A stretch of 64,000 nucleotides of DNA from Promethearchaeota archaeon (GTDB lineage: Archaea; Asgardarchaeota; Lokiarchaeia; Sigyniarchaeales; SOKP01). The DNA is taken from NCBI GenBank assembly GCA_048937405.1, contig JBHLNF010000001.1, positions 224,001 to 288,000 on the forward strand. The letters are read 5' to 3'. How positions within the stretch are numbered: position 1 is the stretch's first letter; each line of letters opens with the position of its first letter. Positions 1-64,000 of this stretch are shown here, in pieces. The position numbers were made by a program, and so were the translations under genes. Under the pieces are notes generated by a model. It was not told the origin of the DNA and searched no databases. It saw only the letters and a list, made by a program, of their open reading frames with translations.

Positions 1-815
1 TTATCTGTTGCATAACAGCCCCTGTAAACCTTTTTCAAATCTAAACCCTTTATATTTATTCCTACTCTATCACCTGCTCTAGCAATATTAACATTCTGGT
101 GGAATATTTGAATACTTTTAACACGCCCAGAAGTCTTCACAGGTATAATTTCTAAGTTTTGATTTACTTTTAATGTCCCATTTAAAATTGTACCTGTTAA
201 AATTGCACCCATTCCTTTTATTGGAAAATGATGATCAATAGGAATTATTATATTGCCTTCAGTATGTCTTTCTATTTGTAAAGATTTTATTGTTTCTAAT
301 ATACCTGTTTTTAGATTTTCAAATCCAACCCTATCTTTCGATGAAACGGCAAAAATTGGCACATCAGACCCAAAGATAGTAGACCCGAAAAATTCCCTAA
401 TTTTTTTTAACTCATCATCAATATTTTTAGAGAATAAATCAATTTTATTAATCACTACAATAATTTTGTTGATATTAAGCGATTCAATTAAAATAAGATG
501 TTCTCCAGTTTGAACCTGAGGTCCTTTATTAATATCAATGACAACTATAGCACAATCAATGATTTCTACAGATGAAGCACTAATTTTTATCAAATCCGCA
601 TGACCCGGACCGTCAACTAAAGTTATAATATACTTATCAAGTATAAAACTGGTAAAACCTAAATCAATCGTAATTCCTCGTTCTTTGCTTTGAGGATGGG
701 CATCAATACCTGCAGTGGAGATGATTTCGCTGAGTACTTCTGCTATTGCAGTCTTCCCAGAGTCGATATGTCCAAACAAACCAATGTGTATAGGGGTTTT
801 CTTTTCAATTTCCAT
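1..815 (-). CDS. selB: Selenocysteine-specific translation elongation factor SelB/EFSec (3' end runs off the window)
   Basis: Not in the ORF track. Manual translation from ATG at 815: MEIEKKTPIHIGLFGHIDSGKTAIAEVLSEIISTAGIDAHPQSKERGITIDLGF...LVDGPGHADL...QTGEH...NKID. Translational GTPase motifs with the SelB-type GITIDLGF; tRNA-Sec and SepSecS are nearby. Confidence 0.9.
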   Translation of the reverse strand, partial: MEIEKKTPIHIGLFGHIDSGKTAIAEVLSEIISTAGIDAHPQSKERGITIDLGFTSFILDKYIITLVDGPGHADLIKISASSVEIIDCAIVVIDINKGPQVQTGEHLILIESLNINKIIVVINKIDLFSKNIDDELKKIREFFGSTIFGSDVPIFAVSSKDRVGFENLKTGILETIKSLQIERHTEGNIIIPIDHHFPIKGMGAILTGTILNGTLKVNQNLEIIPVKTSGRVKSIQIFHQNVNIARAGDRVGINIKGLDLKKVYRGCYATD

Positions 816-978
816 CTTTATGTACTTTAAAAATGACATAAATATATAGATTGTTATTCAAATTGTTTAACAGTTAGATATTTAATATTAGACATTAAAA
901 ATCGGACTCAATTAATTTTATTTATAAGTTTGATTTAAAATAACATATAATTTAGAAACAAAATAATAAGATGATAGA

Positions 979-1836
979 ATGAGCCCAAAGTTTTGTCCTT
1001 ATTGTGGTAATCCTGTAAAACAAACAGATAAGTTCTGCATCATATGCGGGAAACCTATGCTGACAGATATACCAAAACCACAAAAGAGGCCAGAAGTTAA
1101 AGCTGTCGAAAAAGAAAATGAAATTGTTGAGAAGCAACCAGAAGTAATAGAACCTGTGGAAGAATCTAAAGAAATTGAAACAGAAGAAGATAAAGAGAAG
1201 CCTAAAAAATCTAAAGAAAAAAAAGAACCTTCACCTCTACCTGAAGATGTAAAAGAACAACTTGAATATTATATTGAATTTAACGATATTCAGTTAAATA
1301 AAAAGATATTGGCAGAAAAATTAACTGATATTTCAAAATCCACGAAAGATGAGAGATACGAATATGACCTTGATTTTAAGAAGGAAGTAAATATAAAATT
1401 AGAGGCATTAAAAACATTAATTAGTGAATTAAAGGAAAAGGAAAATGCAGTCAAGCAGAGTTTAGAGGAACCCTTTATTGTACAAAGGATAAATAAAGAT
1501 ATAGACACCAGAATTTTCCAGCTTGAAAATCTTGCAAGAGAACATAAATTAAAAAAAGTGGATCGAGAATCTTTTGAAAAACTAAGAGACAAATATAAAC
1601 AAGAAAAGGAAGATTTGGAACAAGAAAGAGATGATTTGATAGATGGAATGAAATTATGGATTCAAGACTTAAAATTAGAAAAAACAGAAATGTCTGGGGA
1701 GCGAAAGCTTACGAAAGGGAGATTTCATTCAAAAGAGCTTACTGAAGAGGAATTTAAAGAAGCAGACAAAGAATTCGATCTTCGATTAAAAAAAATCAAC
1801 ACTAAAATAAAAACATTGGAAAAATTAACAAAATAA
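979..1836 (+). CDS. Double zinc-ribbon protein with long coiled coil (C-terminal repeats reminiscent of CdvA-like/SHOCT-type helices)
   Basis: N-terminal CPYC..CIIC, a charged linker, then a heptad-rich region with two similar 'K(V/L)xxExF' helical units. Confidence 0.7.
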   Translation: MSPKFCPYCGNPVKQTDKFCIICGKPMLTDIPKPQKRPEVKAVEKENEIVEKQPEVIEPVEESKEIETEEDKEKPKKSKEKKEPSPLPEDVKEQLEYYIEFNDIQLNKKILAEKLTDISKSTKDERYEYDLDFKKEVNIKLEALKTLISELKEKENAVKQSLEEPFIVQRINKDIDTRIFQLENLAREHKLKKVDRESFEKLRDKYKQEKEDLEQERDDLIDGMKLWIQDLKLEKTEMSGERKLTKGRFHSKELTEEEFKEADKEFDLRLKKINTKIKTLEKLTK

Positions 1837-1887
1837 GCATGATAGGGAAAATATTTTTATTAAGTAATATTTTTAATTGTAATAATA

Positions 1888-2013
1888 ATGAGGAATAAAA
1901 TAGTCGCTATAATCATTCTACTTGTCGGATTATCCCTATTGACAATTGGAATTATTCAGGGACAAAATTTATTAATAAATTTATTATATGAACAAATGGT
2001 AGCAGTTCCTTAA
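1888..2013 (+). CDS. Small 41-aa single-TM/signal-like peptide
   Basis: Manual translation MRNKIVAIIILLVGLSLLTIGIIQGQNLLINLLYEQMVAVP*. It fills the gap between genes. Confidence 0.45.
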   Translation: MRNKIVAIIILLVGLSLLTIGIIQGQNLLINLLYEQMVAVP

Positions 2014-2016
2014 TAT

Positions 2017-2313
2017 TCAATCCCATCTTCCTTTTCTAACTGCTATTGAATCATCTAAAAACCCCTTCTTTTGAAAAATCTTTTCTATTGATTTTCTATA
2101 TTTATTGGATTGATTATAATGATTTTTACATAAATAAATTTTATGTTGTGGATTTTTATTATATTTTAAACCTGAATTTTCAACATACTTTTTCCATGCG
2201 TTTTCAGAAAGCGATCGAATCGCAACTTCATCACACTCTTTAATAGAACACTGTTTATTTTTTGTAGATCCACCTAACTCACCTTTATCTTTAAGTTCCT
2301 TCGGAAGTTTCAT
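2017..2313 (-). CDS. Small hypothetical Zn-binding protein
   Basis: Start moved to MKLPK at 2313 to avoid overlap with the divergent gene; C-x4-C...C-x2-H pattern. Confidence 0.6.
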   Translation of the reverse strand: MKLPKELKDKGELGGSTKNKQCSIKECDEVAIRSLSENAWKKYVENSGLKYNKNPQHKIYLCKNHYNQSNKYRKSIEKIFQKKGFLDDSIAVRKGRWD

Positions 2314-2398
2314 GCTTATACACTTGCTAAAAACTTTTTTAGAATCAAATATTATGTATCTCAAATTATTTATTATCTTAAAATTTTTGCTAAAGCAC

Positions 2399-3109
2399 AT
2401 GGATAAATTAAACTTGATTTTCAATGGAAATTTAATTAGGAAATCTGTTTATCCATTTGATTCCCCTGTAAGGATCTCTATAAAAGATGATTTCTTTACC
2501 CCATCAGCTGTTCTCTTTTCAATTATTCCCTATGAAAATAAACCCTATGAATTAATATTAATTCATAGGTCTAATAAGGGTACAAGACATAGAGGAGAAA
2601 TGTCTTTTCCTGGTGGAAAATTTGACCCGCTATTAGATTCCTCACTGAAGGACACAGCATTAAGAGAAACAGAGGAAGAAATCGGTGTATCTCGTAATGA
2701 TATTAAAATTCTTGGATGTTTGGATGACTTTCCTACGATGACTAGATATATTATTACCCCCTTTTTAGGCTTAATTGATAAAAATCAAGTTCTAGTTAAA
2801 GATAGTCGGGAAGTTCAGAGAATCTTAAAAATTCCAATTGATTTTTTTACTAGCAAAAGAAATTTTAGAGAAGAAGCGGTTGATGTCGAAAGAAGAAAAT
2901 TCCCAATTTTTTACTATAACTATATTGATGTTTCTAATGGTCAAAAATATACTATATGGGGGGCTACTGCTTATTTAATAACTGTCTTTATCGAAAAAGT
3001 GTATGGATTTAATATGTCAGACTCACGGTTAGAACGTTTCCAACTTAAAACAATTAAACAACTGAAAGAGTATGTTAAACTTAGAGATCAAATAACAAAG
3101 AAATTTTGA
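2399..3109 (+). CDS. Nudix hydrolase, CoA pyrophosphatase (NudL/PCD1-like)
   Basis: SAVL, HRGEMSFPGG, Nudix box ALRETEEEIG and IWGATA; start taken at MDKLN. Confidence 0.9.
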   Translation: MDKLNLIFNGNLIRKSVYPFDSPVRISIKDDFFTPSAVLFSIIPYENKPYELILIHRSNKGTRHRGEMSFPGGKFDPLLDSSLKDTALRETEEEIGVSRNDIKILGCLDDFPTMTRYIITPFLGLIDKNQVLVKDSREVQRILKIPIDFFTSKRNFREEAVDVERRKFPIFYYNYIDVSNGQKYTIWGATAYLITVFIEKVYGFNMSDSRLERFQLKTIKQLKEYVKLRDQITKKF

Positions 3110-3150
3110 CCTTAAATTATGATATTAACAGACTTTGCAGAAAATAATAC

Positions 3151-3303
3151 CTATTTTATTTTTCCTAATTTGCATAAATAATCTGGACAATTTTTACAAT
3201 TGGGGATCTTACACAAAAATCGGATCTTTGGAAGTATACATGATGAAAAAAAAGGGCATTCAATTAAATTTAAATCTGATGTTAATTCAGCATCACTACT
3301 CAT
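3151..3303 (-). CDS. Small Cys-rich protein (50 aa)
   Basis: Manual translation MSSDAELTSDLNLIECPFFSSCILPKIRFLCKIPNCKNCPDYLCKLGKIK*; AGGTGA SD 7 nt before the ATG. Confidence 0.65.
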   Translation of the reverse strand: MSSDAELTSDLNLIECPFFSSCILPKIRFLCKIPNCKNCPDYLCKLGKIK

Positions 3304-3566
3304 ACTAGTTTCACCTATTATCTCAATTTGATTTAAAAAAATTAACCAATTTAAATATTTAAAGAAAAAGACAGTCTAAGATTAGTAATTTAATAACTTA
3401 ATAACTGTACTTTTGAAGTAATACTCTTATTATTGGTTATAATATCCACATAAAAAGCTTAATATAAAGAATAAAGAAACTATTTTTTCTATAAAAACGA
3501 TGCATAATATTCATTTAGTATCATATACTATGTATATTTACTTACAAGAGGTATAAAGCTACAACT

Positions 3567-4781
3567 ATGAAATATCGAAAAATGGGATCCCTTGATTGGG
3601 ATGTGTCTGCTTTGGGATTTGGTGCTATGCGATTTCCTATGAAAGATCAAGTAAATGTGGATGAAGAACAAGCTATAAAAATGATTCGATATGCTATTGA
3701 TAATGGTGTAAATTATGTTGATACAGCATATACTTATCATCTTGGTAAAAGTGAGGTAATAGTGGGAAAAGCTCTCAAAAATGGATATCGAGAGAAGGTT
3801 CATCTTACTACAAAATCACCTGTATGGCTAATACAAAAAAGAGAAGATTTTGATAAATATCTTAACGAACAGATCGATCGATTACAAACTAACCTTGATA
3901 TATATCTATTTCATGGTTTAACTAAGGGACGTTTGGAGAAAATTAAAAAATTAAAATTAACTGAAAAAATGGAAGAGGCTAGAGAGAAGGGATTAATTAA
4001 ATATATTGGTTTTTCATTTCATGATAGTTTTGAGGCTTTTAAAGAAATAATTGATTACTATAATTGGGATTGCTGCCAAATACAATTCAACTACCTTGAT
4101 ACAGAATACCAAGCAGGTCTTAAAGGAGTAGAATATGCAGGAAGTAAAAATTTAGCATTAATAATTATGGAACCTATTCGAGGAGGAAAATTAGCTATTC
4201 CAACAGACAAATTAGATTCGAAACAAGAAATAAAAGATGTTTTGGAAAAATCAAATACTAATAGAACTATGGCTGATTTGGCATTACAATTTGTATGGAA
4301 CCATCCTGAAGTTTCTGTTGTATTAAGTGGAATGAGCAATATGCAACAAGTAAAAGAAAATGTTGAATCTGCAAATAATTCAGCAATAAATAGTCTATCA
4401 GCAGAAGAATTGCAGCTAACTTCAGAATTAAGGAAAATGTATGAAAAATATGAGCTTGTTCCCTGCACCAGTTGTAGATACTGTGAACCTTGTCCGAATG
4501 GAGTTGCTATTTCATGGATTTTTAGATTATTAAATGAATTAGCATACTGGGGTCAAGAAAGGATAGCTAGAGTATCATTTTTCTATAATAGATATGCGAA
4601 AACACCGGAAGAATTGGAAAAAAGGCGCTCCGAAGGACGAGAAGCAGAAGGAGTGGCAAGTTTATGTATTCAATGTGGTGAATGTCTTGATAAATGCCCC
4701 CAACAAATTGAGATCCCTGATCTTATGAAGAAGGTTGCTGCCATTTTTGAAGAAGGAAAAAAACTTTCAGAATTTTTCTAA
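3567..4781 (+). CDS. Aldo/keto reductase with C-terminal 4Fe-4S dicluster domain (copy 1)
   Basis: LGFGAMR, YVDTAY, GFSFHD, CxxCxxCxxCP and CIQCGECLDKCPQ motifs. Confidence 0.92.
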   Translation: MKYRKMGSLDWDVSALGFGAMRFPMKDQVNVDEEQAIKMIRYAIDNGVNYVDTAYTYHLGKSEVIVGKALKNGYREKVHLTTKSPVWLIQKREDFDKYLNEQIDRLQTNLDIYLFHGLTKGRLEKIKKLKLTEKMEEAREKGLIKYIGFSFHDSFEAFKEIIDYYNWDCCQIQFNYLDTEYQAGLKGVEYAGSKNLALIIMEPIRGGKLAIPTDKLDSKQEIKDVLEKSNTNRTMADLALQFVWNHPEVSVVLSGMSNMQQVKENVESANNSAINSLSAEELQLTSELRKMYEKYELVPCTSCRYCEPCPNGVAISWIFRLLNELAYWGQERIARVSFFYNRYAKTPEELEKRRSEGREAEGVASLCIQCGECLDKCPQQIEIPDLMKKVAAIFEEGKKLSEFF

Positions 4782-5052
4782 TAATTTCCTTAAAATATTC
4801 TATTTTTTTTTTTGTATAAATTTTCTCTTTAGAAAACTATATTAAACAAGGATTAGAGTAGGGATTTTCTACTCCTATTTTTTTGAAAAATTAATAATTA
4901 TAAGGAATAAAGTAATCGTTATAATCATTCTCTAAAAAATAAGTTTTATAAAAAAAATTGAAAATTTTTTTAATCTATGAAAATCATTCATAATATAAGT
5001 TTAGTAACATAGACTATGTATATTTATTTAAAAGAGGAATAAAGATCCTAAA

Positions 5053-6267
5053 ATGAAATATAGAAAAATGGGCTCCCTTAATTGGGAGGTGTCTGCTCTG
5101 GGATTTGGTGCTATGCGGCTCCCTATGAAAGATCGAGTAAATGTAGATGAAGAACAAGCTATAAAAATGATTCGTTATGCAATTGATAATGGTGTAAATT
5201 ATGTTGATACTGCATATCCTTATCATATGGGTCAAAGTGAAGTAATAGTGGGAAAAGCTCTCAAAGATGGATATCGTGAGAAAGTTAATCTTACTACAAA
5301 ATTACCTGTAGGGTTAATACAAAAAAGAGAAGATTTTGATAAAATTTTTAACGAACAAATTGATAGATTACAAACTACACCTGATATATATTTATTCCAT
5401 GGGTTAACTAAGGATCGTCTGGAGAGAATTAAAAAATTAAATCTAACTAAAAAAATGGAAGAAGTAAGAGAGAATGGATTAATTAAATATATAGGGTTTT
5501 CATTTCATGATAATTTTGAGGTCTTTAAAGAAATAGTTGATTATTACAATTGGGATTGCTGTCAGATTCAATTTAACTATCGTGATATAGAATACCAAGC
5601 AGGTCTTAAAGGAGTAGAATATGCAGGAAGTAAGAATTTAGCATTAATAATTATGGAACCTATTCGAGGAGGAAAATTAGCTATACCAAAAAAAAAATTA
5701 GATTCGAAACCAGAAGTTAAAGAAATTCTAGAAAAATCAAATATTCAAAGAACTATGGCTGATTTGGCATTACAATTTGTATGGAACCGTCCTGAAGTGT
5801 CTGTTGTATTAAGCGGTATGAGTACTATGCAACAGGTCATAGAGAATGTAGAATCCGCAAACAATTCAGAGATAAATAGTTTATCTGCTGAAGAATTGCA
5901 AACTACATCTGAGTTGCGGAAAGTATATGAAAAATATGATCTTGTACCTTGTACGAGTTGTAGATATTGTTTACCATGTCCAAATGGCGTTTCTATTTCA
6001 TGGATTTTTAGATTATTGAATGAAGTAGGATACTGGGGTGAAGAAAGGAAAGATAGAGTATTATTATTCTATCAAAGATACGCGAAAACTCCGGAAGAAT
6101 TAGAAAAAAGGCGCTCCGCAGGGGAAGAAGTAGAAGGAGCAGCAGATTTATGTATTCAATGTGGCGAATGTCTTGATAAATGTCCTCAACAAATTGACAT
6201 TCCCGATGTTGTGAAGAAAGCTGATGCAATTTTTAAAGGAGAAAAAACAGTTTCAGAACTATTCTAA
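5053..6267 (+). CDS. Aldo/keto reductase with C-terminal 4Fe-4S dicluster domain (tandem paralog, copy 2)
   Basis: Same length (404 aa) and motifs as 3567-4781; the upstream sequence is also similar. Confidence 0.92.
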   Translation: MKYRKMGSLNWEVSALGFGAMRLPMKDRVNVDEEQAIKMIRYAIDNGVNYVDTAYPYHMGQSEVIVGKALKDGYREKVNLTTKLPVGLIQKREDFDKIFNEQIDRLQTTPDIYLFHGLTKDRLERIKKLNLTKKMEEVRENGLIKYIGFSFHDNFEVFKEIVDYYNWDCCQIQFNYRDIEYQAGLKGVEYAGSKNLALIIMEPIRGGKLAIPKKKLDSKPEVKEILEKSNIQRTMADLALQFVWNRPEVSVVLSGMSTMQQVIENVESANNSEINSLSAEELQTTSELRKVYEKYDLVPCTSCRYCLPCPNGVSISWIFRLLNEVGYWGEERKDRVLLFYQRYAKTPEELEKRRSAGEEVEGAADLCIQCGECLDKCPQQIDIPDVVKKADAIFKGEKTVSELF

Positions 6268-6423
6268 TAATTTCTCTAGAATATACTAATTTCATCCTTT
6301 TTTTTTTAATAATCTAAAAGTTAGGTAAAATCTGTTATATAAAGAAATTTACTAAAAATGCTTAAAATTTTAAACAATAAACCATAAATTTCTTTTACAA
6401 CCATAAACTTAATTACTTAAATT

Positions 6424-6580
6424 GGCCCTTGACGGTCGGAATTGCTTGTAGATCATATAGATCTTCAACGATAAGTGGTCTCTGACGTTGGGCTTCAAAC
6501 CCAGTTATCCTGCGGAGGGATAGGAGTTCGATAATCATAAGATGTTATCTTATCTTCGAATGTCTCCTCGAGGGCCGCCA
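6424..6580 (+). tRNA. selC: tRNA-Sec (anticodon TCA at 6495-6497) with two BHB-type introns: 6441-6474 (D arm) and 6533-6562 (T loop, 59/60)
   Basis: After splicing: 9-bp acceptor GGCCCTTGA/TCGAGGGCC, 7-bp D stem GTCGGAG/CTCTGAC with TGGT loop, 6-bp anticodon stem with loop CTTCAAA, long variable arm, 4-bp T stem GGAG/CTCC with TTCGATT, and G73-CCA. This is the 9/4 archaeal/eukaryotic Sec fold, directly upstream of SepSecS. Confidence 0.95.
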
Positions 6581-6613
6581 TTTTCTTACAAAAAATAATA
6601 TTCAGGATTAATT

Positions 6614-7981
6614 ATGGTCGACTTGAATAAGATTATTGATTTTTTTAATAATATGGATATTCCTGAAGGCATGCTTAACAGAGGTCAACTTGTTTTAAAT
6701 GAGTTTTTGAATCCAATAAAAATCCTCTTTGAACAGAGATCTGTACCTCAAGAACCTTGGACAGATGATCAAATAGAATTTCTCCTCCAAACACTTTCAA
6801 ACATGGATACAGATAAAGATAAGAATGCTGCCAGGGTAGGTGAAAGAGAAGCAAGAATTGCTTCAAAACTCCATTTAAAAACATCAGCAGGATTTTGTCA
6901 TGGTGTAGGAAGAAGTGGTTTCTTAACAGCCCCTCAACCTAAAGCTCCAGGGGGATCTATCATGTATGAGCTTTCCAACTATTTAGCTCGATCCATTTTA
7001 AAAAAGTTCGGTCTTCCAAACATAAAGGACGCTATTGTAGTTCCATTATGTACTGGAATGTCATTATCCTTATCATTGGGTGCTTTAGGATCAAAACCAT
7101 CTGAGCAATCCTCTAATTTCAAAAGAACAGTGTTAGTTCCACAAATCGATCACAAATCAATTCTAAAATCAATTAATTTAATAGGTTTCAAAACAAAAAT
7201 TATTGAAGGGAAAATTTTTGGAGATGCTGTGAGGATTCCAATTGAAGATATAACAAGTAATTTAGATGAGGACTGTTTTGCAGTAATCTCAATAACAAGT
7301 TTTTTCCCACCTCGAGAACATGATAATATTAAGCAAATAAGTAAATTTGCTAAAGAAAATAATCTTATTCATATTGTTGTTAACGCTTATGGTGTACAAA
7401 GCCCTGAATGGATGGCATTAATTAAATCCGCCATTGATGCGGGGAGAGTAGATGCAATAATTCAGTCAACTGATAAAAATTTTCTTACCCCAGTAGGTGG
7501 AACTGTAATAGCCTCACCAATCAAAGAAAATATCATCAAAATAAGTCAAGCATATGCAGGTCGTGCTTCAGCAACTCCAGTTGTAAATTTTTTGATTTCA
7601 ATGTTATCATTAGGAATTTCTGGTTATCAAAGATTAATTACAGAGCAACAAAAGAATCGGAAAATTCTTGAAAGTAAACTAAGAGAAGTAGCTGAAAAAA
7701 TTAACGAGAGAATACTTGATGTCTTCAATCCAGTTGCGGTAGGATTATCACTAAAAACTCTAAAACAAGAACAATTATATGCACTTGGGGGGGCTTTGTA
7801 TAATTTAAGAGTTACTGGACCGAGAGTATTTAATCCTAATGAAAAAGTATTTGGAACATGTTGTAGCAATTATAACACTCCTTATATTATAATGAATGCT
7901 GCAATTGGAGCAACTGAAAATGATATTCTGTCTGCTGTTGAGAGATTTAAAAAAGCATATAAGCAGATTGTTAGAAAATAA
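6614..7981 (+). CDS. spcS: O-phosphoseryl-tRNA(Sec) selenium transferase SepSecS
   Basis: VGEREAR, HGVGRSG, QPKAPG, NAYG, QSTDKNF (PLP lysine) and AYAGRAS. Confidence 0.96.
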   Translation: MVDLNKIIDFFNNMDIPEGMLNRGQLVLNEFLNPIKILFEQRSVPQEPWTDDQIEFLLQTLSNMDTDKDKNAARVGEREARIASKLHLKTSAGFCHGVGRSGFLTAPQPKAPGGSIMYELSNYLARSILKKFGLPNIKDAIVVPLCTGMSLSLSLGALGSKPSEQSSNFKRTVLVPQIDHKSILKSINLIGFKTKIIEGKIFGDAVRIPIEDITSNLDEDCFAVISITSFFPPREHDNIKQISKFAKENNLIHIVVNAYGVQSPEWMALIKSAIDAGRVDAIIQSTDKNFLTPVGGTVIASPIKENIIKISQAYAGRASATPVVNFLISMLSLGISGYQRLITEQQKNRKILESKLREVAEKINERILDVFNPVAVGLSLKTLKQEQLYALGGALYNLRVTGPRVFNPNEKVFGTCCSNYNTPYIIMNAAIGATENDILSAVERFKKAYKQIVRK

Positions 7982-8102
7982 AATTATTCTAATATAATTT
8001 AATATTCTATTTTAACAGAAATAAAAATAAATAAAAGCTAGAAGTTCTATATTTTAATAAAAATTATTTAAACAATGCTAAATTGATCAGTGGAGAATTG
8101 CA

Positions 8103-8783
8103 ATGGAAAACAGACTGTTAGACCAATTTAATAATGTTATTATTTCTCAGTGGCCTTCTAAACAAATAGAAGTAGTATATAATCCTTTAAATCCCCGAGA
8201 ATTATTTGAAATAGCGTATCACACTGTTAATTCAGTAACTATGAGAAATATCTACATCAAACAATCTGCAAATGAAGATCAAGGAGGATCTAAAGCTATT
8301 TTTTACTCAAACAGCAAAAAATTTATAGTTATTGACGCTTTAGAAAATAACTTAACAATAACTAAATATTTTAGTGAAGGGACTACTGGAGATAAAATTA
8401 TAACAGAAATTCAACCCTTATTTATGAGAAGGAAAGAGAATTTTGCTAAAGAAGATACAGAAGCGAAAACTCAGATTTTAAAAAGCATTTTAGTAGAGAG
8501 AAAACTTGATGAATGTACAAATTTAGTATTGTTAAAAGGGATTAATCGAAAGATTTATTTCGCTATAGGTGATGCGAGAGAATCTGCTGCTGTTGTTCCA
8601 ATCTTTATGGAAGCTGAAGGGGCAAGTTTAGTACAATTAGCTTTGAATAAATGGATGGAAACCGCTCAGAGATTAGAACAAGAGCATAATTTTCCTGATA
8701 ACCTTATTCCCGGTATTATTAAGAATCTAACACAGATAAAAAGATGGTTACTCGATTTAATCAGTTCATTTTTAGATAAATGA
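8103..8783 (+). CDS. Hypothetical protein
   Basis: 226-aa ORF with GGAG SD; no family recognised. Confidence 0.7.
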   Translation: MENRLLDQFNNVIISQWPSKQIEVVYNPLNPRELFEIAYHTVNSVTMRNIYIKQSANEDQGGSKAIFYSNSKKFIVIDALENNLTITKYFSEGTTGDKIITEIQPLFMRRKENFAKEDTEAKTQILKSILVERKLDECTNLVLLKGINRKIYFAIGDARESAAVVPIFMEAEGASLVQLALNKWMETAQRLEQEHNFPDNLIPGIIKNLTQIKRWLLDLISSFLDK

Positions 8784-9102
8784 TAATCCTTACTTTTCCT
8801 ATATTGATTAAAAATTAAGTTTGTAGAGATTTAATATTAATAATTGTTGCTATTTTTTCAAAATAGAACTCTTTTTTTTTGATTTCTTTTATTAACTTTA
8901 TTATAAAATTCCTTTAATTTTTGATAAAATCTATTATCTAAAAAATTAATGAATTCAAATTAAGTCAAAGAATAAAATATAGAAATTTCAATTTAATTAC
9001 AAAAAATAAAATTTTTAAGCAGAATAAATTAAGACTACTTCTAAAATAGTAAATAGATTATATAGAAAAACGTGAAATGCATGTTTCACGAACAAAAAAA
9101 AA

Positions 9103-9283
9103 TGGGCCATCGGGGATTTGAACCCCGGATCTCAGGTTTTTACTGTATACGAACATAATTATCAACGTACTTTGTCTGTTCGTAGGTCATTTATAAGACC
9201 TGCGCTTGTTGACCAAGCTTGCAAACCTGTTAACCATTTCAGTCATCTAAAGAAGCTTTAAATGAAAGCTAAGCAAATGGCCC
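9103..9283 (-). tRNA. tRNA-Ile (anticodon TAT) with three BHB-type introns: 9237-9266 and 9208-9230 (D loop) and 9138-9190 (anticodon loop, about 38/39)
   Basis: The spliced 75-nt product GGGCCAT TT GCTT AGCTTGGTTA AAGC G CAGGT CTTATAA ACCTG AGATC CGGGG TTCAAAT CCCCG ATGGCCC A is a clean cloverleaf with a short variable arm. A T-run follows. Confidence 0.88.
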
Positions 9284-9459
9284 CGCGATAGTATTGTATT
9301 CGATTCTTTTTCTAGCGTTTGAAATATTTTATTTTATAATGTCAAAAGGTACAAAAAGATAAAAATTTTTTTATTGGTGTAATCTGTTATATTTATAATT
9401 GAAGAAAAAAATGAGACTTAAGTTAAATACTAAAAATAATCTAAAAATGTTGATGTTCA

Positions 9460-9873
9460 ATGGCTGAAATGTTAACAGATCTCCTTCAGAATATCTATAA
9501 GAGGATTGCTCAGCTTGGTCAAGCAATCCAAGAGTTAAAGACATCATTAGATGAACTTAATCAAAATATTGAACAAAAAATTTCAAATTTAACAGAAAAA
9601 TTAGATGAATTTTCTAATGAGATTAATGTTACACAAACTAAGCATATTGATGCTGTAAAGGAAATTGGAGAAGGCACAACGAAAGAATTGAAAACTATTC
9701 AAGAAGGTTTAGGTTTAGAAGCTTTAAAAAATCTAATTAAAAAACTTGAGGAATTTGCTAAACTTTCTGAGGGTATTCTTAATCAAGATACTGTGAATTT
9801 ATTATTATCTGAAGCAATTGACTCAGTTAAAAATCTTAAAGAATCTATTAGAGAAGAAGAGGTAGTTGAATAA
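9460..9873 (+). CDS. Coiled-coil hypothetical protein
   Basis: 137-aa heptad-rich ORF. Confidence 0.7.
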   Translation: MAEMLTDLLQNIYKRIAQLGQAIQELKTSLDELNQNIEQKISNLTEKLDEFSNEINVTQTKHIDAVKEIGEGTTKELKTIQEGLGLEALKNLIKKLEEFAKLSEGILNQDTVNLLLSEAIDSVKNLKESIREEEVVE

Positions 9874-9898
9874 AAAATTAAAGTTTCATTAAAATAGG

Positions 9899-10327
9899 GT
9901 GGAAAAAATGGCTGAACAATTATTAGATGAGATGATACAAAAAATAAATCAAATTATGGCTTCTTTAGATGGAACAATCGCACAAATTAACCAAATGAGC
10001 GGAGCTATTAATCAAATGAGCCAAAGTTTTTCTGAACAAACGGTTGCTATGACAGAAAATATTAGATTAATTGTTGAAGTGTTAAAACAGTTTAGAGTTC
10101 AATCTAGTAAGAGTCTTCAGGAACTTTCGGATGATTTTAACCAAAAAATAAAAGAACTATGGGATAAAAAATCTATTGAAGCAATTACAGAAGAAGAAAT
10201 TAAATCAATTAGTATTATAAAACAAGCTTCAAAAGCAGTAAGTGATAATCTCTATTATGCTCAATTACTAAACATAATACAATCAATAAGAGAAGAAACA
10301 AACAGGATAATTAGTTCTAGTCAATAA
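9899..10327 (+). CDS. Coiled-coil hypothetical protein (similar architecture to the upstream gene)
   Basis: 142-aa heptad-rich ORF; MAEQLLDEM resembles MAEMLTDLL of the preceding gene. Confidence 0.7.
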   Translation: MEKMAEQLLDEMIQKINQIMASLDGTIAQINQMSGAINQMSQSFSEQTVAMTENIRLIVEVLKQFRVQSSKSLQELSDDFNQKIKELWDKKSIEAITEEEIKSISIIKQASKAVSDNLYYAQLLNIIQSIREETNRIISSSQ

Positions 10328-10401
10328 TAAATTTTTAATTTTTTTCTACTTACTCCCAATTTAATTTTGTAAATAAAAAATAAAAAGGTGAATTTTTTCT
10401 T

Positions 10402-11307
10402 ATACCAATTGGTTGTTTTGTGATATTACTTCCAAATGATGCTGATTATAAGGTTATGGGATATTATTTTAAAGAGAGTAACTCTGATTTTAAAATTTCA
10501 AACGATTTGTTTCTCCGGCTAAATCTTGATCATTCTAAAAATGAATATAATTTATTAAAATTAAAGGATTATCAAATTTTCTCATATCTCTATAATTTTA
10601 AAGGTAAATTAACTCTAAAGGCCTCTGGACTCATTATTGGCTTACTCTTAAATGAGAATGATGAACCAGAAAAATTTCGATCATCTCTTAAAGCTGGGGC
10701 TGAAGCATTCGAAATTCCTAGTCTCAACATTTTGAAAAAATCGACAAATGAATTTGAAATTCTATTAAAGGAGATTTACTTAGAGCATTTAGAACCATTA
10801 GGTGATAGTTTGGAACCTGAAGCTTTAAAAAACAATATTATAAACATAACTAAATTTATGATCAGTGGTGGAAAAAAAGAAAGAAAAATTGCTCAAGAAC
10901 TAGTAGAGAAAATTGAATTAGGGGAACATAATAAAATTTCTGAGTTTTACAAAATGGCTGAAAATGCTATTAAATCGTTAGATTATGAGAAAGCTGCAAA
11001 ATTTTACTTAAAAGCTTCTGAAATAGCTGAAGGGTTATATGTAATGGATATAGCTTCCTTCCTTAAAGAAAAAGGTGCGTTTTCTCAACAAATTCCCGAT
11101 TTATCAAAAGAAAGAGAAAGAATTGTACAAGAAGCACGAAATGCTCTTAGAAATGAAGATTTTCATAAAGCATATACCTCTTACAGAAAAGCAAGCAGTA
11201 TCTCTAAAAAACTTATTCAATATGATAAAGAAGAGGAATATAGACTAAAATCAAAAGCGTTAGAAGACTTCTATAAAATTGATGAAAAATATAGAAAAAA
11301 TAAATAA
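10402..11307 (+). CDS. Hypothetical protein: longin-like N-terminal domain plus helical (TPR/MIT-like) repeats
   Basis: The track ORF starts at GTG 10420, but the frame is open to ATA 10402, giving (M)PIGCFVILL behind an AGGTGA SD. C-terminal AAKFYLKASEIA and AYTSYRKASSIS helical repeats. Domain calls are inference. Confidence 0.6.
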   Translation: MPIGCFVILLPNDADYKVMGYYFKESNSDFKISNDLFLRLNLDHSKNEYNLLKLKDYQIFSYLYNFKGKLTLKASGLIIGLLLNENDEPEKFRSSLKAGAEAFEIPSLNILKKSTNEFEILLKEIYLEHLEPLGDSLEPEALKNNIINITKFMISGGKKERKIAQELVEKIELGEHNKISEFYKMAENAIKSLDYEKAAKFYLKASEIAEGLYVMDIASFLKEKGAFSQQIPDLSKERERIVQEARNALRNEDFHKAYTSYRKASSISKKLIQYDKEEEYRLKSKALEDFYKIDEKYRKNK

Positions 11308-11369
11308 ATTTCTCTTGTTTAATTTTTATAAATAATTAATTCTACAAAAGTTCTTGTTTATTCCTCGAT

Positions 11370-12200
11370 ATGGCAGATTTTAATCAAAAAATAATATGTT
11401 TAATCACTGATTTCGGTTTAAAAGGTCAACATTATGTAGCAAGCATGAAAGCAGTTATTTTAAAAATCAATTCTAATATAAATATAATTGATATATCTCA
11501 TCACATTTCTCCATATTCTATAATTGAAGCCTCTTATGTATTAAAAACTACATATAGATATTTTCCTGAAGGAACAGTGTTTATTATTGTAGTGGATCCG
11601 GGTGTTGGAGGATCTCGAGAAATATTAGCTTTTAAAACCAAATCAAACTATTATTTTATTGGACCAAATAATGGTATTTTTTCAGAAACACTTACAGCTC
11701 TTATCTCTGAATGTGTAGAAATTCAAAATGATGAATTCTTTCATAATCCAATTTCTAAAACATTTCATGGAAGAGATATAATGGCACCTGTTGGGGCATA
11801 TATACACAATGATATCCCCTTAGATAGATTTGGACCAAAATTTAGTCCTGAAAATATAATAGAATCCCCTGTTGTTTACAAGTTAGACATAGAAATGAAA
11901 TCTATTCAGTGTATAATTCAGTATATCGATTCTTTTGGAAATGGGACAACCAACATCCCAATTATTAATAATAAAATATTAAATAGTGAATTAGAGTTAA
12001 AGGAAGATAAAAAAATAAAAGTGAATATCAAAGAAAAGAGATATGAAGGACGAATTGCCTCTCATTTCTCTAGTCTTCCTATTAAATCAATACTATTCCT
12101 TGTTGGATCAACTGGTTTTCTTGAAATTTCACTTAACCAGGGAAATGCTTCAAAAGAATTAGGTTTTAATGTTGGAGATACTATAACAATAAATCTTTAG
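11370..12200 (+). CDS. SAM hydroxide adenosyltransferase / fluorinase-chlorinase family (DUF62)
   Basis: LITDFG, VVDPGVG, GPNNG, TFHGRDI, IDSFGN and GSTGFLEI. Confidence 0.92.
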   Translation: MADFNQKIICLITDFGLKGQHYVASMKAVILKINSNINIIDISHHISPYSIIEASYVLKTTYRYFPEGTVFIIVVDPGVGGSREILAFKTKSNYYFIGPNNGIFSETLTALISECVEIQNDEFFHNPISKTFHGRDIMAPVGAYIHNDIPLDRFGPKFSPENIIESPVVYKLDIEMKSIQCIIQYIDSFGNGTTNIPIINNKILNSELELKEDKKIKVNIKEKRYEGRIASHFSSLPIKSILFLVGSTGFLEISLNQGNASKELGFNVGDTITINL

Positions 12201-12217
12201 GAAGGAATTATAAAGGT

Positions 12218-13351
12218 ATGGAAAAAGAAATTCTGGCATGTATAGAAGAAAAAAATAAAAAATTTTTAGAATCAGGTCAGATTTCAAAATATATTTTTCC
12301 ATTGGAACGATCAGAGGCTCATAAAAAGAATATATGTCATTTAGTTACAAGATTTTTTATAATGTCCCAAAATTTAAAACAAAATACATTTTTTCTCGTC
12401 CAAAAACGAGGAAAAAACAAAAATGAATTTCCTGGATATTATACTGACTCTTCTTCTGGACATGTAATCTGGGAGAAAAATTTGAATCTAAACAAAATCA
12501 AGCAAAATGCTATTAGAGAACTTGAAGAGGAATTTGGTATTCCCCCTAAAGCTATTCAAAAGATGAAATTTCATGATATATCTGATGAAGGAGATGAAAT
12601 AGCATATATTTTTTTTGGGATTGTAGATATGAATATTCTATTAAAACCTAATCCTGCAGAATTAGATGTTAACTCAAGCAGGTTTTATAGTAGAACTGAA
12701 CTTCATAAATTATTAGAGAATGAAAAAAATGTTGATCATTCAAAGAAGATATGGAAAACTATATTGAATACTGATATTTCTTCTCTATTTAAGAAAGACG
12801 ATAAACAACCTTATGAAAATAAAGGCTCTGTTGCATTATTTATTGGCAGATTCCAACCATTACATCATGGACATATTTATGTACTCAACACTATTTTAAA
12901 ATCTTATAAAAAAGTCAAAATTGGCATAGGAAGTTCTCAACTTTCTCATACTCTTAATGATCCATTTTCAAGTGAAGAAAGAAAGAAATTTATTGATGCA
13001 GCACTAAAAAAAAGAGAAATATCTTCAAATCAATATGAAATATTTTTTATTCCCGATATATTCAATGCTAAAAAATGGGTTGATCATGTAATCTCCATTG
13101 TGGGGAATTTCAGTTCAGTATATTCTAATAGTGATTGGGTAAGAGAATTATTTCTTAATAAAGAGATTAAAATTGAGAAGAAAATAATAATTTTTAAAAA
13201 AAAATTTAATGGGAATCATATAAGAAAATTAATTATTAATAATGATAAAAAGTGGAGGAGTTTAGTTCCAAAAGAAGTTGTCGAATTGATTGAAAATTTT
13301 GAAGGAATAAAAAGAATCAAATCATTATACACTGAAGAAAAGAACTTATGA
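12218..13351 (+). CDS. Nudix (IDI-like) domain fused to nicotinamide-nucleotide adenylyltransferase NadM
   Basis: N-terminal SSSGHV...AIRELEEEFGI; C-terminal FIGRFQPLHHGH, IGIGSSQ, PFSSEER and WRSLVP. Confidence 0.88.
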   Translation: MEKEILACIEEKNKKFLESGQISKYIFPLERSEAHKKNICHLVTRFFIMSQNLKQNTFFLVQKRGKNKNEFPGYYTDSSSGHVIWEKNLNLNKIKQNAIRELEEEFGIPPKAIQKMKFHDISDEGDEIAYIFFGIVDMNILLKPNPAELDVNSSRFYSRTELHKLLENEKNVDHSKKIWKTILNTDISSLFKKDDKQPYENKGSVALFIGRFQPLHHGHIYVLNTILKSYKKVKIGIGSSQLSHTLNDPFSSEERKKFIDAALKKREISSNQYEIFFIPDIFNAKKWVDHVISIVGNFSSVYSNSDWVRELFLNKEIKIEKKIIIFKKKFNGNHIRKLIINNDKKWRSLVPKEVVELIENFEGIKRIKSLYTEEKNL

Positions 13352-14409
13352 AAGACTCAGAATTTATAGAAGTTGATGGTTCCTTTGGAGAAGGAGGAGG
13401 AGCAATACTTCGATTAGCGGCAGGGCTTTCTATTCTTATTAAACGCCCAATCCGAATAAAAAATATCCGTGCAAATAGACCCAAACCAGGATTACGATTA
13501 CAACATTTAGTAGGTCTACAAACTTTATCTGAAATTACATCTAGCACTTTATCAGATTGTAAAGTTGGTACTGGAGAAATTACACTATATCCTAAACATT
13601 CATTTAAAGATAAAATGAATGTTAAGATTGCTACAGCAGGTAGTATAGGATTATTGCTCCAACCGATTCAGATCGCATGTTTGGGACTTAAGGAGCCAGA
13701 GAAAATTGAGTTATTTATTAATGGAGGGGGGACGTTTGGTAAATGGGCTCCAAGTCTTAATTATCTTAAAAATGTAACATATCAGATTTTTCAAAACCAT
13801 GGATTTAATATTGAAATTAATATTGAGAAACATGGTTTTTATCCAAAGGGGGGTGCCATAGTTAAATGCACTCTATATCCTCCTAAAAATAACCTCAAGC
13901 CAATTTTATTGACAAAAATTGGAGAGATAACAAAAATTCGTGGTGAAATAATTATTACAAACCAATTAAGAAGAAGTAAAATTGGAGAACGAATTAAACT
14001 CTCTGTTATAAATCAATTAAATAAAGTTTTAGATTGTGATTTTAAAATTGATATCATTTATGTAGAGTCCTTAAGTTCAGGAGTAGGCCTCTCTTTATGG
14101 ACACATTCAGATACAGGAGCTATTATTTCCTCAGGAACAATATTAGGTGAACGATCAATTACCTCAGAGAAGCTTGGTAAAATTGCTGCTAATGAAATTC
14201 TTAAATATATTAAAAATGCAATTCCAGTTGATAATTATCTAAGTGATCAATTAATTCCTTTTATGGGATTTCTCAAAAAACCATCAAAAATGAAAGTCCT
14301 CGAGCTTACAAGTCATACTAAAACTAACTTAGAATTGATTAAATTATTTCTTAATCGAAATTATCATATCAAACCAGAAAATACACATTGCATAATTAAA
14401 TTTCAATAA
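13348..14409 (+). CDS. rtcA: RNA 3'-terminal phosphate cyclase
   Basis: DGSFGEGGG, IRANRPKPGL, TAGSIGL, GFYPKGG, VDNYLSDQLI and TSHTKTN. Confidence 0.93.
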   Translation: MKDSEFIEVDGSFGEGGGAILRLAAGLSILIKRPIRIKNIRANRPKPGLRLQHLVGLQTLSEITSSTLSDCKVGTGEITLYPKHSFKDKMNVKIATAGSIGLLLQPIQIACLGLKEPEKIELFINGGGTFGKWAPSLNYLKNVTYQIFQNHGFNIEINIEKHGFYPKGGAIVKCTLYPPKNNLKPILLTKIGEITKIRGEIIITNQLRRSKIGERIKLSVINQLNKVLDCDFKIDIIYVESLSSGVGLSLWTHSDTGAIISSGTILGERSITSEKLGKIAANEILKYIKNAIPVDNYLSDQLIPFMGFLKKPSKMKVLELTSHTKTNLELIKLFLNRNYHIKPENTHCIIKFQ

Positions 14410-14531
14410 TATTGAAAAAATATTATTTACAGAAAATTAAAATTTGGATTTAATGAAAAAATTAGAAGAAATTTTTATAAGATTATTTTATTATATGTTT
14501 ATTATAAAAATTATTTAAACTTCCCAAAAGA

Positions 14532-15482
14532 ATGTCTCAGACGGTTGCTGCATTTCAGCGTTGTCCTAGATGTGGAAATGAGAATAGTGCTGACGTTTTT
14601 GCCTGTAATTTCTGTGGTTTTAGATTAAAAATTGAAAGGATTGAATCAATTAGATTTTTTCGGAGATATGAAGCTGAGTGGACTACTCCCTATCCATGGT
14701 ATATGAAAATTTTATATCTTTTTACAAATCCCCCAAAAGCATTTCATGATATTAATCATAAAAGAAGTAAAGCTCCTGGGTGGATGATTCTATTCTTTAT
14801 TTCACTCTTATATGGTTTAATGGGTTTGGCTTTCTTTTCACATTTTAATTTTACTGGAACCACCTTATTTCTGGATTTCCTATTTAATTTAAGCTTTTTT
14901 GTATCTTTTTTCGTGTTTGGGTATATTTTTCATTTAATCTATTTTGCAATTCTAATTTGGCTATTTACAAAAGGAGCAAATTATGCTGTAGGGTTCTCAG
15001 ATAGATTAGAAAAACGTTTTAGTGCATTAAGAGAACAAAGGGAAAAGTATAAAGAAACAGATGTGAGCCCATTTAGTATTTATAAAGGAGGTACTATGTT
15101 ACACTTAGAAGGGGCATTTAAATTTAAAATGCTGTTATGTGCATTTACTCCGTTTTTATTAATAACTGCTATTAAAATTCTAATTGTCCTTGCTGGTTTT
15201 CCAACTGTTGAGGTACCTGTTGATTTATCTAACCAACAACAAATCGATGCTGCCATTGAAAATATTGCTGATGTCACTTTTCAAATGTTTAATTCTCCAA
15301 CTTGGGCCGTTATAGATATAATCGATGCTGTAATCATCGCATCTTGGGTGCCAATTTTGATGACACTAGCAATAAGAGAATTAAGTAATTCTTCCACTAC
15401 TCGAGTCCTTATCTCGACTATTATCATTGGTGTTATTGTCGCAATTCTATTCTATTTTCTGCGCCCAACATTATTTGGGTAA
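14532..15482 (+). CDS. Zinc-ribbon plus Yip1-like multi-pass membrane protein
   Basis: N-terminal CPRC..CNFC, then LFTNPPKAFHDI before about five TM helices, typical of Yip1-family layout. Confidence 0.7.
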   Translation: MSQTVAAFQRCPRCGNENSADVFACNFCGFRLKIERIESIRFFRRYEAEWTTPYPWYMKILYLFTNPPKAFHDINHKRSKAPGWMILFFISLLYGLMGLAFFSHFNFTGTTLFLDFLFNLSFFVSFFVFGYIFHLIYFAILIWLFTKGANYAVGFSDRLEKRFSALREQREKYKETDVSPFSIYKGGTMLHLEGAFKFKMLLCAFTPFLLITAIKILIVLAGFPTVEVPVDLSNQQQIDAAIENIADVTFQMFNSPTWAVIDIIDAVIIASWVPILMTLAIRELSNSSTTRVLISTIIIGVIVAILFYFLRPTLFG

Positions 15483-15554
15483 ATTTATTAGTTCTCAATC
15501 CAAAGGATATTTAAAAATTCTCATTTTATTTTTAATAATTTATTCAAGCAAAAC

Positions 15555-16175
15555 ATGGTTGAAGACAATAATAATCTGGAAAATAATTCTAAAATCGAAT
15601 CTGAGCTTTTTGCGCTAGTAAAATCTATTACAACCCTAAATAATAAATATCAGAAAGGGATCGTGAATGAAAATTTTTTCAGAAAGACTTTAAAGAACGC
15701 TATGAATAATTTATTAAAATTAAATTTGGTTTTAAAAGAAAATCATATTCAGATGGCAGATCTCTTGAAAGAAATGAACCTCTCTCAAGAATATAACTCA
15801 GTAATAGAAATAATTAACCGTGTATCTTCCATAAATATGATAAATGATACGCAGGAGATGAAAAAACACACCTTTTTAGAATTACCTGGTATTACATCAG
15901 AAATTACCTCATCTTTTATTACACTTATGGATGCATTAACATTAGAAGGATTAAGAAAGAAAGATTTAATTTTAAAATTATTTAATGAATTAAACCACCA
16001 TTTAGGCAACTTTCCTGGATTAGATGATATTTTATCTGAGAGTGAATTAATTCAAAAAAATATTCAAAATCATTTTGATAAAATTAGCTCAAACTCAGCC
16101 TTTAATGACAAGTTAATAGATGAATTATATCAATTATTTAAAGAATTTCAAAATAGATTGCACATACAACCTTAA
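15555..16175 (+). CDS. vps28: ESCRT-I subunit Vps28 homolog
   Basis: SELFALVKSITTLNNKYQKGIV matches the Vps28 N-terminal helix. TSEITSSFITLMDAL and DELYQLFKEF match the Vps28 C-terminal four-helix bundle. Confidence 0.8.
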   Translation: MVEDNNNLENNSKIESELFALVKSITTLNNKYQKGIVNENFFRKTLKNAMNNLLKLNLVLKENHIQMADLLKEMNLSQEYNSVIEIINRVSSINMINDTQEMKKHTFLELPGITSEITSSFITLMDALTLEGLRKKDLILKLFNELNHHLGNFPGLDDILSESELIQKNIQNHFDKISSNSAFNDKLIDELYQLFKEFQNRLHIQP

Positions 16176-16259
16176 GGAAAATAATAAAATTAATATTTTT
16201 TTAGCAATTTAAAACTATAAACAGTTTATATTCATCTTACAAAAAAAAAGGTAATAATA

Positions 16260-16529
16260 ATTCCTCGTCCCAGTTTACGATCAAAAGCTCAAGCAAGAAA
16301 AAAATTGAGTACTCCAGGCAATAAAAATGTTACTCATTACTGGAGAAGAAAACCTAAAAGAGCAAATTGCGCAATATGCAAAAAACCACTTCAGTCTATT
16401 CCAAGATTACGCCCCTCTAAAATGGTGAAAACACGAAAAACTGCAAGAAGAACAAACAGAATAGAAAGTGGAAGGTATTGTGCAAAATGTCTTCAGACTT
16501 TAATAAAAGAAGCTGTTTGGAGTCAGTAA
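16260..16529 (+). CDS. rpl34e: 50S ribosomal protein L34e
   Basis: TPG, CAICKKPL and YCAKC. The conserved N-terminus (M)PRPSLRS is reached only from ATT at 16260, with an AGGT SD upstream. Confidence 0.9.
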   Translation: MPRPSLRSKAQARKKLSTPGNKNVTHYWRRKPKRANCAICKKPLQSIPRLRPSKMVKTRKTARRTNRIESGRYCAKCLQTLIKEAVWSQ

Positions 16530-16634
16530 TTCTTATCTATTATTTTATAAAATTATATTAATTTTCAGTAAAAATCATAAACTATACCCTTCTAAATAGA
16601 TTAAAATAATATCTTAAAATAGCCAGCTATTATT

Positions 16635-17180
16635 ATGATTATTTCAATTTCAGGTCTACATGGAACTGGGAAATCAACAATTGGAAAATTAATTGCCAAA
16701 AAATTGCGTATTCAATATTATAGTACTGGACAAGCTTTTAGAGATCTTGCGTTAGAAAAGAACATGACATTAGAAGAATTTTCTAAATTTGTCGAGGAGA
16801 ATCCTGAAATTGATAAAGAATTAGATAAGAAAGTAATTAGAATTGCTCAGAAAGGAAATATTATTATCGATAGTCAACTAAGTGGACACATCTTAAAAAC
16901 TATTGCAGATTTTAAGATTATGTTAGTTTGTCCGTTAGAAATCAGAGTTAAACGAATGACTGAAAGAGATGGAACATCATATGATGAAAAAATAAAAGAA
17001 ACTCAAATAAGAGAGAAATCAGAATTAGAACGATTTAAACATCTCTATAATATTGATTTGAACGATAAAAAGGAAACTCAAAAATTATTTGATCTTATTA
17101 TAAATACAGAAAATCTCACAGTAAAAGAAATTACAGATAAAATTTTATTAGCTTTGGAAAAAGGTAAACTGATTAATTAG
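16635..17180 (+). CDS. cmk: Cytidylate kinase (archaeal type)
   Basis: ISGLHGTGKST and STGQAFR; lies between L34e and L14e. Confidence 0.9.
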   Translation: MIISISGLHGTGKSTIGKLIAKKLRIQYYSTGQAFRDLALEKNMTLEEFSKFVEENPEIDKELDKKVIRIAQKGNIIIDSQLSGHILKTIADFKIMLVCPLEIRVKRMTERDGTSYDEKIKETQIREKSELERFKHLYNIDLNDKKETQKLFDLIINTENLTVKEITDKILLALEKGKLIN

Positions 17181-17308
17181 TTTCAAAAATCATAAAAATT
17201 TTATTTTTGTAATTATTTTTTATATCACTAAAAATTTAATATGTTTACTGGATTTTTTATAGAGCCAGTAATTAAGAGATATATAAAAATAATTTGGTGA
17301 CAAATTAT

Positions 17309-17581
17309 ATGAGTGTATATGATATTGGTAGATTATGCGTAAAAACTATGGGAAGAGAAGCGGGATACTACTGTGTTATCGTTGATATAATAGATAAAAA
17401 TTACTTACTAATTGATGGACTGAAAATTAGAAGAAGAAGAGTAAATTACAAGCACATTGAACCGATAGCAGAAGTATTGGATATTAAAAAAGGTGCATCA
17501 CATGAACAAATTCAGACAGCAATTAAACAAGCTAAATTAGAAAAAAAAATGAGTGAAGTTGTTTCCATTCCCACTAAATAA
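17309..17581 (+). CDS. rpl14e: 50S ribosomal protein L14e
   Basis: IGRLCVKTMGREAG...VIVDIID...RRRVNYKHIEP; GGTGA SD before ATG 17309. Confidence 0.93.
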   Translation: MSVYDIGRLCVKTMGREAGYYCVIVDIIDKNYLLIDGLKIRRRRVNYKHIEPIAEVLDIKKGASHEQIQTAIKQAKLEKKMSEVVSIPTK

Positions 17582-17631
17582 TTAAATAAAATCATATCTT
17601 AAATAATATTTTATTCTTAAATTTTTTTCAT

Positions 17632-17762
17632 GCAACGGTTGCCTAGCCTGGTACGGCGCCGGCTTGGAGTATTATCCCTTCCAGAAAGCCGGTGTGGGTA
17701 TCCACTCGGGGGTTCGATCTATAAGAAGATTCTTCTTGCAGGAATAAATCCCTCCCGTTGCG
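17632..17762 (+). tRNA. tRNA-Ser (anticodon GGA) with two introns: 17670-17686 (37/38) and 17718-17747 (T loop, 58/59)
   Basis: Acceptor GCAACGG/CCGTTGC with G73, anticodon stem CCGGC/GCCGG and a long variable arm. BHB central helices are TTGG/CCAG and GTTC/GAAT, each with 3-nt bulges. Confidence 0.9.
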
Positions 17763-17788
17763 TATTCCTTATAATTTCCCTAAATATC

Positions 17789-18394
17789 TTAAACGTCTGG
17801 GAACTCTAATGCTTTTGCTTTTTGCCCTGCAAACATACCACCCATCCCTCCAGAAGCTTGAGATTGAATCTTTAATAATCTTTGAACAAGTGTGTTTAGT
17901 CCCAATGAACATAAGAAATACCAAGCTGTAAAATTTATAAAAATTGAACCCTTTGCGCCTATCCAGGTTCCTATCAATGGAACATCATTTGCATGCATCG
18001 GAGACAATGCGACAGGTCCACTTCCAAAAATACTTCGAACTATCAAAAATATAATCATCATTGGAAGAAATTGTAGACACGAGGGTTTCATTCTCTGAAG
18101 GGACATCCGTTGCTGGGTTTTTTTAATCATAATATCTTTACGTTCCCATTTTTTTCGAGCTTTTCTATACCGTTCAGGATCGGTTTCTGCTAATTCTATT
18201 ACCTTTTGTTTTTCCTCTTGATGTGCTTTAATTATCTTTTGTTTACGATTAATTTCTTCAGCATCAATCAACCATCTATTCAAAATAGCAGAAATAACTG
18301 CTGTTGTCATGGCTAATATCAATATAAAAAACATCGAACCGGGGGGTGTTTCTATTAAATCCAAAAAAGCATTCTTAAAAATTAAAGATAACAT
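17789..18394 (-). CDS. DUF106 / EMC3-TMCO1 family membrane insertase (Oxa1 superfamily)
   Basis: TM-coiled coil-TM-TM layout, MKPS..FLPM and WYFLCS; downstream of secY. Confidence 0.88.
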   Translation of the reverse strand: MLSLIFKNAFLDLIETPPGSMFFILILAMTTAVISAILNRWLIDAEEINRKQKIIKAHQEEKQKVIELAETDPERYRKARKKWERKDIMIKKTQQRMSLQRMKPSCLQFLPMMIIFLIVRSIFGSGPVALSPMHANDVPLIGTWIGAKGSIFINFTAWYFLCSLGLNTLVQRLLKIQSQASGGMGGMFAGQKAKALEFPDV

Positions 18395-18566
18395 CTCTAT
18401 ATTTTATTATATTGAAATTATTATAAAGTTTTCAGAACATCTTCATTTCTTATGGATAATCTAAAAAGTCGAATATTCTGGATTTCTCACCTTTTTTATA
18501 TATAATTATTATTGAAATGGAGAGATACTCTCGAGATTAATCTGGTGTAATTTTTAAAGAAAACAG

Positions 18567-20030
18567 CTAATCCATACCTAACAAAGAGCGCATGCCTGGA
18601 TATTGACTCGCAGCTATCTCCTTCGATATTGTCTCGGCATAATTATGAATTATTCCAATTGCAATCAAAAGCCCCGTACCTGAAGTCAATGCACCTAAAG
18701 TATCCGCACTAAAACTTAACACTGCAATAATAATTCCATTAAGAATAACGAGTGTTGGAATATATCTCTTTAAGATTCGCTCAATAATTTTACTTGAACT
18801 CCTGAACCCTGGCACCTGCATCTTCGAATCTATTATTTGTTGGGCAATATCTCTTGGAGCAAGGCCCGAAACCTCCACCCACACACGACCGAGTATTATA
18901 CAGAGGAATATAAAGATGATAAGATATATTATTGCTTTGAATGGATCCTCATATGCCTGTACAAGCCCTAATGGTGGAGTAAGATAATAAATCAAGCCGT
19001 AAATTGGGACTAATTGGCTTCCTTGACCCGACTCCACAGTCTTAAATTTTCCTATTATATCAACCCAAAATTCAGGGATAACTCCACCACGTAACCAACC
19101 ATCAGGACCAGCCATTAATTGCCCAAAGAACAGAATGTTCGCATATAAAGCATTTACTAAAATAACTGGAATATTTGAAACATATAGGAGCTTCATTGGA
19201 TATTTCCCTTTAAACCCTCGATAACCTCGATATGCAAGTGGGATCTCAACTCGGGTTGATTCAAACCAGATTACCACTAAGAATATAACAATAGTTGTAA
19301 TGATTCCTAATAATGACGGCAACCTATTTCCTCTAAAGAAAAGCTCTCCTACTTGTGTTTTAGAATTATTATCAAATATCGAAGTAAAAAATGCGAGAAC
19401 AATTCCTCTTGGAAGGCTATCAGGAGCGGGAGCAAAACTAAAACAGTTCCAAAATATCTGACCAGCAACTCCTGCCGCGATAAACAGGGAAACACCACTA
19501 CCTAAACCCCATCCTTTTTGAAGAACTTCATCTAAGAGAATAATAATTATTCCTGCAAATAATAACTGAAAAAAAATAAAAAAAAATCCGTCTATCCCTA
19601 TTGTTGAAAGTTCACCAAAAGCACCTCCAAGAATATAGGCAAGTGCATTAAAGATTGTCAAAAACACAGCAAGAACTTTTTGAGCTCCGCTAAACATAGC
19701 TCTATCATATGGATCAGCCATATTCACATTAATTATCTTTGCTCCTAATAACAATTGCATGATAAGACCTGCAGTAACTATTGGGCCTATCCCTAATTCT
19801 GTCAATGTACCTCTTTGACTTGCCAGAATAACACGTAACCAATAATAATAATCTGTTGATTGAGTTTTATCTACTCCATATAACGGAACATTACTTAATA
19901 TTAAATAAATAATAAGAACAAGAGCAGTCCAAATAAATTTTTCTTTAAAAGAGACCTCACGCTGTGGTTGTTTGATCTCTGGCATAACTTTCACAAAAGG
20001 AGTGAAAAATCTAAGAAACTTTCCAGTCAT
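18567..20030 (-). CDS. secY: Preprotein translocase SecY/Sec61alpha
   Basis: GTLTELGIGPIVTAGLIMQLL, KGWGLGSGVSLFI, YVSNIPVIL and VPGFR. Confidence 0.98.
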   Translation of the reverse strand: MTGKFLRFFTPFVKVMPEIKQPQREVSFKEKFIWTALVLIIYLILSNVPLYGVDKTQSTDYYYWLRVILASQRGTLTELGIGPIVTAGLIMQLLLGAKIINVNMADPYDRAMFSGAQKVLAVFLTIFNALAYILGGAFGELSTIGIDGFFFIFFQLLFAGIIIILLDEVLQKGWGLGSGVSLFIAAGVAGQIFWNCFSFAPAPDSLPRGIVLAFFTSIFDNNSKTQVGELFFRGNRLPSLLGIITTIVIFLVVIWFESTRVEIPLAYRGYRGFKGKYPMKLLYVSNIPVILVNALYANILFFGQLMAGPDGWLRGGVIPEFWVDIIGKFKTVESGQGSQLVPIYGLIYYLTPPLGLVQAYEDPFKAIIYLIIFIFLCIILGRVWVEVSGLAPRDIAQQIIDSKMQVPGFRSSSKIIERILKRYIPTLVILNGIIIAVLSFSADTLGALTSGTGLLIAIGIIHNYAETISKEIAASQYPGMRSLLGMD

Positions 20031-20398
20031 AGGTCATCAATAGGGGGGTCTTTTTTGATAATTTCATTCAGTTTATAAAATCATCTTCTTAACTTTCAGA
20101 TGTAATATAAAAAAAAATAGAATTTAAAAAAAAGTTTGTGCTTTACCATAGCACTAAATACGATAATGATACCACTATTTAAAATTGCTTCATATTCATT
20201 AGAAAAAAAGAAAATAAAAAAAATCTGATTCTTTTAGATTAAAATCTAAAGAAAATAGATGAAAATTATAAAGATTTTAATTAATCTAAAATTGTTTTAC
20301 AATTCTGTTCTAGGTGTTTTTTCTATTGCAAATTGTTTTTAAAAATTATCTATAAGATATTATTGTGGTTTTATAACTTCACCTTAATAATAGGGGGA

Positions 20399-20689
20399 TT
20401 AAAAGAGACTTCCAATCCCTGTTGGCTCTTCTTCTTCAGTTTCTTCTTCTTTTTTGGGTTCTGCTTTTTTATCCTCTACAGCACCTCCAGTCGCGACAGC
20501 AGTTACAGGTACCGCACTAGCAGATTTTATAATATCTTCTATGTTTTTCCCCTTTAATCCTGCAATAAGCTTTTCAATTTCCGATTTATCAATCTTCGCA
20601 CCCGCAGCATTTAACACCTTTTCTACATTTGACTGGTTAATCTTCCCACCAACTTTGTGAAGCAATAAAGCGGCATAGATACTTTCCAT
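20399..20689 (-). CDS. rpl12: 50S ribosomal stalk protein P1 (L12)
   Basis: MESIYAALLLH, Ala-rich hinge and acidic tail ending GIGSLF. Confidence 0.95.
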   Translation of the reverse strand: MESIYAALLLHKVGGKINQSNVEKVLNAAGAKIDKSEIEKLIAGLKGKNIEDIIKSASAVPVTAVATGGAVEDKKAEPKKEEETEEEEPTGIGSLF

Positions 20690-20764
20690 ATTTTATAACC
20701 TCTTTTTTATTTTTTTTATCATTTTATTTGTAATTTTAATTGAAATTTAATAAAGATCTAATTT

Positions 20765-21658
20765 TTATCCAAATAATCCTCCAATACCAACACTTTCAGA
20801 TTCTTCTTCCTCCTCTGGTTCTTTTTCCTCAACTTTAGGTTTCTCCACTTCAGTTGGAGTGGGAATTCCTTCTCCGAAAATAACAGCATTTAAGGTATTT
20901 AATTCAGCAGCAGCTTTTCGAATATATTCCTCTGTCATATCATCTAGGAAGAAAGGCATCTCGAATACGATCCCCAGTGCTTCTCGATAAGCTCTAGACA
21001 CATTTTGAGCAAATTGTTCCATATCCATATATAATATCTCTTCTGGTATAATTTCTCCATCACTCCACGCAAAATGAATTTTAATCAATGATTCAATAGG
21101 CGTTATTCCTAGTTTTTTCAAAACTGCTGCTTGTTTCACATTAACTAAATCACCTGCTTTATGGGTTCTGGTATCTTCACGAACGTGAATTGTATCATTC
21201 ATTATTCTTGTAGGAAGTCTTAAAATCATGTTCAGTTCACTTATTACTTGTCCCGTAGGTAATCCAGTATCTCCGGCTGGAACCCATATATCTACTGGAG
21301 TAATTTCATTTGGTTTTGCTGGAACCCTCCATTCATTTTCAAGAAAAATGGATTTTAACTCGAATAAATCAATATTTGTGAAAACTAGACTTGATTGACC
21401 CGGGATATTCTGTGCTAATTCTTCTAAATTTTTCTTTTTAGATTTTTTTTTAAATTCTTCTATTGCTCGTAGTTGGAGGGATCTTTTTGACATTCGAAAT
21501 TCTGCTCTCCCTCTTAACATCTTCCTCATCGTCTGGATTTGTTTATCACTAATATGAGCAACTTCTATTACAGCAACATTCTTATAATTTTTAAATAAAT
21601 CAATTAAATAATTAATCTCATCAATTTTCCATTGTGGAATATGTTTGTTTTTAATCAT
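20765..21658 (-). CDS. rpl10: 50S ribosomal protein L10 (P0)
   Basis: IPQWK, VPAGDTG, LKKLGITP and acidic tail GIGGLFG. Confidence 0.95.
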   Translation of the reverse strand: MIKNKHIPQWKIDEINYLIDLFKNYKNVAVIEVAHISDKQIQTMRKMLRGRAEFRMSKRSLQLRAIEEFKKKSKKKNLEELAQNIPGQSSLVFTNIDLFELKSIFLENEWRVPAKPNEITPVDIWVPAGDTGLPTGQVISELNMILRLPTRIMNDTIHVREDTRTHKAGDLVNVKQAAVLKKLGITPIESLIKIHFAWSDGEIIPEEILYMDMEQFAQNVSRAYREALGIVFEMPFFLDDMTEEYIRKAAAELNTLNAVIFGEGIPTPTEVEKPKVEEKEPEEEEESESVGIGGLFG

Positions 21659-21662
21659 CTCT

Positions 21663-22391
21663 TCACACCTTGATAGTTTTTAGGAATTCTTCTTGCACTT
21701 TTACAGGTTTTCCCATGGTTGATTTAAGATACATGGATTTAAAATTATTAAATTTATGGGGCATTTGATCAGCGATAAAATCTATAACGGTTTTCATATT
21801 TTCATATAATTTTTCCTGTTCCATAGATTTTTTCCCTATCTTGATAAAAATGATAGGCTGTCTTCTCATTTGAATTCGTATAACCTTTTTATAACGTTCA
21901 TAAGCTAGCTTTAAATCTTCTGGACTAGTAATTATTCCATATCCTGTAGGGAAAGGTTTTGGCATTTTTCCAACAGGTCCGAGAAATCTTGCCAAATATC
22001 TCGCAACATCCCTCATCATTTTATCTTCAACAACAAAATAATCATATTTTTTGGCAAATTTTTTCTTAAATTTCTTCTCCTCATTATTTATACTTACCAG
22101 CCCATTTGAATCTACTGTATCTACACCAAGTTTTTTCGCTTCTAATAGGATCTCATCGGAGGCGATTACGCAAATATTCGGTTTATCCCCTGTAATAACT
22201 TCATTTGTTAATATAATTTCTTTATCAATTCTGTTTTTTGGATCGTTCAAATTGATGTCTTTAATATTTATGATAAGATCAATTGATTCATCAAATTTTC
22301 TTACCTTATCTTTGAACCCTTCCTTTTTAATTACAGAAAAATCGATTGCGGCATTCAATGATCTTTTTAACAATTTATCGTCTACTTTCAA
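21663..22391 (-). CDS. rpl1: 50S ribosomal protein L1
   Basis: RKFDESIDL, LGPVGKMPKP and KSTMGKPVK; TTG start. Confidence 0.95.
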   Translation of the reverse strand: MKVDDKLLKRSLNAAIDFSVIKKEGFKDKVRKFDESIDLIINIKDINLNDPKNRIDKEIILTNEVITGDKPNICVIASDEILLEAKKLGVDTVDSNGLVSINNEEKKFKKKFAKKYDYFVVEDKMMRDVARYLARFLGPVGKMPKPFPTGYGIITSPEDLKLAYERYKKVIRIQMRRQPIIFIKIGKKSMEQEKLYENMKTVIDFIADQMPHKFNNFKSMYLKSTMGKPVKVQEEFLKTIKV

Positions 22392-22397
22392 GCTTTC

Positions 22398-22892
22398 TTA
22401 TTCACCCTTTATGTTATCACTATATTCTCCATTTGTAATTCGTTTTTGAATAATTCTAGGATCTTCCCCTTCAACGGTCAAACCTACTGATAAAGCGGTT
22501 CCTAAAACTGTTTTAATTGCTGCTTTATTTGTTTTATCTAAGAATTTCTCTTTCTTCGCATCAACCACATTTTGAATCTGTTCTAAAGTTAGGTTACCAA
22601 TTTTCTGTTCGGAACAACTAGAACTCCCTTTTTCAACTCCTACTTCTTTAAGCAATAATGATGCGGTAGAGGGTGTTTCAATAAATATTTCAAATTCTTT
22701 TGTCTCTGGATCGCATTCAATTCTAACTGGAACTGTCAATCCCTTAAATACTTTTGTCTGTGCGTTAATTTCATCAACTACATCTTTGATATTTATACCA
22801 GTCGGTCCTACAGCAGGACCAATTGGAGGTCCCCCACTTGCACTTCCTCCAGTTACCAATGCTTTAACGATAACTTTTCCCTTTTCACTCAT
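22398..22892 (-). CDS. rpl11: 50S ribosomal protein L11
   Basis: GGSASGGPPIGPAVGPTG, VPVRI and GTALSVG. Confidence 0.96.
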   Translation of the reverse strand: MSEKGKVIVKALVTGGSASGGPPIGPAVGPTGINIKDVVDEINAQTKVFKGLTVPVRIECDPETKEFEIFIETPSTASLLLKEVGVEKGSSSCSEQKIGNLTLEQIQNVVDAKKEKFLDKTNKAAIKTVLGTALSVGLTVEGEDPRIIQKRITNGEYSDNIKGE

Positions 22893-23421
22893 TTTATGTC
22901 AGTCTTCTAATTATTTTTAAATTCAATGTTGATTTATAAAGGATAAGGAGCGTAAAAATATACGATATCATCTTTTTTTCATTTCAATATCTTAATTTAT
23001 ATTGAAACCGTTTTATTATTACGTCCTAAGTCTCTTTAAAATTACTTGAACTTAGTAATTATGTGAATGAAATAATGTTAAAAAATTTTTTTAAATTAAG
23101 AATAGAATGAACTCCTTCTAATTTTTCAATATGGATATTTAATAACTGGTTTCTAAAATGGTAAAAATAAACGGATAATCAAAATCTTTTGTATTAATTC
23201 CAATGATTTATTATTAGTATGGGTGGATTTTAACCTTTTATAGAGATCTATCTTTCATGGAAATAATTGGCTCTAGAAATTATAAATATTTTTTATTTTT
23301 AAGGGCTATTCATAATTCATAGATGATTATATCCATTAATAAAAGTTTAAAAAAAAAATTGGCTTATATTTAATATTAATCTTGAAAAAGTAATTTCAGT
23401 CTCCTCAACGGGGGATTAAGA

Positions 23422-23961
23422 ATTTCATTTGATTTTACCTATAAATTAGGTGTTTTTGGCGATACTGGTGTTGGAAAAACAACTCTAATTCATCGTTTTA
23501 TCACAGATAAATTTGAGTTAGACCTTGGTAGGTCTATGGGAGTCAATGTCAGCGCTAAAACCATAGATATAGAAGGTTTTGCTATAAATTTACAAATATG
23601 GGATTTTGTAGGTGAGCAGCGTTTCAAAAAACTTTTACCAATCTATTCTCGAGGGACTTTTGGAGGAATATTTATGTATGATATTTCTAATAAGACTTCC
23701 CTGTTAAACTTAATTGAGTGGATATCCATTTTTCATAATACACCGGGAGATAATAAAGATTCACCAATTTTAATCGTAGGAAGTAAATTAGATTTGGAGT
23801 TGGAGTCTAATAGAAAAGTATATCTTGAGGATGTATCTAATTTATCAAATTCTTATGAAATCATAGATATTATTGAATGTTCCGCAAAAACAGGTGAGAA
23901 TGTAGAAAAAGTATTTTTAACTTTAGTTCATGAGATTATCGCAAGATCAACCTATTTATAA
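23422..23961 (+). CDS. Rab-like small GTPase
   Basis: The P-loop GDTGVGKTT lies upstream of the track start (23536) in the same frame; also WDFVGE, GSKLD and CSAKTG. The only plausible start is ATT 23422, after GGGGGA. Confidence 0.88.
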   Translation: MSFDFTYKLGVFGDTGVGKTTLIHRFITDKFELDLGRSMGVNVSAKTIDIEGFAINLQIWDFVGEQRFKKLLPIYSRGTFGGIFMYDISNKTSLLNLIEWISIFHNTPGDNKDSPILIVGSKLDLELESNRKVYLEDVSNLSNSYEIIDIIECSAKTGENVEKVFLTLVHEIIARSTYL

Positions 23962-24000
23962 AATTATATCTTAGAAAATCTCTTAAATATACTATAGTTA

Positions 24001-24183
24001 TTACCGACAGCATAATCTACGACCATGATTTAAATCGCATTTCATATATTCCTCAGATAATATATTTAAAATTGTCTCATGATCTAAATTAGTCTTTTTC
24101 CTAATATCCTCTATTTCAATCCCTGGAGTTGCTATTAGTTTAAAAATTTCCTTCTTTACTTCCTCACTTACTTCTTGGCTCAT
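24001..24183 (-). CDS. Small hypothetical protein (HTH-like)
   Basis: 60-aa ORF with helix-turn-helix-like IEDIRKKTNLDHETILNIL; ends RRLCCR. Confidence 0.55.
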   Translation of the reverse strand: MSQEVSEEVKKEIFKLIATPGIEIEDIRKKTNLDHETILNILSEEYMKCDLNHGRRLCCR

Positions 24184-24216
24184 TATATTAAACCTGTTAG
24201 CATTAATTAATAAATT

Positions 24217-25359
24217 TTAACTTACAAATCTAATTATTTCATCAGCAATTTTATAATTAGGTATTATTAAATTCGCTGCCCCTGTTTCAGCAGCTACTCT
24301 CGGCATTCCATATAATACACTTGTTTCCTCAGATTCAGCAATAGTCTTACCACCTTCTTGTCTAATTGCCATTAACCCTGCAGCACCATCAGCTCCCATA
24401 CCGGTTAATAAAATTCCGAGAGTTTTATGCTTATATACTCGTGCTGTGGAATAAAATAACACATCAACAGAAGGTCTACAAAAATTGACAGGTTCTCCTT
24501 CAAAGGTTCGAACACAAGGTTTGTTATTTTTTACCGTCACTTGCATATGTTTATCTCCTGGAGAAAAATAGATTGTGCCTGGTGCAATTTCCTCGTAATT
24601 TGCTCCTATTTTTACATTCATTTTACATGCATCTTTTAATGACATAACAAGTTGGCGCATGAAAAGATGATTTATATGTTGAACAACTAAAATTGGTGCA
24701 GGAAAATTAGCAGGAATATCACTGAGAATTGTTCTTAACGTTCTAGGACCCCCTACACTTGCCCCAATAACGATGATGCAGCTAGGTATTTCTGCTAGAC
24801 CAATAAATGTTCTCTCTAAAAAAAATTCTTCAGCTCGATCCTTTAATGATGCTCTGGTTTCCTTATGTAATTTAATTTCACGAGTTTTTCTTAATTTCTG
24901 ACTTTTTTTAATAAAAGTATTTTTGTTCAACAATCTGGATTTACTATCAATTTTTTGTTTTTTGGGAATATCTGTTAATAAAATTTTAGATATTAAAATG
25001 TCCTTAATTTTAGGAAGTACTTCCTTCCATATTCCTATGGGTTTAACGATATAATCATAAGATTTTAGGATAATTGGTATTTCAATGGAATCGATGACTT
25101 TTGGATCTACATCCGTTAATATGATAGTTGGAATATTGAATTGCTTAATTAAAAGATTAAATGGAATTAACCATTCTTTACTTTTATATTCAATATCAAG
25201 AATTAGAACATCTACTTCTTTCGTTTTAATACTGTTGATTACTGCTTGCCCATTTCGTTCTATCCCCTCGACATTAATTTCATTATGTGAAGAAAGCATT
25301 TCAGATAATAAATTTCTACGAAAGGTTGATTCAGATGCAATTAATACTTTTTTCGGCAT
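24217..25359 (-). CDS. cheB: Chemotaxis-type protein-glutamate methylesterase CheB (REC plus methylesterase)
   Basis: GASVGGP (Ser), VQHI (His), RPSVDVLF and LTGMGADG (Asp). Confidence 0.92.
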   Translation of the reverse strand: MPKKVLIASESTFRRNLLSEMLSSHNEINVEGIERNGQAVINSIKTKEVDVLILDIEYKSKEWLIPFNLLIKQFNIPTIILTDVDPKVIDSIEIPIILKSYDYIVKPIGIWKEVLPKIKDILISKILLTDIPKKQKIDSKSRLLNKNTFIKKSQKLRKTREIKLHKETRASLKDRAEEFFLERTFIGLAEIPSCIIVIGASVGGPRTLRTILSDIPANFPAPILVVQHINHLFMRQLVMSLKDACKMNVKIGANYEEIAPGTIYFSPGDKHMQVTVKNNKPCVRTFEGEPVNFCRPSVDVLFYSTARVYKHKTLGILLTGMGADGAAGLMAIRQEGGKTIAESEETSVLYGMPRVAAETGAANLIIPNYKIADEIIRFVS

Positions 25360-25469
25360 TTTAGTTCTAATGGGCTCCTATTGAACATAATAAAAAATCT
25401 TGTATAAATACCTACTGATCATAAAAAATAATATTATTGCTTATTTGTTGGAATAATTCGATTTTATCT

Positions 25470-26147
25470 TTATTCTCCTAAAATTACCTTATGTGTAATA
25501 GTTCCAATTTGGTCTATGGATGCTTCAAGTACATCTCCTGGTTGGATTGGTCCAACTCCACTGGGGGTACCAGTTGCTACAATATCTCCAGGAACCAGTG
25601 TGATGAATTTAGAGAGATATGCTAGTATTTCTGGAATTTTAAAAATCATATACTTAGTATTTGATTTTTGACGAATCTCCCCATTTACTTTCAACTGAAT
25701 ATCTAAAGTATGTGGATCTTTTATCTCTTCTATTGATACTATGTTTGGACCAATTGGACCAAAAGAATCGAAATTTTTACTTCGATACCAGGGTAAATTC
25801 ATATTTCTATCACTTATCTGCATTTTCCTTGCTGTAATATCAAGAAAAACGGAGTATCCTCCAATAAAATCGTAACCTTGCTCAATTTGAATATTTTTAC
25901 ATGTTTTAGAAATCACAAATGCTAATTCGACTTCATGATCCACTTGATTATACTCTTGATCATTATATAACAACTTAGGATATATTATAGGATTCCCATC
26001 AGTTACCAATGTATTTACAGTTTTTACAAAAAATAATGGATTTTTAGGTATTTGTGATTTCATCTCCTTTGCATGCTCTACATAGTTCCGTCCTAAACAA
26101 AGGATTTTTGTTGGCTCAATCACTTTTTTTCCACTCTTAAAATTCAT
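25470..26147 (-). CDS. Fumarylacetoacetate hydrolase family protein
   Basis: CLGRNYVEH, DHEVEL, DITAR, KNFDSFGP and ATGTPSGVG. Confidence 0.93.
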   Translation of the reverse strand: MNFKSGKKVIEPTKILCLGRNYVEHAKEMKSQIPKNPLFFVKTVNTLVTDGNPIIYPKLLYNDQEYNQVDHEVELAFVISKTCKNIQIEQGYDFIGGYSVFLDITARKMQISDRNMNLPWYRSKNFDSFGPIGPNIVSIEEIKDPHTLDIQLKVNGEIRQKSNTKYMIFKIPEILAYLSKFITLVPGDIVATGTPSGVGPIQPGDVLEASIDQIGTITHKVILGE

Positions 26148-26380
26148 TCTTTACTCGTCCTCTAAAATAAATCTAATTATAAAAGTACTCCTTTTAATAT
26201 TGTTTTCACAATTTTTTATAAAAAAAATAAATCCTTAATAAGTATTTATGATTTTTAATATTTCAAGAGATTAAAACTCTATAATTTCTTAGTTCTTTAC
26301 AGGAGAATTTCGCATCAACTAAATAAAAAAAAAAATAAAGATAACTACATCAATAAAATAAAAAATAATGATTAAATAAA

Positions 26381-26965
26381 GTGATAAAAATGAATGAACA
26401 AAATCATTACAATGATGAAAAGGAAAAAAAAACATTACCACAGTCCCTTAATAAAAAAATAGCTGCTTCAGCTATTTTTATGGCAGTTGGATTAGTTTTA
26501 AGTTATCTTAATCCCTTTGCATATTTTGAAATATTCGGAACAAAAATTAATCCTTTTGCTCATTTCATTAATGCTATTACTGGTGTTTTAGTCGGTCTAA
26601 TCTTTTCGTGTATAACTGCCTTAGGGATAGCAATTCTTCGATTTTCACTTGGTATAGGGTCAATACATGCGTTTCATGGAGGTATTAGTGGTGCTTTTGT
26701 AGTAGGGATTGTATCGCATTTTTTACGTAAAAAATTTCCTAAATATGTTGAATTCGCTGCTTTTACAGAACCCTTAGGAACAGTTTTTATAGGAGGAACC
26801 ATTGCTCATTTGATTACTCCAATAGGAGGAAACTATTTCGCAATTGAGAGTCTTTTCACATTTTGGGCTTTATTTGCCTTAAGTTGCATTCCAGGATGTA
26901 TTATGGGCTTTATCATTCTAATAATTTTAAAAAAAGCAAAACTAACATGGGAAGATTTTTATTAG
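26381..26965 (+). CDS. thiW: ECF transporter S component, ThiW family
   Basis: KINPFAHFINAITGVLVG, LGIGSIHAFHGGISGA and EPLGTVFIG. Confidence 0.8.
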   Translation: MIKMNEQNHYNDEKEKKTLPQSLNKKIAASAIFMAVGLVLSYLNPFAYFEIFGTKINPFAHFINAITGVLVGLIFSCITALGIAILRFSLGIGSIHAFHGGISGAFVVGIVSHFLRKKFPKYVEFAAFTEPLGTVFIGGTIAHLITPIGGNYFAIESLFTFWALFALSCIPGCIMGFIILIILKKAKLTWEDFY

Positions 26966-26992
26966 CATTTATTATATATCTATTCAATTTTT

Positions 26993-27580
26993 ATGAAATT
27001 TAATTTATCTTTAAATTATAGAGCATTTATTGGACATAAGACCATTCTTTATGGAGAGACCAATACTAAAAAAACTTATTATACCGCAAAATTCGTTCAA
27101 TACCTTATAGAATCAAAAAATTTAGATCCAAAAGAAATCAGTATTTTAGATTTTGCCCCACCATATAGTATAATCAAAGATATCAAAATTGGCGGTAAGA
27201 TATTAGATTTTTATAAAGATAGTATTAAATGTAACAATTTATCCTTTGAAGGTGAAATCATCCCACCCCGTCTTAAAGCGAAGAATATTTACGAACTATA
27301 TGAAAATGCGTGTAAAAACTTTAAAAAAACTTATAAGATTTTATCCTTTTTCAACGATAATCCAACTTCAATATTAATTATCAATGATATTTCAATTTAT
27401 CTACATATAGGAAATAAAGTATTATTACTGGATTCAATAAAAAAAGCCACTACCTTTTTTGGGAATTCTTATTATGGATCATCAATAAATAGTGATTTTA
27501 CATCCCTATTTACTCGTAGGGAAAAAAGGTTAATTGAATATTTAGTCAAAAAAATTGATTTTTCATATTTTACTGGATAA
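26993..27580 (+). CDS. Hypothetical protein, degenerate P-loop fold
   Basis: ILYGETNTKKT, ILDFAP and LIINDISIYLH. Confidence 0.65.
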   Translation: MKFNLSLNYRAFIGHKTILYGETNTKKTYYTAKFVQYLIESKNLDPKEISILDFAPPYSIIKDIKIGGKILDFYKDSIKCNNLSFEGEIIPPRLKAKNIYELYENACKNFKKTYKILSFFNDNPTSILIINDISIYLHIGNKVLLLDSIKKATTFFGNSYYGSSINSDFTSLFTRREKRLIEYLVKKIDFSYFTG

Positions 27581-27634
27581 AACTAAGAAAATTAAATTTG
27601 ACAAAACAATTTAATTTATATCCAATTTAATTAT

Positions 27635-28345
27635 CTATGTACTGATATGCCTTCCCACTCCATAATACATTAAATATCCCCATAACAGTAATGAAATTGA
27701 AATTAAAGAAATAATTAATCTCAAAGCAGCATTATTTAATGTATTAGATATTATAAAGCAATAAAATAAAATTATGCATCCACATAATCCGATTAAAAAA
27801 TATCTCCAACGATTCTTTATCTCTTCAATTTTAATTCTTTTATAAATCATAATTGAAAGAATTAATGCAGGAATAATACCTATAACTGAACTCACAGTTG
27901 TTAAATAAATACTGTAAAAAATACTCCATACTGGAATCCAATCTGTACTTGCATCAATTTTAACATTACTTGGATTTAAAAAAATATAAGATAATAATAT
28001 GCCATAAATTATTATGAAAATTAAAAGTTTATAAGTAGCAATACCCTTTTCACTCTTTTCTAAAATTAAAGTATAAACTGTGAGAAATACTGGGGACAAA
28101 AATACAAAAAAATTAGATAATAAATTCAAAATCTTTACAGTTTCTGGAATGGTAATTGGAGCGTAAATAAAATTAAAAAGAAGACCGCAAGAAATTGAAG
28201 TATAAAATCCACATAAACTTAAATTTAATCTGTTCTTTTGTCTTTGAAGAATTTTATAAACGATGCAGAAATTAAAAAAAAATATTGCACCTAAACCAAT
28301 ATATATTGCTATAAATCTCGCTAAATCCAATTGAAAGAAAACCAT
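27635..28345 (-). CDS. Seven-TM membrane protein (sensor-like, no output domain)
   Basis: About seven hydrophobic segments in 236 aa. Confidence 0.65.
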   Translation of the reverse strand: MVFFQLDLARFIAIYIGLGAIFFFNFCIVYKILQRQKNRLNLSLCGFYTSISCGLLFNFIYAPITIPETVKILNLLSNFFVFLSPVFLTVYTLILEKSEKGIATYKLLIFIIIYGILLSYIFLNPSNVKIDASTDWIPVWSIFYSIYLTTVSSVIGIIPALILSIMIYKRIKIEEIKNRWRYFLIGLCGCIILFYCFIISNTLNNAALRLIISLISISLLLWGYLMYYGVGRHIST

Positions 28346-28445
28346 AAGGATTTCACACTCAAATTTTTAATTTTCTTATTAAGAATTTTATATTATATAT
28401 TGATTTATATTAATTTGGTGTTAATTTATAATGATTCTATTAAAT

Positions 28446-29447
28446 TTATGGAACTCGTCCAATTCCTATTGTTCTTCCATTGTCTTCAAAAATTTCTATT
28501 TTTGTTAAACCAGCACTATTCATATCATTTTGCAAATTTTGGCGGGTAAAAACTTTGCCCATATTGAAAAGTGATTTATTATATAATGTAATTAATTGAT
28601 TAATTAAGAAATTTTGAACAATGGGAACTTCATTTCTGGTGATTAGAATTATTTCTCCTTCAGGTCTAGTAACTCTGACTATTTCCTTTAGTAAACCAAT
28701 TCGTGATAAATTAAAAAAATCTGGATTCTCACAATATCTTGGAATAATTACCGCATTAAAAATATTGTCAGGTTCACGAATAATTTTTTTATACATGCTG
28801 GAATATTTTATCTTTTTTAATCCAACTTTAAGAAGATCATCATAAATACTTCTATTAGCCAATAGATATATCTCATCGGCGAATTCGTTAAAATAATTAA
28901 GACTATATGGTGCCACATAGTCATGTAACCACACTATTAGGAGATTTTCATAGTGAATTTGATTATTTTCTGTAATAACTTTTTTAGGAAAAATAATATC
29001 AAATTTAGTATCATTAATTATCGAGAGCAAAAAATATTGATTTATGACATTAATTACAGATTTTGTCAATGATGTGGCTGAAATTGTTTCAATCTTTCCC
29101 TTTTTATTTCGTTTAAATGCAAGTAGACCTTTCTTTTCAAGGGTAGAAAGACTATTGTAAAAGCTTGAAGTAGAAAGGTCAGTCGGTTTCTTAAGACTTT
29201 CAAAAAGTAGCTGATCAGTTTTAGAAAAATTATTATCTATTTTAGAGAGAACAAATTTTTTCTTATGTTGAATATATTGATTTACTTCTAAATATAAAGT
29301 ATGCCTTACAATTGGTTCTAAATGCTGTAAGAGTATTTGTAACGTTATTATCTCTGTAATTGAGAGATCTGCAAAATTTCCAATTTCAAGATTTTTTGAT
29401 AATATAGGAAAATCTGGGTCTTCCTTCTTTTTTTGATTATTTTTCAT
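28446..29447 (-). CDS. Winged-helix plus methyltransferase-like domain protein
   Basis: STSSFYNSLSTLEKKGLL (wHTH) and C-terminal LKEIVRVTRPEGEIIL (class I MTase-like). Confidence 0.65.
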   Translation of the reverse strand: MKNNQKKKEDPDFPILSKNLEIGNFADLSITEIITLQILLQHLEPIVRHTLYLEVNQYIQHKKKFVLSKIDNNFSKTDQLLFESLKKPTDLSTSSFYNSLSTLEKKGLLAFKRNKKGKIETISATSLTKSVINVINQYFLLSIINDTKFDIIFPKKVITENNQIHYENLLIVWLHDYVAPYSLNYFNEFADEIYLLANRSIYDDLLKVGLKKIKYSSMYKKIIREPDNIFNAVIIPRYCENPDFFNLSRIGLLKEIVRVTRPEGEIILITRNEVPIVQNFLINQLITLYNKSLFNMGKVFTRQNLQNDMNSAGLTKIEIFEDNGRTIGIGRVP

Positions 29448-29744
29448 TAATATAATATTCTTTTTTTTGGATATTAATTTTTATGTTTTCAATTATATAA
29501 ATTGAAAACCACTTTTTATTTAATAAAATAGGATTGTAATTTTCAATTTCCAAAAATGAAAAAACAAAGATTTAAATATCGAAAATTATATATGAAAGAT
29601 GGAATCAAAAAAAAGTTGAATTATAGGAAAAAAGAAAAATTCATACTAAAATCCAAATAAAAATGGATATGCTCATAAAGAGCATTAGGGTGATCTAATT
29701 CAGAAATTTGAAAATTTATTGAAATTGAATGAGGATCTAAAGAG

Positions 29745-30284
29745 ATGATATGTTTTAATTTAAAAATCATACTAATCTGTATTGGGAAAATGGATTTTAT
29801 TCAAAAGTATTTTAAAATCAGATTCAAAACAAACTATAAATTGATGATTGGTGTAAATATTATGGTAAAAGATATCGAGATAAAACCTGGTGAAGTTGCT
29901 AGATTTTCAATTTGGGACATTAGTAATGATACGAGTTTCGAAACTCTCCAACATTTTTATTATAAAGGAGCTTTAGGCGCTTTTTTAATCTTTGATATAT
30001 CAAAAAGACATTCTTTTGAATTGATAAAAAATCATCATAATCAAATTCAACAAATTTTTGGAAAAAATTTTCCCTTTCTATTAATAGGAAATGGACCAAA
30101 TTTGCTTAAGGTTTATAGTGATGCAATTTATTGTAATAAACCTCGAGAATTCGCAAAAAAACAAGGATGTATTTATATAGAAAATCCATTTAAATTAGAA
30201 AGTAAAACCAATAAGGCATTTGTAAAACTAGCTCGTCAATGTATTCAAATGAAAAACCCGACAAAAACAACCTGTAATCTTTAG
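29745..30284 (+). CDS. Degenerate Rab-like GTPase (pseudo-GTPase)
   Basis: Rab scaffold (IGVNIMVK, SIWD, YYKGALGAFLIFDIS, LLIGN) but G1, G3 and G4 are corrupted. Confidence 0.7.
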   Translation: MICFNLKIILICIGKMDFIQKYFKIRFKTNYKLMIGVNIMVKDIEIKPGEVARFSIWDISNDTSFETLQHFYYKGALGAFLIFDISKRHSFELIKNHHNQIQQIFGKNFPFLLIGNGPNLLKVYSDAIYCNKPREFAKKQGCIYIENPFKLESKTNKAFVKLARQCIQMKNPTKTTCNL

Positions 30285-30654
30285 TTAAATAGGATTTCTC
30301 TCGACATGATTTATTTCTAAAATTAGCAATGATCTGAAGTTTGTTTCCATAAATTAAAATTATAGAATTAATAGGTAATCTATTATCTAATTTAATTTGA
30401 CACCAAACTGATCTGTTTATATTTAATTAAAAATCTCTTTATCTCTCGATATATAAAGAAGAACTTAATAATACTATTATCAAATATAAACCAAATTATT
30501 TTTCCTATAATTGAACGTATTTGATTATATTGTTAGAAAAATAGAATATTCATATTTTACAGAATAATCCCTAGTAAATTCATCTTGGCAAAACAATTTT
30601 AATGAATGCTCAATTTAATTATCTACAAATTAAAAATAAAATTTGTGATTAAAA

Positions 30655-31293
30655 TTGAAGAAACTAATCTTATTTGGACCACCTGGTGCTGGCAAAGGAA
30701 CCTTTTCTGGGCAAATTAAGAAAATATTACCAGATATTGAGCATATAAGCACTGGTGATATTTTTAGAGAAAATTTAAAAAATAATACTCCTTTAGGTGT
30801 AAAAGCTAAAGAATATATGGATAAGGGAGAATTGGTTCCTGATAGTCTTACCAATGAAATTGTAAAGGATAGATTAGATAAGATCAAAGATAAATCATGG
30901 ATGTTGGATGGATACCCTCGAAATATGGGTCAAGTGGAGTTCTTAGAAACTATTGCTGAAATCGATTTGCTTTTATTGCTAGAAGTTTCCCGAGATATTA
31001 TCAAAAAAAGAATACTGGGCAGGTATGGGTGTAAAAACTGCGGAGAGATCTACAATAGGTACACTCTTCCCCCAAAAGTGGAAGGAAAGTGTGATAAATG
31101 TGGTGCTGAAATTAAATTCGAACAGCGAAGTGATGACAATGAAGAAACCTTAAAAAGTAGATTAGATACTTACGAGAAAAACGCAAAACCTATAATTAAA
31201 TATTATAAGAAAAAAGGAAAACTAAAGAAAGTGGATGCTAAAGATACATTAAAATATACTGAAGATGATATTAAACGTATATTAGAAATTTAG
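30655..31293 (+). CDS. adk: Adenylate kinase (bacterial/eukaryotic type with Zn LID)
   Basis: GPPGAGKGT, HISTGDIFR, LDGYPR, CKNC..CDKC and RSDD. Confidence 0.93.
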   Translation: MKKLILFGPPGAGKGTFSGQIKKILPDIEHISTGDIFRENLKNNTPLGVKAKEYMDKGELVPDSLTNEIVKDRLDKIKDKSWMLDGYPRNMGQVEFLETIAEIDLLLLLEVSRDIIKKRILGRYGCKNCGEIYNRYTLPPKVEGKCDKCGAEIKFEQRSDDNEETLKSRLDTYEKNAKPIIKYYKKKGKLKKVDAKDTLKYTEDDIKRILEI

Positions 31294-31330
31294 TATTTAA
31301 TTTTTTTATAATCCTTTTGATTTTTTCATT

Positions 31331-32071
31331 ATGAAATATCGTATTTGTATAGCAATTCGGGTTAAATCAGCTAGTTTAAGTGAAGTTAAACCGTTATTGG
31401 ATAAAGGAATAGAAAAAAAGCCTGATTTTATTGAATTACGATTTGATTATATTAACAATGTTCAATCTCTTTCATTAGATTTTATAAAAGATTTACTAAA
31501 CATTATTAATCTCAGAATTCCTCTTATTTTTACGTTCAGAGCTCCATCTGAAGGGGGTCAATCTAATATTTCTCAAGAAGAACACTTCAAAATCTTGAAA
31601 ATGTTTATCGAAGCTAAACCGGAATATATTGATATTGAAATGAACACTCAGGAAGATTATTTATATGAATTTATCAAATTGGCATCTCAAAATGGAGTAA
31701 ATATAATTTGTTCATACCATAATTTTGAAAAGACAAATAATCTTGTGGAAGCAATTGACCTTATTACAAATTTCAATGATAAGCTTGTTCAAAATCTACC
31801 TCTAAAAACAAAAATCAATTCAAAGATTATATATAAAACTATTTTTACTGCTCAAACCTTTAAAGATAATCTTATACCCTTGAAATTGTGTAAACACTTC
31901 GTAAATGCTCCAAACAAACTTATCTCGTTTTGTATGGGTGAAACTGGTATTTTTTCTCGTATCATGAGTGTCACAGTTGGTTCATTTTTCACATATGCGT
32001 CCATAGAAGAAAAAACAGCCCCTGGACAATTAAATATTGATATAATCCGAGAGATTTATAATCTATTCTAA
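31331..32071 (+). CDS. aroD: Type I 3-dehydroquinate dehydratase
   Basis: IELRFD, TFRAPSEGG, SYHNF, FCMGETG..SR and TAPGQ. Confidence 0.92.
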   Translation: MKYRICIAIRVKSASLSEVKPLLDKGIEKKPDFIELRFDYINNVQSLSLDFIKDLLNIINLRIPLIFTFRAPSEGGQSNISQEEHFKILKMFIEAKPEYIDIEMNTQEDYLYEFIKLASQNGVNIICSYHNFEKTNNLVEAIDLITNFNDKLVQNLPLKTKINSKIIYKTIFTAQTFKDNLIPLKLCKHFVNAPNKLISFCMGETGIFSRIMSVTVGSFFTYASIEEKTAPGQLNIDIIREIYNLF

Positions 32072-32084
32072 ATAAAAAAATACT

Positions 32085-35000
32085 TTAATTTTTAACAACT
32101 GGAAGAGAAAAATAGAAAGTAGAACCTTTATTTCTTCCTTCTGATTCAACCCAAATTTCTCCACCATGTAGATCGATCACTTTTTTAGTAATATATAAAC
32201 CTAAGCCAGAACCTTCCGTAATTATGTCAAATCCCTGACCGAAATGTTCGATTTTTCCAAATTGAGAAAAAAGTCTTTCTTTCTCTTTCTCGATGATCCC
32301 AATTCCATTATCATGTACAGCGATTGTTACAAAATCATCATTAACTTCAGAGCTAATCTCTATTGTTCCATTGAGTGGGGTATATTTAATTGCATTAGTT
32401 ATGAGATTATTAATTACATGGCGAATCTGATCTCTATCAAAATTAATATTAATATTACTATGTATGTTTAATATAATTGAATGTCCCCTTAACGCAGCAA
32501 AACTATTTAACTCTTTTACACTTAACTCAATTAAGGAGGATAAATTATTTTCAATTATATTTAATTCACTCCCACCAGAATCTAATTCCGCTTTATGCAA
32601 TATATCATATATAAGCGTCTCTAGACGTAAAACTCCTTTCTTTATATGTCTAATTATATTTAATTCTTCTTTATTAAAGTTATCTTTATACGTGTGTAGT
32701 AACAAATCAATATACCCTTTAATATGCATAGCTGGAGTTTTTAACTCATGAGATGTTCTTGTTAGTAGCTCAGATTTTATTTTACTCAACTTATTTAATT
32801 CTTCTCTTGCTTGTTTCCGTTCTGTAATATCTTGAATAATTGCTTGTATATACGTATCCTTACCTAATTGAATGAAATCGATATATGTACGTGCCCAAAA
32901 TTGACTGTTATCCTTTTTCTTTAATAATATTTCTCTAGATGCCGGAACAATACCTGTATTTATAGCTCTTTGACGTTGTTCTACCATTGCAGCTTGTATA
33001 TCTTCATAAAAATCAAACTCTTTAAAATTTCTTCCTAACATTTCAGATTTTTTATATCCAGAAATTTTGGAAGCTTCTTCATTACAATCTAAGATATCTC
33101 CTTCTATATTAAAGACCATTATGGCAAATGGAGCATTGTCAAATAAGTTTCGATATTTTTCTTCGGATTCTTTTAATTTTTTTTCTATTATCTTTCTCTC
33201 CGTAATATCGACAATTAAACCCTGAACACATTCCATCTTTTTATTTGGATCGAATACTTTTTGGGAATTTTCTAATACCCATCGTATATCACCATCTTTT
33301 CGGATAATCCGATATTCTCGAGTATCTGATTGTCTGTTAGATGAATGAAATTCTTTTATTTTTTCATTTATTCCTTGGATATCATCTGGATGGATAATTT
33401 GATTCCATTTAATTTTCTCTAAAATAAAATCATTAGGTTGATATCCCGTAATTTCTTCTATAGCACCATGGAAAAAATCAATAGAGAAATCAATATACCC
33501 TCGGAAAGCAATCCCCTGAAAATTATGAACAAAATTCCTATATCGCTCTTCTGAACTTATTAATCTTTGCTCGGCTTTTTTTCGTTGTGTAATATCAATA
33601 GCAGAGATCAAAGCAGCTCTATTTCCCTTATATTCAAGTAGTACCATGTTCCCATTAATCCACTTCTCAATACCACTTTTAGTAATGATTTTAATTTCAT
33701 TTACTAATTTAATGGGTTCATTTCTTTCTAATGCTACTCCTATACTAATGACAAAATTTCTATAATCAGGGTGGACAAAATCCCAAAATTTCATTGCATA
33801 AATCTCGTCAAGTGAGTATTCAGTTAAATTTAAAACCGCAGGATTTGCATAAATACATTCATAATTTTGGTATAAAAATGTTGCAACTGGTGTTGACTCT
33901 ACAAATGATTGGAACATATCTTCAGTTTCCTTTAATTTCTGTTCTGCTTCCATTTGTATTGTAAGATCTCGAACGACGTTTATCCATCCTATGCGTTTAC
34001 CCTGTTCATTCTCCAATAAAAGAACACTATGTTCAGAAGGAAAAACTGATCCGTCCTTTCTCTTCATCTTATATTTATAGTTCGTAAAAACCTCTCCACG
34101 TTTAATTTTAGGATATAATTCTTGTTGAAATTCTTTTAATGATTTTTTGTTGACATGTAAAAAACTCATCGGTTTTTTTAACATTTCTTCAGCTGAATAA
34201 CCGAATATCTTCTCTGCGGTTGAATTATATCTTAAAATTGTAGGTGGATTCTCAGTATTTAAAATGAAAACAGCATCATTTAATGCATTAAAAGTATTTT
34301 CTAATAATTGTTGACTTTCTCTTGCTGATTTGATTGCTAGTTTACGTGCTGATATATCATAAAAAATACCTAATTTTGAGATAGTCCCATCCAGATTATG
34401 TAATGGTGTAGAAATGATTTCATATACTTTATTTACCTTGGAGGAATAAAATTCTTGGCTTATTGCTTTCCCATTAAAAATTAATTTATTTTTACATTCA
34501 GGACAAGGATTAGATCGATTAAAAAAATACTCAAAACATTTTTTCCCATGAAGTGCTCCTAATTCTCTTTTTAGCATGTTATTAATGAATATAACATCAT
34601 ATTGAGGATTTACTATATAAATACCACTGCCAAGAGCATTTAAAACATTAAATAAATTTTTTTTTTCTTCTTTTAGTTTTATTTTAGTATCTCTTAATTT
34701 TTGTTCTGTGATCCTCCCTACCGAAATATCTTGAAAATAGATCAAATATTTGAAAATAGAATTATTCTCTTCATTTGATAAAAGTGTAATTAACATATTA
34801 ATGTATAATTTTCCTGATTTTGTAGTTTCAAAAATTTTTTGTTCTTTAATCAAATCAAAATTAAATAATACTTCATGACTAACTGTGGTTCTGTTTTTTA
34901 ATAGGTTTAGCTTTTCCTTAGGTATATTTAGGCTATTTAAAAGATTAAATCCTATGATATCAGTCTTATTTGATACACCAAACAATTCCATACATGAATA

Positions 35001-35120
35001 GTTTAAATCAACCAATTTTCCCTCTGAATCAGTAATTCCAATCCCTATTGGCGAATCATTATAAATAGATTTAAACAGCCTTTCTATACAAATGGCTTGA
35101 TTTTCCTCCATTTCAATCAA
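32085..35120 (-). CDS. Cytoplasmic multi-PAS sensor histidine kinase
   Basis: About six PAS/PAC repeats (DITERK), H-box SHELKTP, NAIKYT, DNGIG and GSGLGL. Confidence 0.93.
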   Translation of the reverse strand: MIEMEENQAICIERLFKSIYNDSPIGIGITDSEGKLVDLNYSCMELFGVSNKTDIIGFNLLNSLNIPKEKLNLLKNRTTVSHEVLFNFDLIKEQKIFETTKSGKLYINMLITLLSNEENNSIFKYLIYFQDISVGRITEQKLRDTKIKLKEEKKNLFNVLNALGSGIYIVNPQYDVIFINNMLKRELGALHGKKCFEYFFNRSNPCPECKNKLIFNGKAISQEFYSSKVNKVYEIISTPLHNLDGTISKLGIFYDISARKLAIKSARESQQLLENTFNALNDAVFILNTENPPTILRYNSTAEKIFGYSAEEMLKKPMSFLHVNKKSLKEFQQELYPKIKRGEVFTNYKYKMKRKDGSVFPSEHSVLLLENEQGKRIGWINVVRDLTIQMEAEQKLKETEDMFQSFVESTPVATFLYQNYECIYANPAVLNLTEYSLDEIYAMKFWDFVHPDYRNFVISIGVALERNEPIKLVNEIKIITKSGIEKWINGNMVLLEYKGNRAALISAIDITQRKKAEQRLISSEERYRNFVHNFQGIAFRGYIDFSIDFFHGAIEEITGYQPNDFILEKIKWNQIIHPDDIQGINEKIKEFHSSNRQSDTREYRIIRKDGDIRWVLENSQKVFDPNKKMECVQGLIVDITERKIIEKKLKESEEKYRNLFDNAPFAIMVFNIEGDILDCNEEASKISGYKKSEMLGRNFKEFDFYEDIQAAMVEQRQRAINTGIVPASREILLKKKDNSQFWARTYIDFIQLGKDTYIQAIIQDITERKQAREELNKLSKIKSELLTRTSHELKTPAMHIKGYIDLLLHTYKDNFNKEELNIIRHIKKGVLRLETLIYDILHKAELDSGGSELNIIENNLSSLIELSVKELNSFAALRGHSIILNIHSNININFDRDQIRHVINNLITNAIKYTPLNGTIEISSEVNDDFVTIAVHDNGIGIIEKEKERLFSQFGKIEHFGQGFDIITEGSGLGLYITKKVIDLHGGEIWVESEGRNKGSTFYFSLPVVKN

Positions 35121-35769
35121 ATTAAATACGCCCTTAAGTTTTTTTTAAAATTTTAATTGAGTAATATTTCTTATACCAATAAAACACAAAAAGAATAATA
35201 TTTAACACTTTGGTTTATGTTCTTCCTTTCTAAAACTAATTTAAAAATAACGTTAAAAATGTAAAAAAGAGAATTCAACTTCCAAACATTCAATTCATCT
35301 TGAAATATAATAAACTCTATCAAATATTACCCCATTAATATCACTTTCAATTTTTCATACTTTCAACATCAGATGTAAAGTTTAGCAAGCGGTACTATTT
35401 TGACGATAGTAAAAATATATTTTAGATTATTTAAACTAATTCTGGATCTACATTCGGTTTTAAAGTTATAATTTTAAAAATATTAGAAGTTAATTATGTA
35501 CCTTCCACTGGTGAGAATTATAAATAACAATTTAATTAAGGTCTTAATCTAAAATAATGGTATCTATTAATTTGTGGTAAAAAAAATATAGTGACATAAT
35601 TTTAAATATAACTTTTATCATTTATTTTGTTGTAAAAGAATTGAATAAAGTATAATTAACTTTTATTATTTATCAAGAATGGTAAAATATAGAACGCTTA
35701 ACTAATAAAATTTAGAAATCTTATAAATTCTTAACGATTTCAGAAAAATCTTAAAAAATATAAAAAGAA

Positions 35770-35979
35770 ATGAGGGTGCAATTCAAAAAAATGGTTAATT
35801 TCATAAAAATGTTTATAGATTTTGATAAAAATTATAAGAAGATCTATTTTAATTATTATATAGAGGATAATCACTTTGTTTTAAAAGTTCCATTGGAAAA
35901 ATTAAATGAATTAGATAAAGCCATACTAATTGAAGATTTCGATTTATCGAAATATACATATTTAATTGATGTAGAATAA
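35770..35979 (+). CDS. Small hypothetical protein
   Basis: 69-aa ORF; no motif recognised. Confidence 0.35.
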   Translation: MRVQFKKMVNFIKMFIDFDKNYKKIYFNYYIEDNHFVLKVPLEKLNELDKAILIEDFDLSKYTYLIDVE

Positions 35980-36274
35980 AATTACTGAAATAATTCCACG
36001 CGAATACAATTAAAAGATTTTAATTATATCTTATTAATTCTACAATATTTTATTTTAAAGAGTTAAAAATTCAAACCAAAATGGTTATTTTAGAGTTACT
36101 TTATAAATCTATTACCTCTATTTTTAATAAACACTTCAAAACTATCATGAAATAAATTTAAGAGATGTATGTGTCAATCTCAATTTTAAATGGGATAAAA
36201 TGAATTTAACAAAGAAAGGCCCAAAAAAATTTATCAGAAATAATATAAGGACAAAAATGGAATATTTGAAATCA

Positions 36275-36493
36275 TTAAGAACTTGTTTCACTTCTAATAT
36301 ATTTTATGAGTTTTTCTAAAATTTTTTTTCTGTCTCTTCTGCATTCAATGCAAATATAAAACTCTTTATTAAGTAAAGGAGGTGCATCAGCAAAATTTCC
36401 AATTGAAAAAGAACTTATCGAAGTACCAAATAATAGCTTGTAACTTCTAACGAGTATATTTTTTTTACCACAAATATCACATTCTCCTGACAT
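36275..36493 (-). CDS. Small zinc-finger protein
   Basis: CDIC...CIEC; start taken at MSGEC. Confidence 0.6.
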   Translation of the reverse strand: MSGECDICGKKNILVRSYKLLFGTSISSFSIGNFADAPPLLNKEFYICIECRRDRKKILEKLIKYIRSETSS

Positions 36494-36893
36494 ATCGTAA
36501 TACATATTCATAAGTAACAAGAGAATTCCTTCTAAAAGTATTATTGAAAATTACTATATTACGTCTGAGTGATACGTATAGTTAATTCCCAATCAGATAT
36601 CAAAATTTTTCAAATTAAAAATGAGAAATGAAATTGACCTAATCTCTTTTCTGGTTCAATAAATGAAATAAAATTTAGTTTCATCAGATTGATTTTCCGT
36701 TCTTTGAGAACATAAATCAATAAATTAAGATATTCAAATAAAAATGAGTTAATATTAAATTATAGTTAAAAAAGGTGGTAAGTCAACCTAAAAAATTAGA
36801 CTTACACTATTTGCTTATATAGTTATTAAGTTTCAATAATAATTATAGAATTAAAGGGGAAAAAATATAACTAATGATAAGAAATTATTTCAG

Positions 36894-37469
36894 TTGTTTT
36901 TAAAAATATCTTCAAAAAAGGGTTCAAAATACGCAAATGAAGTAAATAATAAACGTAAAAATGGAGAAATTATTGAAAAATTCGAAAATTCTTTAGATAT
37001 TTTATATTCTATGTTATTGAATATTGTTCAATTAAAATCAGGGGCGAGAATAGGAATGACAGTATCTCTTAATATAACTCGAGATACCTCCAGATTATTT
37101 ACTGATAGAATCAATAAATTACACAGTATTATTGATGAATATAAAGAAGTGTTAATTGAAAAAATTATTGAGAAAATTGGAAAGTTCTTTGATATTATTG
37201 CTCCAACAGGACTTTTAAATCCAGAAGATTTTTTAAAATCAGATATTGCTTTAAATATATTAAAAGAATTTATTAATAAATATAATAGAGCTTCGAGTTG
37301 TTTTACTCATATTCCTTTTAATATAAAAAAATTAACTGATCTCTTAATCTTTGAAGGTGATTTCAAGAATTCAGAGATAATAAAAGATCAGAAATTCTTT
37401 GAGGCATTCTTGAAATTGTTGATTTTAATTTCGAGACCTCGCAAAGGCGTCTATGATATCTTTTCCTAA
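36894..37469 (+). CDS. Hypothetical protein
   Basis: 191-aa ORF; no family recognised and the start is uncertain. Confidence 0.45.
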   Translation: MFLKISSKKGSKYANEVNNKRKNGEIIEKFENSLDILYSMLLNIVQLKSGARIGMTVSLNITRDTSRLFTDRINKLHSIIDEYKEVLIEKIIEKIGKFFDIIAPTGLLNPEDFLKSDIALNILKEFINKYNRASSCFTHIPFNIKKLTDLLIFEGDFKNSEIIKDQKFFEAFLKLLILISRPRKGVYDIFS

Positions 37470-37753
37470 GTTTTTTACTTTGTAAAGAAATTTAGTACAC
37501 TTCACAAAAATTTCTAGTAAAGAGAGGAAATTGTGTAATAAAATAGGTTTCCTTTAATCTAATCTTGAAGAGCACTATTTTATAAATTATAATTGAGAGA
37601 CATTAATATTTTAATCATTTGAATTGACTTTTTATTCTGAAATATTGAAGGGATATTTAATAGATTTTGAATACCCCTAGAATATTAACCAAACTTATAC
37701 AAATAGCTATTCCCTTAAGAATTATATTAATTAAAAATTAAAGGAGATTAAAC

Positions 37754-37912
37754 ATCAGTGAGAATGAAAAAAACACTTTATATGCACAAACCTCTCATGA
37801 TCCAGAACGACAACATTCACCCTTAGTATTATCACCCTTAATATTAGAATTCGTATTACAAAACTATGTCTGTGAAAGTTTTGTTAATTTTTCAGATTAT
37901 CTAAATAAGTAA
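37754..37912 (+). CDS. Possible small ORF or gene remnant with ATC start
   Basis: AAGGAG SD, then ATC AGT GAG...; 52 aa (M)SENEKNTLYAQTSHDPERQHSPL...YLNK*. Confidence 0.3.
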   Translation: MSENEKNTLYAQTSHDPERQHSPLVLSPLILEFVLQNYVCESFVNFSDYLNK

Positions 37913-38039
37913 AAAATAATAATAATTTCATTTCACTCCCAATAAGGTATCAAATTATTAAGTAATGACAGTAAAAAACATTATAATGTAACAATAATTT
38001 GAAATATTAATAGCTTGAATTATTTATACTACCAAGATT

Positions 38040-38411
38040 ATGCCCTGTATTCATGGATTAGATGAGAATAATTGCCCGATTTGCCTAGTTTTAAAATCCA
38101 CAATACCACTAAAGAGAATTAATATAAAAACACAATTATTTCCAACTATTCATAATACTCTTTATAGGAAAAAAAAAAATCTTGAAAAAAAAATAATAGA
38201 TGAAATAGACTTAAAAAAAAAAAACCCTTATCCTCCGAATCTTATATCAAAAACCCATTTTATCAATAACGTCCCTAATTTTAGAAATAAATTATTCATA
38301 GAAAGAACTGAAGAATTGGATATTTCTAAAGTAGATATTTATGGAATCAGCAAAATTCTTCCTCTTGAGAGACCTGAATGGAAATTTGAGAAAGAAGACG
38401 GAAATCTCTAA
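38040..38411 (+). CDS. Hypothetical protein with N-terminal CxHx6CxxC Zn-binding motif
   Basis: MPCIHGLDENNCPIC. Confidence 0.65.
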   Translation: MPCIHGLDENNCPICLVLKSTIPLKRINIKTQLFPTIHNTLYRKKKNLEKKIIDEIDLKKKNPYPPNLISKTHFINNVPNFRNKLFIERTEELDISKVDIYGISKILPLERPEWKFEKEDGNL

Positions 38412-38546
38412 TAATTTTTGTAGTTTCTTCTTATTTTATTGCAATTTATTCCACTATTTTAATAAAATAAAGAATCTAAATGACTAGATTAATAAACAAT
38501 AAGTAAAAAATACAATATTCAAAATCTAAGGCTTATTTTATATAAA

Positions 38547-40286
38547 TTATAGAAATCTCTCAAGACTATTAGATGGTTTATCCCTCAGAAATTTTTTTAT
38601 ATAAATATTGAAATCTTGTTCATTGAATTTGTAGTCAAAAGCAGTAGATAATTCTTGATTGTAGAGATTTAATATTGATTTAAATTTTAATTTAGAAAGT
38701 AGATTAACGAAATTTACTCTTTGCAAAATTCTCTTCGTAAATGGTCTCTTTGAATCTATAAAAGCAATAGAAAGTAAAAATTTCTTTATTTTTGTCGTAT
38801 TAAATATTAGCCAAGTAAAAAAAACATCATTAAGATTATCAAAACTTAATTGATAGCTTGTATCATCCAATATTATTGGCTTTTCGTCTATAGGTAAAAT
38901 CAAAGAAAAAATTGGATCTTTATAAAATCCTGCTATTCCAATTTTATATGGTTTAAATGTATAACCTCCTATTCCAAACATTGAAAATTTAGGTTTACCA
39001 TCGTAGATTTTAGATTTACGTGAATCTAATTCCTCTTCATATTTTTTCAAATATTCCCAAGTTCTAGGATATTTCGTTTCTATTAATCTTGTATCCTCAT
39101 TAAGATTTTTTTGAGTAATTATAATCTTTTTATTTGTATTATCTACAACTAAATCTCTTAACTCAGATCCTTTAACAAAGGGGTATAACAAATTATCTTC
39201 AATTATAACTTCCTTATTGTAACCATTCTGTAAAATATTCTCTCCTACCAAATCTAAAATGAAGATCTTATTCGCATCATGTTTAACGCCTTGTCTCCAT
39301 TCTAATGGAGATTTTCCATCGATATAATTATAATTTTTATAATCATCCAAATTTGATATAAAATTATTAATATACCATCCAAATGATTTAATTTTCTCAC
39401 TTGGTCTATAAATTGAATAAACCTCAGAATACTCTTCATGTTCCCCTCCAAAATTAGCAATAAATAAAGAAGCATCAGCAGAAACGTTAAATTCTTTTTT
39501 TGAATCAATTACCAAAGATTTCATTTTTGAAAGACTAAGTTCGAGGTTATGTATATCTCTTACAATATTCTTAGATACTACAGTCTTACATAATTGAGCA
39601 ATTATACCTGATCGAAAGGAGAACTGTTTAATAAGTGCTACAATAATATATTCAGCAATGTCAAAGTTTGAACTTCCTGTTATAGCTTCCAATCCATTAA
39701 TCTTCTTGATATTATATTTTTCAGGTAAATTCCATGAAGAAAGTTTCGATAATTCTGTATTTGTTATCCAAGGAGGATTACCGATAATTAAGAACTGTTT
39801 ATCACATTCCTTAAGGATTTCCAAAAAAGAAGTTGAGTATTTATGATCAAAAATGTTATCTCTATGGAATTCAATTGTGCAATTTATGTCATTTTCTAAG
39901 GAATAATTGTAAAGATTTAATTTAAAAAACCATTCATATTTAGGCTGAACATCTACACAATAAACATATTTTAAGGATGGAAAATATTTCAATGCTGAGA
40001 TAACAAAATTTCCCTCACCACAAGTCGGTTCCAATAAAATTTCCGGATTTATGTTATTATTTCGCAGATATTTACATATTTTATCACATAAAGCTATCGG
40101 TGTTTGGAAATCACCGTAATCTATGACTCTTGGTTTTTCTTTTGAAAATTCTTTAATAAATTTAGTGAAATTTTCTAGAGATTTCTGATTTTCAAAGAAA
40201 TTTAATATTCGTGTTTTATTTGTTAAGTAATTGTTCAAATCTTCAATTTCTTTATGTTTTCTAATTGTTGTGGTAATATCATTCAT
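38547..40286 (-). CDS. Amino-type (N6-adenine-like, gamma class) DNA methyltransferase, no adjacent endonuclease recognised
   Basis: Motif X GDFQTP, motif I LEPTCGEGNF, motif IV GNPPW and a C-terminal TRD-like region. Confidence 0.88.
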   Translation of the reverse strand: MNDITTTIRKHKEIEDLNNYLTNKTRILNFFENQKSLENFTKFIKEFSKEKPRVIDYGDFQTPIALCDKICKYLRNNNINPEILLEPTCGEGNFVISALKYFPSLKYVYCVDVQPKYEWFFKLNLYNYSLENDINCTIEFHRDNIFDHKYSTSFLEILKECDKQFLIIGNPPWITNTELSKLSSWNLPEKYNIKKINGLEAITGSSNFDIAEYIIVALIKQFSFRSGIIAQLCKTVVSKNIVRDIHNLELSLSKMKSLVIDSKKEFNVSADASLFIANFGGEHEEYSEVYSIYRPSEKIKSFGWYINNFISNLDDYKNYNYIDGKSPLEWRQGVKHDANKIFILDLVGENILQNGYNKEVIIEDNLLYPFVKGSELRDLVVDNTNKKIIITQKNLNEDTRLIETKYPRTWEYLKKYEEELDSRKSKIYDGKPKFSMFGIGGYTFKPYKIGIAGFYKDPIFSLILPIDEKPIILDDTSYQLSFDNLNDVFFTWLIFNTTKIKKFLLSIAFIDSKRPFTKRILQRVNFVNLLSKLKFKSILNLYNQELSTAFDYKFNEQDFNIYIKKFLRDKPSNSLERFL

Positions 40287-40358
40287 GAAGGTATTAACCT
40301 AAAATTTCAATTAAAATTTTGTTTTATTTATTTTATATATGATATTATACATAGGAAT

Positions 40359-41528
40359 ATGAAGATTCTTAATATCGTGTTTAAAATTATATGGTATACT
40401 TCAATAATATTAATTTTTATTGAATTGATAATTGGGGCAATTTCAATAAGTTTTATAATATTTAAAATACAAACCACTTTAATTTTTAGGTTAAATCCTA
40501 TCATAATTCCAATAATCTGTATTTTATTTTTATTTCTTATTTTTTTCTATCCAACATTCTATAAAAATAAAAAAAATCCAAAATTTACATTTATCTCTAG
40601 ATATGAGATGATTAAAGGTACTAATTTTTACTCTCAAATTGGAATAGATTTACTTTTCGGAAGTCTCTTTGTTTTTTTGATATTATTCACCCTTTATTCT
40701 TTGATCTTTTATGGTATTTTAGATTTTGAATTAGGAATCGTAAGATTTGCTGGTTTTTGGTCATTTGTTATTTTTTTTGACATAACAATAATTAGTATAA
40801 AGTATTACAAATTATATTTGAAATTTTTTAGTTCCTTTGTGTTATTTAGTTCGATATTTGCTATTATAGTAGTTCCAATGTTGATCTTTATCGGGATTCC
40901 ATTTGTTATTTTCTATTTTTATGATGTGTCTTGGTATTTTGCTGACCCTACAATTTTAGTAAACGATCTCATATTTTCACGTGTTACAAATTTAAGAACG
41001 ATCTGGCTAAGTGCTTATTTAGAATGCTCGTTTATTTACTCTGAAGCATTTTTAATAATTAAAGCGATTATATTTCTTACCGGATTGACTTTATTTACAA
41101 TTTCAATAGTCCAATTAATCTATTGGCTTAAAAAGGAAAAAAATTTAGTACAACAGGGTATTTATAAATATATTCGGCATCCACAAAATTTTGCAATAAT
41201 AATTATGACTTTTCCGCTTTTTATTTTATATGATGTCAGAATAGGAAACATTGTAACTTGGATACAATTCGTCTTTCTTATGATTCTCTACTCTGATTTT
41301 GGGGATCTTAGATTAAACAAGAAATATCCTGATGAATTTCAAAATTATTATTCAAATACAGGATTTTTCCTTCCAAAAGTTATTTCAATAAAGGCTCTAA
41401 AGCCCCTCTCTATCTTTAAAAATAAAAAATTACGATATATTATTCTAGTTCTCATTTATGTTTTCACAATTATCATTTTGTATGTATTTTACTTAATTTT
41501 TCCATTTAATATTGCTATTAGTTATTAA
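40359..41528 (+). CDS. Multi-pass membrane protein with C-terminal ICMT/PEMT-type methyltransferase domain
   Basis: LVQQGIYKYIRHPQN and YPDEFQNY..TGFFLP; start taken at MKILN. Confidence 0.75.
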   Translation: MKILNIVFKIIWYTSIILIFIELIIGAISISFIIFKIQTTLIFRLNPIIIPIICILFLFLIFFYPTFYKNKKNPKFTFISRYEMIKGTNFYSQIGIDLLFGSLFVFLILFTLYSLIFYGILDFELGIVRFAGFWSFVIFFDITIISIKYYKLYLKFFSSFVLFSSIFAIIVVPMLIFIGIPFVIFYFYDVSWYFADPTILVNDLIFSRVTNLRTIWLSAYLECSFIYSEAFLIIKAIIFLTGLTLFTISIVQLIYWLKKEKNLVQQGIYKYIRHPQNFAIIIMTFPLFILYDVRIGNIVTWIQFVFLMILYSDFGDLRLNKKYPDEFQNYYSNTGFFLPKVISIKALKPLSIFKNKKLRYIILVLIYVFTIIILYVFYLIFPFNIAISY

Positions 41529-41575
41529 GAATAAAACTAAAAAGATTAAAAAAAGGAGATTTGTTAGTTAATTAT

Positions 41576-42235
41576 ATGGTAGTCTATTTTGCGTTTTTAT
41601 TTCATATTTATCAACCCCCTGTGCAAATCCCAATAGTCATAAAACAAATCGTAAATGAATCATATAAACCGATAATGGAGGCGTTAAGAGATCATCCAGA
41701 AGCAAAAATCACACTCACCATTAATGCCACTTTAACTGAGCAATTGCATGATTTTGGGTATGTTGATTTAATTGGATTGATAACTACCCTTGCCTCAAGG
41801 GGGCAAATTGAATTCACAGGCTCAGGAAAGTTTCACCCTCTCCTTCCATTAATTCCTGAACCCGAAATTCTAAGACAAATACAACTCAATAATGAAACAA
41901 ATGAGCATTTTTTTGGGAAATTGTATAAACCTCGAGGCTTTTTTCCTCCCGAGATGGCAGTCTCAGACGAAGTGTTTAAAAGTGTTAAGAAGACAGGATT
42001 TGATTGGATGATCATGAGCGGTATCGCGAATACGTTGCCAGAATTTCCTATCAATCATATCTCGGTACATCCGAATAGGTTGAGAGTTCTTTTTAGGGAC
42101 GATTACACATCAATTGATTGTGCCTTTGACAAGATCAATAATATTGATGCGTTTACAGGCAGGTTAAAATATACGAATACTCCAGACGACACATATGTTT
42201 TTTTGGCAATGGCCGGTGAAATTTTGTCTATTTAA
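41576..42235 (+). pseudogene. 5' fragment of a GH57 glycoside hydrolase
   Basis: Closely matches about aa 1-215 of 45636-46838, then diverges (MAGEILSI* instead of LDGETFGHH). Confidence 0.85.
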
Positions 42236-42386
42236 CCTCACCAGTGTTTATATCCACCATTCTTAATATTCCTAAATAAATACTTTCAATTCAATAATAA
42301 ATACTTTTTATAAACCAATTAATCAATGGAATTTTCAGATTTCCTAAAAGTATAAATATTCAACAAATGAATAATTATCTGGATAA

Positions 42387-42520
42387 AAAAATTTCCAATT
42401 TACCTAAAAAAAATGATTAGTTCATGACTAAAAATTTCCAATTTACCTAAAAAAATGATTAGTTCATGACTAAAAATTTCCAATTTACATAAAAAAAATG
42501 ATTAGATCATGATTAAAAAT
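42387..42520 (+). repeat. Three tandem 42-43 bp repeats ending in the start codon of the FG-GAP gene
   Basis: Unit AAAAATTTCCAATTTAC(C/A)T-A7/8-TGATTAG(T/A)TCATGA(C/T)T at 42387, 42430 and 42472; no spacers. Confidence 0.92.
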
Positions 42521-45157
42521 AAACTTTTGATTATTGGATTGACATTTTTTTTAATAAGCAGTATTATTATCACAATTGTACCACTTCCAACAAATAATTA
42601 TATACAAACTAAGATTAAAGAGAAAGATGACATTCCGATAAACGAAATTGAGCCAATGGACCTTGGGATTATCCAACGAAATTATAAAGCTGATGGATCA
42701 ATAATTGAGGTAAAAAATAGTATTAATTTAGCAGATTCAACAACCCCCGGTGTTGAATCGGGAGATCATCCATTAGGGATAGATCAAATTCGATTTATTC
42801 CAAATAATGAATTAGCATTTGTTTGTCCAGGATTAAGTACAGATTTTGTTAATCTAAATGAAGTAGATATCAATCTAATTGAAAATGGAGTTGCCTCAAC
42901 CCCTTATCAGACTATGTTGGATGCAAGTTGTAGTTATGAATTCCAAGGAGGAGAACTAGGAGGACAAGCTGTTGATGCTACAAGTGGAGATGTTGATGGT
43001 GATATGAAAGATGAACTTGTAATAATTGATGAATCCGGAAAAGTCCGGATTTATAAATACAATACGACTTTAAGGCAGTTTAATAACATTACTCAATATG
43101 ATCTAGATATATCTGATGAACATTATTTTTATAGTCTTTCTCTGAATCAATTTAATGAAGATCTAGGTTTAGAAATAGTAATTGGATGTGGTTATGGAGA
43201 AAAAATCCAAATCTGGGATCCAGTTAATGCTGTAGGCAATTATTATAGTCCAGGTCTACGAAGTACTACAAGTGGAAGCCCAGGAGGAATTGCTGAATTC
43301 CATATTACTGAAAATACAAACCTTATGGATATAGAAACTGGAGATTTTAATGGAAATGGGTTCTGTGATATTGTTACTCTCGCACAAGATGGAGATTTAT
43401 TAGCATTTGAATTTGATTCAGTAGCTATAACCCAATTAGGGAGTGGAATCGAATTGAGTAATGGTGATTGGCAAGGATATCCCCATAATTTTCCAATGGG
43501 TCTAGCTACCGGAGATTTTAATGGAGATTCTCGATTAGATATAGCTGTGATGAAGTGTGATGTCAATCCAGGTAGTTATTATATTTATGCTGAAAACTAT
43601 TACGTTGAAACTGTTTATTGGAAAGGATTTTCAGCAGGAGGTACTGAATTTGTGAATTTAGGTGGGATAGATTTATCAGATTACGATATCTTTTTTCCTT
43701 CAATTGGAGCAGGTGATATTGATGGGGATGGATTATCTGAAACAGTAGTAGTGGGGAAACATGGACAAGGTATAGAAGTAGAGGCATGGTCTGTGTTAAT
43801 TTTTGATGATTGGGCTATTCCTCAAACAGCTCCAAAAGTTAACTTTCTTGGCGAATCACAATGTCCTTGGGCTGCAAAATCCTTCTCTTTTTCTGATGTA
43901 GATTTGGATGGGATTGATGAAATTTGTTTTTCAAGTGTCGAGAAATATGGAAATATTAGGGAAGAAAAATATTTAGCACAATTAGAAGACAGAAATACCT
44001 CTATTGTTAAAATTAATACCGAAACAAATCCATGGACAGCTACTACCTTAAAAGAATTTGACTCAACTTTGGGATATCCCGTTCCAGGAGATTATGATGG
44101 GGATGCGATTGTAATAGAATATTCTGGTCAACATTTCCCTCGGATAACTCCTCAAATCCCTATTTTTGTTTTGGCAGCGCCACCTATTTATTTTGATCTA
44201 AATGGTGAAGGCAGTGGTACTGCGGTATCAAAAGAAGAGTCTACTTCAATGGAAGTATCTGAGAGATTTAGTGTTATGGCGGGAATTAGAGTTTCTTTTG
44301 AAACCGGATTTGAATTATTTGGTACAGGGTTAAAATTTAAAACTAGCTTAGAAGCCAATTATCAATTTTCTCAAACAAAAACTACTACACAAACCGAAAC
44401 GATAGGTGTACGATATTCATCTGGTCATATGGAAAATCAGATTATTTGTGATGCGGTTGATTATGAATCTTATTTATACACGGTAACAAAGCATCCAAAA
44501 TCAGAAATGATAGGAAAAAATATATCAATAGATGTACCTATAAAAGTCTCTATCTATAGTATGACAGAGTCTTTATACAATAATGATAATTCTACAAATT
44601 ATATTGGGTCTGAAACGTATACTCATACACCAGGAAAACCTGGAACCTATCCAACTCGAGAAGAAGTAAATGCTCTAGAAGAGGTTGTGAAGATTATTGA
44701 CAAAATAGAAGTACCACAGGGGACTGGTATGGGCTGTGGAAGTACATTAAAATATACAAGGGAAAATGCGGAATCTGTTGAAAAGGAACATTCAATGGAA
44801 CTAATTTTCTCAGCGGGTATAGAAGCAGGAGGCTTTGGACTTGATATAAGTGTAGGGTTTGGTCTTGCGTGGGCCAATAAAGTCACTTATGGTCAAAGTA
44901 TGACATACGAGGGTACAGTTGCATGTATCTCCGATGTTAATGATTGGATGGCCCATAAATATTCATGGGGTCTCTTTATACAAAATATTGAACCAGATGA
45001 AGGGTTTTCATATCAATTAGTCCACTATTATACTGAAGGCGCTCCTAGTGATGATAAACCTTCCGAAGCAGTTCCAGGTTACAATACACTTTTAGTTATT
45101 GGAGTATTGATCATTTCACTTATTGTCCTAATATATTTTAAAAAACCGAAAAAGTAA
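42509..45157 (+). CDS. Secreted FG-GAP/VCBS-repeat surface protein with C-terminal Loki-CTERM/PGF-CTERM-like anchor
   Basis: N-terminal signal/TM; repeated GDxDGDxxDE/GDFNGD motifs; C-terminal VPGY plus TM helix plus KKPKK. Confidence 0.85.
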   Translation: MIKNKLLIIGLTFFLISSIIITIVPLPTNNYIQTKIKEKDDIPINEIEPMDLGIIQRNYKADGSIIEVKNSINLADSTTPGVESGDHPLGIDQIRFIPNNELAFVCPGLSTDFVNLNEVDINLIENGVASTPYQTMLDASCSYEFQGGELGGQAVDATSGDVDGDMKDELVIIDESGKVRIYKYNTTLRQFNNITQYDLDISDEHYFYSLSLNQFNEDLGLEIVIGCGYGEKIQIWDPVNAVGNYYSPGLRSTTSGSPGGIAEFHITENTNLMDIETGDFNGNGFCDIVTLAQDGDLLAFEFDSVAITQLGSGIELSNGDWQGYPHNFPMGLATGDFNGDSRLDIAVMKCDVNPGSYYIYAENYYVETVYWKGFSAGGTEFVNLGGIDLSDYDIFFPSIGAGDIDGDGLSETVVVGKHGQGIEVEAWSVLIFDDWAIPQTAPKVNFLGESQCPWAAKSFSFSDVDLDGIDEICFSSVEKYGNIREEKYLAQLEDRNTSIVKINTETNPWTATTLKEFDSTLGYPVPGDYDGDAIVIEYSGQHFPRITPQIPIFVLAAPPIYFDLNGEGSGTAVSKEESTSMEVSERFSVMAGIRVSFETGFELFGTGLKFKTSLEANYQFSQTKTTTQTETIGVRYSSGHMENQIICDAVDYESYLYTVTKHPKSEMIGKNISIDVPIKVSIYSMTESLYNNDNSTNYIGSETYTHTPGKPGTYPTREEVNALEEVVKIIDKIEVPQGTGMGCGSTLKYTRENAESVEKEHSMELIFSAGIEAGGFGLDISVGFGLAWANKVTYGQSMTYEGTVACISDVNDWMAHKYSWGLFIQNIEPDEGFSYQLVHYYTEGAPSDDKPSEAVPGYNTLLVIGVLIISLIVLIYFKKPKK

Positions 45158-45635
45158 GTTCTATTACCTTTTAAGTCGTAGCTTCTTTTTTTTTTTTATT
45201 TTGTTGGATGATTTTCATTTTCCCTTCATAAAGAAGAATATTAAAAATATCGTGAATCTCACTTGCCAATAATTTAATAAGGGTCAAAAGTATGATGCTA
45301 TAGAATGACTTAAAGAATCAAAGAAGAATTCCTTAAAACTTAAATAGTCTAAAGGTGTAGTCTATGCAGAACATATGATCCTAAAAACTAAAAAAAAATA
45401 TAAGAGAAAAAAGAGGAGAAGCGATTTAGGCGAAAATAATCAATTTATGATTATTAGGGATTAAGATAAGTTTTTTGCTTTAATTGCTTTCTTAGAAGAA
45501 AAGACCATACTTGAATAACGAATTAGTGAAGAAATGAGAGAAATTTACAAATTATTACCAAATGGTCGTTAAATTTTTCATATTGTTAAGAGTGAAACTG
45601 TAAAGATTAAAAAAGGAGTTTTTTTAGTTTATAAT

Positions 45636-46838
45636 ATGGTAGTCTATTTTGCGTTTTTATTTCATATCTATCAACCCCCAGTTCAGATACCCGCTGTTAT
45701 CAACCAAATCGTAAAAGAATCATATCGACCGATAATTGATGCATTGATGGAACACCCTGAAGCAAAAATAAGCTTAAATATTAATGGCACGTTAACGGAA
45801 CAATTACATGATTTTGGATATGATGATTTAATCGGGTTGATGACTACCCTTGCCTCAAGGGGGCAAATTGAGTTTACAGGGTCAGGAAAGTTTCACCCCT
45901 TACTTCCTCTCATTCCTGAGCCTGAAATTATGCGCCAAATCAAACTTAATAATGAAACGAATCGACATTTTTTTGGAGAATTGTATAAACCACGAGGCTT
46001 TTTTCCCCCAGAAATGGCAGTTTCCGAAGAGGTGTTTAAAACCGTTAGGAAAGCAGGGTTTGATTGGATGATCATGAGCGGAATTGCTAATACATTGCCA
46101 GAATTTCCTACAAATCATATATCTGTTCATCCAAATGGGTTAAAAGTGCTATTTAGGGATGATTATATTTCCATTGATTGCGCTTTTGATAAGATTAATA
46201 ATGTGGAAGCATTTGCCAATAGATTAAAATATATGAATAGCCCAAATGACGTATACGTAATTCTAAGTCTTGATGGAGAAACATTTGGACATCATGTAAA
46301 GCACGCGATAAAAGATTTCTTAATTCCATTGTTCGAGGCTCTCCCTCACAGAGACGATATAAAAATAGGTACGGTGTCGGAATTAATGGATAAATTCCCC
46401 AAGGGGTTCACTCAGGTTCCGCGGGATTCCAGTTGGTCCACCATGCCCTACGATATTGCCCATGATGTCCCCTTTCCCCTCTGGTTCGACCCAAACAATG
46501 AGATCCACAGAGAACAGCATAAGTTTTTCATGTATGCCCTCACTTTAATCCATCTCTCCAATAAATATCGGGAAAGCATGAATGACGAGAAAAAACGAAT
46601 TTTTGACAACGCTAGAAACTTGTTAGATCGCGGAATTCATTCATGTCAGCAATGGTGGGCTTCCAAACGCCCATGGTACAGCCCTGATATGATACTCCGC
46701 GGATTGAATGAAGTATTGATGGCAAGCGTCAATGCGAAACGTAGTATTCCAGATAATAATCCTGACATTAAAGATGCGATGGAGCTTATTATGGGAGATA
46801 TGCTAAAAGCTCAAAACAAAATAATACTGTCTCTTTAA
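45636..46838 (+). CDS. Glycoside hydrolase family 57 (alpha-amylase/amylopullulanase-like), full length
   Basis: HIYQP, HPLLPLI, FFPPEMA (nucleophile), LDGETFGHH (acid/base), SSWS and HSCQQWW. Confidence 0.92.
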   Translation: MVVYFAFLFHIYQPPVQIPAVINQIVKESYRPIIDALMEHPEAKISLNINGTLTEQLHDFGYDDLIGLMTTLASRGQIEFTGSGKFHPLLPLIPEPEIMRQIKLNNETNRHFFGELYKPRGFFPPEMAVSEEVFKTVRKAGFDWMIMSGIANTLPEFPTNHISVHPNGLKVLFRDDYISIDCAFDKINNVEAFANRLKYMNSPNDVYVILSLDGETFGHHVKHAIKDFLIPLFEALPHRDDIKIGTVSELMDKFPKGFTQVPRDSSWSTMPYDIAHDVPFPLWFDPNNEIHREQHKFFMYALTLIHLSNKYRESMNDEKKRIFDNARNLLDRGIHSCQQWWASKRPWYSPDMILRGLNEVLMASVNAKRSIPDNNPDIKDAMELIMGDMLKAQNKIILSL

Positions 46839-46977
46839 TTCTTAATATTCTGAAATGAAAAGTTAAGTATAAATTTGGATAAAGCTTAAAATAAAATAAT
46901 CGTAACTTTGATGTGAAAACGAAAAAAAAGAAGAAAAAATGTAATAAGAACTTAATTAAGTCCTAGTACCGTTTAAT

Positions 46978-47343
46978 TTATACATTAGCTGTTTCTAAAG
47001 GTGATTTCTTGAGATTTCCCTCCAGTAAATCAAAAATACTATTCCAAAGGAGTTTTTTAGACTTCTTACCGCTCTTTTCAAACTCTACTTTCAAAATTTT
47101 ACCTTCGGATGGATCATCTATGATATGAAAGGTTCCAATAAAATCTTTCCCTGATTTTATTTCTATTATATTGGATGCAATATTATTGATTATAATTTCT
47201 TTTCCAAGAAACTTAAATAAGAATTGGCCTCGTAGATTTTCTAGAAATGCCTCAACTGCGCTGGTAATAACAGTATTAATTAAACTATCAGTCCAATCTG
47301 GATGACATTTTATAATTTTTGGCTTAGTATTATTTGTGTTATT
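46978..47343 (-). CDS. Stand-alone paralog of the C-terminal domain of the adjacent SIR2-TPR protein (no ATG; pseudogene or non-AUG start)
   Basis: 121 open codons missed by the track: ...KIIKCHPDW...NIIEIKSGKDFIGTFHII...KILKVEFEK...LLWNSIFDLL, aligning to CHPKW...NLLEISSGDNFKATFHII...QILHIEWEE...VWEGIISSL. Confidence 0.65.
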   Translation of the reverse strand, partial: NNTNNTKPKIIKCHPDWTDSLINTVITSAVEAFLENLRGQFLFKFLGKEIIINNIASNIIEIKSGKDFIGTFHIIDDPSEGKILKVEFEKSGKKSKKLLWNSIFDLLEGNLKKSPLETANV

Positions 47344-47384
47344 TTATCTTTAATAAAGGTTTAGGTTAATAGAAAATTACGGTA

Positions 47385-49556
47385 TTATTTTATCAAGGAT
47401 TTTAAACCTGGTTTTTTGAACAAATCTGTCAATGAGGAGATAATTCCTTCCCATACTTGTCTTGTCACCGGACTCCTTTCTTCCCATTCAATATGAAGGA
47501 TCTGTTTCTTCTTATCTTTTTCAATAATATGAAAAGTGGCTTTAAAATTATCACCAGAGGAGATTTCTAAGAGGTTTGGTTCCAATTCATTACAATTTGT
47601 TATAACTCTTTGCCAATTAAGGGAATCTCTAAAATTGTCAAAAAAGGGTTTTATAAATCCTTTTAAAAAATTTTTAATGTCATTTGAATTCCATTTTGGA
47701 TGGCAAATGATCTCTTGTTTTATTTTTCTTATTCCTTGAGTATCTCCATCTTTGACGACCATACCTATAGTTTCCGCTGTTTTATCTTTAGCTGCTTTAA
47801 TCAATTCAAGGATGGAGTTTTTTGTTTCTTTTTCTCCAATTATTTCGGCAATATTACTTGCTTCTTCATATAATTCAACCGCTTCTTGAAACTTTCCTTG
47901 AGATTCATTTATCCTTGCCAAATTTGCTAAGCATACGATTTTTAAACTAGGAACCCCCAATTGTTCGGAGATTTTTAATGCTTCTTCCGTACTTTTCTTA
48001 GCTTCTTTATAATTTCTAGATGCTGCATAGATGTTTGCTATATTATTTAGAATAATACCTTTTGGTTTTAGGAGTCCTAATTTTTCTATGATTTCTAATC
48101 CTTCATTATAGTGTTTTAAAGCCTCAGAGTATTGCTGTTGCTTACTGTATAAATCACCAAGATTATTATGACAAGATGCTTGTTTCTTTAAATCTCCCAC
48201 CCTTTTATCGATATCTAGTGATTCTTTATACTTTATCATTGCTGCAGGATAATCTTTAATTTTTGTATAAGCTAATGCCATATTATTAAAAATACTAGAT
48301 TTTAGAGACAATTCACTGGAAATTGTAGGAATATCATAAGCCTCTTCTAAATTTTTTAAGGCCTCTGAATATTTTCCTTGATCTATTAAAACTTCTGCAA
48401 TATCATTGAGAGCAATTGCTATCCAAATATTATATCCTCCTTCATTAGCAATTTGAAGAATTTCTTTACTGCTCTTTATAGCATTTGGATACATATCCAA
48501 AGCACGGTAGATTCTATTAGGAATATAATGTTGAGTAACTTCAAGGACATTTTGATAAATTTTATTGAGATATTCTTTGAGATCCAGAGAAAAATTTTCA
48601 TTACTTATATTAGGTTTAATATCTAATAATTCTTCTACCATTTTATCCGTGTTCACATTTACCAAGTATATTTGGTTTATATTTTTCCCCTGCCAGATTT
48701 CATAAAGAATCTGAGCAACTTTCCTTAAATTCATTTCCAATTTGTCTAATGATTGAGATGTATTATCACTAATCTCGTATATCTGTTCTTTTCCCATTTC
48801 TATGTTATGTGTAAAATTTATCCATATAATATTCTGAACATAGTTTAATATTTTTAAGGTGGGTACAATATCAAAATCATCGCTGCCAGAATAACCCATT
48901 ACTACTAAGGAACGATCTTTTGTGACATTTTCAAATAAAGGGCGTTTAAAAGATTCTAATTGAAATACATTTTCTCCCTGTTTGTTTGATCCAAATGCTT
49001 GAATTGTGGCAACTAGAGAATCTCTGGTGTTTTCTTTGGTTGAAAAATTTTTTGTTGAACCATGTATTTTATATACTGATTTTTTTCCTTGATTTAACTG
49101 TTCATAAGGATCTGCAAATTTTTCAAAATCCTCTTTTGTTATTACTGGAACAATCTCCTCAAGAGCTACCCCTGATTGGTTTAAGGCATATTCAATTAAA
49201 TAATCGAAATTAGTAGTCATAACAAAATTTCCACGTTTTATCATCTCTGCTAAGAAAAAATGTTGGATATTTGGTTTATCACATTGACCATAGTAATCGA
49301 TAAGACTGAGATTTTTATCTATTTGATTTCGAATAACCTCAACTAAAGCTTCAAATCGTAATTTTCCTGATTTCATTAACTCTAATATGGTATTAATCTC
49401 AGATTGAGCACATGTATGATTAATTAATGCGTTCATCATTGCATACCCTGCGGGAAGACATGAAGGAGCACTAACGGAACAACCTGCTCCCACTAAAAAA
49501 GTCCATTTTTGATCCAAATTTAGCAAATCATTTATCTTAAGGTTAGTAAGTCTCAT
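47385..49556 (-). CDS. SIR2-like (SIR2_2) domain plus TPR repeats plus C-terminal unknown domain
   Basis: FLVGAGCS, TTNFD, KIHGS and GYSGSDDFDI, followed by about six TPRs. Confidence 0.88.
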   Translation of the reverse strand: MRLTNLKINDLLNLDQKWTFLVGAGCSVSAPSCLPAGYAMMNALINHTCAQSEINTILELMKSGKLRFEALVEVIRNQIDKNLSLIDYYGQCDKPNIQHFFLAEMIKRGNFVMTTNFDYLIEYALNQSGVALEEIVPVITKEDFEKFADPYEQLNQGKKSVYKIHGSTKNFSTKENTRDSLVATIQAFGSNKQGENVFQLESFKRPLFENVTKDRSLVVMGYSGSDDFDIVPTLKILNYVQNIIWINFTHNIEMGKEQIYEISDNTSQSLDKLEMNLRKVAQILYEIWQGKNINQIYLVNVNTDKMVEELLDIKPNISNENFSLDLKEYLNKIYQNVLEVTQHYIPNRIYRALDMYPNAIKSSKEILQIANEGGYNIWIAIALNDIAEVLIDQGKYSEALKNLEEAYDIPTISSELSLKSSIFNNMALAYTKIKDYPAAMIKYKESLDIDKRVGDLKKQASCHNNLGDLYSKQQQYSEALKHYNEGLEIIEKLGLLKPKGIILNNIANIYAASRNYKEAKKSTEEALKISEQLGVPSLKIVCLANLARINESQGKFQEAVELYEEASNIAEIIGEKETKNSILELIKAAKDKTAETIGMVVKDGDTQGIRKIKQEIICHPKWNSNDIKNFLKGFIKPFFDNFRDSLNWQRVITNCNELEPNLLEISSGDNFKATFHIIEKDKKKQILHIEWEERSPVTRQVWEGIISSLTDLFKKPGLKSLIK

Positions 49557-49864
49557 AAGATTTCACCATTAAAATATAAAATTTAGGAATAATAAGGAAG
49601 AGCATTATTTATTTATTATGTTTCTACTTAAATGTAAAAAAGACAAAATTAATATAATGGAGCTTATTATGGAAGATACACTAAATACACAAGATAAGAT
49701 AGTTTTGTCCTTAATGTGAATATTGGTTTCAAATAGAGAAATCATTAAATTAACTCATCTTGATAATGTAATTTTATTAGAAAAATCTTTCAATTTCTTC
49801 AATAATCTCTTCTGAATAATGAGTTTTTCAATATGCACAATTGCTTCTGTTACTAATTTAGTTT

Positions 49865-51568
49865 TTAAATACTAATTTCATCTTCTTCTACTTTTAAAAC
49901 TAATTTAAAAGTACTTCCTTTTCCATATTTGCTTTTTACTGTTATATCTCCTCCGAGTAAATTCGCTAACTTCTTAGAAAGATGAAGTCCTAGACCACTT
50001 CCCTCTTTATACTTTCCAGGTTCAGGAATTCGACTAAATGGTTTGAATAATTTATTTAAATCCTCTTTTTGTATTCCTGAACCAGTATCTTTAACAGAAA
50101 TTACAACGCTTTCTTTTTTTCTTTTAATTTTTATAGATATTCTTCCGCTATCAGTGAATTTTATTGCATTTCCGATCAGATTTATTAAAATTTGATTTAC
50201 CCGTTTTTTATCGTTGCTAATTATAAGGTTTTCGGGAGCATCAATAAATAGGTCGAGACCTTTTTTCTTAGCAGCAACACTGAAAGTTTCTTTCAAATTT
50301 ATTAACTCTTCTACGAGATTAAAGTTATCTTTTACTATGGGTAATTTACTTATTTCTATTTTAGTCATATCAATTGTATCAGTTATTAAATCATCTAAAT
50401 AAGTTGCACTGTTGAGAATAATATTAAGTTGGTTTTCTTGTTCTTCATTTATCTCTCCGGCTCTTCCCTTCAATATTGTTCTTGTAAAACCTATTATAGA
50501 GGTTAATGGAGTTTTTAACTCATGAGTTATACTTGCTAAAAAGCTAACTTGTTGCGGTCTTGTGAACATTGCTAAGAAATCAGCTTTATAGGCTTCATCC
50601 TTTTTTAATTTTTCTTCACTTACTGAGAGTATTTCAGAATGCATGTTTTTTATTATGTGAATCAACAATATAGAAAAATATATAATTGCGAATAATAATT
50701 CACTGATTAATAAATTCCATTCAAAAGACCAATTTTTTTGTTTAGTTACTACACCAATATCAATAATTGTAATTCCAATGAGTATAGGAATAGTAAAAAT
50801 TGCAAAAAATACCCAATAAGTTAGGGGTTTAGAAACTACATTAGGATCAAAAATTATTGGAATAATAATAATACAACAACCTGTAATTAAAAAAAGAGGA
50901 CCTAAAAATAATGGAAATAAATTGAGCTCTTTATGAGTACTTTTTGCAAAGTTTAATGAAATCATGAATAATATAAATCCAGAGAAAAAGAACGAAGACA
51001 CAGCTTTAAACTCAAGACGGGACCATTTAGTATAAAGAAATAATATTAATGGAATAAAAACTATTAATTCAATTACTAAAAAGACATTAAAAACAAATTT
51101 CGCTATTCTAATTTTATTGATGATTGAAAAAAAAATTTCTATCCCTATCGTAACTGTACAAATAATTGTCAGAAGAAATCTTGTTCGTTTTGCGATTATA
51201 TCAAATGCTAATACAAAGAACATACCTCCTAATCCAAAAGAGATATAACTTAATACACCAAAAAGTGTGTATGGGTCAGAGATTCGTTCAGAAGATGGAT
51301 AATCTCCGCAAAATGTTAATGAGTCGTTAACAAAATTTACTGGAGATAGAGGGATTTGAAGAACTTGAAAATAAGTAAATAACAGACTAAATGCAAAACC
51401 AAGGGGCAAACTTGCTAGTCCTAGCATACTAATTCTTTCCCTAAAGACTTCTCTTTTTCCTGCTATATGTATAAAATAAATTCCACATATTAAGGCAATT
51501 GTAATTGCACATCCCCAAAGAAATCTTTCAAGGGGATCCCAAACCATTACTCCATTAATACATCCCAT
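49865..51568 (-). CDS. Membrane-bound sensor histidine kinase
   Basis: About nine TM helices, then THELKTPL, NAIKFT, DTGSG and GSGLGL. Confidence 0.92.
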   Translation of the reverse strand: MGCINGVMVWDPLERFLWGCAITIALICGIYFIHIAGKREVFRERISMLGLASLPLGFAFSLLFTYFQVLQIPLSPVNFVNDSLTFCGDYPSSERISDPYTLFGVLSYISFGLGGMFFVLAFDIIAKRTRFLLTIICTVTIGIEIFFSIINKIRIAKFVFNVFLVIELIVFIPLILFLYTKWSRLEFKAVSSFFFSGFILFMISLNFAKSTHKELNLFPLFLGPLFLITGCCIIIIPIIFDPNVVSKPLTYWVFFAIFTIPILIGITIIDIGVVTKQKNWSFEWNLLISELLFAIIYFSILLIHIIKNMHSEILSVSEEKLKKDEAYKADFLAMFTRPQQVSFLASITHELKTPLTSIIGFTRTILKGRAGEINEEQENQLNIILNSATYLDDLITDTIDMTKIEISKLPIVKDNFNLVEELINLKETFSVAAKKKGLDLFIDAPENLIISNDKKRVNQILINLIGNAIKFTDSGRISIKIKRKKESVVISVKDTGSGIQKEDLNKLFKPFSRIPEPGKYKEGSGLGLHLSKKLANLLGGDITVKSKYGKGSTFKLVLKVEEDEISI

Positions 51569-51660
51569 ATTTTCATCTTCTCGTTGAATATTAATGTTTT
51601 AATTCAATATTTTCAATTTTTCAAATTAATATTACACTTAAATTTAAGAAAATATAAATA

Positions 51661-51689
51661 TTAATTACTTTATTGTCAAATATTTAAAT
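51661..51689 (+). promoter_or_regulatory. 29-bp TATA-containing element, copy 1
   Basis: TTAATTACTTTATTGTCAAATATTTAAAT, 27/29 identical to 52609-52637; TTTAAAT lies about 30 nt before ATG 51719. Confidence 0.65.
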
Positions 51690-51718
51690 CTTTTTTATTC
51701 ATTTATTGGAGAATTAAA

Positions 51719-52612
51719 ATGAAACCCTTAATACTTGTAGTTGAGGATGATCCCAATATATTAAAATATCTGAAAATGACTTTAGAATTTAATGAATGCA
51801 AAGTAATTACAGCAGAAAACGGAAAAATGGGTTTAAAAGTTCTTTCAGAGCTAAAAGAACCTCTTGATCTTATTATTAGTGATATTATGATGCCCGAGAT
51901 GAATGGATACGACTTTTTTGATGCTGTTTCTAATAATTCAGCCTATTATCAGGTTCCATTCATCTTCCTTTCCGCTCTTGATTCTCCGGAAGATATTCGA
52001 TTTGGAAAGATGCTTGGAGTAGATGATTATATCACTAAACCTATTAATGAAGAAGACTTTCTGGCAATTGTTTTTGGCAAAATTAAACGCGGTAAAAAAA
52101 TTAGCGTGATTAATGAAAAAATAAATGAAATTTATTCTACCCCTGGGATCTCAGAATTACTAGTTCCTAAGGAAAATGAGGAAATAATTTTATTAATTGA
52201 AGTAAACTGGGATGATGTAGTAGGTCCAAAATTAATAAACTATTATCCCAAAGATATTGAATTAGATGTATCGCTTAGTAATATTAGTGATCAGCTTTAT
52301 GATGGTGTTAAAGCAATGTATGGTCAAGATGCTATTTTAACTGGAGAAGGACTCTTAATTAATTTAAAAAATCTAAATGTTAGTGCATATGTCTTTTTTG
52401 ATTCATATCTTGATAAATCTTATAGAGGAGGAAGAAAAGATTATATGTTTTCGCTAATTGCATCCACTATAACATATTTCCAGTCTCTAAAAATTAAACA
52501 AGTTTTTATAGAACTATCATCTTTATATAAAAAACAGGAAAAATGGGATATAGAAAAGTTTTGGAACGAATTTTATGAGATCCTTTCAAAACCATCACTA
52601 ATATCTAGTTAA
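51719..52612 (+). CDS. Response regulator (REC) fused to longin/uDENN-like domain
   Basis: REC: VVEDD, SDIMMPEMNG, FLSA and YITKP. C-terminal VNWDDVVGPKLINYYP resembles longin/uDENN beta1-beta2 (inference). Confidence 0.8.
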   Translation: MKPLILVVEDDPNILKYLKMTLEFNECKVITAENGKMGLKVLSELKEPLDLIISDIMMPEMNGYDFFDAVSNNSAYYQVPFIFLSALDSPEDIRFGKMLGVDDYITKPINEEDFLAIVFGKIKRGKKISVINEKINEIYSTPGISELLVPKENEEIILLIEVNWDDVVGPKLINYYPKDIELDVSLSNISDQLYDGVKAMYGQDAILTGEGLLINLKNLNVSAYVFFDSYLDKSYRGGRKDYMFSLIASTITYFQSLKIKQVFIELSSLYKKQEKWDIEKFWNEFYEILSKPSLISS

Positions 52613-52637
52613 TTACTTTTCTGTCAAATATTTAAAT
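52609..52637 (+). promoter_or_regulatory. 29-bp TATA-containing element, copy 2
   Basis: TTAATTACTTTTCTGTCAAATATTTAAAT, upstream of the GTPase gene. Confidence 0.6.
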
Positions 52638-52707
52638 AACTTCAAAAATTCTTTCATTTCAAAGTTTTGATATTAATTATAATAATAAACAAAGAGATGA
52701 ATTATTA

Positions 52708-53259
52708 ATGAATAATAAAGAAAATGAAGAACAACCAATAAAACTTGTAATCATTGGAATGGAAAATGCTGGAAAAACCACGATTTTAGACGTACTCACG
52801 GGAAAAATTAATCAAGAACCTAATAAACCACCCAGTATGAATCCTACCAAAGGTGTTGATAGAAGTGTTGTGTTATTTTTTGAAAAGGAGACTAAAGTCT
52901 GGGATTTTGGTGGTCAAGAATCTTTTCGCAATGAATATATATCAAATCCAAAGAAATATTTTTACTCAATCTCGTTTTTTTATTATGTTGTAGATATTCA
53001 GGATTATTACCGACTTATACAATCTGTAATGTATTTTAAAGGAATTTTTAATTTAATTAGAAAATATAGCCCAGAAGCAAAAATCATTTTCCTTTTTCAT
53101 AAGATGGACCCTGATTATGATCCAAATGAGAGAAATCTAAAAGAAAAGTTCTTGGAAAAGGTTGAATCAGATTTAAAGTTAGAAAATATACCTTATACAA
53201 TGTATGACACTACGATTTTTGATATTAAAACTATTAAAACTGCTTTTGGTCAAGAATAG
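52708..53259 (+). CDS. Small GTPase, Arf/Rag(Gtr1)-like
   Basis: GMENAGKTT, PTKG, WDFGGQ, FHKMD and TTIFD (HKxD and TxIxD are Rag-like). Confidence 0.88.
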   Translation: MNNKENEEQPIKLVIIGMENAGKTTILDVLTGKINQEPNKPPSMNPTKGVDRSVVLFFEKETKVWDFGGQESFRNEYISNPKKYFYSISFFYYVVDIQDYYRLIQSVMYFKGIFNLIRKYSPEAKIIFLFHKMDPDYDPNERNLKEKFLEKVESDLKLENIPYTMYDTTIFDIKTIKTAFGQE

Positions 53260-53427
53260 TAAAACAGATTTTAAAATTTTATATTTTTTATTATGAATTT
53301 TTCCTGCATTTGAATTTAAAAAAGGGTTTAAATCGCGTTTTTTTTTGCTTTATCCAATTCCACAGATCGAGTGAAACAAAATTTAAAAAGGAATCTAAAT
53401 CGATGAATTGTTAATCAAAAGTATGAT

Positions 53428-53532
53428 TGCAAAATGTAGCATTCCTGAAAATAACCCTGATATTAAGGATGCAATGGAGCTTATTATGGAGATATGCTAA
53501 AAGCTCAAAATAAAATCATTTTATCTCTTTAA
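53428..53532 (+). pseudogene. 3'-terminal fragment of a GH57 gene (frameshifted)
   Basis: Encodes AKCSIPENNPDIKDAMELIM-(1-nt deletion)-DMLKAQNKIILSL*, matching the last 34 aa of 45636-46838 with many synonymous changes. Confidence 0.88.
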
Positions 53533-53615
53533 TGTGAAAATAAAAAAAAATAAATTAATTATACTTTTTTGAAAAGATAATTAATTGACTAAAAAATTCA
53601 CCAAATTTTTACTTG

Positions 53616-55499
53616 TTAAGATATTATTCCTAATTCTTTCAATGTTTCTTCAGTTGGTCTTCCTGTATCCCAATCCCATCCTCGAGCGCTATAATATTTT
53701 TTCAAATTCTCTTCTAAATCGAGTTTTACGTTTCTTGTTCTTCCTGATGTTAATACTTTCATATTATGATTGGTTAATCTATCATCTTTTCTTGTAATTC
53801 CTAAATTACAACTGATTAAACGTTTCGCATTGTTTATTCGCGCCCCAACTTTCATCAGAGATTTTCTATCATAATTAAAACCAGTAGCAGCATTGATATA
53901 ACCGATAATATGCTCAAGTTTGGGGGTTGCAAAATTACAATTCACTGCAGAATCGTCAATAGCCCTAAGGTCTTGAAGTTTAGCAACTCCTCTTTCTCCT
54001 TTTGTTATATCATATCTATTTTTACTCCTTTTAATATGAAGAATTGGAATATTTATAGTTCCCGATTCTGCAGCATACCAATCAGCTTTATTATGATTTG
54101 CTCCAACACATCCCGTCATATAGCTTAATGCCTGTCCGGCGAATGCTCGTGGTTCATGCATCGGTATTTCTAATCCTTTTACATGTGCGGCTAATTCAGG
54201 ATCTACTTCCAATTTCTCTGCCATTATTCTTGTACCTTCAGCAAGGATATCCCCAATACCTTCCCTTTTTACTATTTTTTCAACAAGTTTGCATACAACC
54301 TCTCCATTTCCCCATTTAATATCTTCTATTGGAATATCACTTAAAAATTGCTTAATTTTCTCAATCCCTATATTATTTTCGACTAAATAGATAAGAAAAG
54401 CAATGGAGACTCCACAAGAAATGGTGTCAATACCATATTTATTACATAAGTGATTGGCAATAAGTACTGGTTTTGAATCAAAAACACCACATAAAGTACC
54501 TAACGCAGCTACAGATTCATATTCTGGTCCATCACTCTCAATTTCTTTCCCATCAATTTCAATAACCGTTGATTTACCGCACCTTAGTGTACAACCTGAG
54601 CACCCATAACTGAACACAGGATATTGTTCCGTTAGAGTTTTCCCTGTTAAATTCTCGGCAAAAAATTCTGTTTCTGTAAAGTAATATGCTGGCGTATCAC
54701 CATTAACCATTCCTAAATCGAGATACATGTTAGTACCATATAATGTAAAAAGTAGAGTTCCTAATTCTCCCATTGGATTTGCTTCCCTTGCAGCTTGAGC
54801 CTCTTTTCTTAGCTTTTTCCCTAATTCATTATCTGCTAGTTTAACTCTTTCTTTTCCATCTACTACTAATGCCTTCAAATTTTTTGATCCCATAAGAGCT
54901 CCCATCCCGCATCTCCCTACGATTCTCCCCTCATCATTCATTATAGCACCATATTTAACAAGATTTTCGCCGCCTTGACCAATACAAGCCATCCGAGCTT
55001 TTGGGTCATTCAATTCATCTCTAATTAATTTTTGAGTTTCATAACAATCTTTACTATGGAATTTTGAAGCATCTTTAAATTCTACATTTCCATCATGAAT
55101 ATACACGTAAGTTGGTTTATTTGCTTTTCCCAAGAAAACTACAGCATCAAATCCACTATTTCTTAGAGAAATACAGAAATACCCTCCTGAAGTTCCTTCA
55201 CCCCAAATCCCGGTTAAGGGGGATATACCACTCACAGTATAGCGTCCTGAATTTGGCCTAATAGTTCCTGTTATAGGACCAGTAGCAAAAATTAAAGGAT
55301 TAACTTCTGAGTAAGGGTCTTCTTTCAATCTCTTGTAATCATCCTCAGAAAGCAGATCATACGTTATTTTAGCGCTTAATCCAGTTCCTCCTAAATAGTC
55401 TTGTGCAATTTTAGGGTCTAAATCCTTTATTTCAAAACTTTCTTTGCTTAAATCCACAAAAAGGATTTTTCCATTATAACCATTTAATTTATCATTCAT
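53616..55499 (-). CDS. aor: Aldehyde:ferredoxin oxidoreductase (W/Mo-pterin AOR family)
   Basis: SPLTG, GRCGMGALMGSKNLKA, CSGCTLRC, GPEYE and GIDTIS. Confidence 0.93.
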   Translation of the reverse strand: MNDKLNGYNGKILFVDLSKESFEIKDLDPKIAQDYLGGTGLSAKITYDLLSEDDYKRLKEDPYSEVNPLIFATGPITGTIRPNSGRYTVSGISPLTGIWGEGTSGGYFCISLRNSGFDAVVFLGKANKPTYVYIHDGNVEFKDASKFHSKDCYETQKLIRDELNDPKARMACIGQGGENLVKYGAIMNDEGRIVGRCGMGALMGSKNLKALVVDGKERVKLADNELGKKLRKEAQAAREANPMGELGTLLFTLYGTNMYLDLGMVNGDTPAYYFTETEFFAENLTGKTLTEQYPVFSYGCSGCTLRCGKSTVIEIDGKEIESDGPEYESVAALGTLCGVFDSKPVLIANHLCNKYGIDTISCGVSIAFLIYLVENNIGIEKIKQFLSDIPIEDIKWGNGEVVCKLVEKIVKREGIGDILAEGTRIMAEKLEVDPELAAHVKGLEIPMHEPRAFAGQALSYMTGCVGANHNKADWYAAESGTINIPILHIKRSKNRYDITKGERGVAKLQDLRAIDDSAVNCNFATPKLEHIIGYINAATGFNYDRKSLMKVGARINNAKRLISCNLGITRKDDRLTNHNMKVLTSGRTRNVKLDLEENLKKYYSARGWDWDTGRPTEETLKELGIIS

Positions 55500-55522
55500 T
55501 TTTTTAAATCACTCCAAATAAT

Positions 55523-56830
55523 CTAAAAATCAATGGTTCTACCATCCCAAGCATATTCAAATATTCTTTTTATTATGTCGTTATCAATATAGCGACCGAC
55601 CATATAAGCAACAGGATCTGTAATAGCATACTGTACTAGGAGATCTAAATTTTTAAAGTATGTTTCTTCAGTAATAACAGGATTCTTCATTTCCTTTACA
55701 CACACTGGACCATTCATTGAATGTATAAAATCTTTGACACTTTGAAGAAATTCATTAAATAACTCATCATCATTTTTATCTTTAGACTCAACACCAAAAA
55801 GTGGACATAAATCCTTCCATCTTTCTGAAATTTTTCTTTGGAAAGCAAGTGTATATGGTAGAAACAACCCTACACAAAGTCCATGATGAACATTGAGTAC
55901 CTTACCCATACTATGTCCTAAGGCATGATCAATTCCAACGCGAGAATGAATAAATCCAAGGCCCCCCATAGATGCTGCTATTTGCATATGGGATCTTGCT
56001 TCTATATCTTTAGCACCATATTTATATGCACGAGGTAAATATTTTAGTATTTCTTTAATAGCAAATATATTCATAGCATCGGCAAAAGGAGTTCCTATAG
56101 TTGATACATAAGCCCCTGCTGCATGAGCTAATGCGTCTAAACCTGTAGCCATGGTTAGAAAAGGCGGCATATCTTTTACAAAATCCGTAATTAAGAATGA
56201 ATAATCAGGAATCAACTCTGGATGAGAAACAGTAAACTTTTTCGGTGGATCAAAACGCATATCAGTTAACATCGAAGCAAGAGTTGCTTCAGATCCCGTT
56301 CCTGACGTTGTTGGAACCGCTATAAAATATTTAAGTTTTTTGCGTACACCAAGAGGTGCTAAAGGTGAAATGCTAAATAGATCCATTTCAGGTTTCTCGT
56401 ATCTAACCATTAAACCTTTCGTAGTATCAAGAACACTCCCTCCGCCAATAGCTAAAAATACTCTAGGTTTAAACTCTTCACATATTTTTGCTGCTTCATC
56501 AAGAGTATGAGTAGGTCCTTCTGGTTTCACTCCCGCCCATATTTTCGCTTCAATTTTTACTTTACTTAACATACCACTAATGAGAGTCCCGTATTTTTCT
56601 GTAAAATCGTCTGTGATTATTAAAACCCTTCTTTCTCCTTCTTCAAGATTAGTATCTAATTGTGTGATTAGTCTAGTTAATGCAGTCATTCCAAAAATAA
56701 TATTCGGTGATCGAAAAGATGTTATTATCCCGGAAAGTGCTCTGGCTTTTAACATAGCCATAAGTTCCATCATTTGCTCTGGTGAAGGTTGAGCTGCTTG
56801 TTCAGGCTCTTGTTTAGTTGAATTTTCCAA
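55523..56830 (-). CDS. Iron-containing alcohol dehydrogenase
   Basis: GGGSVLD, PTTSGTGSE, GLDALAH, GIDHALGH and HHG. Confidence 0.92.
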   Translation of the reverse strand: MENSTKQEPEQAAQPSPEQMMELMAMLKARALSGIITSFRSPNIIFGMTALTRLITQLDTNLEEGERRVLIITDDFTEKYGTLISGMLSKVKIEAKIWAGVKPEGPTHTLDEAAKICEEFKPRVFLAIGGGSVLDTTKGLMVRYEKPEMDLFSISPLAPLGVRKKLKYFIAVPTTSGTGSEATLASMLTDMRFDPPKKFTVSHPELIPDYSFLITDFVKDMPPFLTMATGLDALAHAAGAYVSTIGTPFADAMNIFAIKEILKYLPRAYKYGAKDIEARSHMQIAASMGGLGFIHSRVGIDHALGHSMGKVLNVHHGLCVGLFLPYTLAFQRKISERWKDLCPLFGVESKDKNDDELFNEFLQSVKDFIHSMNGPVCVKEMKNPVITEETYFKNLDLLVQYAITDPVAYMVGRYIDNDIIKRIFEYAWDGRTIDF

Positions 56831-57117
56831 AAAACCACCTATTTATTTTTTAATTTAATTTTTGATAAAATATTATAAATAAATTGTTATTTCTTAATAA
56901 ATCTTAATTCTCTTGAGATTGATTATTTGGCTTATTATGAATCTGGAGATTAAATTTAGTTTTCTTAAGAACGATTAAGATGAAAGTAATTCTGAAATAC
57001 TTAGTTCTTTCATATTAAATTGAATAGAACTCATAAAGAAATGTAATTCATAAGTTCAAAAAAAAATAAATATATGTCAATATAAAATTAAAAAAAAAAG
57101 AAAAAGATAGTTTTTAA

Positions 57118-57317
57118 TTACTCCTTTTTAAAAAGATTTCCACATCCCCCACACTTAATAGTTTTAGCATAAACCGGAGTACCCTGCTTCAGCAGTATGC
57201 TTAATTAGCATTACTTATACTGTAGTAAAGCACATTACTCTTATCTGGTTCTTCATGAAGCATTCGTGGATTCTCATTTCCACATTGGGGGCATTTAACT
57301 CTTTTAAAATCACTCAT
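57118..57317 (-). CDS. Intron-containing small zinc-ribbon protein (exons 57317-57217 and 57187-57118; 56 aa spliced)
   Basis: Spliced: MSDFKRVKCPQCGNENPRMLHEEPDKSNVLYYSMQGTPVYAKTIKCGGCGNLFKKE*. TATA-like TTTAAAAT about 30 nt upstream and a T-run downstream. Confidence 0.8.
57188..57216 (-). other. 29-nt BHB/BHL-type pre-mRNA intron
   Basis: Transcript: CAGU AU^A AGUA A UGCU AAUUA AGCA UACU GCUG AA^G. This gives a 4-bp central helix CAGU/GCUG, 3-nt bulges and an 8-bp inner hairpin. The intron holds an in-frame UAA and its length is not a multiple of 3. Confidence 0.8.
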
Positions 57318-57376
57318 AATATCTTAACTCTGTATTCAAATATTTTAAATATTTAGTAGAGTGAATAAATTTAAAT

Positions 57377-57907
57377 TTAGGTATTTAGATTGGTATTTAT
57401 TACAATCTCGTGAACAATTTCTTTAATAGTTTTATTTGTGGTATCAATCATAAATTCAGCTGATTTTTCATATAAAGGTTTTCGAAAATTTAAGATTTTT
57501 AAAATTTCTTTCTTAGGGTCTTTTTTATCAATGAGAGGTCTTGTTTCTTTGCCATCCTTTAAGGCTCTCCTGAATATTTCATCTGGAGTGGCCTTTAATA
57601 AGACAATATGACAATTTTTACTTAAATGCAGAATATTTATAGGATTTAAGACTACTCCACCCCCACATGAGATCACAACTTTGTTAAGTTTAGAAACTTC
57701 TTTACACACTAAAATTTCATATTCTCTAAATTTATCTTCTCCTTCTTCTGCAAAAATTCTGGGTATTGACTTACCGGCTTGTTGAATAATAAGTTGATCT
57801 GTTTCGATAAATCTATAATCGTTCCCTAGATAATCAACTAATGCTTTTCCTATTGTGGTTTTTCCAGTAGCCATAAAGCCAATGAGTGCTATTGAATCTT
57901 TTCCCAT
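57377..57907 (-). CDS. aroK: Shikimate kinase (bacterial AroK type)
   Basis: LIGFMATGKTT, IFAEEGEDKFREYE, SCGGG, TRPL and RKPLY. Confidence 0.92.
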   Translation of the reverse strand: MGKDSIALIGFMATGKTTIGKALVDYLGNDYRFIETDQLIIQQAGKSIPRIFAEEGEDKFREYEILVCKEVSKLNKVVISCGGGVVLNPINILHLSKNCHIVLLKATPDEIFRRALKDGKETRPLIDKKDPKKEILKILNFRKPLYEKSAEFMIDTTNKTIKEIVHEIVINTNLNT

Positions 57908-57954
57908 CTTTAATACTTTTCTTATTTCTTTGGTATTTATCTATCTAATGAAAA

Positions 57955-58509
57955 TCATTCTAATGAAAAACCATGTCTTCCAACCATACCATTTTTTATT
58001 TCGAGGTAATTACCTGTAATATAAGTTGGAAAATTAAATTGGGTAGGATCTAAAGAATTAGTTTTAACATACTTGGGATCGGAGTGTATTGCTACCACTT
58101 CACCAAAATAACAAATATGTGTTCCCAACTCGATTTTCTTTATTACTTTACATTCCATATTCCAAGGGAATTCTTTTCCCATAGGAACATTGACTATAGA
58201 TGCTTCTTCTTTAGTTAAATTTAACTCTCTCCATTTATCTACATCCCTACCTGAACGAGTGCCACAATAATCAGCTTCCTTTAATTGTTGTATTGTAGGA
58301 TAATTTATTACAAACTCACCATGATTTTCAATTAATTGAAACGAATGGCGAGAAGGTCGTATAGAAATTACAACAATGGGTGGCTCAGCACATACTTTTC
58401 CAACATAGGCTAAGGTGATTAAATTTGCTTTTTCTCCAATACCAACTGAAATAATGGCTACTGGCATAGGAAATGTGGAAATTTTTGGACTTAAAGAGGC
58501 TTTTTTCAT
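57955..58509 (-). CDS. Flavin reductase-like FMN-binding protein
   Basis: PMPVAII, GEFVINYP, CGTRSGRDVDK, MECKV and GTH..FGEV. Confidence 0.88.
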   Translation of the reverse strand: MKKASLSPKISTFPMPVAIISVGIGEKANLITLAYVGKVCAEPPIVVISIRPSRHSFQLIENHGEFVINYPTIQQLKEADYCGTRSGRDVDKWRELNLTKEEASIVNVPMGKEFPWNMECKVIKKIELGTHICYFGEVVAIHSDPKYVKTNSLDPTQFNFPTYITGNYLEIKNGMVGRHGFSLE

Positions 58510-58680
58510 TTTTGAGTCACAATTTACTTGTTTTAACAAGATATCTTAAAATTGCCATAAATGGTTAACATATTAAATAGTTTTAAATTAAATAATCTCA
58601 CTTTTTCAAATAAAACTATTAAAATTATTATCAATTCATTTATAATCAATATTTTTAAATCTTAATTTAAGTGGAAAATT

Positions 58681-59301
58681 ATGATAATAAAACATCGAGG
58701 TATTGAGCCTAAATATAATTCATCAGTGTTTATAGCTCCAACAGCAACAGTTATCGGTAATGTGTCTATTGGAAAAAGTTCACGGGTTATGTATGGTGCC
58801 ATTCTTGATTCTGAAGGCTCTGAGGTCGAAATTGGAGAATATTCAATTATATGTGAAAATGCTGTTCTTAGAGCTACAGCGTTAGGAGATCGCAACTATC
58901 CCGTAATAATTGGAGATCATGTCTTTATTTCACCCCAATCAACACTTATCGGGTGCAAAGTAGAATCTAACTCCTATATCGCGACAGGTGCCACCATTTT
59001 GCAAGGCGCACTTATTGAATCTGGTGCAGCATTAGCAGTTGGAGCTTTTGTTCACGCAAATACCGTTATCCCTGCGAATTCTTTTATTCCACCAAATAAC
59101 ATTGCGATTGGAGATCCCGTTAAGATTTACCGTCCAAAAGATCAAGAGTTATTAGCTAAAGCTATTAAATCAATTGGATTTGCAAAGATTGCATTTAATA
59201 TAGATGCTAAATGGGAAAATCGCTTTGAAAGATATAGACAAGCTACACTAGTAAGATCAAAAGAGTTTGAGGATCATTTTAATGATGAAATTATAAAGTA
59301 A
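58681..59301 (+). CDS. Gamma-carbonic-anhydrase-like left-handed beta-helix protein
   Basis: FIAPTATVIGNVSIG and hexapeptide repeats; the usual Zn-ligand His residues appear absent. Confidence 0.8.
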   Translation: MIIKHRGIEPKYNSSVFIAPTATVIGNVSIGKSSRVMYGAILDSEGSEVEIGEYSIICENAVLRATALGDRNYPVIIGDHVFISPQSTLIGCKVESNSYIATGATILQGALIESGAALAVGAFVHANTVIPANSFIPPNNIAIGDPVKIYRPKDQELLAKAIKSIGFAKIAFNIDAKWENRFERYRQATLVRSKEFEDHFNDEIIK

Positions 59302-59317
59302 CAAAATTTTAGTAATA

Positions 59318-60208
59318 ATGATTGATATGTCAGAAAAAGATTATATAACTGCCAGGACAAAAGTTCTTTGTGTGATGGGATATCCAATTGAACATTCAAT
59401 GAGTCCATTAATGCACAATGCTGCGATCCGTGATTTAAATCTTAATTATGTATATCTTGCCTTTAATATTATACCTGATAACTTAAAGCTTGCTATAGAC
59501 GGAATTAAGTCATTTGACATTAAAGGTATTAATATAACAATCCCATTCAAACAAAAAATTATGAAATATTTGGATGAAATTGATCCTGTAGCTCAAGAAA
59601 TCGGGGCAATTAATACAATTAAAAATGAGGAAGGATTTTTAAGTAGTAGAAATACAGATGCAGAAGGAGCTATGAAAGCATTATTGGATGCAGGATATAG
59701 GATTTCGGGAAAAAATTTTTTATTATTAGGGGCTGGTGGAGCCGCAAGAGCACTAGCTTTTATGATGGCAAAAGAGGCAAATAGATTAGTAATAACCGAT
59801 AAGATTGAAAAGAAAGCAAAAAAGCTTGCAAATGAAATAAAAAAGAAATATGGGATTAATATTCAAGGAAAGATTCACAATAATCAGGTCTTGAGTGAAG
59901 AATCTAAAAAAGCTGATATTTTAATCAATGCTACTCCTTTAGGAATGCACCCTAATATTGATAAATCACCCATTCCTGTTGAATTTTTACATAAAGATTT
60001 GTTTGTTTTTGATATTGTGTATAATCCGTTAAAGACTCAATTATTGAAAGACGCATCTGAATTAGGATGTAATACACTAGGAGGTCTTGAGATGTTAGTA
60101 AATCAAGGTGCATTATCATTTGAATGGTGGACAAATAAAAAACCAAATATTAATTTAATGAAAAGTAAAATTATTGAATTTTTAGGGAGAAAAAAAAATG
60201 ATGGGTAA
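59318..60208 (+). CDS. aroE: Shikimate dehydrogenase
   Basis: HSMSPLMHN, NITIPFK, NTD, GAGGAARA, NATPLGM and DIVYNP. Confidence 0.95.
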   Translation: MIDMSEKDYITARTKVLCVMGYPIEHSMSPLMHNAAIRDLNLNYVYLAFNIIPDNLKLAIDGIKSFDIKGINITIPFKQKIMKYLDEIDPVAQEIGAINTIKNEEGFLSSRNTDAEGAMKALLDAGYRISGKNFLLLGAGGAARALAFMMAKEANRLVITDKIEKKAKKLANEIKKKYGINIQGKIHNNQVLSEESKKADILINATPLGMHPNIDKSPIPVEFLHKDLFVFDIVYNPLKTQLLKDASELGCNTLGGLEMLVNQGALSFEWWTNKKPNINLMKSKIIEFLGRKKNDG

Positions 60209-61106
60209 AAATATAACTATTATTGGAGGTTCAGGCGGTATGGGTCAAGTTTTTGGAAGATATTTCAAACAACATGGTTTCAAAATTACATTATTTGCGC
60301 GAAATGAAAATAAATTGAAAACTGTTGCACAAAATTTACAAGTTGAATATGAGGTAGATCTTAAGAAATGCATTGTAGATGCTGATATTGTAATGCTGTC
60401 AATCCCTATTCGTTCTATCTCAAGCATGATTGAAAAAATTGCCCCTATGATGAAAGAAAATTCATTAATTTTTGATATTACATCTTTAAAATTAGAAGCT
60501 TCAAGAATTCTTCATAAAATTTATGAACTCTATCCTATTAACTGTTTATCAATTCATCCAATGTTTGGACCGGGAATTAAGAATATGAAAAACTACGGTA
60601 TTATCATAATAAAAATAGGGGGAACTAATCAGTATAATAATATTATAAATGAACTGCTAGAGATTTTTCGATCAGACGGATTAATCATTACAGAAACAAC
60701 ACCTGACATTCACGATACTATGATTGCGTTGACACTTGGTGTTCCACATATGTTTAATATATTATTCTTGAATTTACTCAAGAGGACAAAAAAACCATTA
60801 AGCAAATTAACTTCCTTCACTGGTACCACCTTTTTATTACAAAAAGTTTTTGCAGAGAGTATTATTCAAAGAGAAATGGAAATGTTTGGAGAAATTCAAA
60901 TAGAAAATGAAAAATTTCATGAAATCTTAGACATTTTTGAAGATTTAATTAAAGAATATAAAAAAATAATTAAAACCAAAAATTTAAACGAGTTTAAAAC
61001 ACTGTTCTCTGAAGCGTTAGATTATTCTAAAGAGGATATACATTTTGAGGATTCATACACATATTTTTATGATTTTATGAGGATTTTAAAAGAAGAAAAA
61101 GAATAA
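60198..61106 (+). CDS. tyrA: Prephenate dehydrogenase
   Basis: IIGGSGGMG, DITSLK, HPMFGP and HDTMIA...PH. Confidence 0.9.
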   Translation: MMGKNITIIGGSGGMGQVFGRYFKQHGFKITLFARNENKLKTVAQNLQVEYEVDLKKCIVDADIVMLSIPIRSISSMIEKIAPMMKENSLIFDITSLKLEASRILHKIYELYPINCLSIHPMFGPGIKNMKNYGIIIIKIGGTNQYNNIINELLEIFRSDGLIITETTPDIHDTMIALTLGVPHMFNILFLNLLKRTKKPLSKLTSFTGTTFLLQKVFAESIIQREMEMFGEIQIENEKFHEILDIFEDLIKEYKKIIKTKNLNEFKTLFSEALDYSKEDIHFEDSYTYFYDFMRILKEEKE

Positions 61107-61121
61107 AAAAATAGATTATTT

Positions 61122-61487
61122 TTAGATTGAACTACCACAGAGGGCACAAAATTTTGCTTTTTCATTTGGATCTAACTCAGATCCACAATTATAACAGAAT
61201 TTTGACTTTTCTTGATTCTTATATGTTTCTAAGACAAGTTGTTGGTTTTGAACTTGATTAGAACCACTCATCACTTGATAAGATGCAATTGCTTGATGAT
61301 CTTCCATAGGTTCATAGCAAACTGAATTACAATGAATACATTTAGGGTGGTGTTCCCGATCTAAGTAAACAGCAACATAGATTAATAAACCAATCCCCCC
61401 GGTAAAAATAGCTAGAAAAATAGCTAAACCAACATTAAATTCATTCTTTTTAGTATAAACATTTTTATTACATTTTGGACAATACAT
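61122..61487 (-). CDS. LITAF-like (CxxC-hydrophobic-CxxC) membrane protein with C-terminal zinc ribbon
   Basis: CPKC...hydrophobic hairpin...CIHC, then CYNC..CALC. Confidence 0.7.
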   Translation of the reverse strand: MYCPKCNKNVYTKKNEFNVGLAIFLAIFTGGIGLLIYVAVYLDREHHPKCIHCNSVCYEPMEDHQAIASYQVMSGSNQVQNQQLVLETYKNQEKSKFCYNCGSELDPNEKAKFCALCGSSI

Positions 61488-61620
61488 TTTTCTATCACTC
61501 CAAATTACTTTTTGTTTTTTAATTAAAATGAGAATTTAATTGAATTAAAAGAATTTGGAGTCCAATATTTAAATCAATATTACACTAAGTTTTTAAAATT
61601 TTAAAAAATTAAAAAAAAAA

Positions 61621-61998
61621 CTAATTTTCTCCTATCTGACTACCACAATTTGGACAAAATCTTATCCCTATGTCCAATTTTTCACCGCAGAGTGGGCAAT
61701 AATTAGGATTAGCACCAGTTATTCTTTCAGCTCCATTTGCTGAGGTAGAATAAGGAGATTGCTCCATTTGAGGTTGAGATGCATAAGGGCTTTGAATTTG
61801 AGTAGGTGTTATTTTAGTACTACAATGTATGCACCTATCTTCGGCTCTACGATAGTAAATAAGAAGATATATTATGAAACCAATTCCCGCAGTAAAAAGT
61901 AGTAATATTATTGCAAGGCATGTATCAATTTCTTCTCGTTTTAATAATACTTTCTGTTGGCAGCGAGGACACCATCCAGTGGGATTATGAGTTGTCAT
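61621..61998 (-). CDS. LITAF-like membrane protein with C-terminal zinc ribbon (paralog)
   Basis: Start MTTHN; CPRC...LLLFTAGIGFIIY...CIHC, then CPLC..CPNC. Confidence 0.7.
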   Translation of the reverse strand: MTTHNPTGWCPRCQQKVLLKREEIDTCLAIILLLFTAGIGFIIYLLIYYRRAEDRCIHCSTKITPTQIQSPYASQPQMEQSPYSTSANGAERITGANPNYCPLCGEKLDIGIRFCPNCGSQIGEN

Positions 61999-62051
61999 TT
62001 TTTTTTCACGGATAATTATACAATTTTGATTAGTATAGATAATATAAGTTT

Positions 62052-62444
62052 TTATTCTTTGAGAGAAGCACCACATTTTGGGCAAATAGAATCTTGACTA
62101 CTTATTTCTTCCTGACAAAATGGGCAATTTGCTATATTGTTCCTTGAGTGTTTTTCTTGTTCGATAGTTTGAAGAATACGGGTGATTTCAGCTTTTGGTT
62201 CTGGAATATCTTCACGAGAGTCATAGAAAATTAATTGATTCTGACATTTTGGACAAAGGGTCTTTCTTATAATTACATAATGGTATATCAGAAAAGCTAT
62301 TATTCCAAATCCTAATGAAGATATGATCACAAGAATCCAGATATTATAATACATACTATCAAATGATTTTCTTTTTGGTTTGTCAATTTCTTTCTCACAA
62401 TTATTACAGTAGGCAAATCTCCTATTTTTACCCATGTCTCTCAT
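62052..62444 (-). CDS. LITAF-like membrane protein with C-terminal zinc ribbon (paralog)
   Basis: CNNC...hydrophobic...CPKC, then CPFC..CPKC. Confidence 0.7.
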   Translation of the reverse strand: MRDMGKNRRFAYCNNCEKEIDKPKRKSFDSMYYNIWILVIISSLGFGIIAFLIYHYVIIRKTLCPKCQNQLIFYDSREDIPEPKAEITRILQTIEQEKHSRNNIANCPFCQEEISSQDSICPKCGASLKE

Positions 62445-62648
62445 TTAAAATAAGATAATTTATCCATTTAATTTTACTGGTAGCTTATTATAAAATACAA
62501 CTAAAAATGTTTCTTAACCATATCTAATTTTGTTAAATTTTTAATAATGTAAGGTAATTAAAGATAAAAAAAATAAGATCTTATTCATAAATATTTATTT
62601 AAGTGAAATTGGATTTTCTTCAACAAAAAATTAATTTCTAGAATTAAA

Positions 62649-63254
62649 ATGAAGCATAACTCCCTATTTATCGCACTCGAAGGTGGGGATGCAGCAGGAA
62701 CTACAACTCATAGTCACCTCCTTAAAGGTTTTCTAGAGAGTAAGGGACTTAATGTTTATTTAACTCAAGAACCATCAAATAGTAAAATTGGAACATTAAT
62801 AAGAGAATTTTTGAAAAATAAGCAAATCCCCCCTACAACAGATGCATTATTATTTGCTGCTGATAGGGATCTCCACTATAGAAATGAAATAAAGAAAAAA
62901 CTTGATGAAGGTTATATTGTTATATCTGATAGATATATAGAATCATCAATAGTATATCAGTCAGTACAATCTGATGAAATTACTGTCGAGTGGATTAAAA
63001 AAATAAATAAGTTTGTTGGATTACCAGATATTACAATAGTTTTGGATATAGATCCCGAAATTGCATTAGCAAGAAAACAAACTGAGGAATTGGAAAAATT
63101 TGAAGTAAATTCGTTCTTAAATAAAGTAAGAAATCTTTATCTTTCACGTGCTAAGGAAGAAAAATATCATGTTATTAACTCAGATGATATAATAGAGATA
63201 GTGCAAGAGAATATTCAAAAAATAGTTCTTGATAAATTAAAGAAATTAAGTTAA
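62649..63254 (+). CDS. tmk: Thymidylate kinase
   Basis: FIALEGGDAAGTTT, EP, LLFAADR, SDRY and SSIVYQ. Confidence 0.92.
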   Translation: MKHNSLFIALEGGDAAGTTTHSHLLKGFLESKGLNVYLTQEPSNSKIGTLIREFLKNKQIPPTTDALLFAADRDLHYRNEIKKKLDEGYIVISDRYIESSIVYQSVQSDEITVEWIKKINKFVGLPDITIVLDIDPEIALARKQTEELEKFEVNSFLNKVRNLYLSRAKEEKYHVINSDDIIEIVQENIQKIVLDKLKKLS

Positions 63255-63345
63255 GCTATATAATCAAATAACAAAACATAAATTATTACCACAACATAAT
63301 ACATAGAGATAATTTATTTCAAATTCAAATTTTTTTTAGATTAAG

Positions 63346-64000
63346 TTGAGTTCTGAAAAATCCCCACAAGATCAATTCTTTAAAATTGATAGAATATTTA
63401 ACTATGTTCAAAAATTTAGCTTTCCTCGCCTTTCTGGAACAACTGGAGAAAAAAAAGCTGTTAGTTTAACAATAAAAACATTTAAAGAAATTGGTTATGA
63501 GGACCAAAAAATCCAAAAAGAGGAATTTGAGTTTTCCGATTTCTACTCTACTACACTTATAAAACTGATAATGGTAATTAATTTGACCTTTTCATTGTTT
63601 GTATTGATGTTTACATATATTAACTTATATTTTACGATAATTATAGTAGGAATAATGGCTATTGTAGTTTTGTTAATTATTAAAGGTTTAAAAAATCCTG
63701 AAGATCCTGGATTTTGGGGAGAATATTATGGTAAGACTATTTTCGCTACTAATGTCTTTGTAAGGGTACCTGCTAAAAAGCTATCAACTGATCAAGTAGG
63801 AGATATTATTATATCCGCCCATTTAGATTCTAAATCCCAATCTTTTAAAACGTGTTGGAGGGTGTTTTTTTATAAAGTTTGGTTATATTGTGGAATTATT
63901 CTTGGAATATTTTTTGTTCTTTTATTTATACGCACATATACAATAATTAAAATAAATCTTTTGATAATAGGAATTGCAGTATGGACTCTTACTATAATAA
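63346..64000 (+). CDS. Membrane-associated M28-like peptidase (partial, runs off the window)
   Basis: Manual translation from TTG: FSFPRLSGTTGEKKA...TM helices...IIISAHLDSKSQ. Confidence 0.7.
   Translation, partial: MSSEKSPQDQFFKIDRIFNYVQKFSFPRLSGTTGEKKAVSLTIKTFKEIGYEDQKIQKEEFEFSDFYSTTLIKLIMVINLTFSLFVLMFTYINLYFTIIIVGIMAIVVLLIIKGLKNPEDPGFWGEYYGKTIFATNVFVRVPAKKLSTDQVGDIIISAHLDSKSQSFKTCWRVFFYKVWLYCGIILGIFFVLLFIRTYTIIKINLLIIGIAVWTLTII

What the first reader, a model, noticed from the sequence alone, without database searches (positions are those of the whole stretch)
9103..9283. tRNA-Ile with UAU anticodon, three introns and a 6-nt micro-exon
Seen: removing three BHB-type introns yields a perfect 75-nt cloverleaf with loop CU-UAU-AA. 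Exon 2 (UGGUUA, 9236-9231) is only 6 nt. The outer helix of the second intron's BHB (GCU/AGC) forms only after the first intron is removed, suggesting ordered splicing. Established: most archaea read AUA with agmatidine-modified tRNA-Ile2(CAU) made by TiaS, whereas an intron-containing tRNA-Ile(UAU) is the eukaryotic solution and is rare in archaea. Inference: this lineage may decode AUA the eukaryotic way, possibly with intron-dependent anticodon modification.
Basis: partly seen in the sequence, partly recalled or inferred. Interest (0 to 1): 0.72.

Follow-up and report, generated by a model that had tools for sequence, protein, structure and literature searches.

The report
Three-intron Asgard tRNA-Ile(UAU), no TiaS
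This is a real isoleucine tRNA gene, hidden from standard finders by three introns, that reads the very common AUA codon with a UAU anticodon in a Loki-type Asgard archaeon whose family lacks the usual archaeal enzyme TiaS; a few other archaea are already known to do this.

Summary
On the minus strand, 9283-9103, removing three inserts (30, 23 and 53 nt) gives a 75-nt cloverleaf that ARAGORN calls tRNA-Ile(UAU). Exon 2 is only 6 nt. Related species fix the boundaries: some lack intron 1, and sister genera lack both D-loop introns and read colinearly with the spliced sequence. Four stems show compensatory changes between genera.

TiaS was not found in this genome (completeness 100), in 0/91 genomes of its family, or in several neighbouring families. 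It is present in most other families of the phylum. AUA is the ninth commonest codon (36 per 1000). I found only two CAU tRNAs, an initiator and one elongator type, though the tRNA census is incomplete.

The core reading, AUA decoded by a UAU tRNA instead of agmatidine, is therefore well supported.

- **Ordered splicing:** the outer helix of intron 2 does form only after intron 1 is removed. The genome's two EndA-domain genes suggest a broad-specificity enzyme, so a strict order is not required.
- **Intron-dependent modification:** untested.

Multi-intron Asgard tRNAs and TiaS-less UAU decoding (Nanoarchaeum, Korarchaeum, ARMAN) are both published. This scan has already noted the same arrangement in at least 45 other Asgard genomes. 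I class it as a new member of a known kind.

The parts
9103..9283 (-). Whole tRNA-Ile(UAU) gene, 181 nt from G1 (9283) to discriminator A73 (9103); no encoded CCA
   Evidence: single copy in the genome
9267..9283 (-). Exon 1 (17 nt): acceptor 5' strand, U8, D-stem 5' strand, start of D-loop (..AGCU)
   Evidence: boundary fixed by intron-1-less orthologues reading GCTTAGCTTGGTTA
9237..9266 (-). Intron 1 (30 nt) in the D-loop (about 17/17a); central helix UUAG(9272-9269)/CUGA(9242-9239), bulges CU|U and AA|U, 10-bp inner hairpin 9265-9256/9252-9243, outer helix 1 bp
   Evidence: present in 5 and absent in 9 of the genus orthologues recovered full length
9231..9236 (-). Exon 2, 6-nt micro-exon UGGUUA (17a-21, includes G18 G19)
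   Evidence: colinear with intron-less D-arms of sister genera
9208..9230 (-). Intron 2 (23 nt) at the D-loop/D-stem junction (21/22); central helix UGGU(9236-9233)/GUCA(9213-9210), bulges UA|A and AC|A, 6-bp inner hairpin; outer helix GCU(9269-9267)/AGC(9206-9204) only after intron 1 is removed
   Evidence: h 0 -> 3; present in all 22 genus orthologues, absent in genera g14/g16
9191..9207 (-). Exon 3 (17 nt): D-stem 3' strand, G26, anticodon stem 5' strand CAGGU, loop CUUAUAA with anticodon UAU (9195-9193)
   Evidence: loop invariant in 38 loci
9138..9190 (-). Intron 3 (53 nt) beside the anticodon (37/38 by convention, 38/39 in the BHB frame; the run of A makes these equivalent); helix U33-U36 with GUAA 9143-9140; inner hairpin UACGAACA 9184-9177 / UGUUCGUA 9155-9148
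   Evidence: hairpin covaries; the four bases opposite U33-U36 vary only in ways that keep pairing (GUAA, AUAA, AUGA, GUAG)
9103..9137 (-). Exon 4 (35 nt): anticodon stem 3' strand, variable loop AGAUC, T-arm, acceptor 3' strand, A73
   Evidence: the T-arm is the only piece Rfam models see in the raw DNA
9094..9102 (-). Run of nine T directly after A73, terminator-like
   Evidence: 14 of the 15 orthologues printed also show a T-rich tail (L009 ends after three bases)

Best explanation
This is the single functional gene for tRNA-Ile(UAU) of a Loki-type Asgard archaeon. The 181-nt transcript is cut by the archaeal splicing endonuclease at three places: two introns in the D-loop region and one beside the anticodon. 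The four exons (17, 6, 17 and 35 nt) are ligated into a 75-nt class I tRNA. CCA is then added, and the tRNA, charged by IleRS, reads the abundant AUA codon. It takes the place of the usual archaeal pair, tRNA-Ile2(CAU) plus the agmatidine synthetase TiaS, which I did not find in this genome or in 91 sampled genomes of its family. Shown: the gene, the exon boundaries, structural conservation, no detectable TiaS, and heavy AUA use. Inferred: expression, charging with isoleucine, how AUG misreading is avoided, and the order of splicing. Intron 1 probably goes first, or at least helps intron 2, but this is not obligatory.
For: The spliced product is a perfect cloverleaf called tRNA-Ile(tat). Natural controls fix the boundaries: 9 genus orthologues lack intron 1 and read AGC[U/C]UGGUUA, and genera g14/g16 lack introns 1 and 2 and read GCTCAG[A/C]TTGGTTAAAGCGC, colinear with my spliced sequence. 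There are compensatory changes between genera in four stems: 3:70 G-C to U-A, 7:66 U-A to G-C, 28:42 A-U to G-C, 49:65 C-G to G-C. The anticodon loop CUUAUAA is invariant in 38 loci. TiaS domains PF08489 and PF22641 gave no match in the own genome at completeness 100, with 4/4 archaeal controls positive. PF08489 gave 0/91 in the family, while 65/71, 24/27 and 19/19 were positive in other families of the phylum. AUA is 36.1 per 1000 codons, 34% of Ile codons and the 9th commonest codon. Among about 45 tRNA precursors read, only two carry CAU, an initiator and one elongator type. Two EndA-domain genes are present. The nearest tRNAs in TiaS-positive families are tRNA-Ile(GAU), 75-77% identical, which fits isoleucine identity. 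Precedent for a UAU tRNA with no TiaS exists in Nanoarchaeum, Korarchaeum and ARMAN (PMC6000648, PMC3239211).
Against: There are no expression or RNA data. The tRNA census is incomplete: about 6-8 expected tRNAs were not located, so a hidden third CAU tRNA is not excluded. The anticodon intron is not a strict BHB, and minimum-free-energy folding does not show the splicing-competent form for introns 2 and 3. The own copy has only a weak A/T-rich stretch where several orthologues have TTTATAATAAT. How a U34 tRNA avoids reading AUG is unknown.
Confidence: 0.85

Rival explanations
1. Different splice sites in the run of A's give another anticodon, for example CUUAAAA (UAA, leucine).
For: The junctions lie in A-runs, so the sequence alone is ambiguous. 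ARAGORN itself calls the one-intron orthologue L066 'tRNA-Leu(taa)'.
Against: The helix U33-U36 with RURR, lying exactly 3 nt before position 39, is kept in all 38 loci. With the rule of cutting two bases after that helix on each strand, it gives the 7-nt loop CUUAUAA. The body is class I with a 5-nt variable loop, whereas archaeal tRNA-Leu has a long variable arm (established knowledge). The closest relatives are tRNA-Ile(GAU). tRNA-Leu(UAA) is found elsewhere in the genome.
Confidence: 0.03
2. The gene is a decaying or unexpressed relic, and AUA is read some other way.
For: There are no expression data. The promoter-like element in this copy is weak. Three introns make maturation costly.
Against: The cloverleaf is perfect. 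The gene is conserved in at least 38 loci of at least 3 genera with compensatory stem changes and covarying intron helices. It is single copy, and AUA makes up 3.6% of codons. Most tRNA genes of this genome are equally interrupted.
Confidence: 0.03
3. A hidden tRNA-Ile2(CAU), modified by an unrecognised enzyme, is the main AUA reader, and the UAU tRNA is auxiliary.
For: My tRNA census is incomplete, and profile searches can miss a very diverged or non-homologous enzyme.
Against: There is no TiaS domain match in 91 family genomes, although the same profile finds it in most other families of the phylum. Only an initiator and one elongator-type CAU tRNA were found by two independent screens.
Confidence: 0.07

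Closest known systems
tRNA-Ile(UAU) of Nanoarchaeum equitans, Candidatus Korarchaeum cryptofilum and ARMAN-2/-4/-5 (PMC6000648, PMC3239211)
   Same: An archaeal tRNA-Ile with a UAU anticodon in genomes that lack TiaS and tRNA-Ile2(CAU). The Korarchaeum and ARMAN-2 genes also carry an intron beside the anticodon.
   Different: Those genes have one intron, and in ARMAN-2 it is a strict hBHBh' at 37/38. This gene has three, including two in the D-loop and a 6-nt exon, and its anticodon intron is a relaxed motif. The host is an Asgard archaeon, for which I found no published report.
Multi-intron tRNA genes of Thermoproteales and of Asgard Atabeyarchaeia/Freyarchaeia (PMC4033280, PMC11291895, bioRxiv 10.64898/2026.10.13.758758)
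   Same: Several BHB-type introns per gene. The D-arm introns are missed by standard finders. Intron presence differs between close relatives. The endonuclease is predicted to be of the broad-specificity kind.
   Different: This is a different Asgard lineage (Loki-type, 29% G+C). The papers I read do not discuss the Ile(UAU) gene or AUA decoding.
Eukaryotic tRNA-Ile(UAU), with intron-dependent pseudouridines 34 and 36 made by Pus1 (PMC4090602)
   Same: A UAU anticodon reads AUA, and an intron lies next to the anticodon and is always kept.
   Different: Nothing here shows pseudouridylation or any need for the intron. Almost all tRNA genes of this genome have an anticodon-loop intron, so keeping it is not special.
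Mycoplasma mobile tRNA-Ile2(UAU) (PMC3575796)
   Same: Loss of the C34-modifying enzyme is made good by a UAU tRNA.
   Different: It is bacterial, has no intron and has unmodified U34, with adapted IleRS and ribosome. Whether this archaeon uses a similar adaptation is unknown.

Membership tests
tRNA (cloverleaf, Rfam RF00005) | 7-bp acceptor stem, D-arm with G18 G19, 5-bp anticodon stem with a 7-nt loop and U33, T-arm with a UUCRAAU-type loop, discriminator base | tested here: met
   Met for the spliced 75-mer (ARAGORN). The unspliced DNA gives no tRNA match, as expected with three introns.
Archaeal bulge-helix-bulge intron, strict hBHBh' | 4-bp central helix flanked by two 3-nt bulges on opposite strands, plus outer helices of at least 2 bp on both sides | tested here: inconclusive
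   Intron 2 meets it only after intron 1 is removed (H4, h3, h'6). Intron 1 is HBh' (H4, h1, h'10). Intron 3 has the 4-bp helix but loops in place of clean bulges. So these are relaxed members, as in lineages with (alpha-beta)2 or epsilon2 endonucleases.
Archaeal bulge-helix-bulge intron | The intron is absent from some orthologues, with colinear exons | tested here: met
   Intron 1 is absent in 9 of 14 genus orthologues. Introns 1 and 2 are absent in genera g14/g16. No orthologue without intron 3 was found.
TiaS-independent archaeal AUA decoding by tRNA-Ile(UAU) | UAU anticodon in an isoleucine-type class I tRNA | tested here: met
   closest to tRNA-Ile(GAU) of other families
TiaS-independent archaeal AUA decoding by tRNA-Ile(UAU) | No TiaS gene in the genome | tested here: met
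   PF08489 and PF22641 gave no match at completeness 100, with controls 4/4. The family scored 0/91.
TiaS-independent archaeal AUA decoding by tRNA-Ile(UAU) | No tRNA-Ile2(CAU): only initiator and elongator tRNA-Met carry CAU | tested here: inconclusive
   Exactly two CAU tRNA genes were found, but about 6-8 expected tRNAs of other kinds were not located, so the census is not complete.
TiaS-independent archaeal AUA decoding by tRNA-Ile(UAU) | Charged with isoleucine, and reads AUA but not AUG | not testable with these tools
   Needs aminoacylation and ribosome-binding assays.
Eukaryote-type tRNA-Ile(UAU) with intron-dependent pseudouridines 34/36 | Pseudouridine at 34 and 36, made only on the intron-containing precursor | not testable with these tools
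   No modification data. The hairpin-plus-ACA guide proposed in earlier scan notes is not conserved in this genus.

The most novel reading that the evidence does not exclude
The anticodon intron is kept in every orthologue because the precursor, not the mature tRNA, is the substrate for a modification of U34/U36 that stops AUG misreading. The conserved pairing between the 5' end of the intron and the 5' strand of the anticodon stem would then present the anticodon to the enzyme. On that reading, the eukaryotic intron-dependent way of reading AUA was inherited from an Asgard-like ancestor.
Probability: 0.1. Interest if true: 0.8.

Novelty: new member of a known kind. Interest (0 to 1): 0.4.

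Why it matters
The gene shows that in a large Loki-type Asgard family the abundant AUA codon depends on one tRNA gene that standard annotation cannot see. Automated tRNA sets for these genomes will therefore wrongly appear to lack an AUA decoder, or will mislabel it: ARAGORN calls one orthologue tRNA-Leu(UAA). It also places the UAU solution, otherwise typical of eukaryotes, in close archaeal relatives of eukaryotes. That bears on when the eukaryotic Ile/Met decoding scheme arose. I found no paper reporting this for Asgard archaea. Both the decoding strategy and heavily interrupted Asgard tRNA genes are, however, already published for other lineages.

Tried and rejected
- **Raw DNA searches:** ARAGORN and Rfam on the unspliced DNA find nothing except the T-arm.
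- **Automatic census:** an intron-removal pipeline of my own (BHB scanner plus ARAGORN) resolved only part of the tRNA set and failed on CAU candidates. I replaced it with reading precursors by eye and a stricter screen. Earlier loose screens gave mostly coding-sequence noise.
- **Wasted search:** the pattern AGCGCNNNNNCTTATAA had the wrong spacing and gave control-level noise.
- **Folding:** minimum-free-energy folding shows the intron 1 motif but not those of introns 2 and 3, so thermodynamics alone neither supports nor refutes them.
- **Intron 1 relatives:** intron 1 has no sequence relatives elsewhere in the genome, so I could not tie it to the mobile ~30-nt mini-intron family noted earlier.
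- **Guide-RNA idea:** the hairpin-plus-ACA 'self-guiding' reading from earlier scan notes is rejected for this genus. No ACA is conserved 3' of the hairpin, and U33-U36 are paired in the splicing helix.
- **Ancestry:** looking for a CAU-type ancestor in TiaS-positive families found only tRNA-Ile(GAU).
- **Literature:** Sugahara 2007 (PMC1852824), on ordered multi-intron splicing, is not held.

Full report
**What is there.** The window is G000:C7:224001-288000 of a 4.47-Mb, 28.9% G+C genome with completeness 100. Earlier notes of this scan call it a Loki-type Asgard archaeon. The minus strand from 9283 to 9103 starts GGGCCAU and ends AUGGCCCA, followed by nine T. ARAGORN and Rfam see no tRNA in the raw window; only the T-arm matches weakly. 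Joining 9283-9267, 9236-9231, 9207-9191 and 9137-9103 gives 75 nt. All stems are Watson-Crick, the D-loop is AGCUUGGUUA, the anticodon loop is CUUAUAA, the variable loop has 5 nt and the discriminator is A73. ARAGORN calls it tRNA-Ile(tat).

- Intron 1 (9266-9237, 30 nt) has a 4-bp central helix, two 3-nt bulges, a 10-bp inner hairpin and a 1-bp outer helix.
- Intron 2 (9230-9208, 23 nt) has a 4-bp central helix and a 6-bp inner hairpin. Its outer helix has 0 pairs in the unspliced RNA and 3 pairs (GCU/AGC) once intron 1 is gone.

Nature supplies the controls. Of the genus orthologues recovered full length, five carry intron 1 and nine lack it. Those nine read GCTTAGC[T/C]TGGTTA, which settles the 75-nt rather than 74-nt product. 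In sister genera of the same family (L055, L058, L059, L066) both D-loop introns are missing and the DNA reads GCTCAG[A/C]TTGGTTAAAGCGC, colinear with my spliced sequence. So the 6-nt exon UGGUUA is real. Other species carry different extra introns: one in the variable loop (L012, L014, L016, L018-L020) and one in the T-loop (L058, L059). Intron 1 is distributed patchily relative to the similarity of the other introns. L002 has it and the near-identical L005 does not; L003 has it and L007, L009 and L016 do not. That points to repeated precise gain or loss.

**Is it a working gene?** Between genera the tRNA shows compensatory double changes in four stems: 3:70 G-C to U-A, 7:66 U-A to G-C, 28:42 A-U to G-C and 49:65 C-G to G-C. 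The loop CUUAUAA is invariant in 38 loci. The inner hairpin of the anticodon intron covaries: CGAACA/UGUUCG, UGGACA/UGUCCA, CAGACA/UGUCUG, CGGACA/UGUCCG. In 14 of the 15 orthologues printed, the gene is followed by a T-rich stretch; the fifteenth locus ends after three bases. Several orthologues have TTTATAATAAT about 30 nt upstream, while the own copy has only a weaker A/T-rich stretch there. The gene lies alone in a 676-nt gap between two plus-strand ORFs and is single copy.

**The anticodon intron.** It is not a strict BHB at 37/38. The conserved central helix is U33-U36 paired with four bases that lie exactly three bases before position 39: GUAA in most loci, AUAA, AUGA or GUAG in others. 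Every variant keeps pairing. Cutting two bases after this helix on each strand gives the 7-nt loop CUUAUAA. Because of the A-runs, this is the same product as a 37/38 intron. The alternative reading CUUAAAA (UAA), which ARAGORN gives for L066, does not fit this geometry. It also does not fit the class I body, and tRNA-Leu(UAA) exists elsewhere in the genome.

**How is AUA decoded?**
- The TiaS domain profiles PF08489 and PF22641 find nothing in this genome, while all four archaeal control genomes score.
- Across 300 further genomes of the phylum at 80% or more completeness, PF08489 gives 0/91 in the own family. It also gives no match in ten further families: 0/9, 0/1, 0/1, 0/2, 0/2, 0/4, 0/14, 0/3, 0/2 and 0/2. 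Other families score 65/71, 24/27, 19/19, 9/9, 8/9 and 6/6.
- AUA makes up 36.1 per 1000 codons in 1643 long ORFs, 34% of isoleucine codons, and is the ninth commonest codon.
- Reading about 45 tRNA precursors by eye, I found only two with CAU: an initiator (C3, AGCGGGG.., itself with at least three introns) and one elongator-type gene (C17:141571-141708). A stricter genome-wide screen found the same two.
- The census is not complete. Asn, Phe and some Arg, Leu and Pro genes were not located.
- The exact 14-mer spanning the anticodon stem, loop and intron start occurs in 40/45 genomes of the genus and in 10 of the 12 genera sampled in the family. Chance matches of the reversed control pattern are not negligible, though I did not tally them.

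**Ordered splicing.** Intron 1 sits exactly between the outer and central helices of the intron 2 motif, so that motif is strict only after intron 1 is removed. In the unspliced RNA, however, intron 2 still has its central helix, both bulges and a 6-bp inner hairpin. The genome has two separate EndA-domain genes (205- and 213-aa frames). That is the make-up of the (alpha-beta)2 enzymes that cut such relaxed motifs in intron-rich archaea (PMC4090602, PMC4033280). I rate a strict order at about one in three.

**What is known.**
- tRNA-Ile(UAU) without TiaS is published for Nanoarchaeum, Korarchaeum (2 of 167 archaeal genomes, PMC6000648) and ARMAN (PMC3239211).
- The bacterial parallel is Mycoplasma mobile (PMC3575796).
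- Heavily interrupted Asgard tRNA genes, with up to five inserts and with D-arm inserts missed by tRNAscan-SE, are published for Atabeyarchaeia and Freyarchaeia and in a 2026 preprint (PMC11291895; 10.64898/2026.10.13.758758). That preprint does not mention Ile, UAU or AUA.
- No held paper combines TiaS with Lokiarchaea. The one paper with both agmatidine and Asgard states that the UAU solution arose in eukaryotes.
- This scan has already noted the same arrangement in at least 45 other Asgard genomes. Those are unchecked leads, but my searches agree with them.

**Unexplained.** The first bases of the anticodon intron are complementary to the 5' strand of the anticodon stem plus C32: GGUC with GACC in this genus, GGGUC with GGCCC in genus g14. 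The change at position 28 is matched in the intron, and RNAfold prefers this alternative hairpin. The variation within the genus is transitions that keep G-U pairs, which is weak evidence. It could be a folding decoy, a remnant of how the intron arose, or a platform for modification.

**Verdict.** The gene is a new member of a known kind.

Noticed in passing
window 6425-6576 (+): A tRNA-Sec(UCA) gene interrupted by BHB-type inserts, invisible to ARAGORN on raw DNA. After my intron removal, ARAGORN calls tRNA-SeC(tca) of 88-90 nt.
   Followed up: partly
window 17632-17762 (+): A tRNA-Ser(GGA) gene with an anticodon-loop intron and a T-loop intron.
   Followed up: partly
window 9190-9183 with 9201-9197 (minus strand); L058, L066: The 5' end of the anticodon intron is complementary to the 5' strand of the anticodon stem plus C32 (GGUC/GACC here, GGGUC/GGCCC in genus g14). 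A matched change occurs between genera, and RNAfold prefers this alternative hairpin. Its function is unknown.
   Followed up: partly
G000 C3, reverse-strand offsets 10337-10504: The initiator tRNA-Met gene has at least three introns (anticodon loop, variable region, T-loop). My BHB criteria missed the variable-region one.
   Followed up: partly
G000 C17:141571-141708 (-): The only elongator-type CAU tRNA found has a D-loop intron, an anticodon intron and an unusual T-loop CUCGAAU (C at position 54). It lies next to a tRNA-Thr(GGU) gene with a T-loop intron.
   Followed up: no
L066 (G094:C73), locus 1501-1624: ARAGORN labels the one-intron orthologue of this gene tRNA-Leu(taa), because it picks other cut sites in the A-run. 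Automatic annotations of these genomes may mislabel the AUA decoder.
   Followed up: yes
whole genome G000: Standard finders recover only about 20 tRNA genes. At least 14 further genes have an intron inside the T-loop after UUCRA.
   Followed up: partly
G047:C67:64341-66105: In one TiaS-positive genome of another family, the tiaS gene lies about 1.4 kb from a tRNA-Ile(GAU)/tRNA-Ala(CGC) pair. This may be coincidence.
   Followed up: no

What the first reader, a model, noticed from the sequence alone, without database searches (positions are those of the whole stretch)
57118..57317. A protein-coding gene interrupted by a tRNA-type (BHB) intron: candidate pre-mRNA splicing in an Asgard archaeon
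Seen in sequence: the minus-strand gene starts MSDFKRVKCPQCG... and hits a stop after 38 aa. The second half of the zinc ribbon (QGTPVYAKTIKCGGCGNLFKKE*) lies in another frame. The intervening RNA folds as CAGU-AU^A-[AGUA A UGCU AAUUA AGCA UACU]-GCUG-AA^G: a 4-bp central helix flanked by 3-nt bulges, an 8-bp inner hairpin and a relaxed outer helix (GUGCUUU/AGGGUAC). Cutting after the second nucleotide of each bulge, the established rule for the archaeal splicing endonuclease EndA, removes exactly 29 nt (57188-57216). That deletes the UAA, fixes the frame and creates an AUG codon at the junction (YYS-M-QGTP), giving a complete 56-aa CxxC...CxxC protein. The bulges AU^A and AA^G are the same ones used by the tRNA-Sec introns in this window, and the length falls within the 17-53 nt range of the local tRNA introns. 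Established: archaeal mRNA BHB introns are rare, the classic case being crenarchaeal cbf5. Inference: EndA plus RtcB splice this mRNA, so expression could be gated by splicing (conceptually like HAC1/XBP1 unconventional splicing). Such genes are invisible to ORF callers, so more may exist genome-wide.
Basis: partly seen in the sequence, partly recalled or inferred. Interest (0 to 1): 0.95.

Follow-up and report, generated by a model that had tools for sequence, protein, structure and literature searches.

The report
tRNA-type mini-intron in Asgard gene
A tiny zinc-binding protein gene in a Loki-type Asgard archaeon is interrupted by a 29-base insert shaped like a tRNA intron. Comparison with 48 sister species indicates that the insert is cut out of the messenger RNA, which published work has confirmed for almost no archaeal protein gene.

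Summary

**The insert.** The minus-strand gene 57317-57118 is broken by 29 nt (57216-57188). Removing them by the standard archaeal rule, a cut after the second base of each 3-nt bulge, gives a 56-aa four-cysteine protein and rebuilds a Met codon.

**Distribution.**
- 49 of 54 genomes of the genus hold the gene, and 35 of them carry exactly 29 nt at this site.
- The other 14, and about 170 relatives elsewhere, run straight through with ATG there.

**Evidence for splicing.**
- The stems covary: 8 of 12 core pairs change on both sides, with 94% paired against 15-48% in slid controls.
- Exon 2 is under purifying selection only in the spliced frame (pN/pS 0.14 against 2.96).
- The genome has an alpha/beta pair of splicing endonuclease subunits and RtcB.

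**Other introns.**
- Three congeners carry other tRNA-type introns at three further positions in this gene. One is a near copy of the first.
- I verified the same kind of insert in three other genes of this genome: rubredoxin, methylmalonyl-CoA mutase and Elp3.
- The scan had already noted such introns elsewhere in this genome.

**Weak points.** The outer helix is poorly supported, the motif is not the lowest-energy fold, and regulation by splicing has no support.

The parts
57217..57317 (-). Exon 1: start codon, first Cys-x-x-Cys, 33 codons plus the first two bases (AT) of the split Met codon
   Evidence: pN/pS 0.16 among 33 intron-bearing orthologs
57188..57216 (-). 29-nt intron (phase 2), holding the in-frame stop of the unspliced reading
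   Evidence: same length and place in 35 congeners, absent in 14; mean pairwise difference 0.23 against 0.57-0.69 at synonymous sites
57118..57187 (-). Exon 2: last base (G) of the Met codon, 22 codons with the second Cys-x-x-Cys, and the stop
   Evidence: pN/pS 0.14 in the spliced frame, 2.96 in the unspliced frame, 1.04 in the third frame
57219..57222 (-). Exon strand of the 4-bp central helix (CAGU, inside the Tyr-Ser codons)
   Evidence: pairs with 57190-57193; 99% of cells paired in 35 sequences, with one pair changed on both sides. All 35 intron-bearers use an AGY serine codon here; intron-less relatives also use TCN
57190..57193 (-). Intron strand of the central helix (GCUG)
57216..57218 (-). 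5' three-base bulge (AU^A); inferred cut between 57217 and 57216
   Evidence: ATA in 29, ATT in 3 and ATG in 1 of 33; left unpaired by RNAalifold
57187..57189 (-). 3' three-base stretch (AA^G); inferred cut between 57188 and 57187
   Evidence: AAG in 29, ACG in 2 and AGG in 2 of 33; the joint is ATG in 33 of 33. RNAalifold pairs two of these bases with exon 1, so the bulge is not clean
57194..57215 (-). Intron hairpin (4 bp, bulged A, 4 bp, 5-nt loop)
   Evidence: 7 of 8 pairs change on both sides while staying paired
57179..57233 (-). Span of the candidate exon-exon outer helix (57227-57233 with 57179-57185), set off from the core by a 4x4 internal loop
   Evidence: 93% paired, but 4 of 7 pairs never vary and the one covarying pair joins two synonymous third positions. 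Inconclusive, so the motif is of the relaxed kind
57090..57105 (-). T-run directly after the stop; a likely archaeal terminator, and the only one, lying after exon 2
   Evidence: read by eye; not tested
57341..57349 (-). A/T-rich TATA-like box 24-32 nt upstream of the start codon
   Evidence: read by eye; not tested

Best explanation
The gene encodes a 56-aa four-cysteine zinc-ribbon protein of unknown role. It is transcribed as one RNA with a 29-nt bulge-helix-bulge (tRNA-type) intron inside its invariant Met codon.

Proposed mechanism:
1. Four bases of exon 1 pair with four bases near the 3' end of the intron. The intron hairpin stacks on one side of this helix and a weak exon-exon helix lies on the other.
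2. The heteromeric (alpha-beta) splicing endonuclease cuts after the second base of the 3-nt stretch on each side of the helix.
3. RtcB joins the exons, recreating AUG and the frame. The intron is probably released as a small circle.
4. Unspliced RNA can give only a 38-aa half protein.

History: the intron arose once inside this genus and was later lost cleanly in at least one and probably two or three lineages. The same gene took up further such introns at three other positions in other species.

Shown here: the anatomy, conservation, covariation, frame-specific selection, colinear intron-less orthologs, and presence of the enzymes.
Inferred: cleavage, ligation, the circle, and the order of gains and losses.
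For: 1. Anatomy and arithmetic hold.
2. 35 of 49 congeneric orthologs carry exactly 29 nt at the same base. Removal by one rule gives ATG and a full-length protein in every case checked.
3. Orthologs without the insert read straight through, with Met-Gln-Gly invariant: 14 congeners, 15 from other families, 76 more from genome records and 80 from metagenomes.
4. Covariation in 35 sequences: 93.6% of core cells are paired against 15-48% when partners are slid. 8 of 12 pairs change on both sides, and 0 of 500 shuffles reach this. RNAalifold finds the same core unaided.
5. Exon 2 has pN/pS 0.14 in the spliced frame, like exon 1 at 0.16, but 2.96 in the read-through frame. Synonymous divergence is 0.6-0.7, so a dead gene would have decayed.
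6. The genome has two endonuclease paralogs and RtcB. One paralog keeps the catalytic His and is nearest to the Aeropyrum chains 3p1z_B and 3ajv_B. The other lacks the His. Only the alpha-beta and epsilon types are reported to cut relaxed motifs (PMC5829648).
7. The same rule repairs other interruptions of this gene in G016 (31 nt), G017 (30 nt) and G029 (32 nt).
8. It also repairs three other genes of this genome. For methylmalonyl-CoA mutase the two exons match Pfam profile positions 2-54 and 58-512. Rubredoxin covers 1-47 only when spliced. In Elp3, exon 1 matches ELP3_N and exon 2 the radical-SAM domains.
9. A tRNA-SeC in this window needs two such removals before it is recognised.
Against: - No RNA or protein data were available. 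The exact spliced proteins of three species are not in the 15-billion-protein collection. No metagenome contig looks like a spliced copy; the best is 87% identical.
- The motif is relaxed. The 3' bulge is bordered by an internal loop, and the outer helix has little independent support.
- The motif is not the lowest-energy fold. The central helix is in the MFE structure in only 12 of 33 species, with a median penalty of 3.3 kcal/mol and 6.1 in this genome.
- Stop codons alone do not exclude a single ribosomal frameshift inside the insert.
- A naive genome-wide scan for the motif joined to open frames showed no excess over frame-shifted controls. The motif as I defined it is not specific on its own.
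Confidence: 0.88

Rival explanations
1. Translational recoding. The insert stays in the mRNA, and ribosomes either shift frame inside it or hop over it as in phage T4 gene 60. The hairpin would act as the stimulator.
For: In 32 of 33 species there is a stretch where both frames are open, so one shift could in principle link the exons. A stable hairpin and an in-frame stop lie in the insert.
Against: - A frameshift would put roughly 10 unconserved residues into the most conserved motif and remove the invariant Met.
- The open stretch is 1 nt long in this genome and differs between species. There is no shared slippery site.
- Matched take-off and landing codons are absent in 12 of 32 species and lie at different places in the others.
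- The insert evolves by paired changes in stems, not as codons.
- Intron-less alleles lack exactly these 29 nt.
Confidence: 0.04
2. A broken gene. The insert is a disabling insertion and the locus is a pseudogene, or two separate half-size products.
For: Gene callers would see only a 38-aa frame. The spliced protein is absent from protein collections.
Against: - The interruption persists in 35 species whose synonymous sites differ by 0.6-0.7, yet both exons keep pN/pS near 0.15.
- The length never drifts from 29 nt.
- Exon 2 has no start codon of its own in this genome.
- 35 independent assemblies rule out an assembly artefact.
Confidence: 0.02
3. The insert is removed from RNA, but by something other than the tRNA splicing endonuclease. 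Examples are another structure-specific nuclease with RtcB, or a self-cleaving element.
For: The 3' bulge and outer helix depart from the strict motif. Cleavage by the endonuclease was not tested.
Against: - 29 nt is too small for any known self-splicing intron.
- No Rfam family matches anywhere in the window, even at E 0.1.
- The boundaries obey the endonuclease rule at seven separate mRNA interruptions checked here. Removing two inserts by the same rule is what lets ARAGORN find the tRNA-SeC.
- The genome has the broad-specificity enzyme type.
Confidence: 0.05

Closest known systems
Bulge-helix-bulge intron in the cbf5 pre-mRNA of Crenarchaeota (Watanabe et al. 2002; Yoshinari et al. 2006; Yokobori et al. 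2009, PMC2738675)
   Same: - A short tRNA-type intron inside a protein-coding frame.
- The host has a hetero-oligomeric splicing endonuclease.
- The intron was gained in an ancestor and lost again in some lineages.
- It is hidden from gene callers.
   Different: - A different gene (a 56-aa zinc ribbon) and a different phylum (Asgard).
- At least four intron positions in one tiny gene across a genus, one intron being a copy of another.
- Several other genes of the same genome are also interrupted.
- cbf5 splicing was shown experimentally; this was not.
Non-canonical tRNA introns of Asgard archaea and Thermoproteales (PMC11291895; bioRxiv 10.64898/2026.10.13.758758)
   Same: - The same motif, the same cutting rule and a similar size (30 and 34 nt in the tRNA-SeC of this window).
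- The same enzymes.
- Many independent gains.
   Different: - The host is an mRNA, so the exon half of the motif must also encode protein. Here that is the Tyr-Ser codons.
- Those two papers deal with tRNA genes only. Full-text searches found no report of such introns in Asgard protein genes.
HAC1/XBP1 unconventional mRNA splicing (Ire1 plus tRNA ligase or RtcB)
   Same: A spliceosome-independent cut-and-join of an mRNA that changes the reading frame. The ligase belongs to the tRNA-splicing system.
   Different: - Ire1 recognises twin stem-loops, not a bulge-helix-bulge.
- That reaction is stress-regulated.
- Nothing here indicates regulation. The resemblance is conceptual only.
Translational bypass in phage T4 gene 60
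   Same: A short untranslated gap with a hairpin and a stop codon inside a coding frame.
   Different: There is no conserved take-off and landing codon pair. The gap is missing precisely from related alleles, and its stems covary with an exon strand.

Membership tests
Archaeal bulge-helix-bulge intron (EndA/RtcB-spliced) | 4-bp central helix formed by the 5' exon and the 3' end of the intron | tested here: met
   57222-57219 pairs with 57193-57190. 99.3% of cells are paired in 35 sequences. One pair changes on both sides and one on one side.
Archaeal bulge-helix-bulge intron (EndA/RtcB-spliced) | Two 3-nt bulges on opposite strands, each cut after its second base, giving a functional product | tested here: met
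   The 5' bulge is clean. Applying the rule gives ATG in 33 of 33 and a full-length protein. The cuts themselves are inferred.
Archaeal bulge-helix-bulge intron (EndA/RtcB-spliced) | Flanking helices on both sides (intron hairpin h' and exon-exon helix h) for the strict form | tested here: inconclusive
   h' is strongly supported: 7 of 8 pairs covary. h is separated from the core by an internal loop and is mostly invariant. It therefore fits the relaxed form described in PMC5829648.
Archaeal bulge-helix-bulge intron (EndA/RtcB-spliced) | Host encodes a splicing endonuclease able to cut relaxed motifs, and an RNA ligase | tested here: met
   There are two PF01974 paralogs. One has the catalytic His and one lacks it, and both match solved endonucleases. 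RtcB scores 565 bits. Subunit assembly is inferred.
Archaeal bulge-helix-bulge intron (EndA/RtcB-spliced) | Intron-less homologs are colinear across the joint | tested here: met
Archaeal bulge-helix-bulge intron (EndA/RtcB-spliced) | Excision and exon ligation seen in RNA | not testable with these tools
   No transcript data were available. Look-ups for spliced products found nothing.
cbf5-type pre-mRNA intron | Host gene is cbf5 (pseudouridine synthase) of Crenarchaeota | tested here: not met
   The host is a zinc-ribbon protein with only sub-threshold Pfam zinc-ribbon hits, and the taxon is Promethearchaeota. It works like the cbf5 intron but is not that intron.
HAC1/XBP1-type regulated splicing | Twin stem-loops with 7-nt loops cut by Ire1 under stress | tested here: not met
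   The structure is a single bulge-helix-bulge with one hairpin. An Ire1 homolog was not searched for.
Programmed translational bypass | Conserved matching take-off and landing codons flanking the gap | tested here: not met
   Absent in 12 of 32 species and at varying places in the rest.

The most novel reading that the evidence does not exclude
This gene is one visible case of a still-active population of about 30-nt tRNA-type introns that colonise protein-coding genes throughout this Asgard genus.

Such introns would spread by being copied into any site whose sequence mimics the six exon bases of the motif. In G016 a near copy of intron 1 sits 17 nt downstream (the two introns occupy 539-567 and 585-615 of the oriented locus), behind the same six bases. 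They would be lost again precisely, through the spliced RNA. That would be intron gain and loss by an RNA route in the closest archaeal relatives of eukaryotes.

My evidence shows four intron positions in this gene and three other interrupted genes. It does not show the copying mechanism or how many genes are affected.
Probability: 0.45. Interest if true: 0.93.

Novelty: new member of a known kind. Interest (0 to 1): 0.82.

Why it matters
In the papers I could search, an archaeal tRNA-type intron inside a coding frame is established only for cbf5 of Crenarchaeota. Here is a second, independent host gene, in Asgard archaea. Its comparative record is unusually complete: presence and absence within one genus, covarying stems, frame-specific selection, clean losses, and new introns appearing at other sites of the same gene.

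Three consequences follow:
- Gene catalogues of these genomes miss or truncate real genes. This one is called as 38 aa or not at all.
- tRNA-type introns can persist inside the most conserved motif of a protein.
- The question of how such introns arrive becomes testable in a lineage relevant to the origin of eukaryotic gene structure.

Tried and rejected
- **Single-sequence folding.** The MFE fold is not the motif and z is only -1.46, so the case rests on comparison.
- **ARAGORN and Rfam on the window.** They found nothing, even at E 0.1. The tRNA-SeC appeared only after candidate introns were removed.
- **Genome-wide census by motif plus open frames.** I ran two designs. The correct junction frame gave no more hits than junctions shifted by 1 or 2 nt: for example 835 against 819 and 890, and 35 against 36 and 33 with both frames at least 40 codons. 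My motif definition is therefore too loose for a 29% GC genome. A census needs homology. True cases (mutase, Elp3) sit among false ones.
- **One false positive.** An in-frame TGA in an MvhD-like gene is more likely selenocysteine than an intron.
- **Other copies of this intron.** A profile search of the genome found only the intron itself.
- **Exact look-up of three spliced proteins.** They are not in the collection.
- **Search for spliced-looking copies among 80 metagenome loci.** The best was 87% identical.
- **Function of the protein.** Pfam gave only sub-threshold zinc-ribbon hits. The ESM Atlas returned only unnamed or generic zinc-ribbon clusters at cosine scores of at most 0.90.
- **rpoB protein tree.** Too conserved to resolve the genus. 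The DNA tree was used instead.

Full report
**What is in the window.**
On the minus strand an ATG at 57317 opens a frame with a Cys-x-x-Cys pair that stops after 38 codons. The second Cys-x-x-Cys pair and a stop at 57120-57118 lie in another frame.

Deleting 57216-57188 (29 nt) joins the two parts. It turns AT + G into ATG and gives a 56-aa protein.

By eye, an A/T-rich box lies 24-32 nt before the start, and the only T-run lies after exon 2. That fits one transcription unit. Neither feature was tested.

**The proposed fold.**
- Four exon bases (57222-57219) pair with four intron bases (57193-57190).
- A 3-nt bulge (57218-57216) precedes a 22-nt hairpin (57215-57194).
- A second 3-nt stretch (57189-57187) follows the helix.

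This is the layout of the archaeal bulge-helix-bulge motif, in which the central helix is made of 5' exon and intron 3' end. In a canonical tRNA the cut falls after position 37; this point rests on established knowledge of the motif.

On this single sequence the fold is not convincing. The MFE structure is a different extended hairpin with z = -1.46, and the motif costs 6.1 kcal/mol more.

**Comparison settles the observation.**
A six-frame search of 61 relatives with the spliced protein showed two kinds of ortholog: unbroken ones, and ones matched in two pieces about 30 nt apart.

Reading the DNA gave the following:
- 49 of the 54 genomes of the genus hold the gene.
- 35 carry exactly 29 nt at the same base.
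- 14 congeners, and all 15 orthologs fetched from three other families, have ATG there and run straight on.
- A further 76 genome records and 80 metagenome contigs with unbroken orthologs were found through the motif that spans the joint.
- In the unbroken family Met-Gln-Gly is invariant, so the insert sits inside the best conserved motif.
- Every one of 33 simple intron-bearing genes gives ATG at the joint and a protein of 54-56 aa, or up to 74 aa where the script took an upstream alternative start codon, when cut by the rule.

**RNA structure is under selection.**
In the alignment of 35 intron-bearing sequences the 12 core pairs are paired in 93.6% of cells. With the partners slid by 1-3 columns the figure is 15-48%.
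- 8 pairs show changes on both sides.
- None of 500 column shuffles reaches any of the five measures.
- In the hairpin 7 of 8 pairs covary.
- The central helix is 99% paired. One species changed both the exon base and its intron partner.
- All 35 use an AGY serine codon, which supplies two bases of the helix. Intron-less relatives use AGY or TCN.

RNAalifold, given no hint, returns the central helix, the 3-nt 5' bulge and the hairpin.

Two caveats apply. The sequences are related, so shuffle counts are not probabilities. The structure was also first drawn on one of the sequences. The many double changes and the slid controls carry the argument.

**The protein is made from the joined frame.**
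Among 33 intron-bearers, synonymous sites differ by 0.57-0.69 per site. Despite that:

| Region and frame | pN/pS |
|---|---|
| Exon 1 | 0.16 |
| Exon 2, spliced frame | 0.14 |
| Exon 2, unspliced frame | 2.96 |
| Exon 2, third frame | 1.04 |

A pseudogene would not keep this pattern or a fixed 29-nt length. The intron itself differs by 0.23 per site, less than silent sites, as expected for a constrained structure.

**Enzymes.**
The genome has two paralogs with the endonuclease catalytic-domain fold.
- One (197 aa) keeps the His and Lys of the active site. It is closest to the Aeropyrum pernix chains 3p1z_B and 3ajv_B.
- The other (200 aa) lacks the His.

These readings come, and identifying the catalytic residues rests on my knowledge of the family. 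The pair fits the two-subunit alpha-beta type. According to PMC5829648, that type and the epsilon type are the only ones that cut relaxed motifs. The bioRxiv census 10.64898/2026.10.13.758758 reports the two-subunit type for most Asgard genomes. RtcB is present.

**Organism.**
Contigs of congeners are deposited as Promethearchaeota, Promethearchaeia or 'Hodarchaeota' MAGs. The same order holds Promethearchaeum syntrophicum MK-D1 and Lokiarchaeum ossiferum. Promethearchaeota belongs to the Asgard kingdom.

**History.**
All outgroups lack the intron, and the 35 introns are alike in sequence, so one gain inside the genus is the simplest reading.
- On an rpoB DNA tree the state needs at least three changes. 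A clade of eight intron-less species nests among intron-bearers, and one intron-less species is sister to a clade of 26 bearers.
- An AU test rejects the bearers as one group, p = 0.0035.
- That suggests one gain and two or three clean losses, each restoring exactly ATG, as was argued for cbf5 (PMC2738675).

This is one gene and a quick tree, so exchange of alleles between species is not excluded.

**More introns in the same gene.**
- **G016** has, besides intron 1, a 31-nt insert in the Tyr codon 17 nt downstream. It lies behind the same six exon bases and is 24 of 29 identical to intron 1. Its sister G014 lacks it.
- **G017** has a second, unrelated 30-nt insert in a Lys codon.
- **G029** lacks intron 1 but has a 32-nt insert with a perfect 4-bp helix and an 8-bp hairpin in the neighbouring Lys codon.

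In all three the same rule restores a full-length protein. One 56-codon gene thus shows four intron positions in one genus.

**Other genes in this genome.**
Following leads from earlier notes of this scan and my own scan, I checked three cases.
- **Rubredoxin** (contig 7, 432998-433026, 29 nt) matches its Pfam profile end to end only when spliced.
- **Methylmalonyl-CoA mutase** (contig 15, 3033-3063, 31 nt) has exons matching profile positions 2-54 and 58-512.
- **Elp3** (contig 25, 116201-116231, 31 nt) has exon 1 matching the ELP3 N-terminal domain and exon 2 matching the radical-SAM and radical-SAM C-terminal domains.

Their introns share layout but not sequence, and a profile of the present intron finds no other copy here.

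A naive census failed, because hits in the right frame were no more frequent than in shifted frames. I cannot say how many genes are affected.

**Rivals.**
- A ribosomal frameshift is not excluded by stop codons. It would, however, insert about ten unconserved residues into the invariant motif. It has no shared shift site, and it does not explain stem covariation or the clean absence of exactly 29 nt in relatives.
- Bypassing lacks conserved take-off and landing codons.
- A pseudogene or an assembly artefact is excluded by conservation in 35 assemblies and by selection.
- Another nuclease cannot be excluded without experiments.

**What is not shown.**
- No RNA or protein evidence exists here.
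- The 3' bulge borders an internal loop, and the outer helix is weakly supported.
- The motif is not the MFE fold in most species.
- Nothing supports regulation by splicing.
- The protein's role is unknown. A related ribbon is fused to a gelsolin repeat in a paralog.

**Known or new.**
Full-text searches found tRNA-type introns in protein genes described for crenarchaeal cbf5. For Asgard archaea they found heavy interruption of tRNA genes, but no report of such introns in Asgard protein-coding genes. The library does not hold every journal.

I file this as a new member of a known kind. It carries unusually strong comparative support and has a more novel possible reading, an active intron population, that remains open.

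Noticed in passing
window 6424-6580 (+): ARAGORN detects a tRNA-SeC (anticodon TCA) only after two bulge-helix-bulge inserts are removed: 6441-6474 (34 nt) and 6533-6562 (30 nt). Several alternative boundaries for the second insert also give a call, so its exact ends are not fixed.
   Followed up: partly
L029 (G016), oriented positions 585-615: A second 31-nt intron in the same gene, 24 of 29 identical to intron 1. It lies behind the same six exon bases, and the sister species G014 lacks it. It looks like an intron copied to a new site.
   Followed up: partly
L018 (G017) oriented 1655-1684; L015 (G029) oriented 1623-1654: Two further, unrelated introns (30 nt and 32 nt) sit in neighbouring Lys codons of the same gene in other species. 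Both are repaired by the same rule.
   Followed up: partly
G000 contig 7: 432998-433026; contig 15: 3033-3063; contig 25: 116201-116231: Rubredoxin, methylmalonyl-CoA mutase and Elp3 are each broken by a 29-31-nt insert of the same layout. Pfam matches run on across the joints.
   Followed up: yes
G000 contig 13: about 235747-235776 (+): An MvhD-like frame has an in-frame TGA where relatives have Cys in the Gly-Cys-x-x-Gly-x-Cys region. It is probably selenocysteine, and it came up as a false intron candidate. The comparison with relatives is from memory.
   Followed up: no
L197 (G000 contig 14: 2500-4700), frame 2-724: A paralog of the zinc ribbon forms the C-terminus of a protein with a gelsolin repeat (PF00626, E 2e-8). 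Congeners have 335-349-aa frames holding the same ribbon.
   Followed up: partly
window 57377-57907 (-): The upstream neighbour is a 176-aa P-loop kinase-like gene that I read as shikimate kinase; this was not tested. It lies next to the ribbon gene in 45 of 49 congeneric loci.
   Followed up: partly
G062 contig 25: 21895-25206 (L175): The rpoB frame is open for only 988 aa instead of 1124, although the contig continues. The cause was not examined.
   Followed up: no
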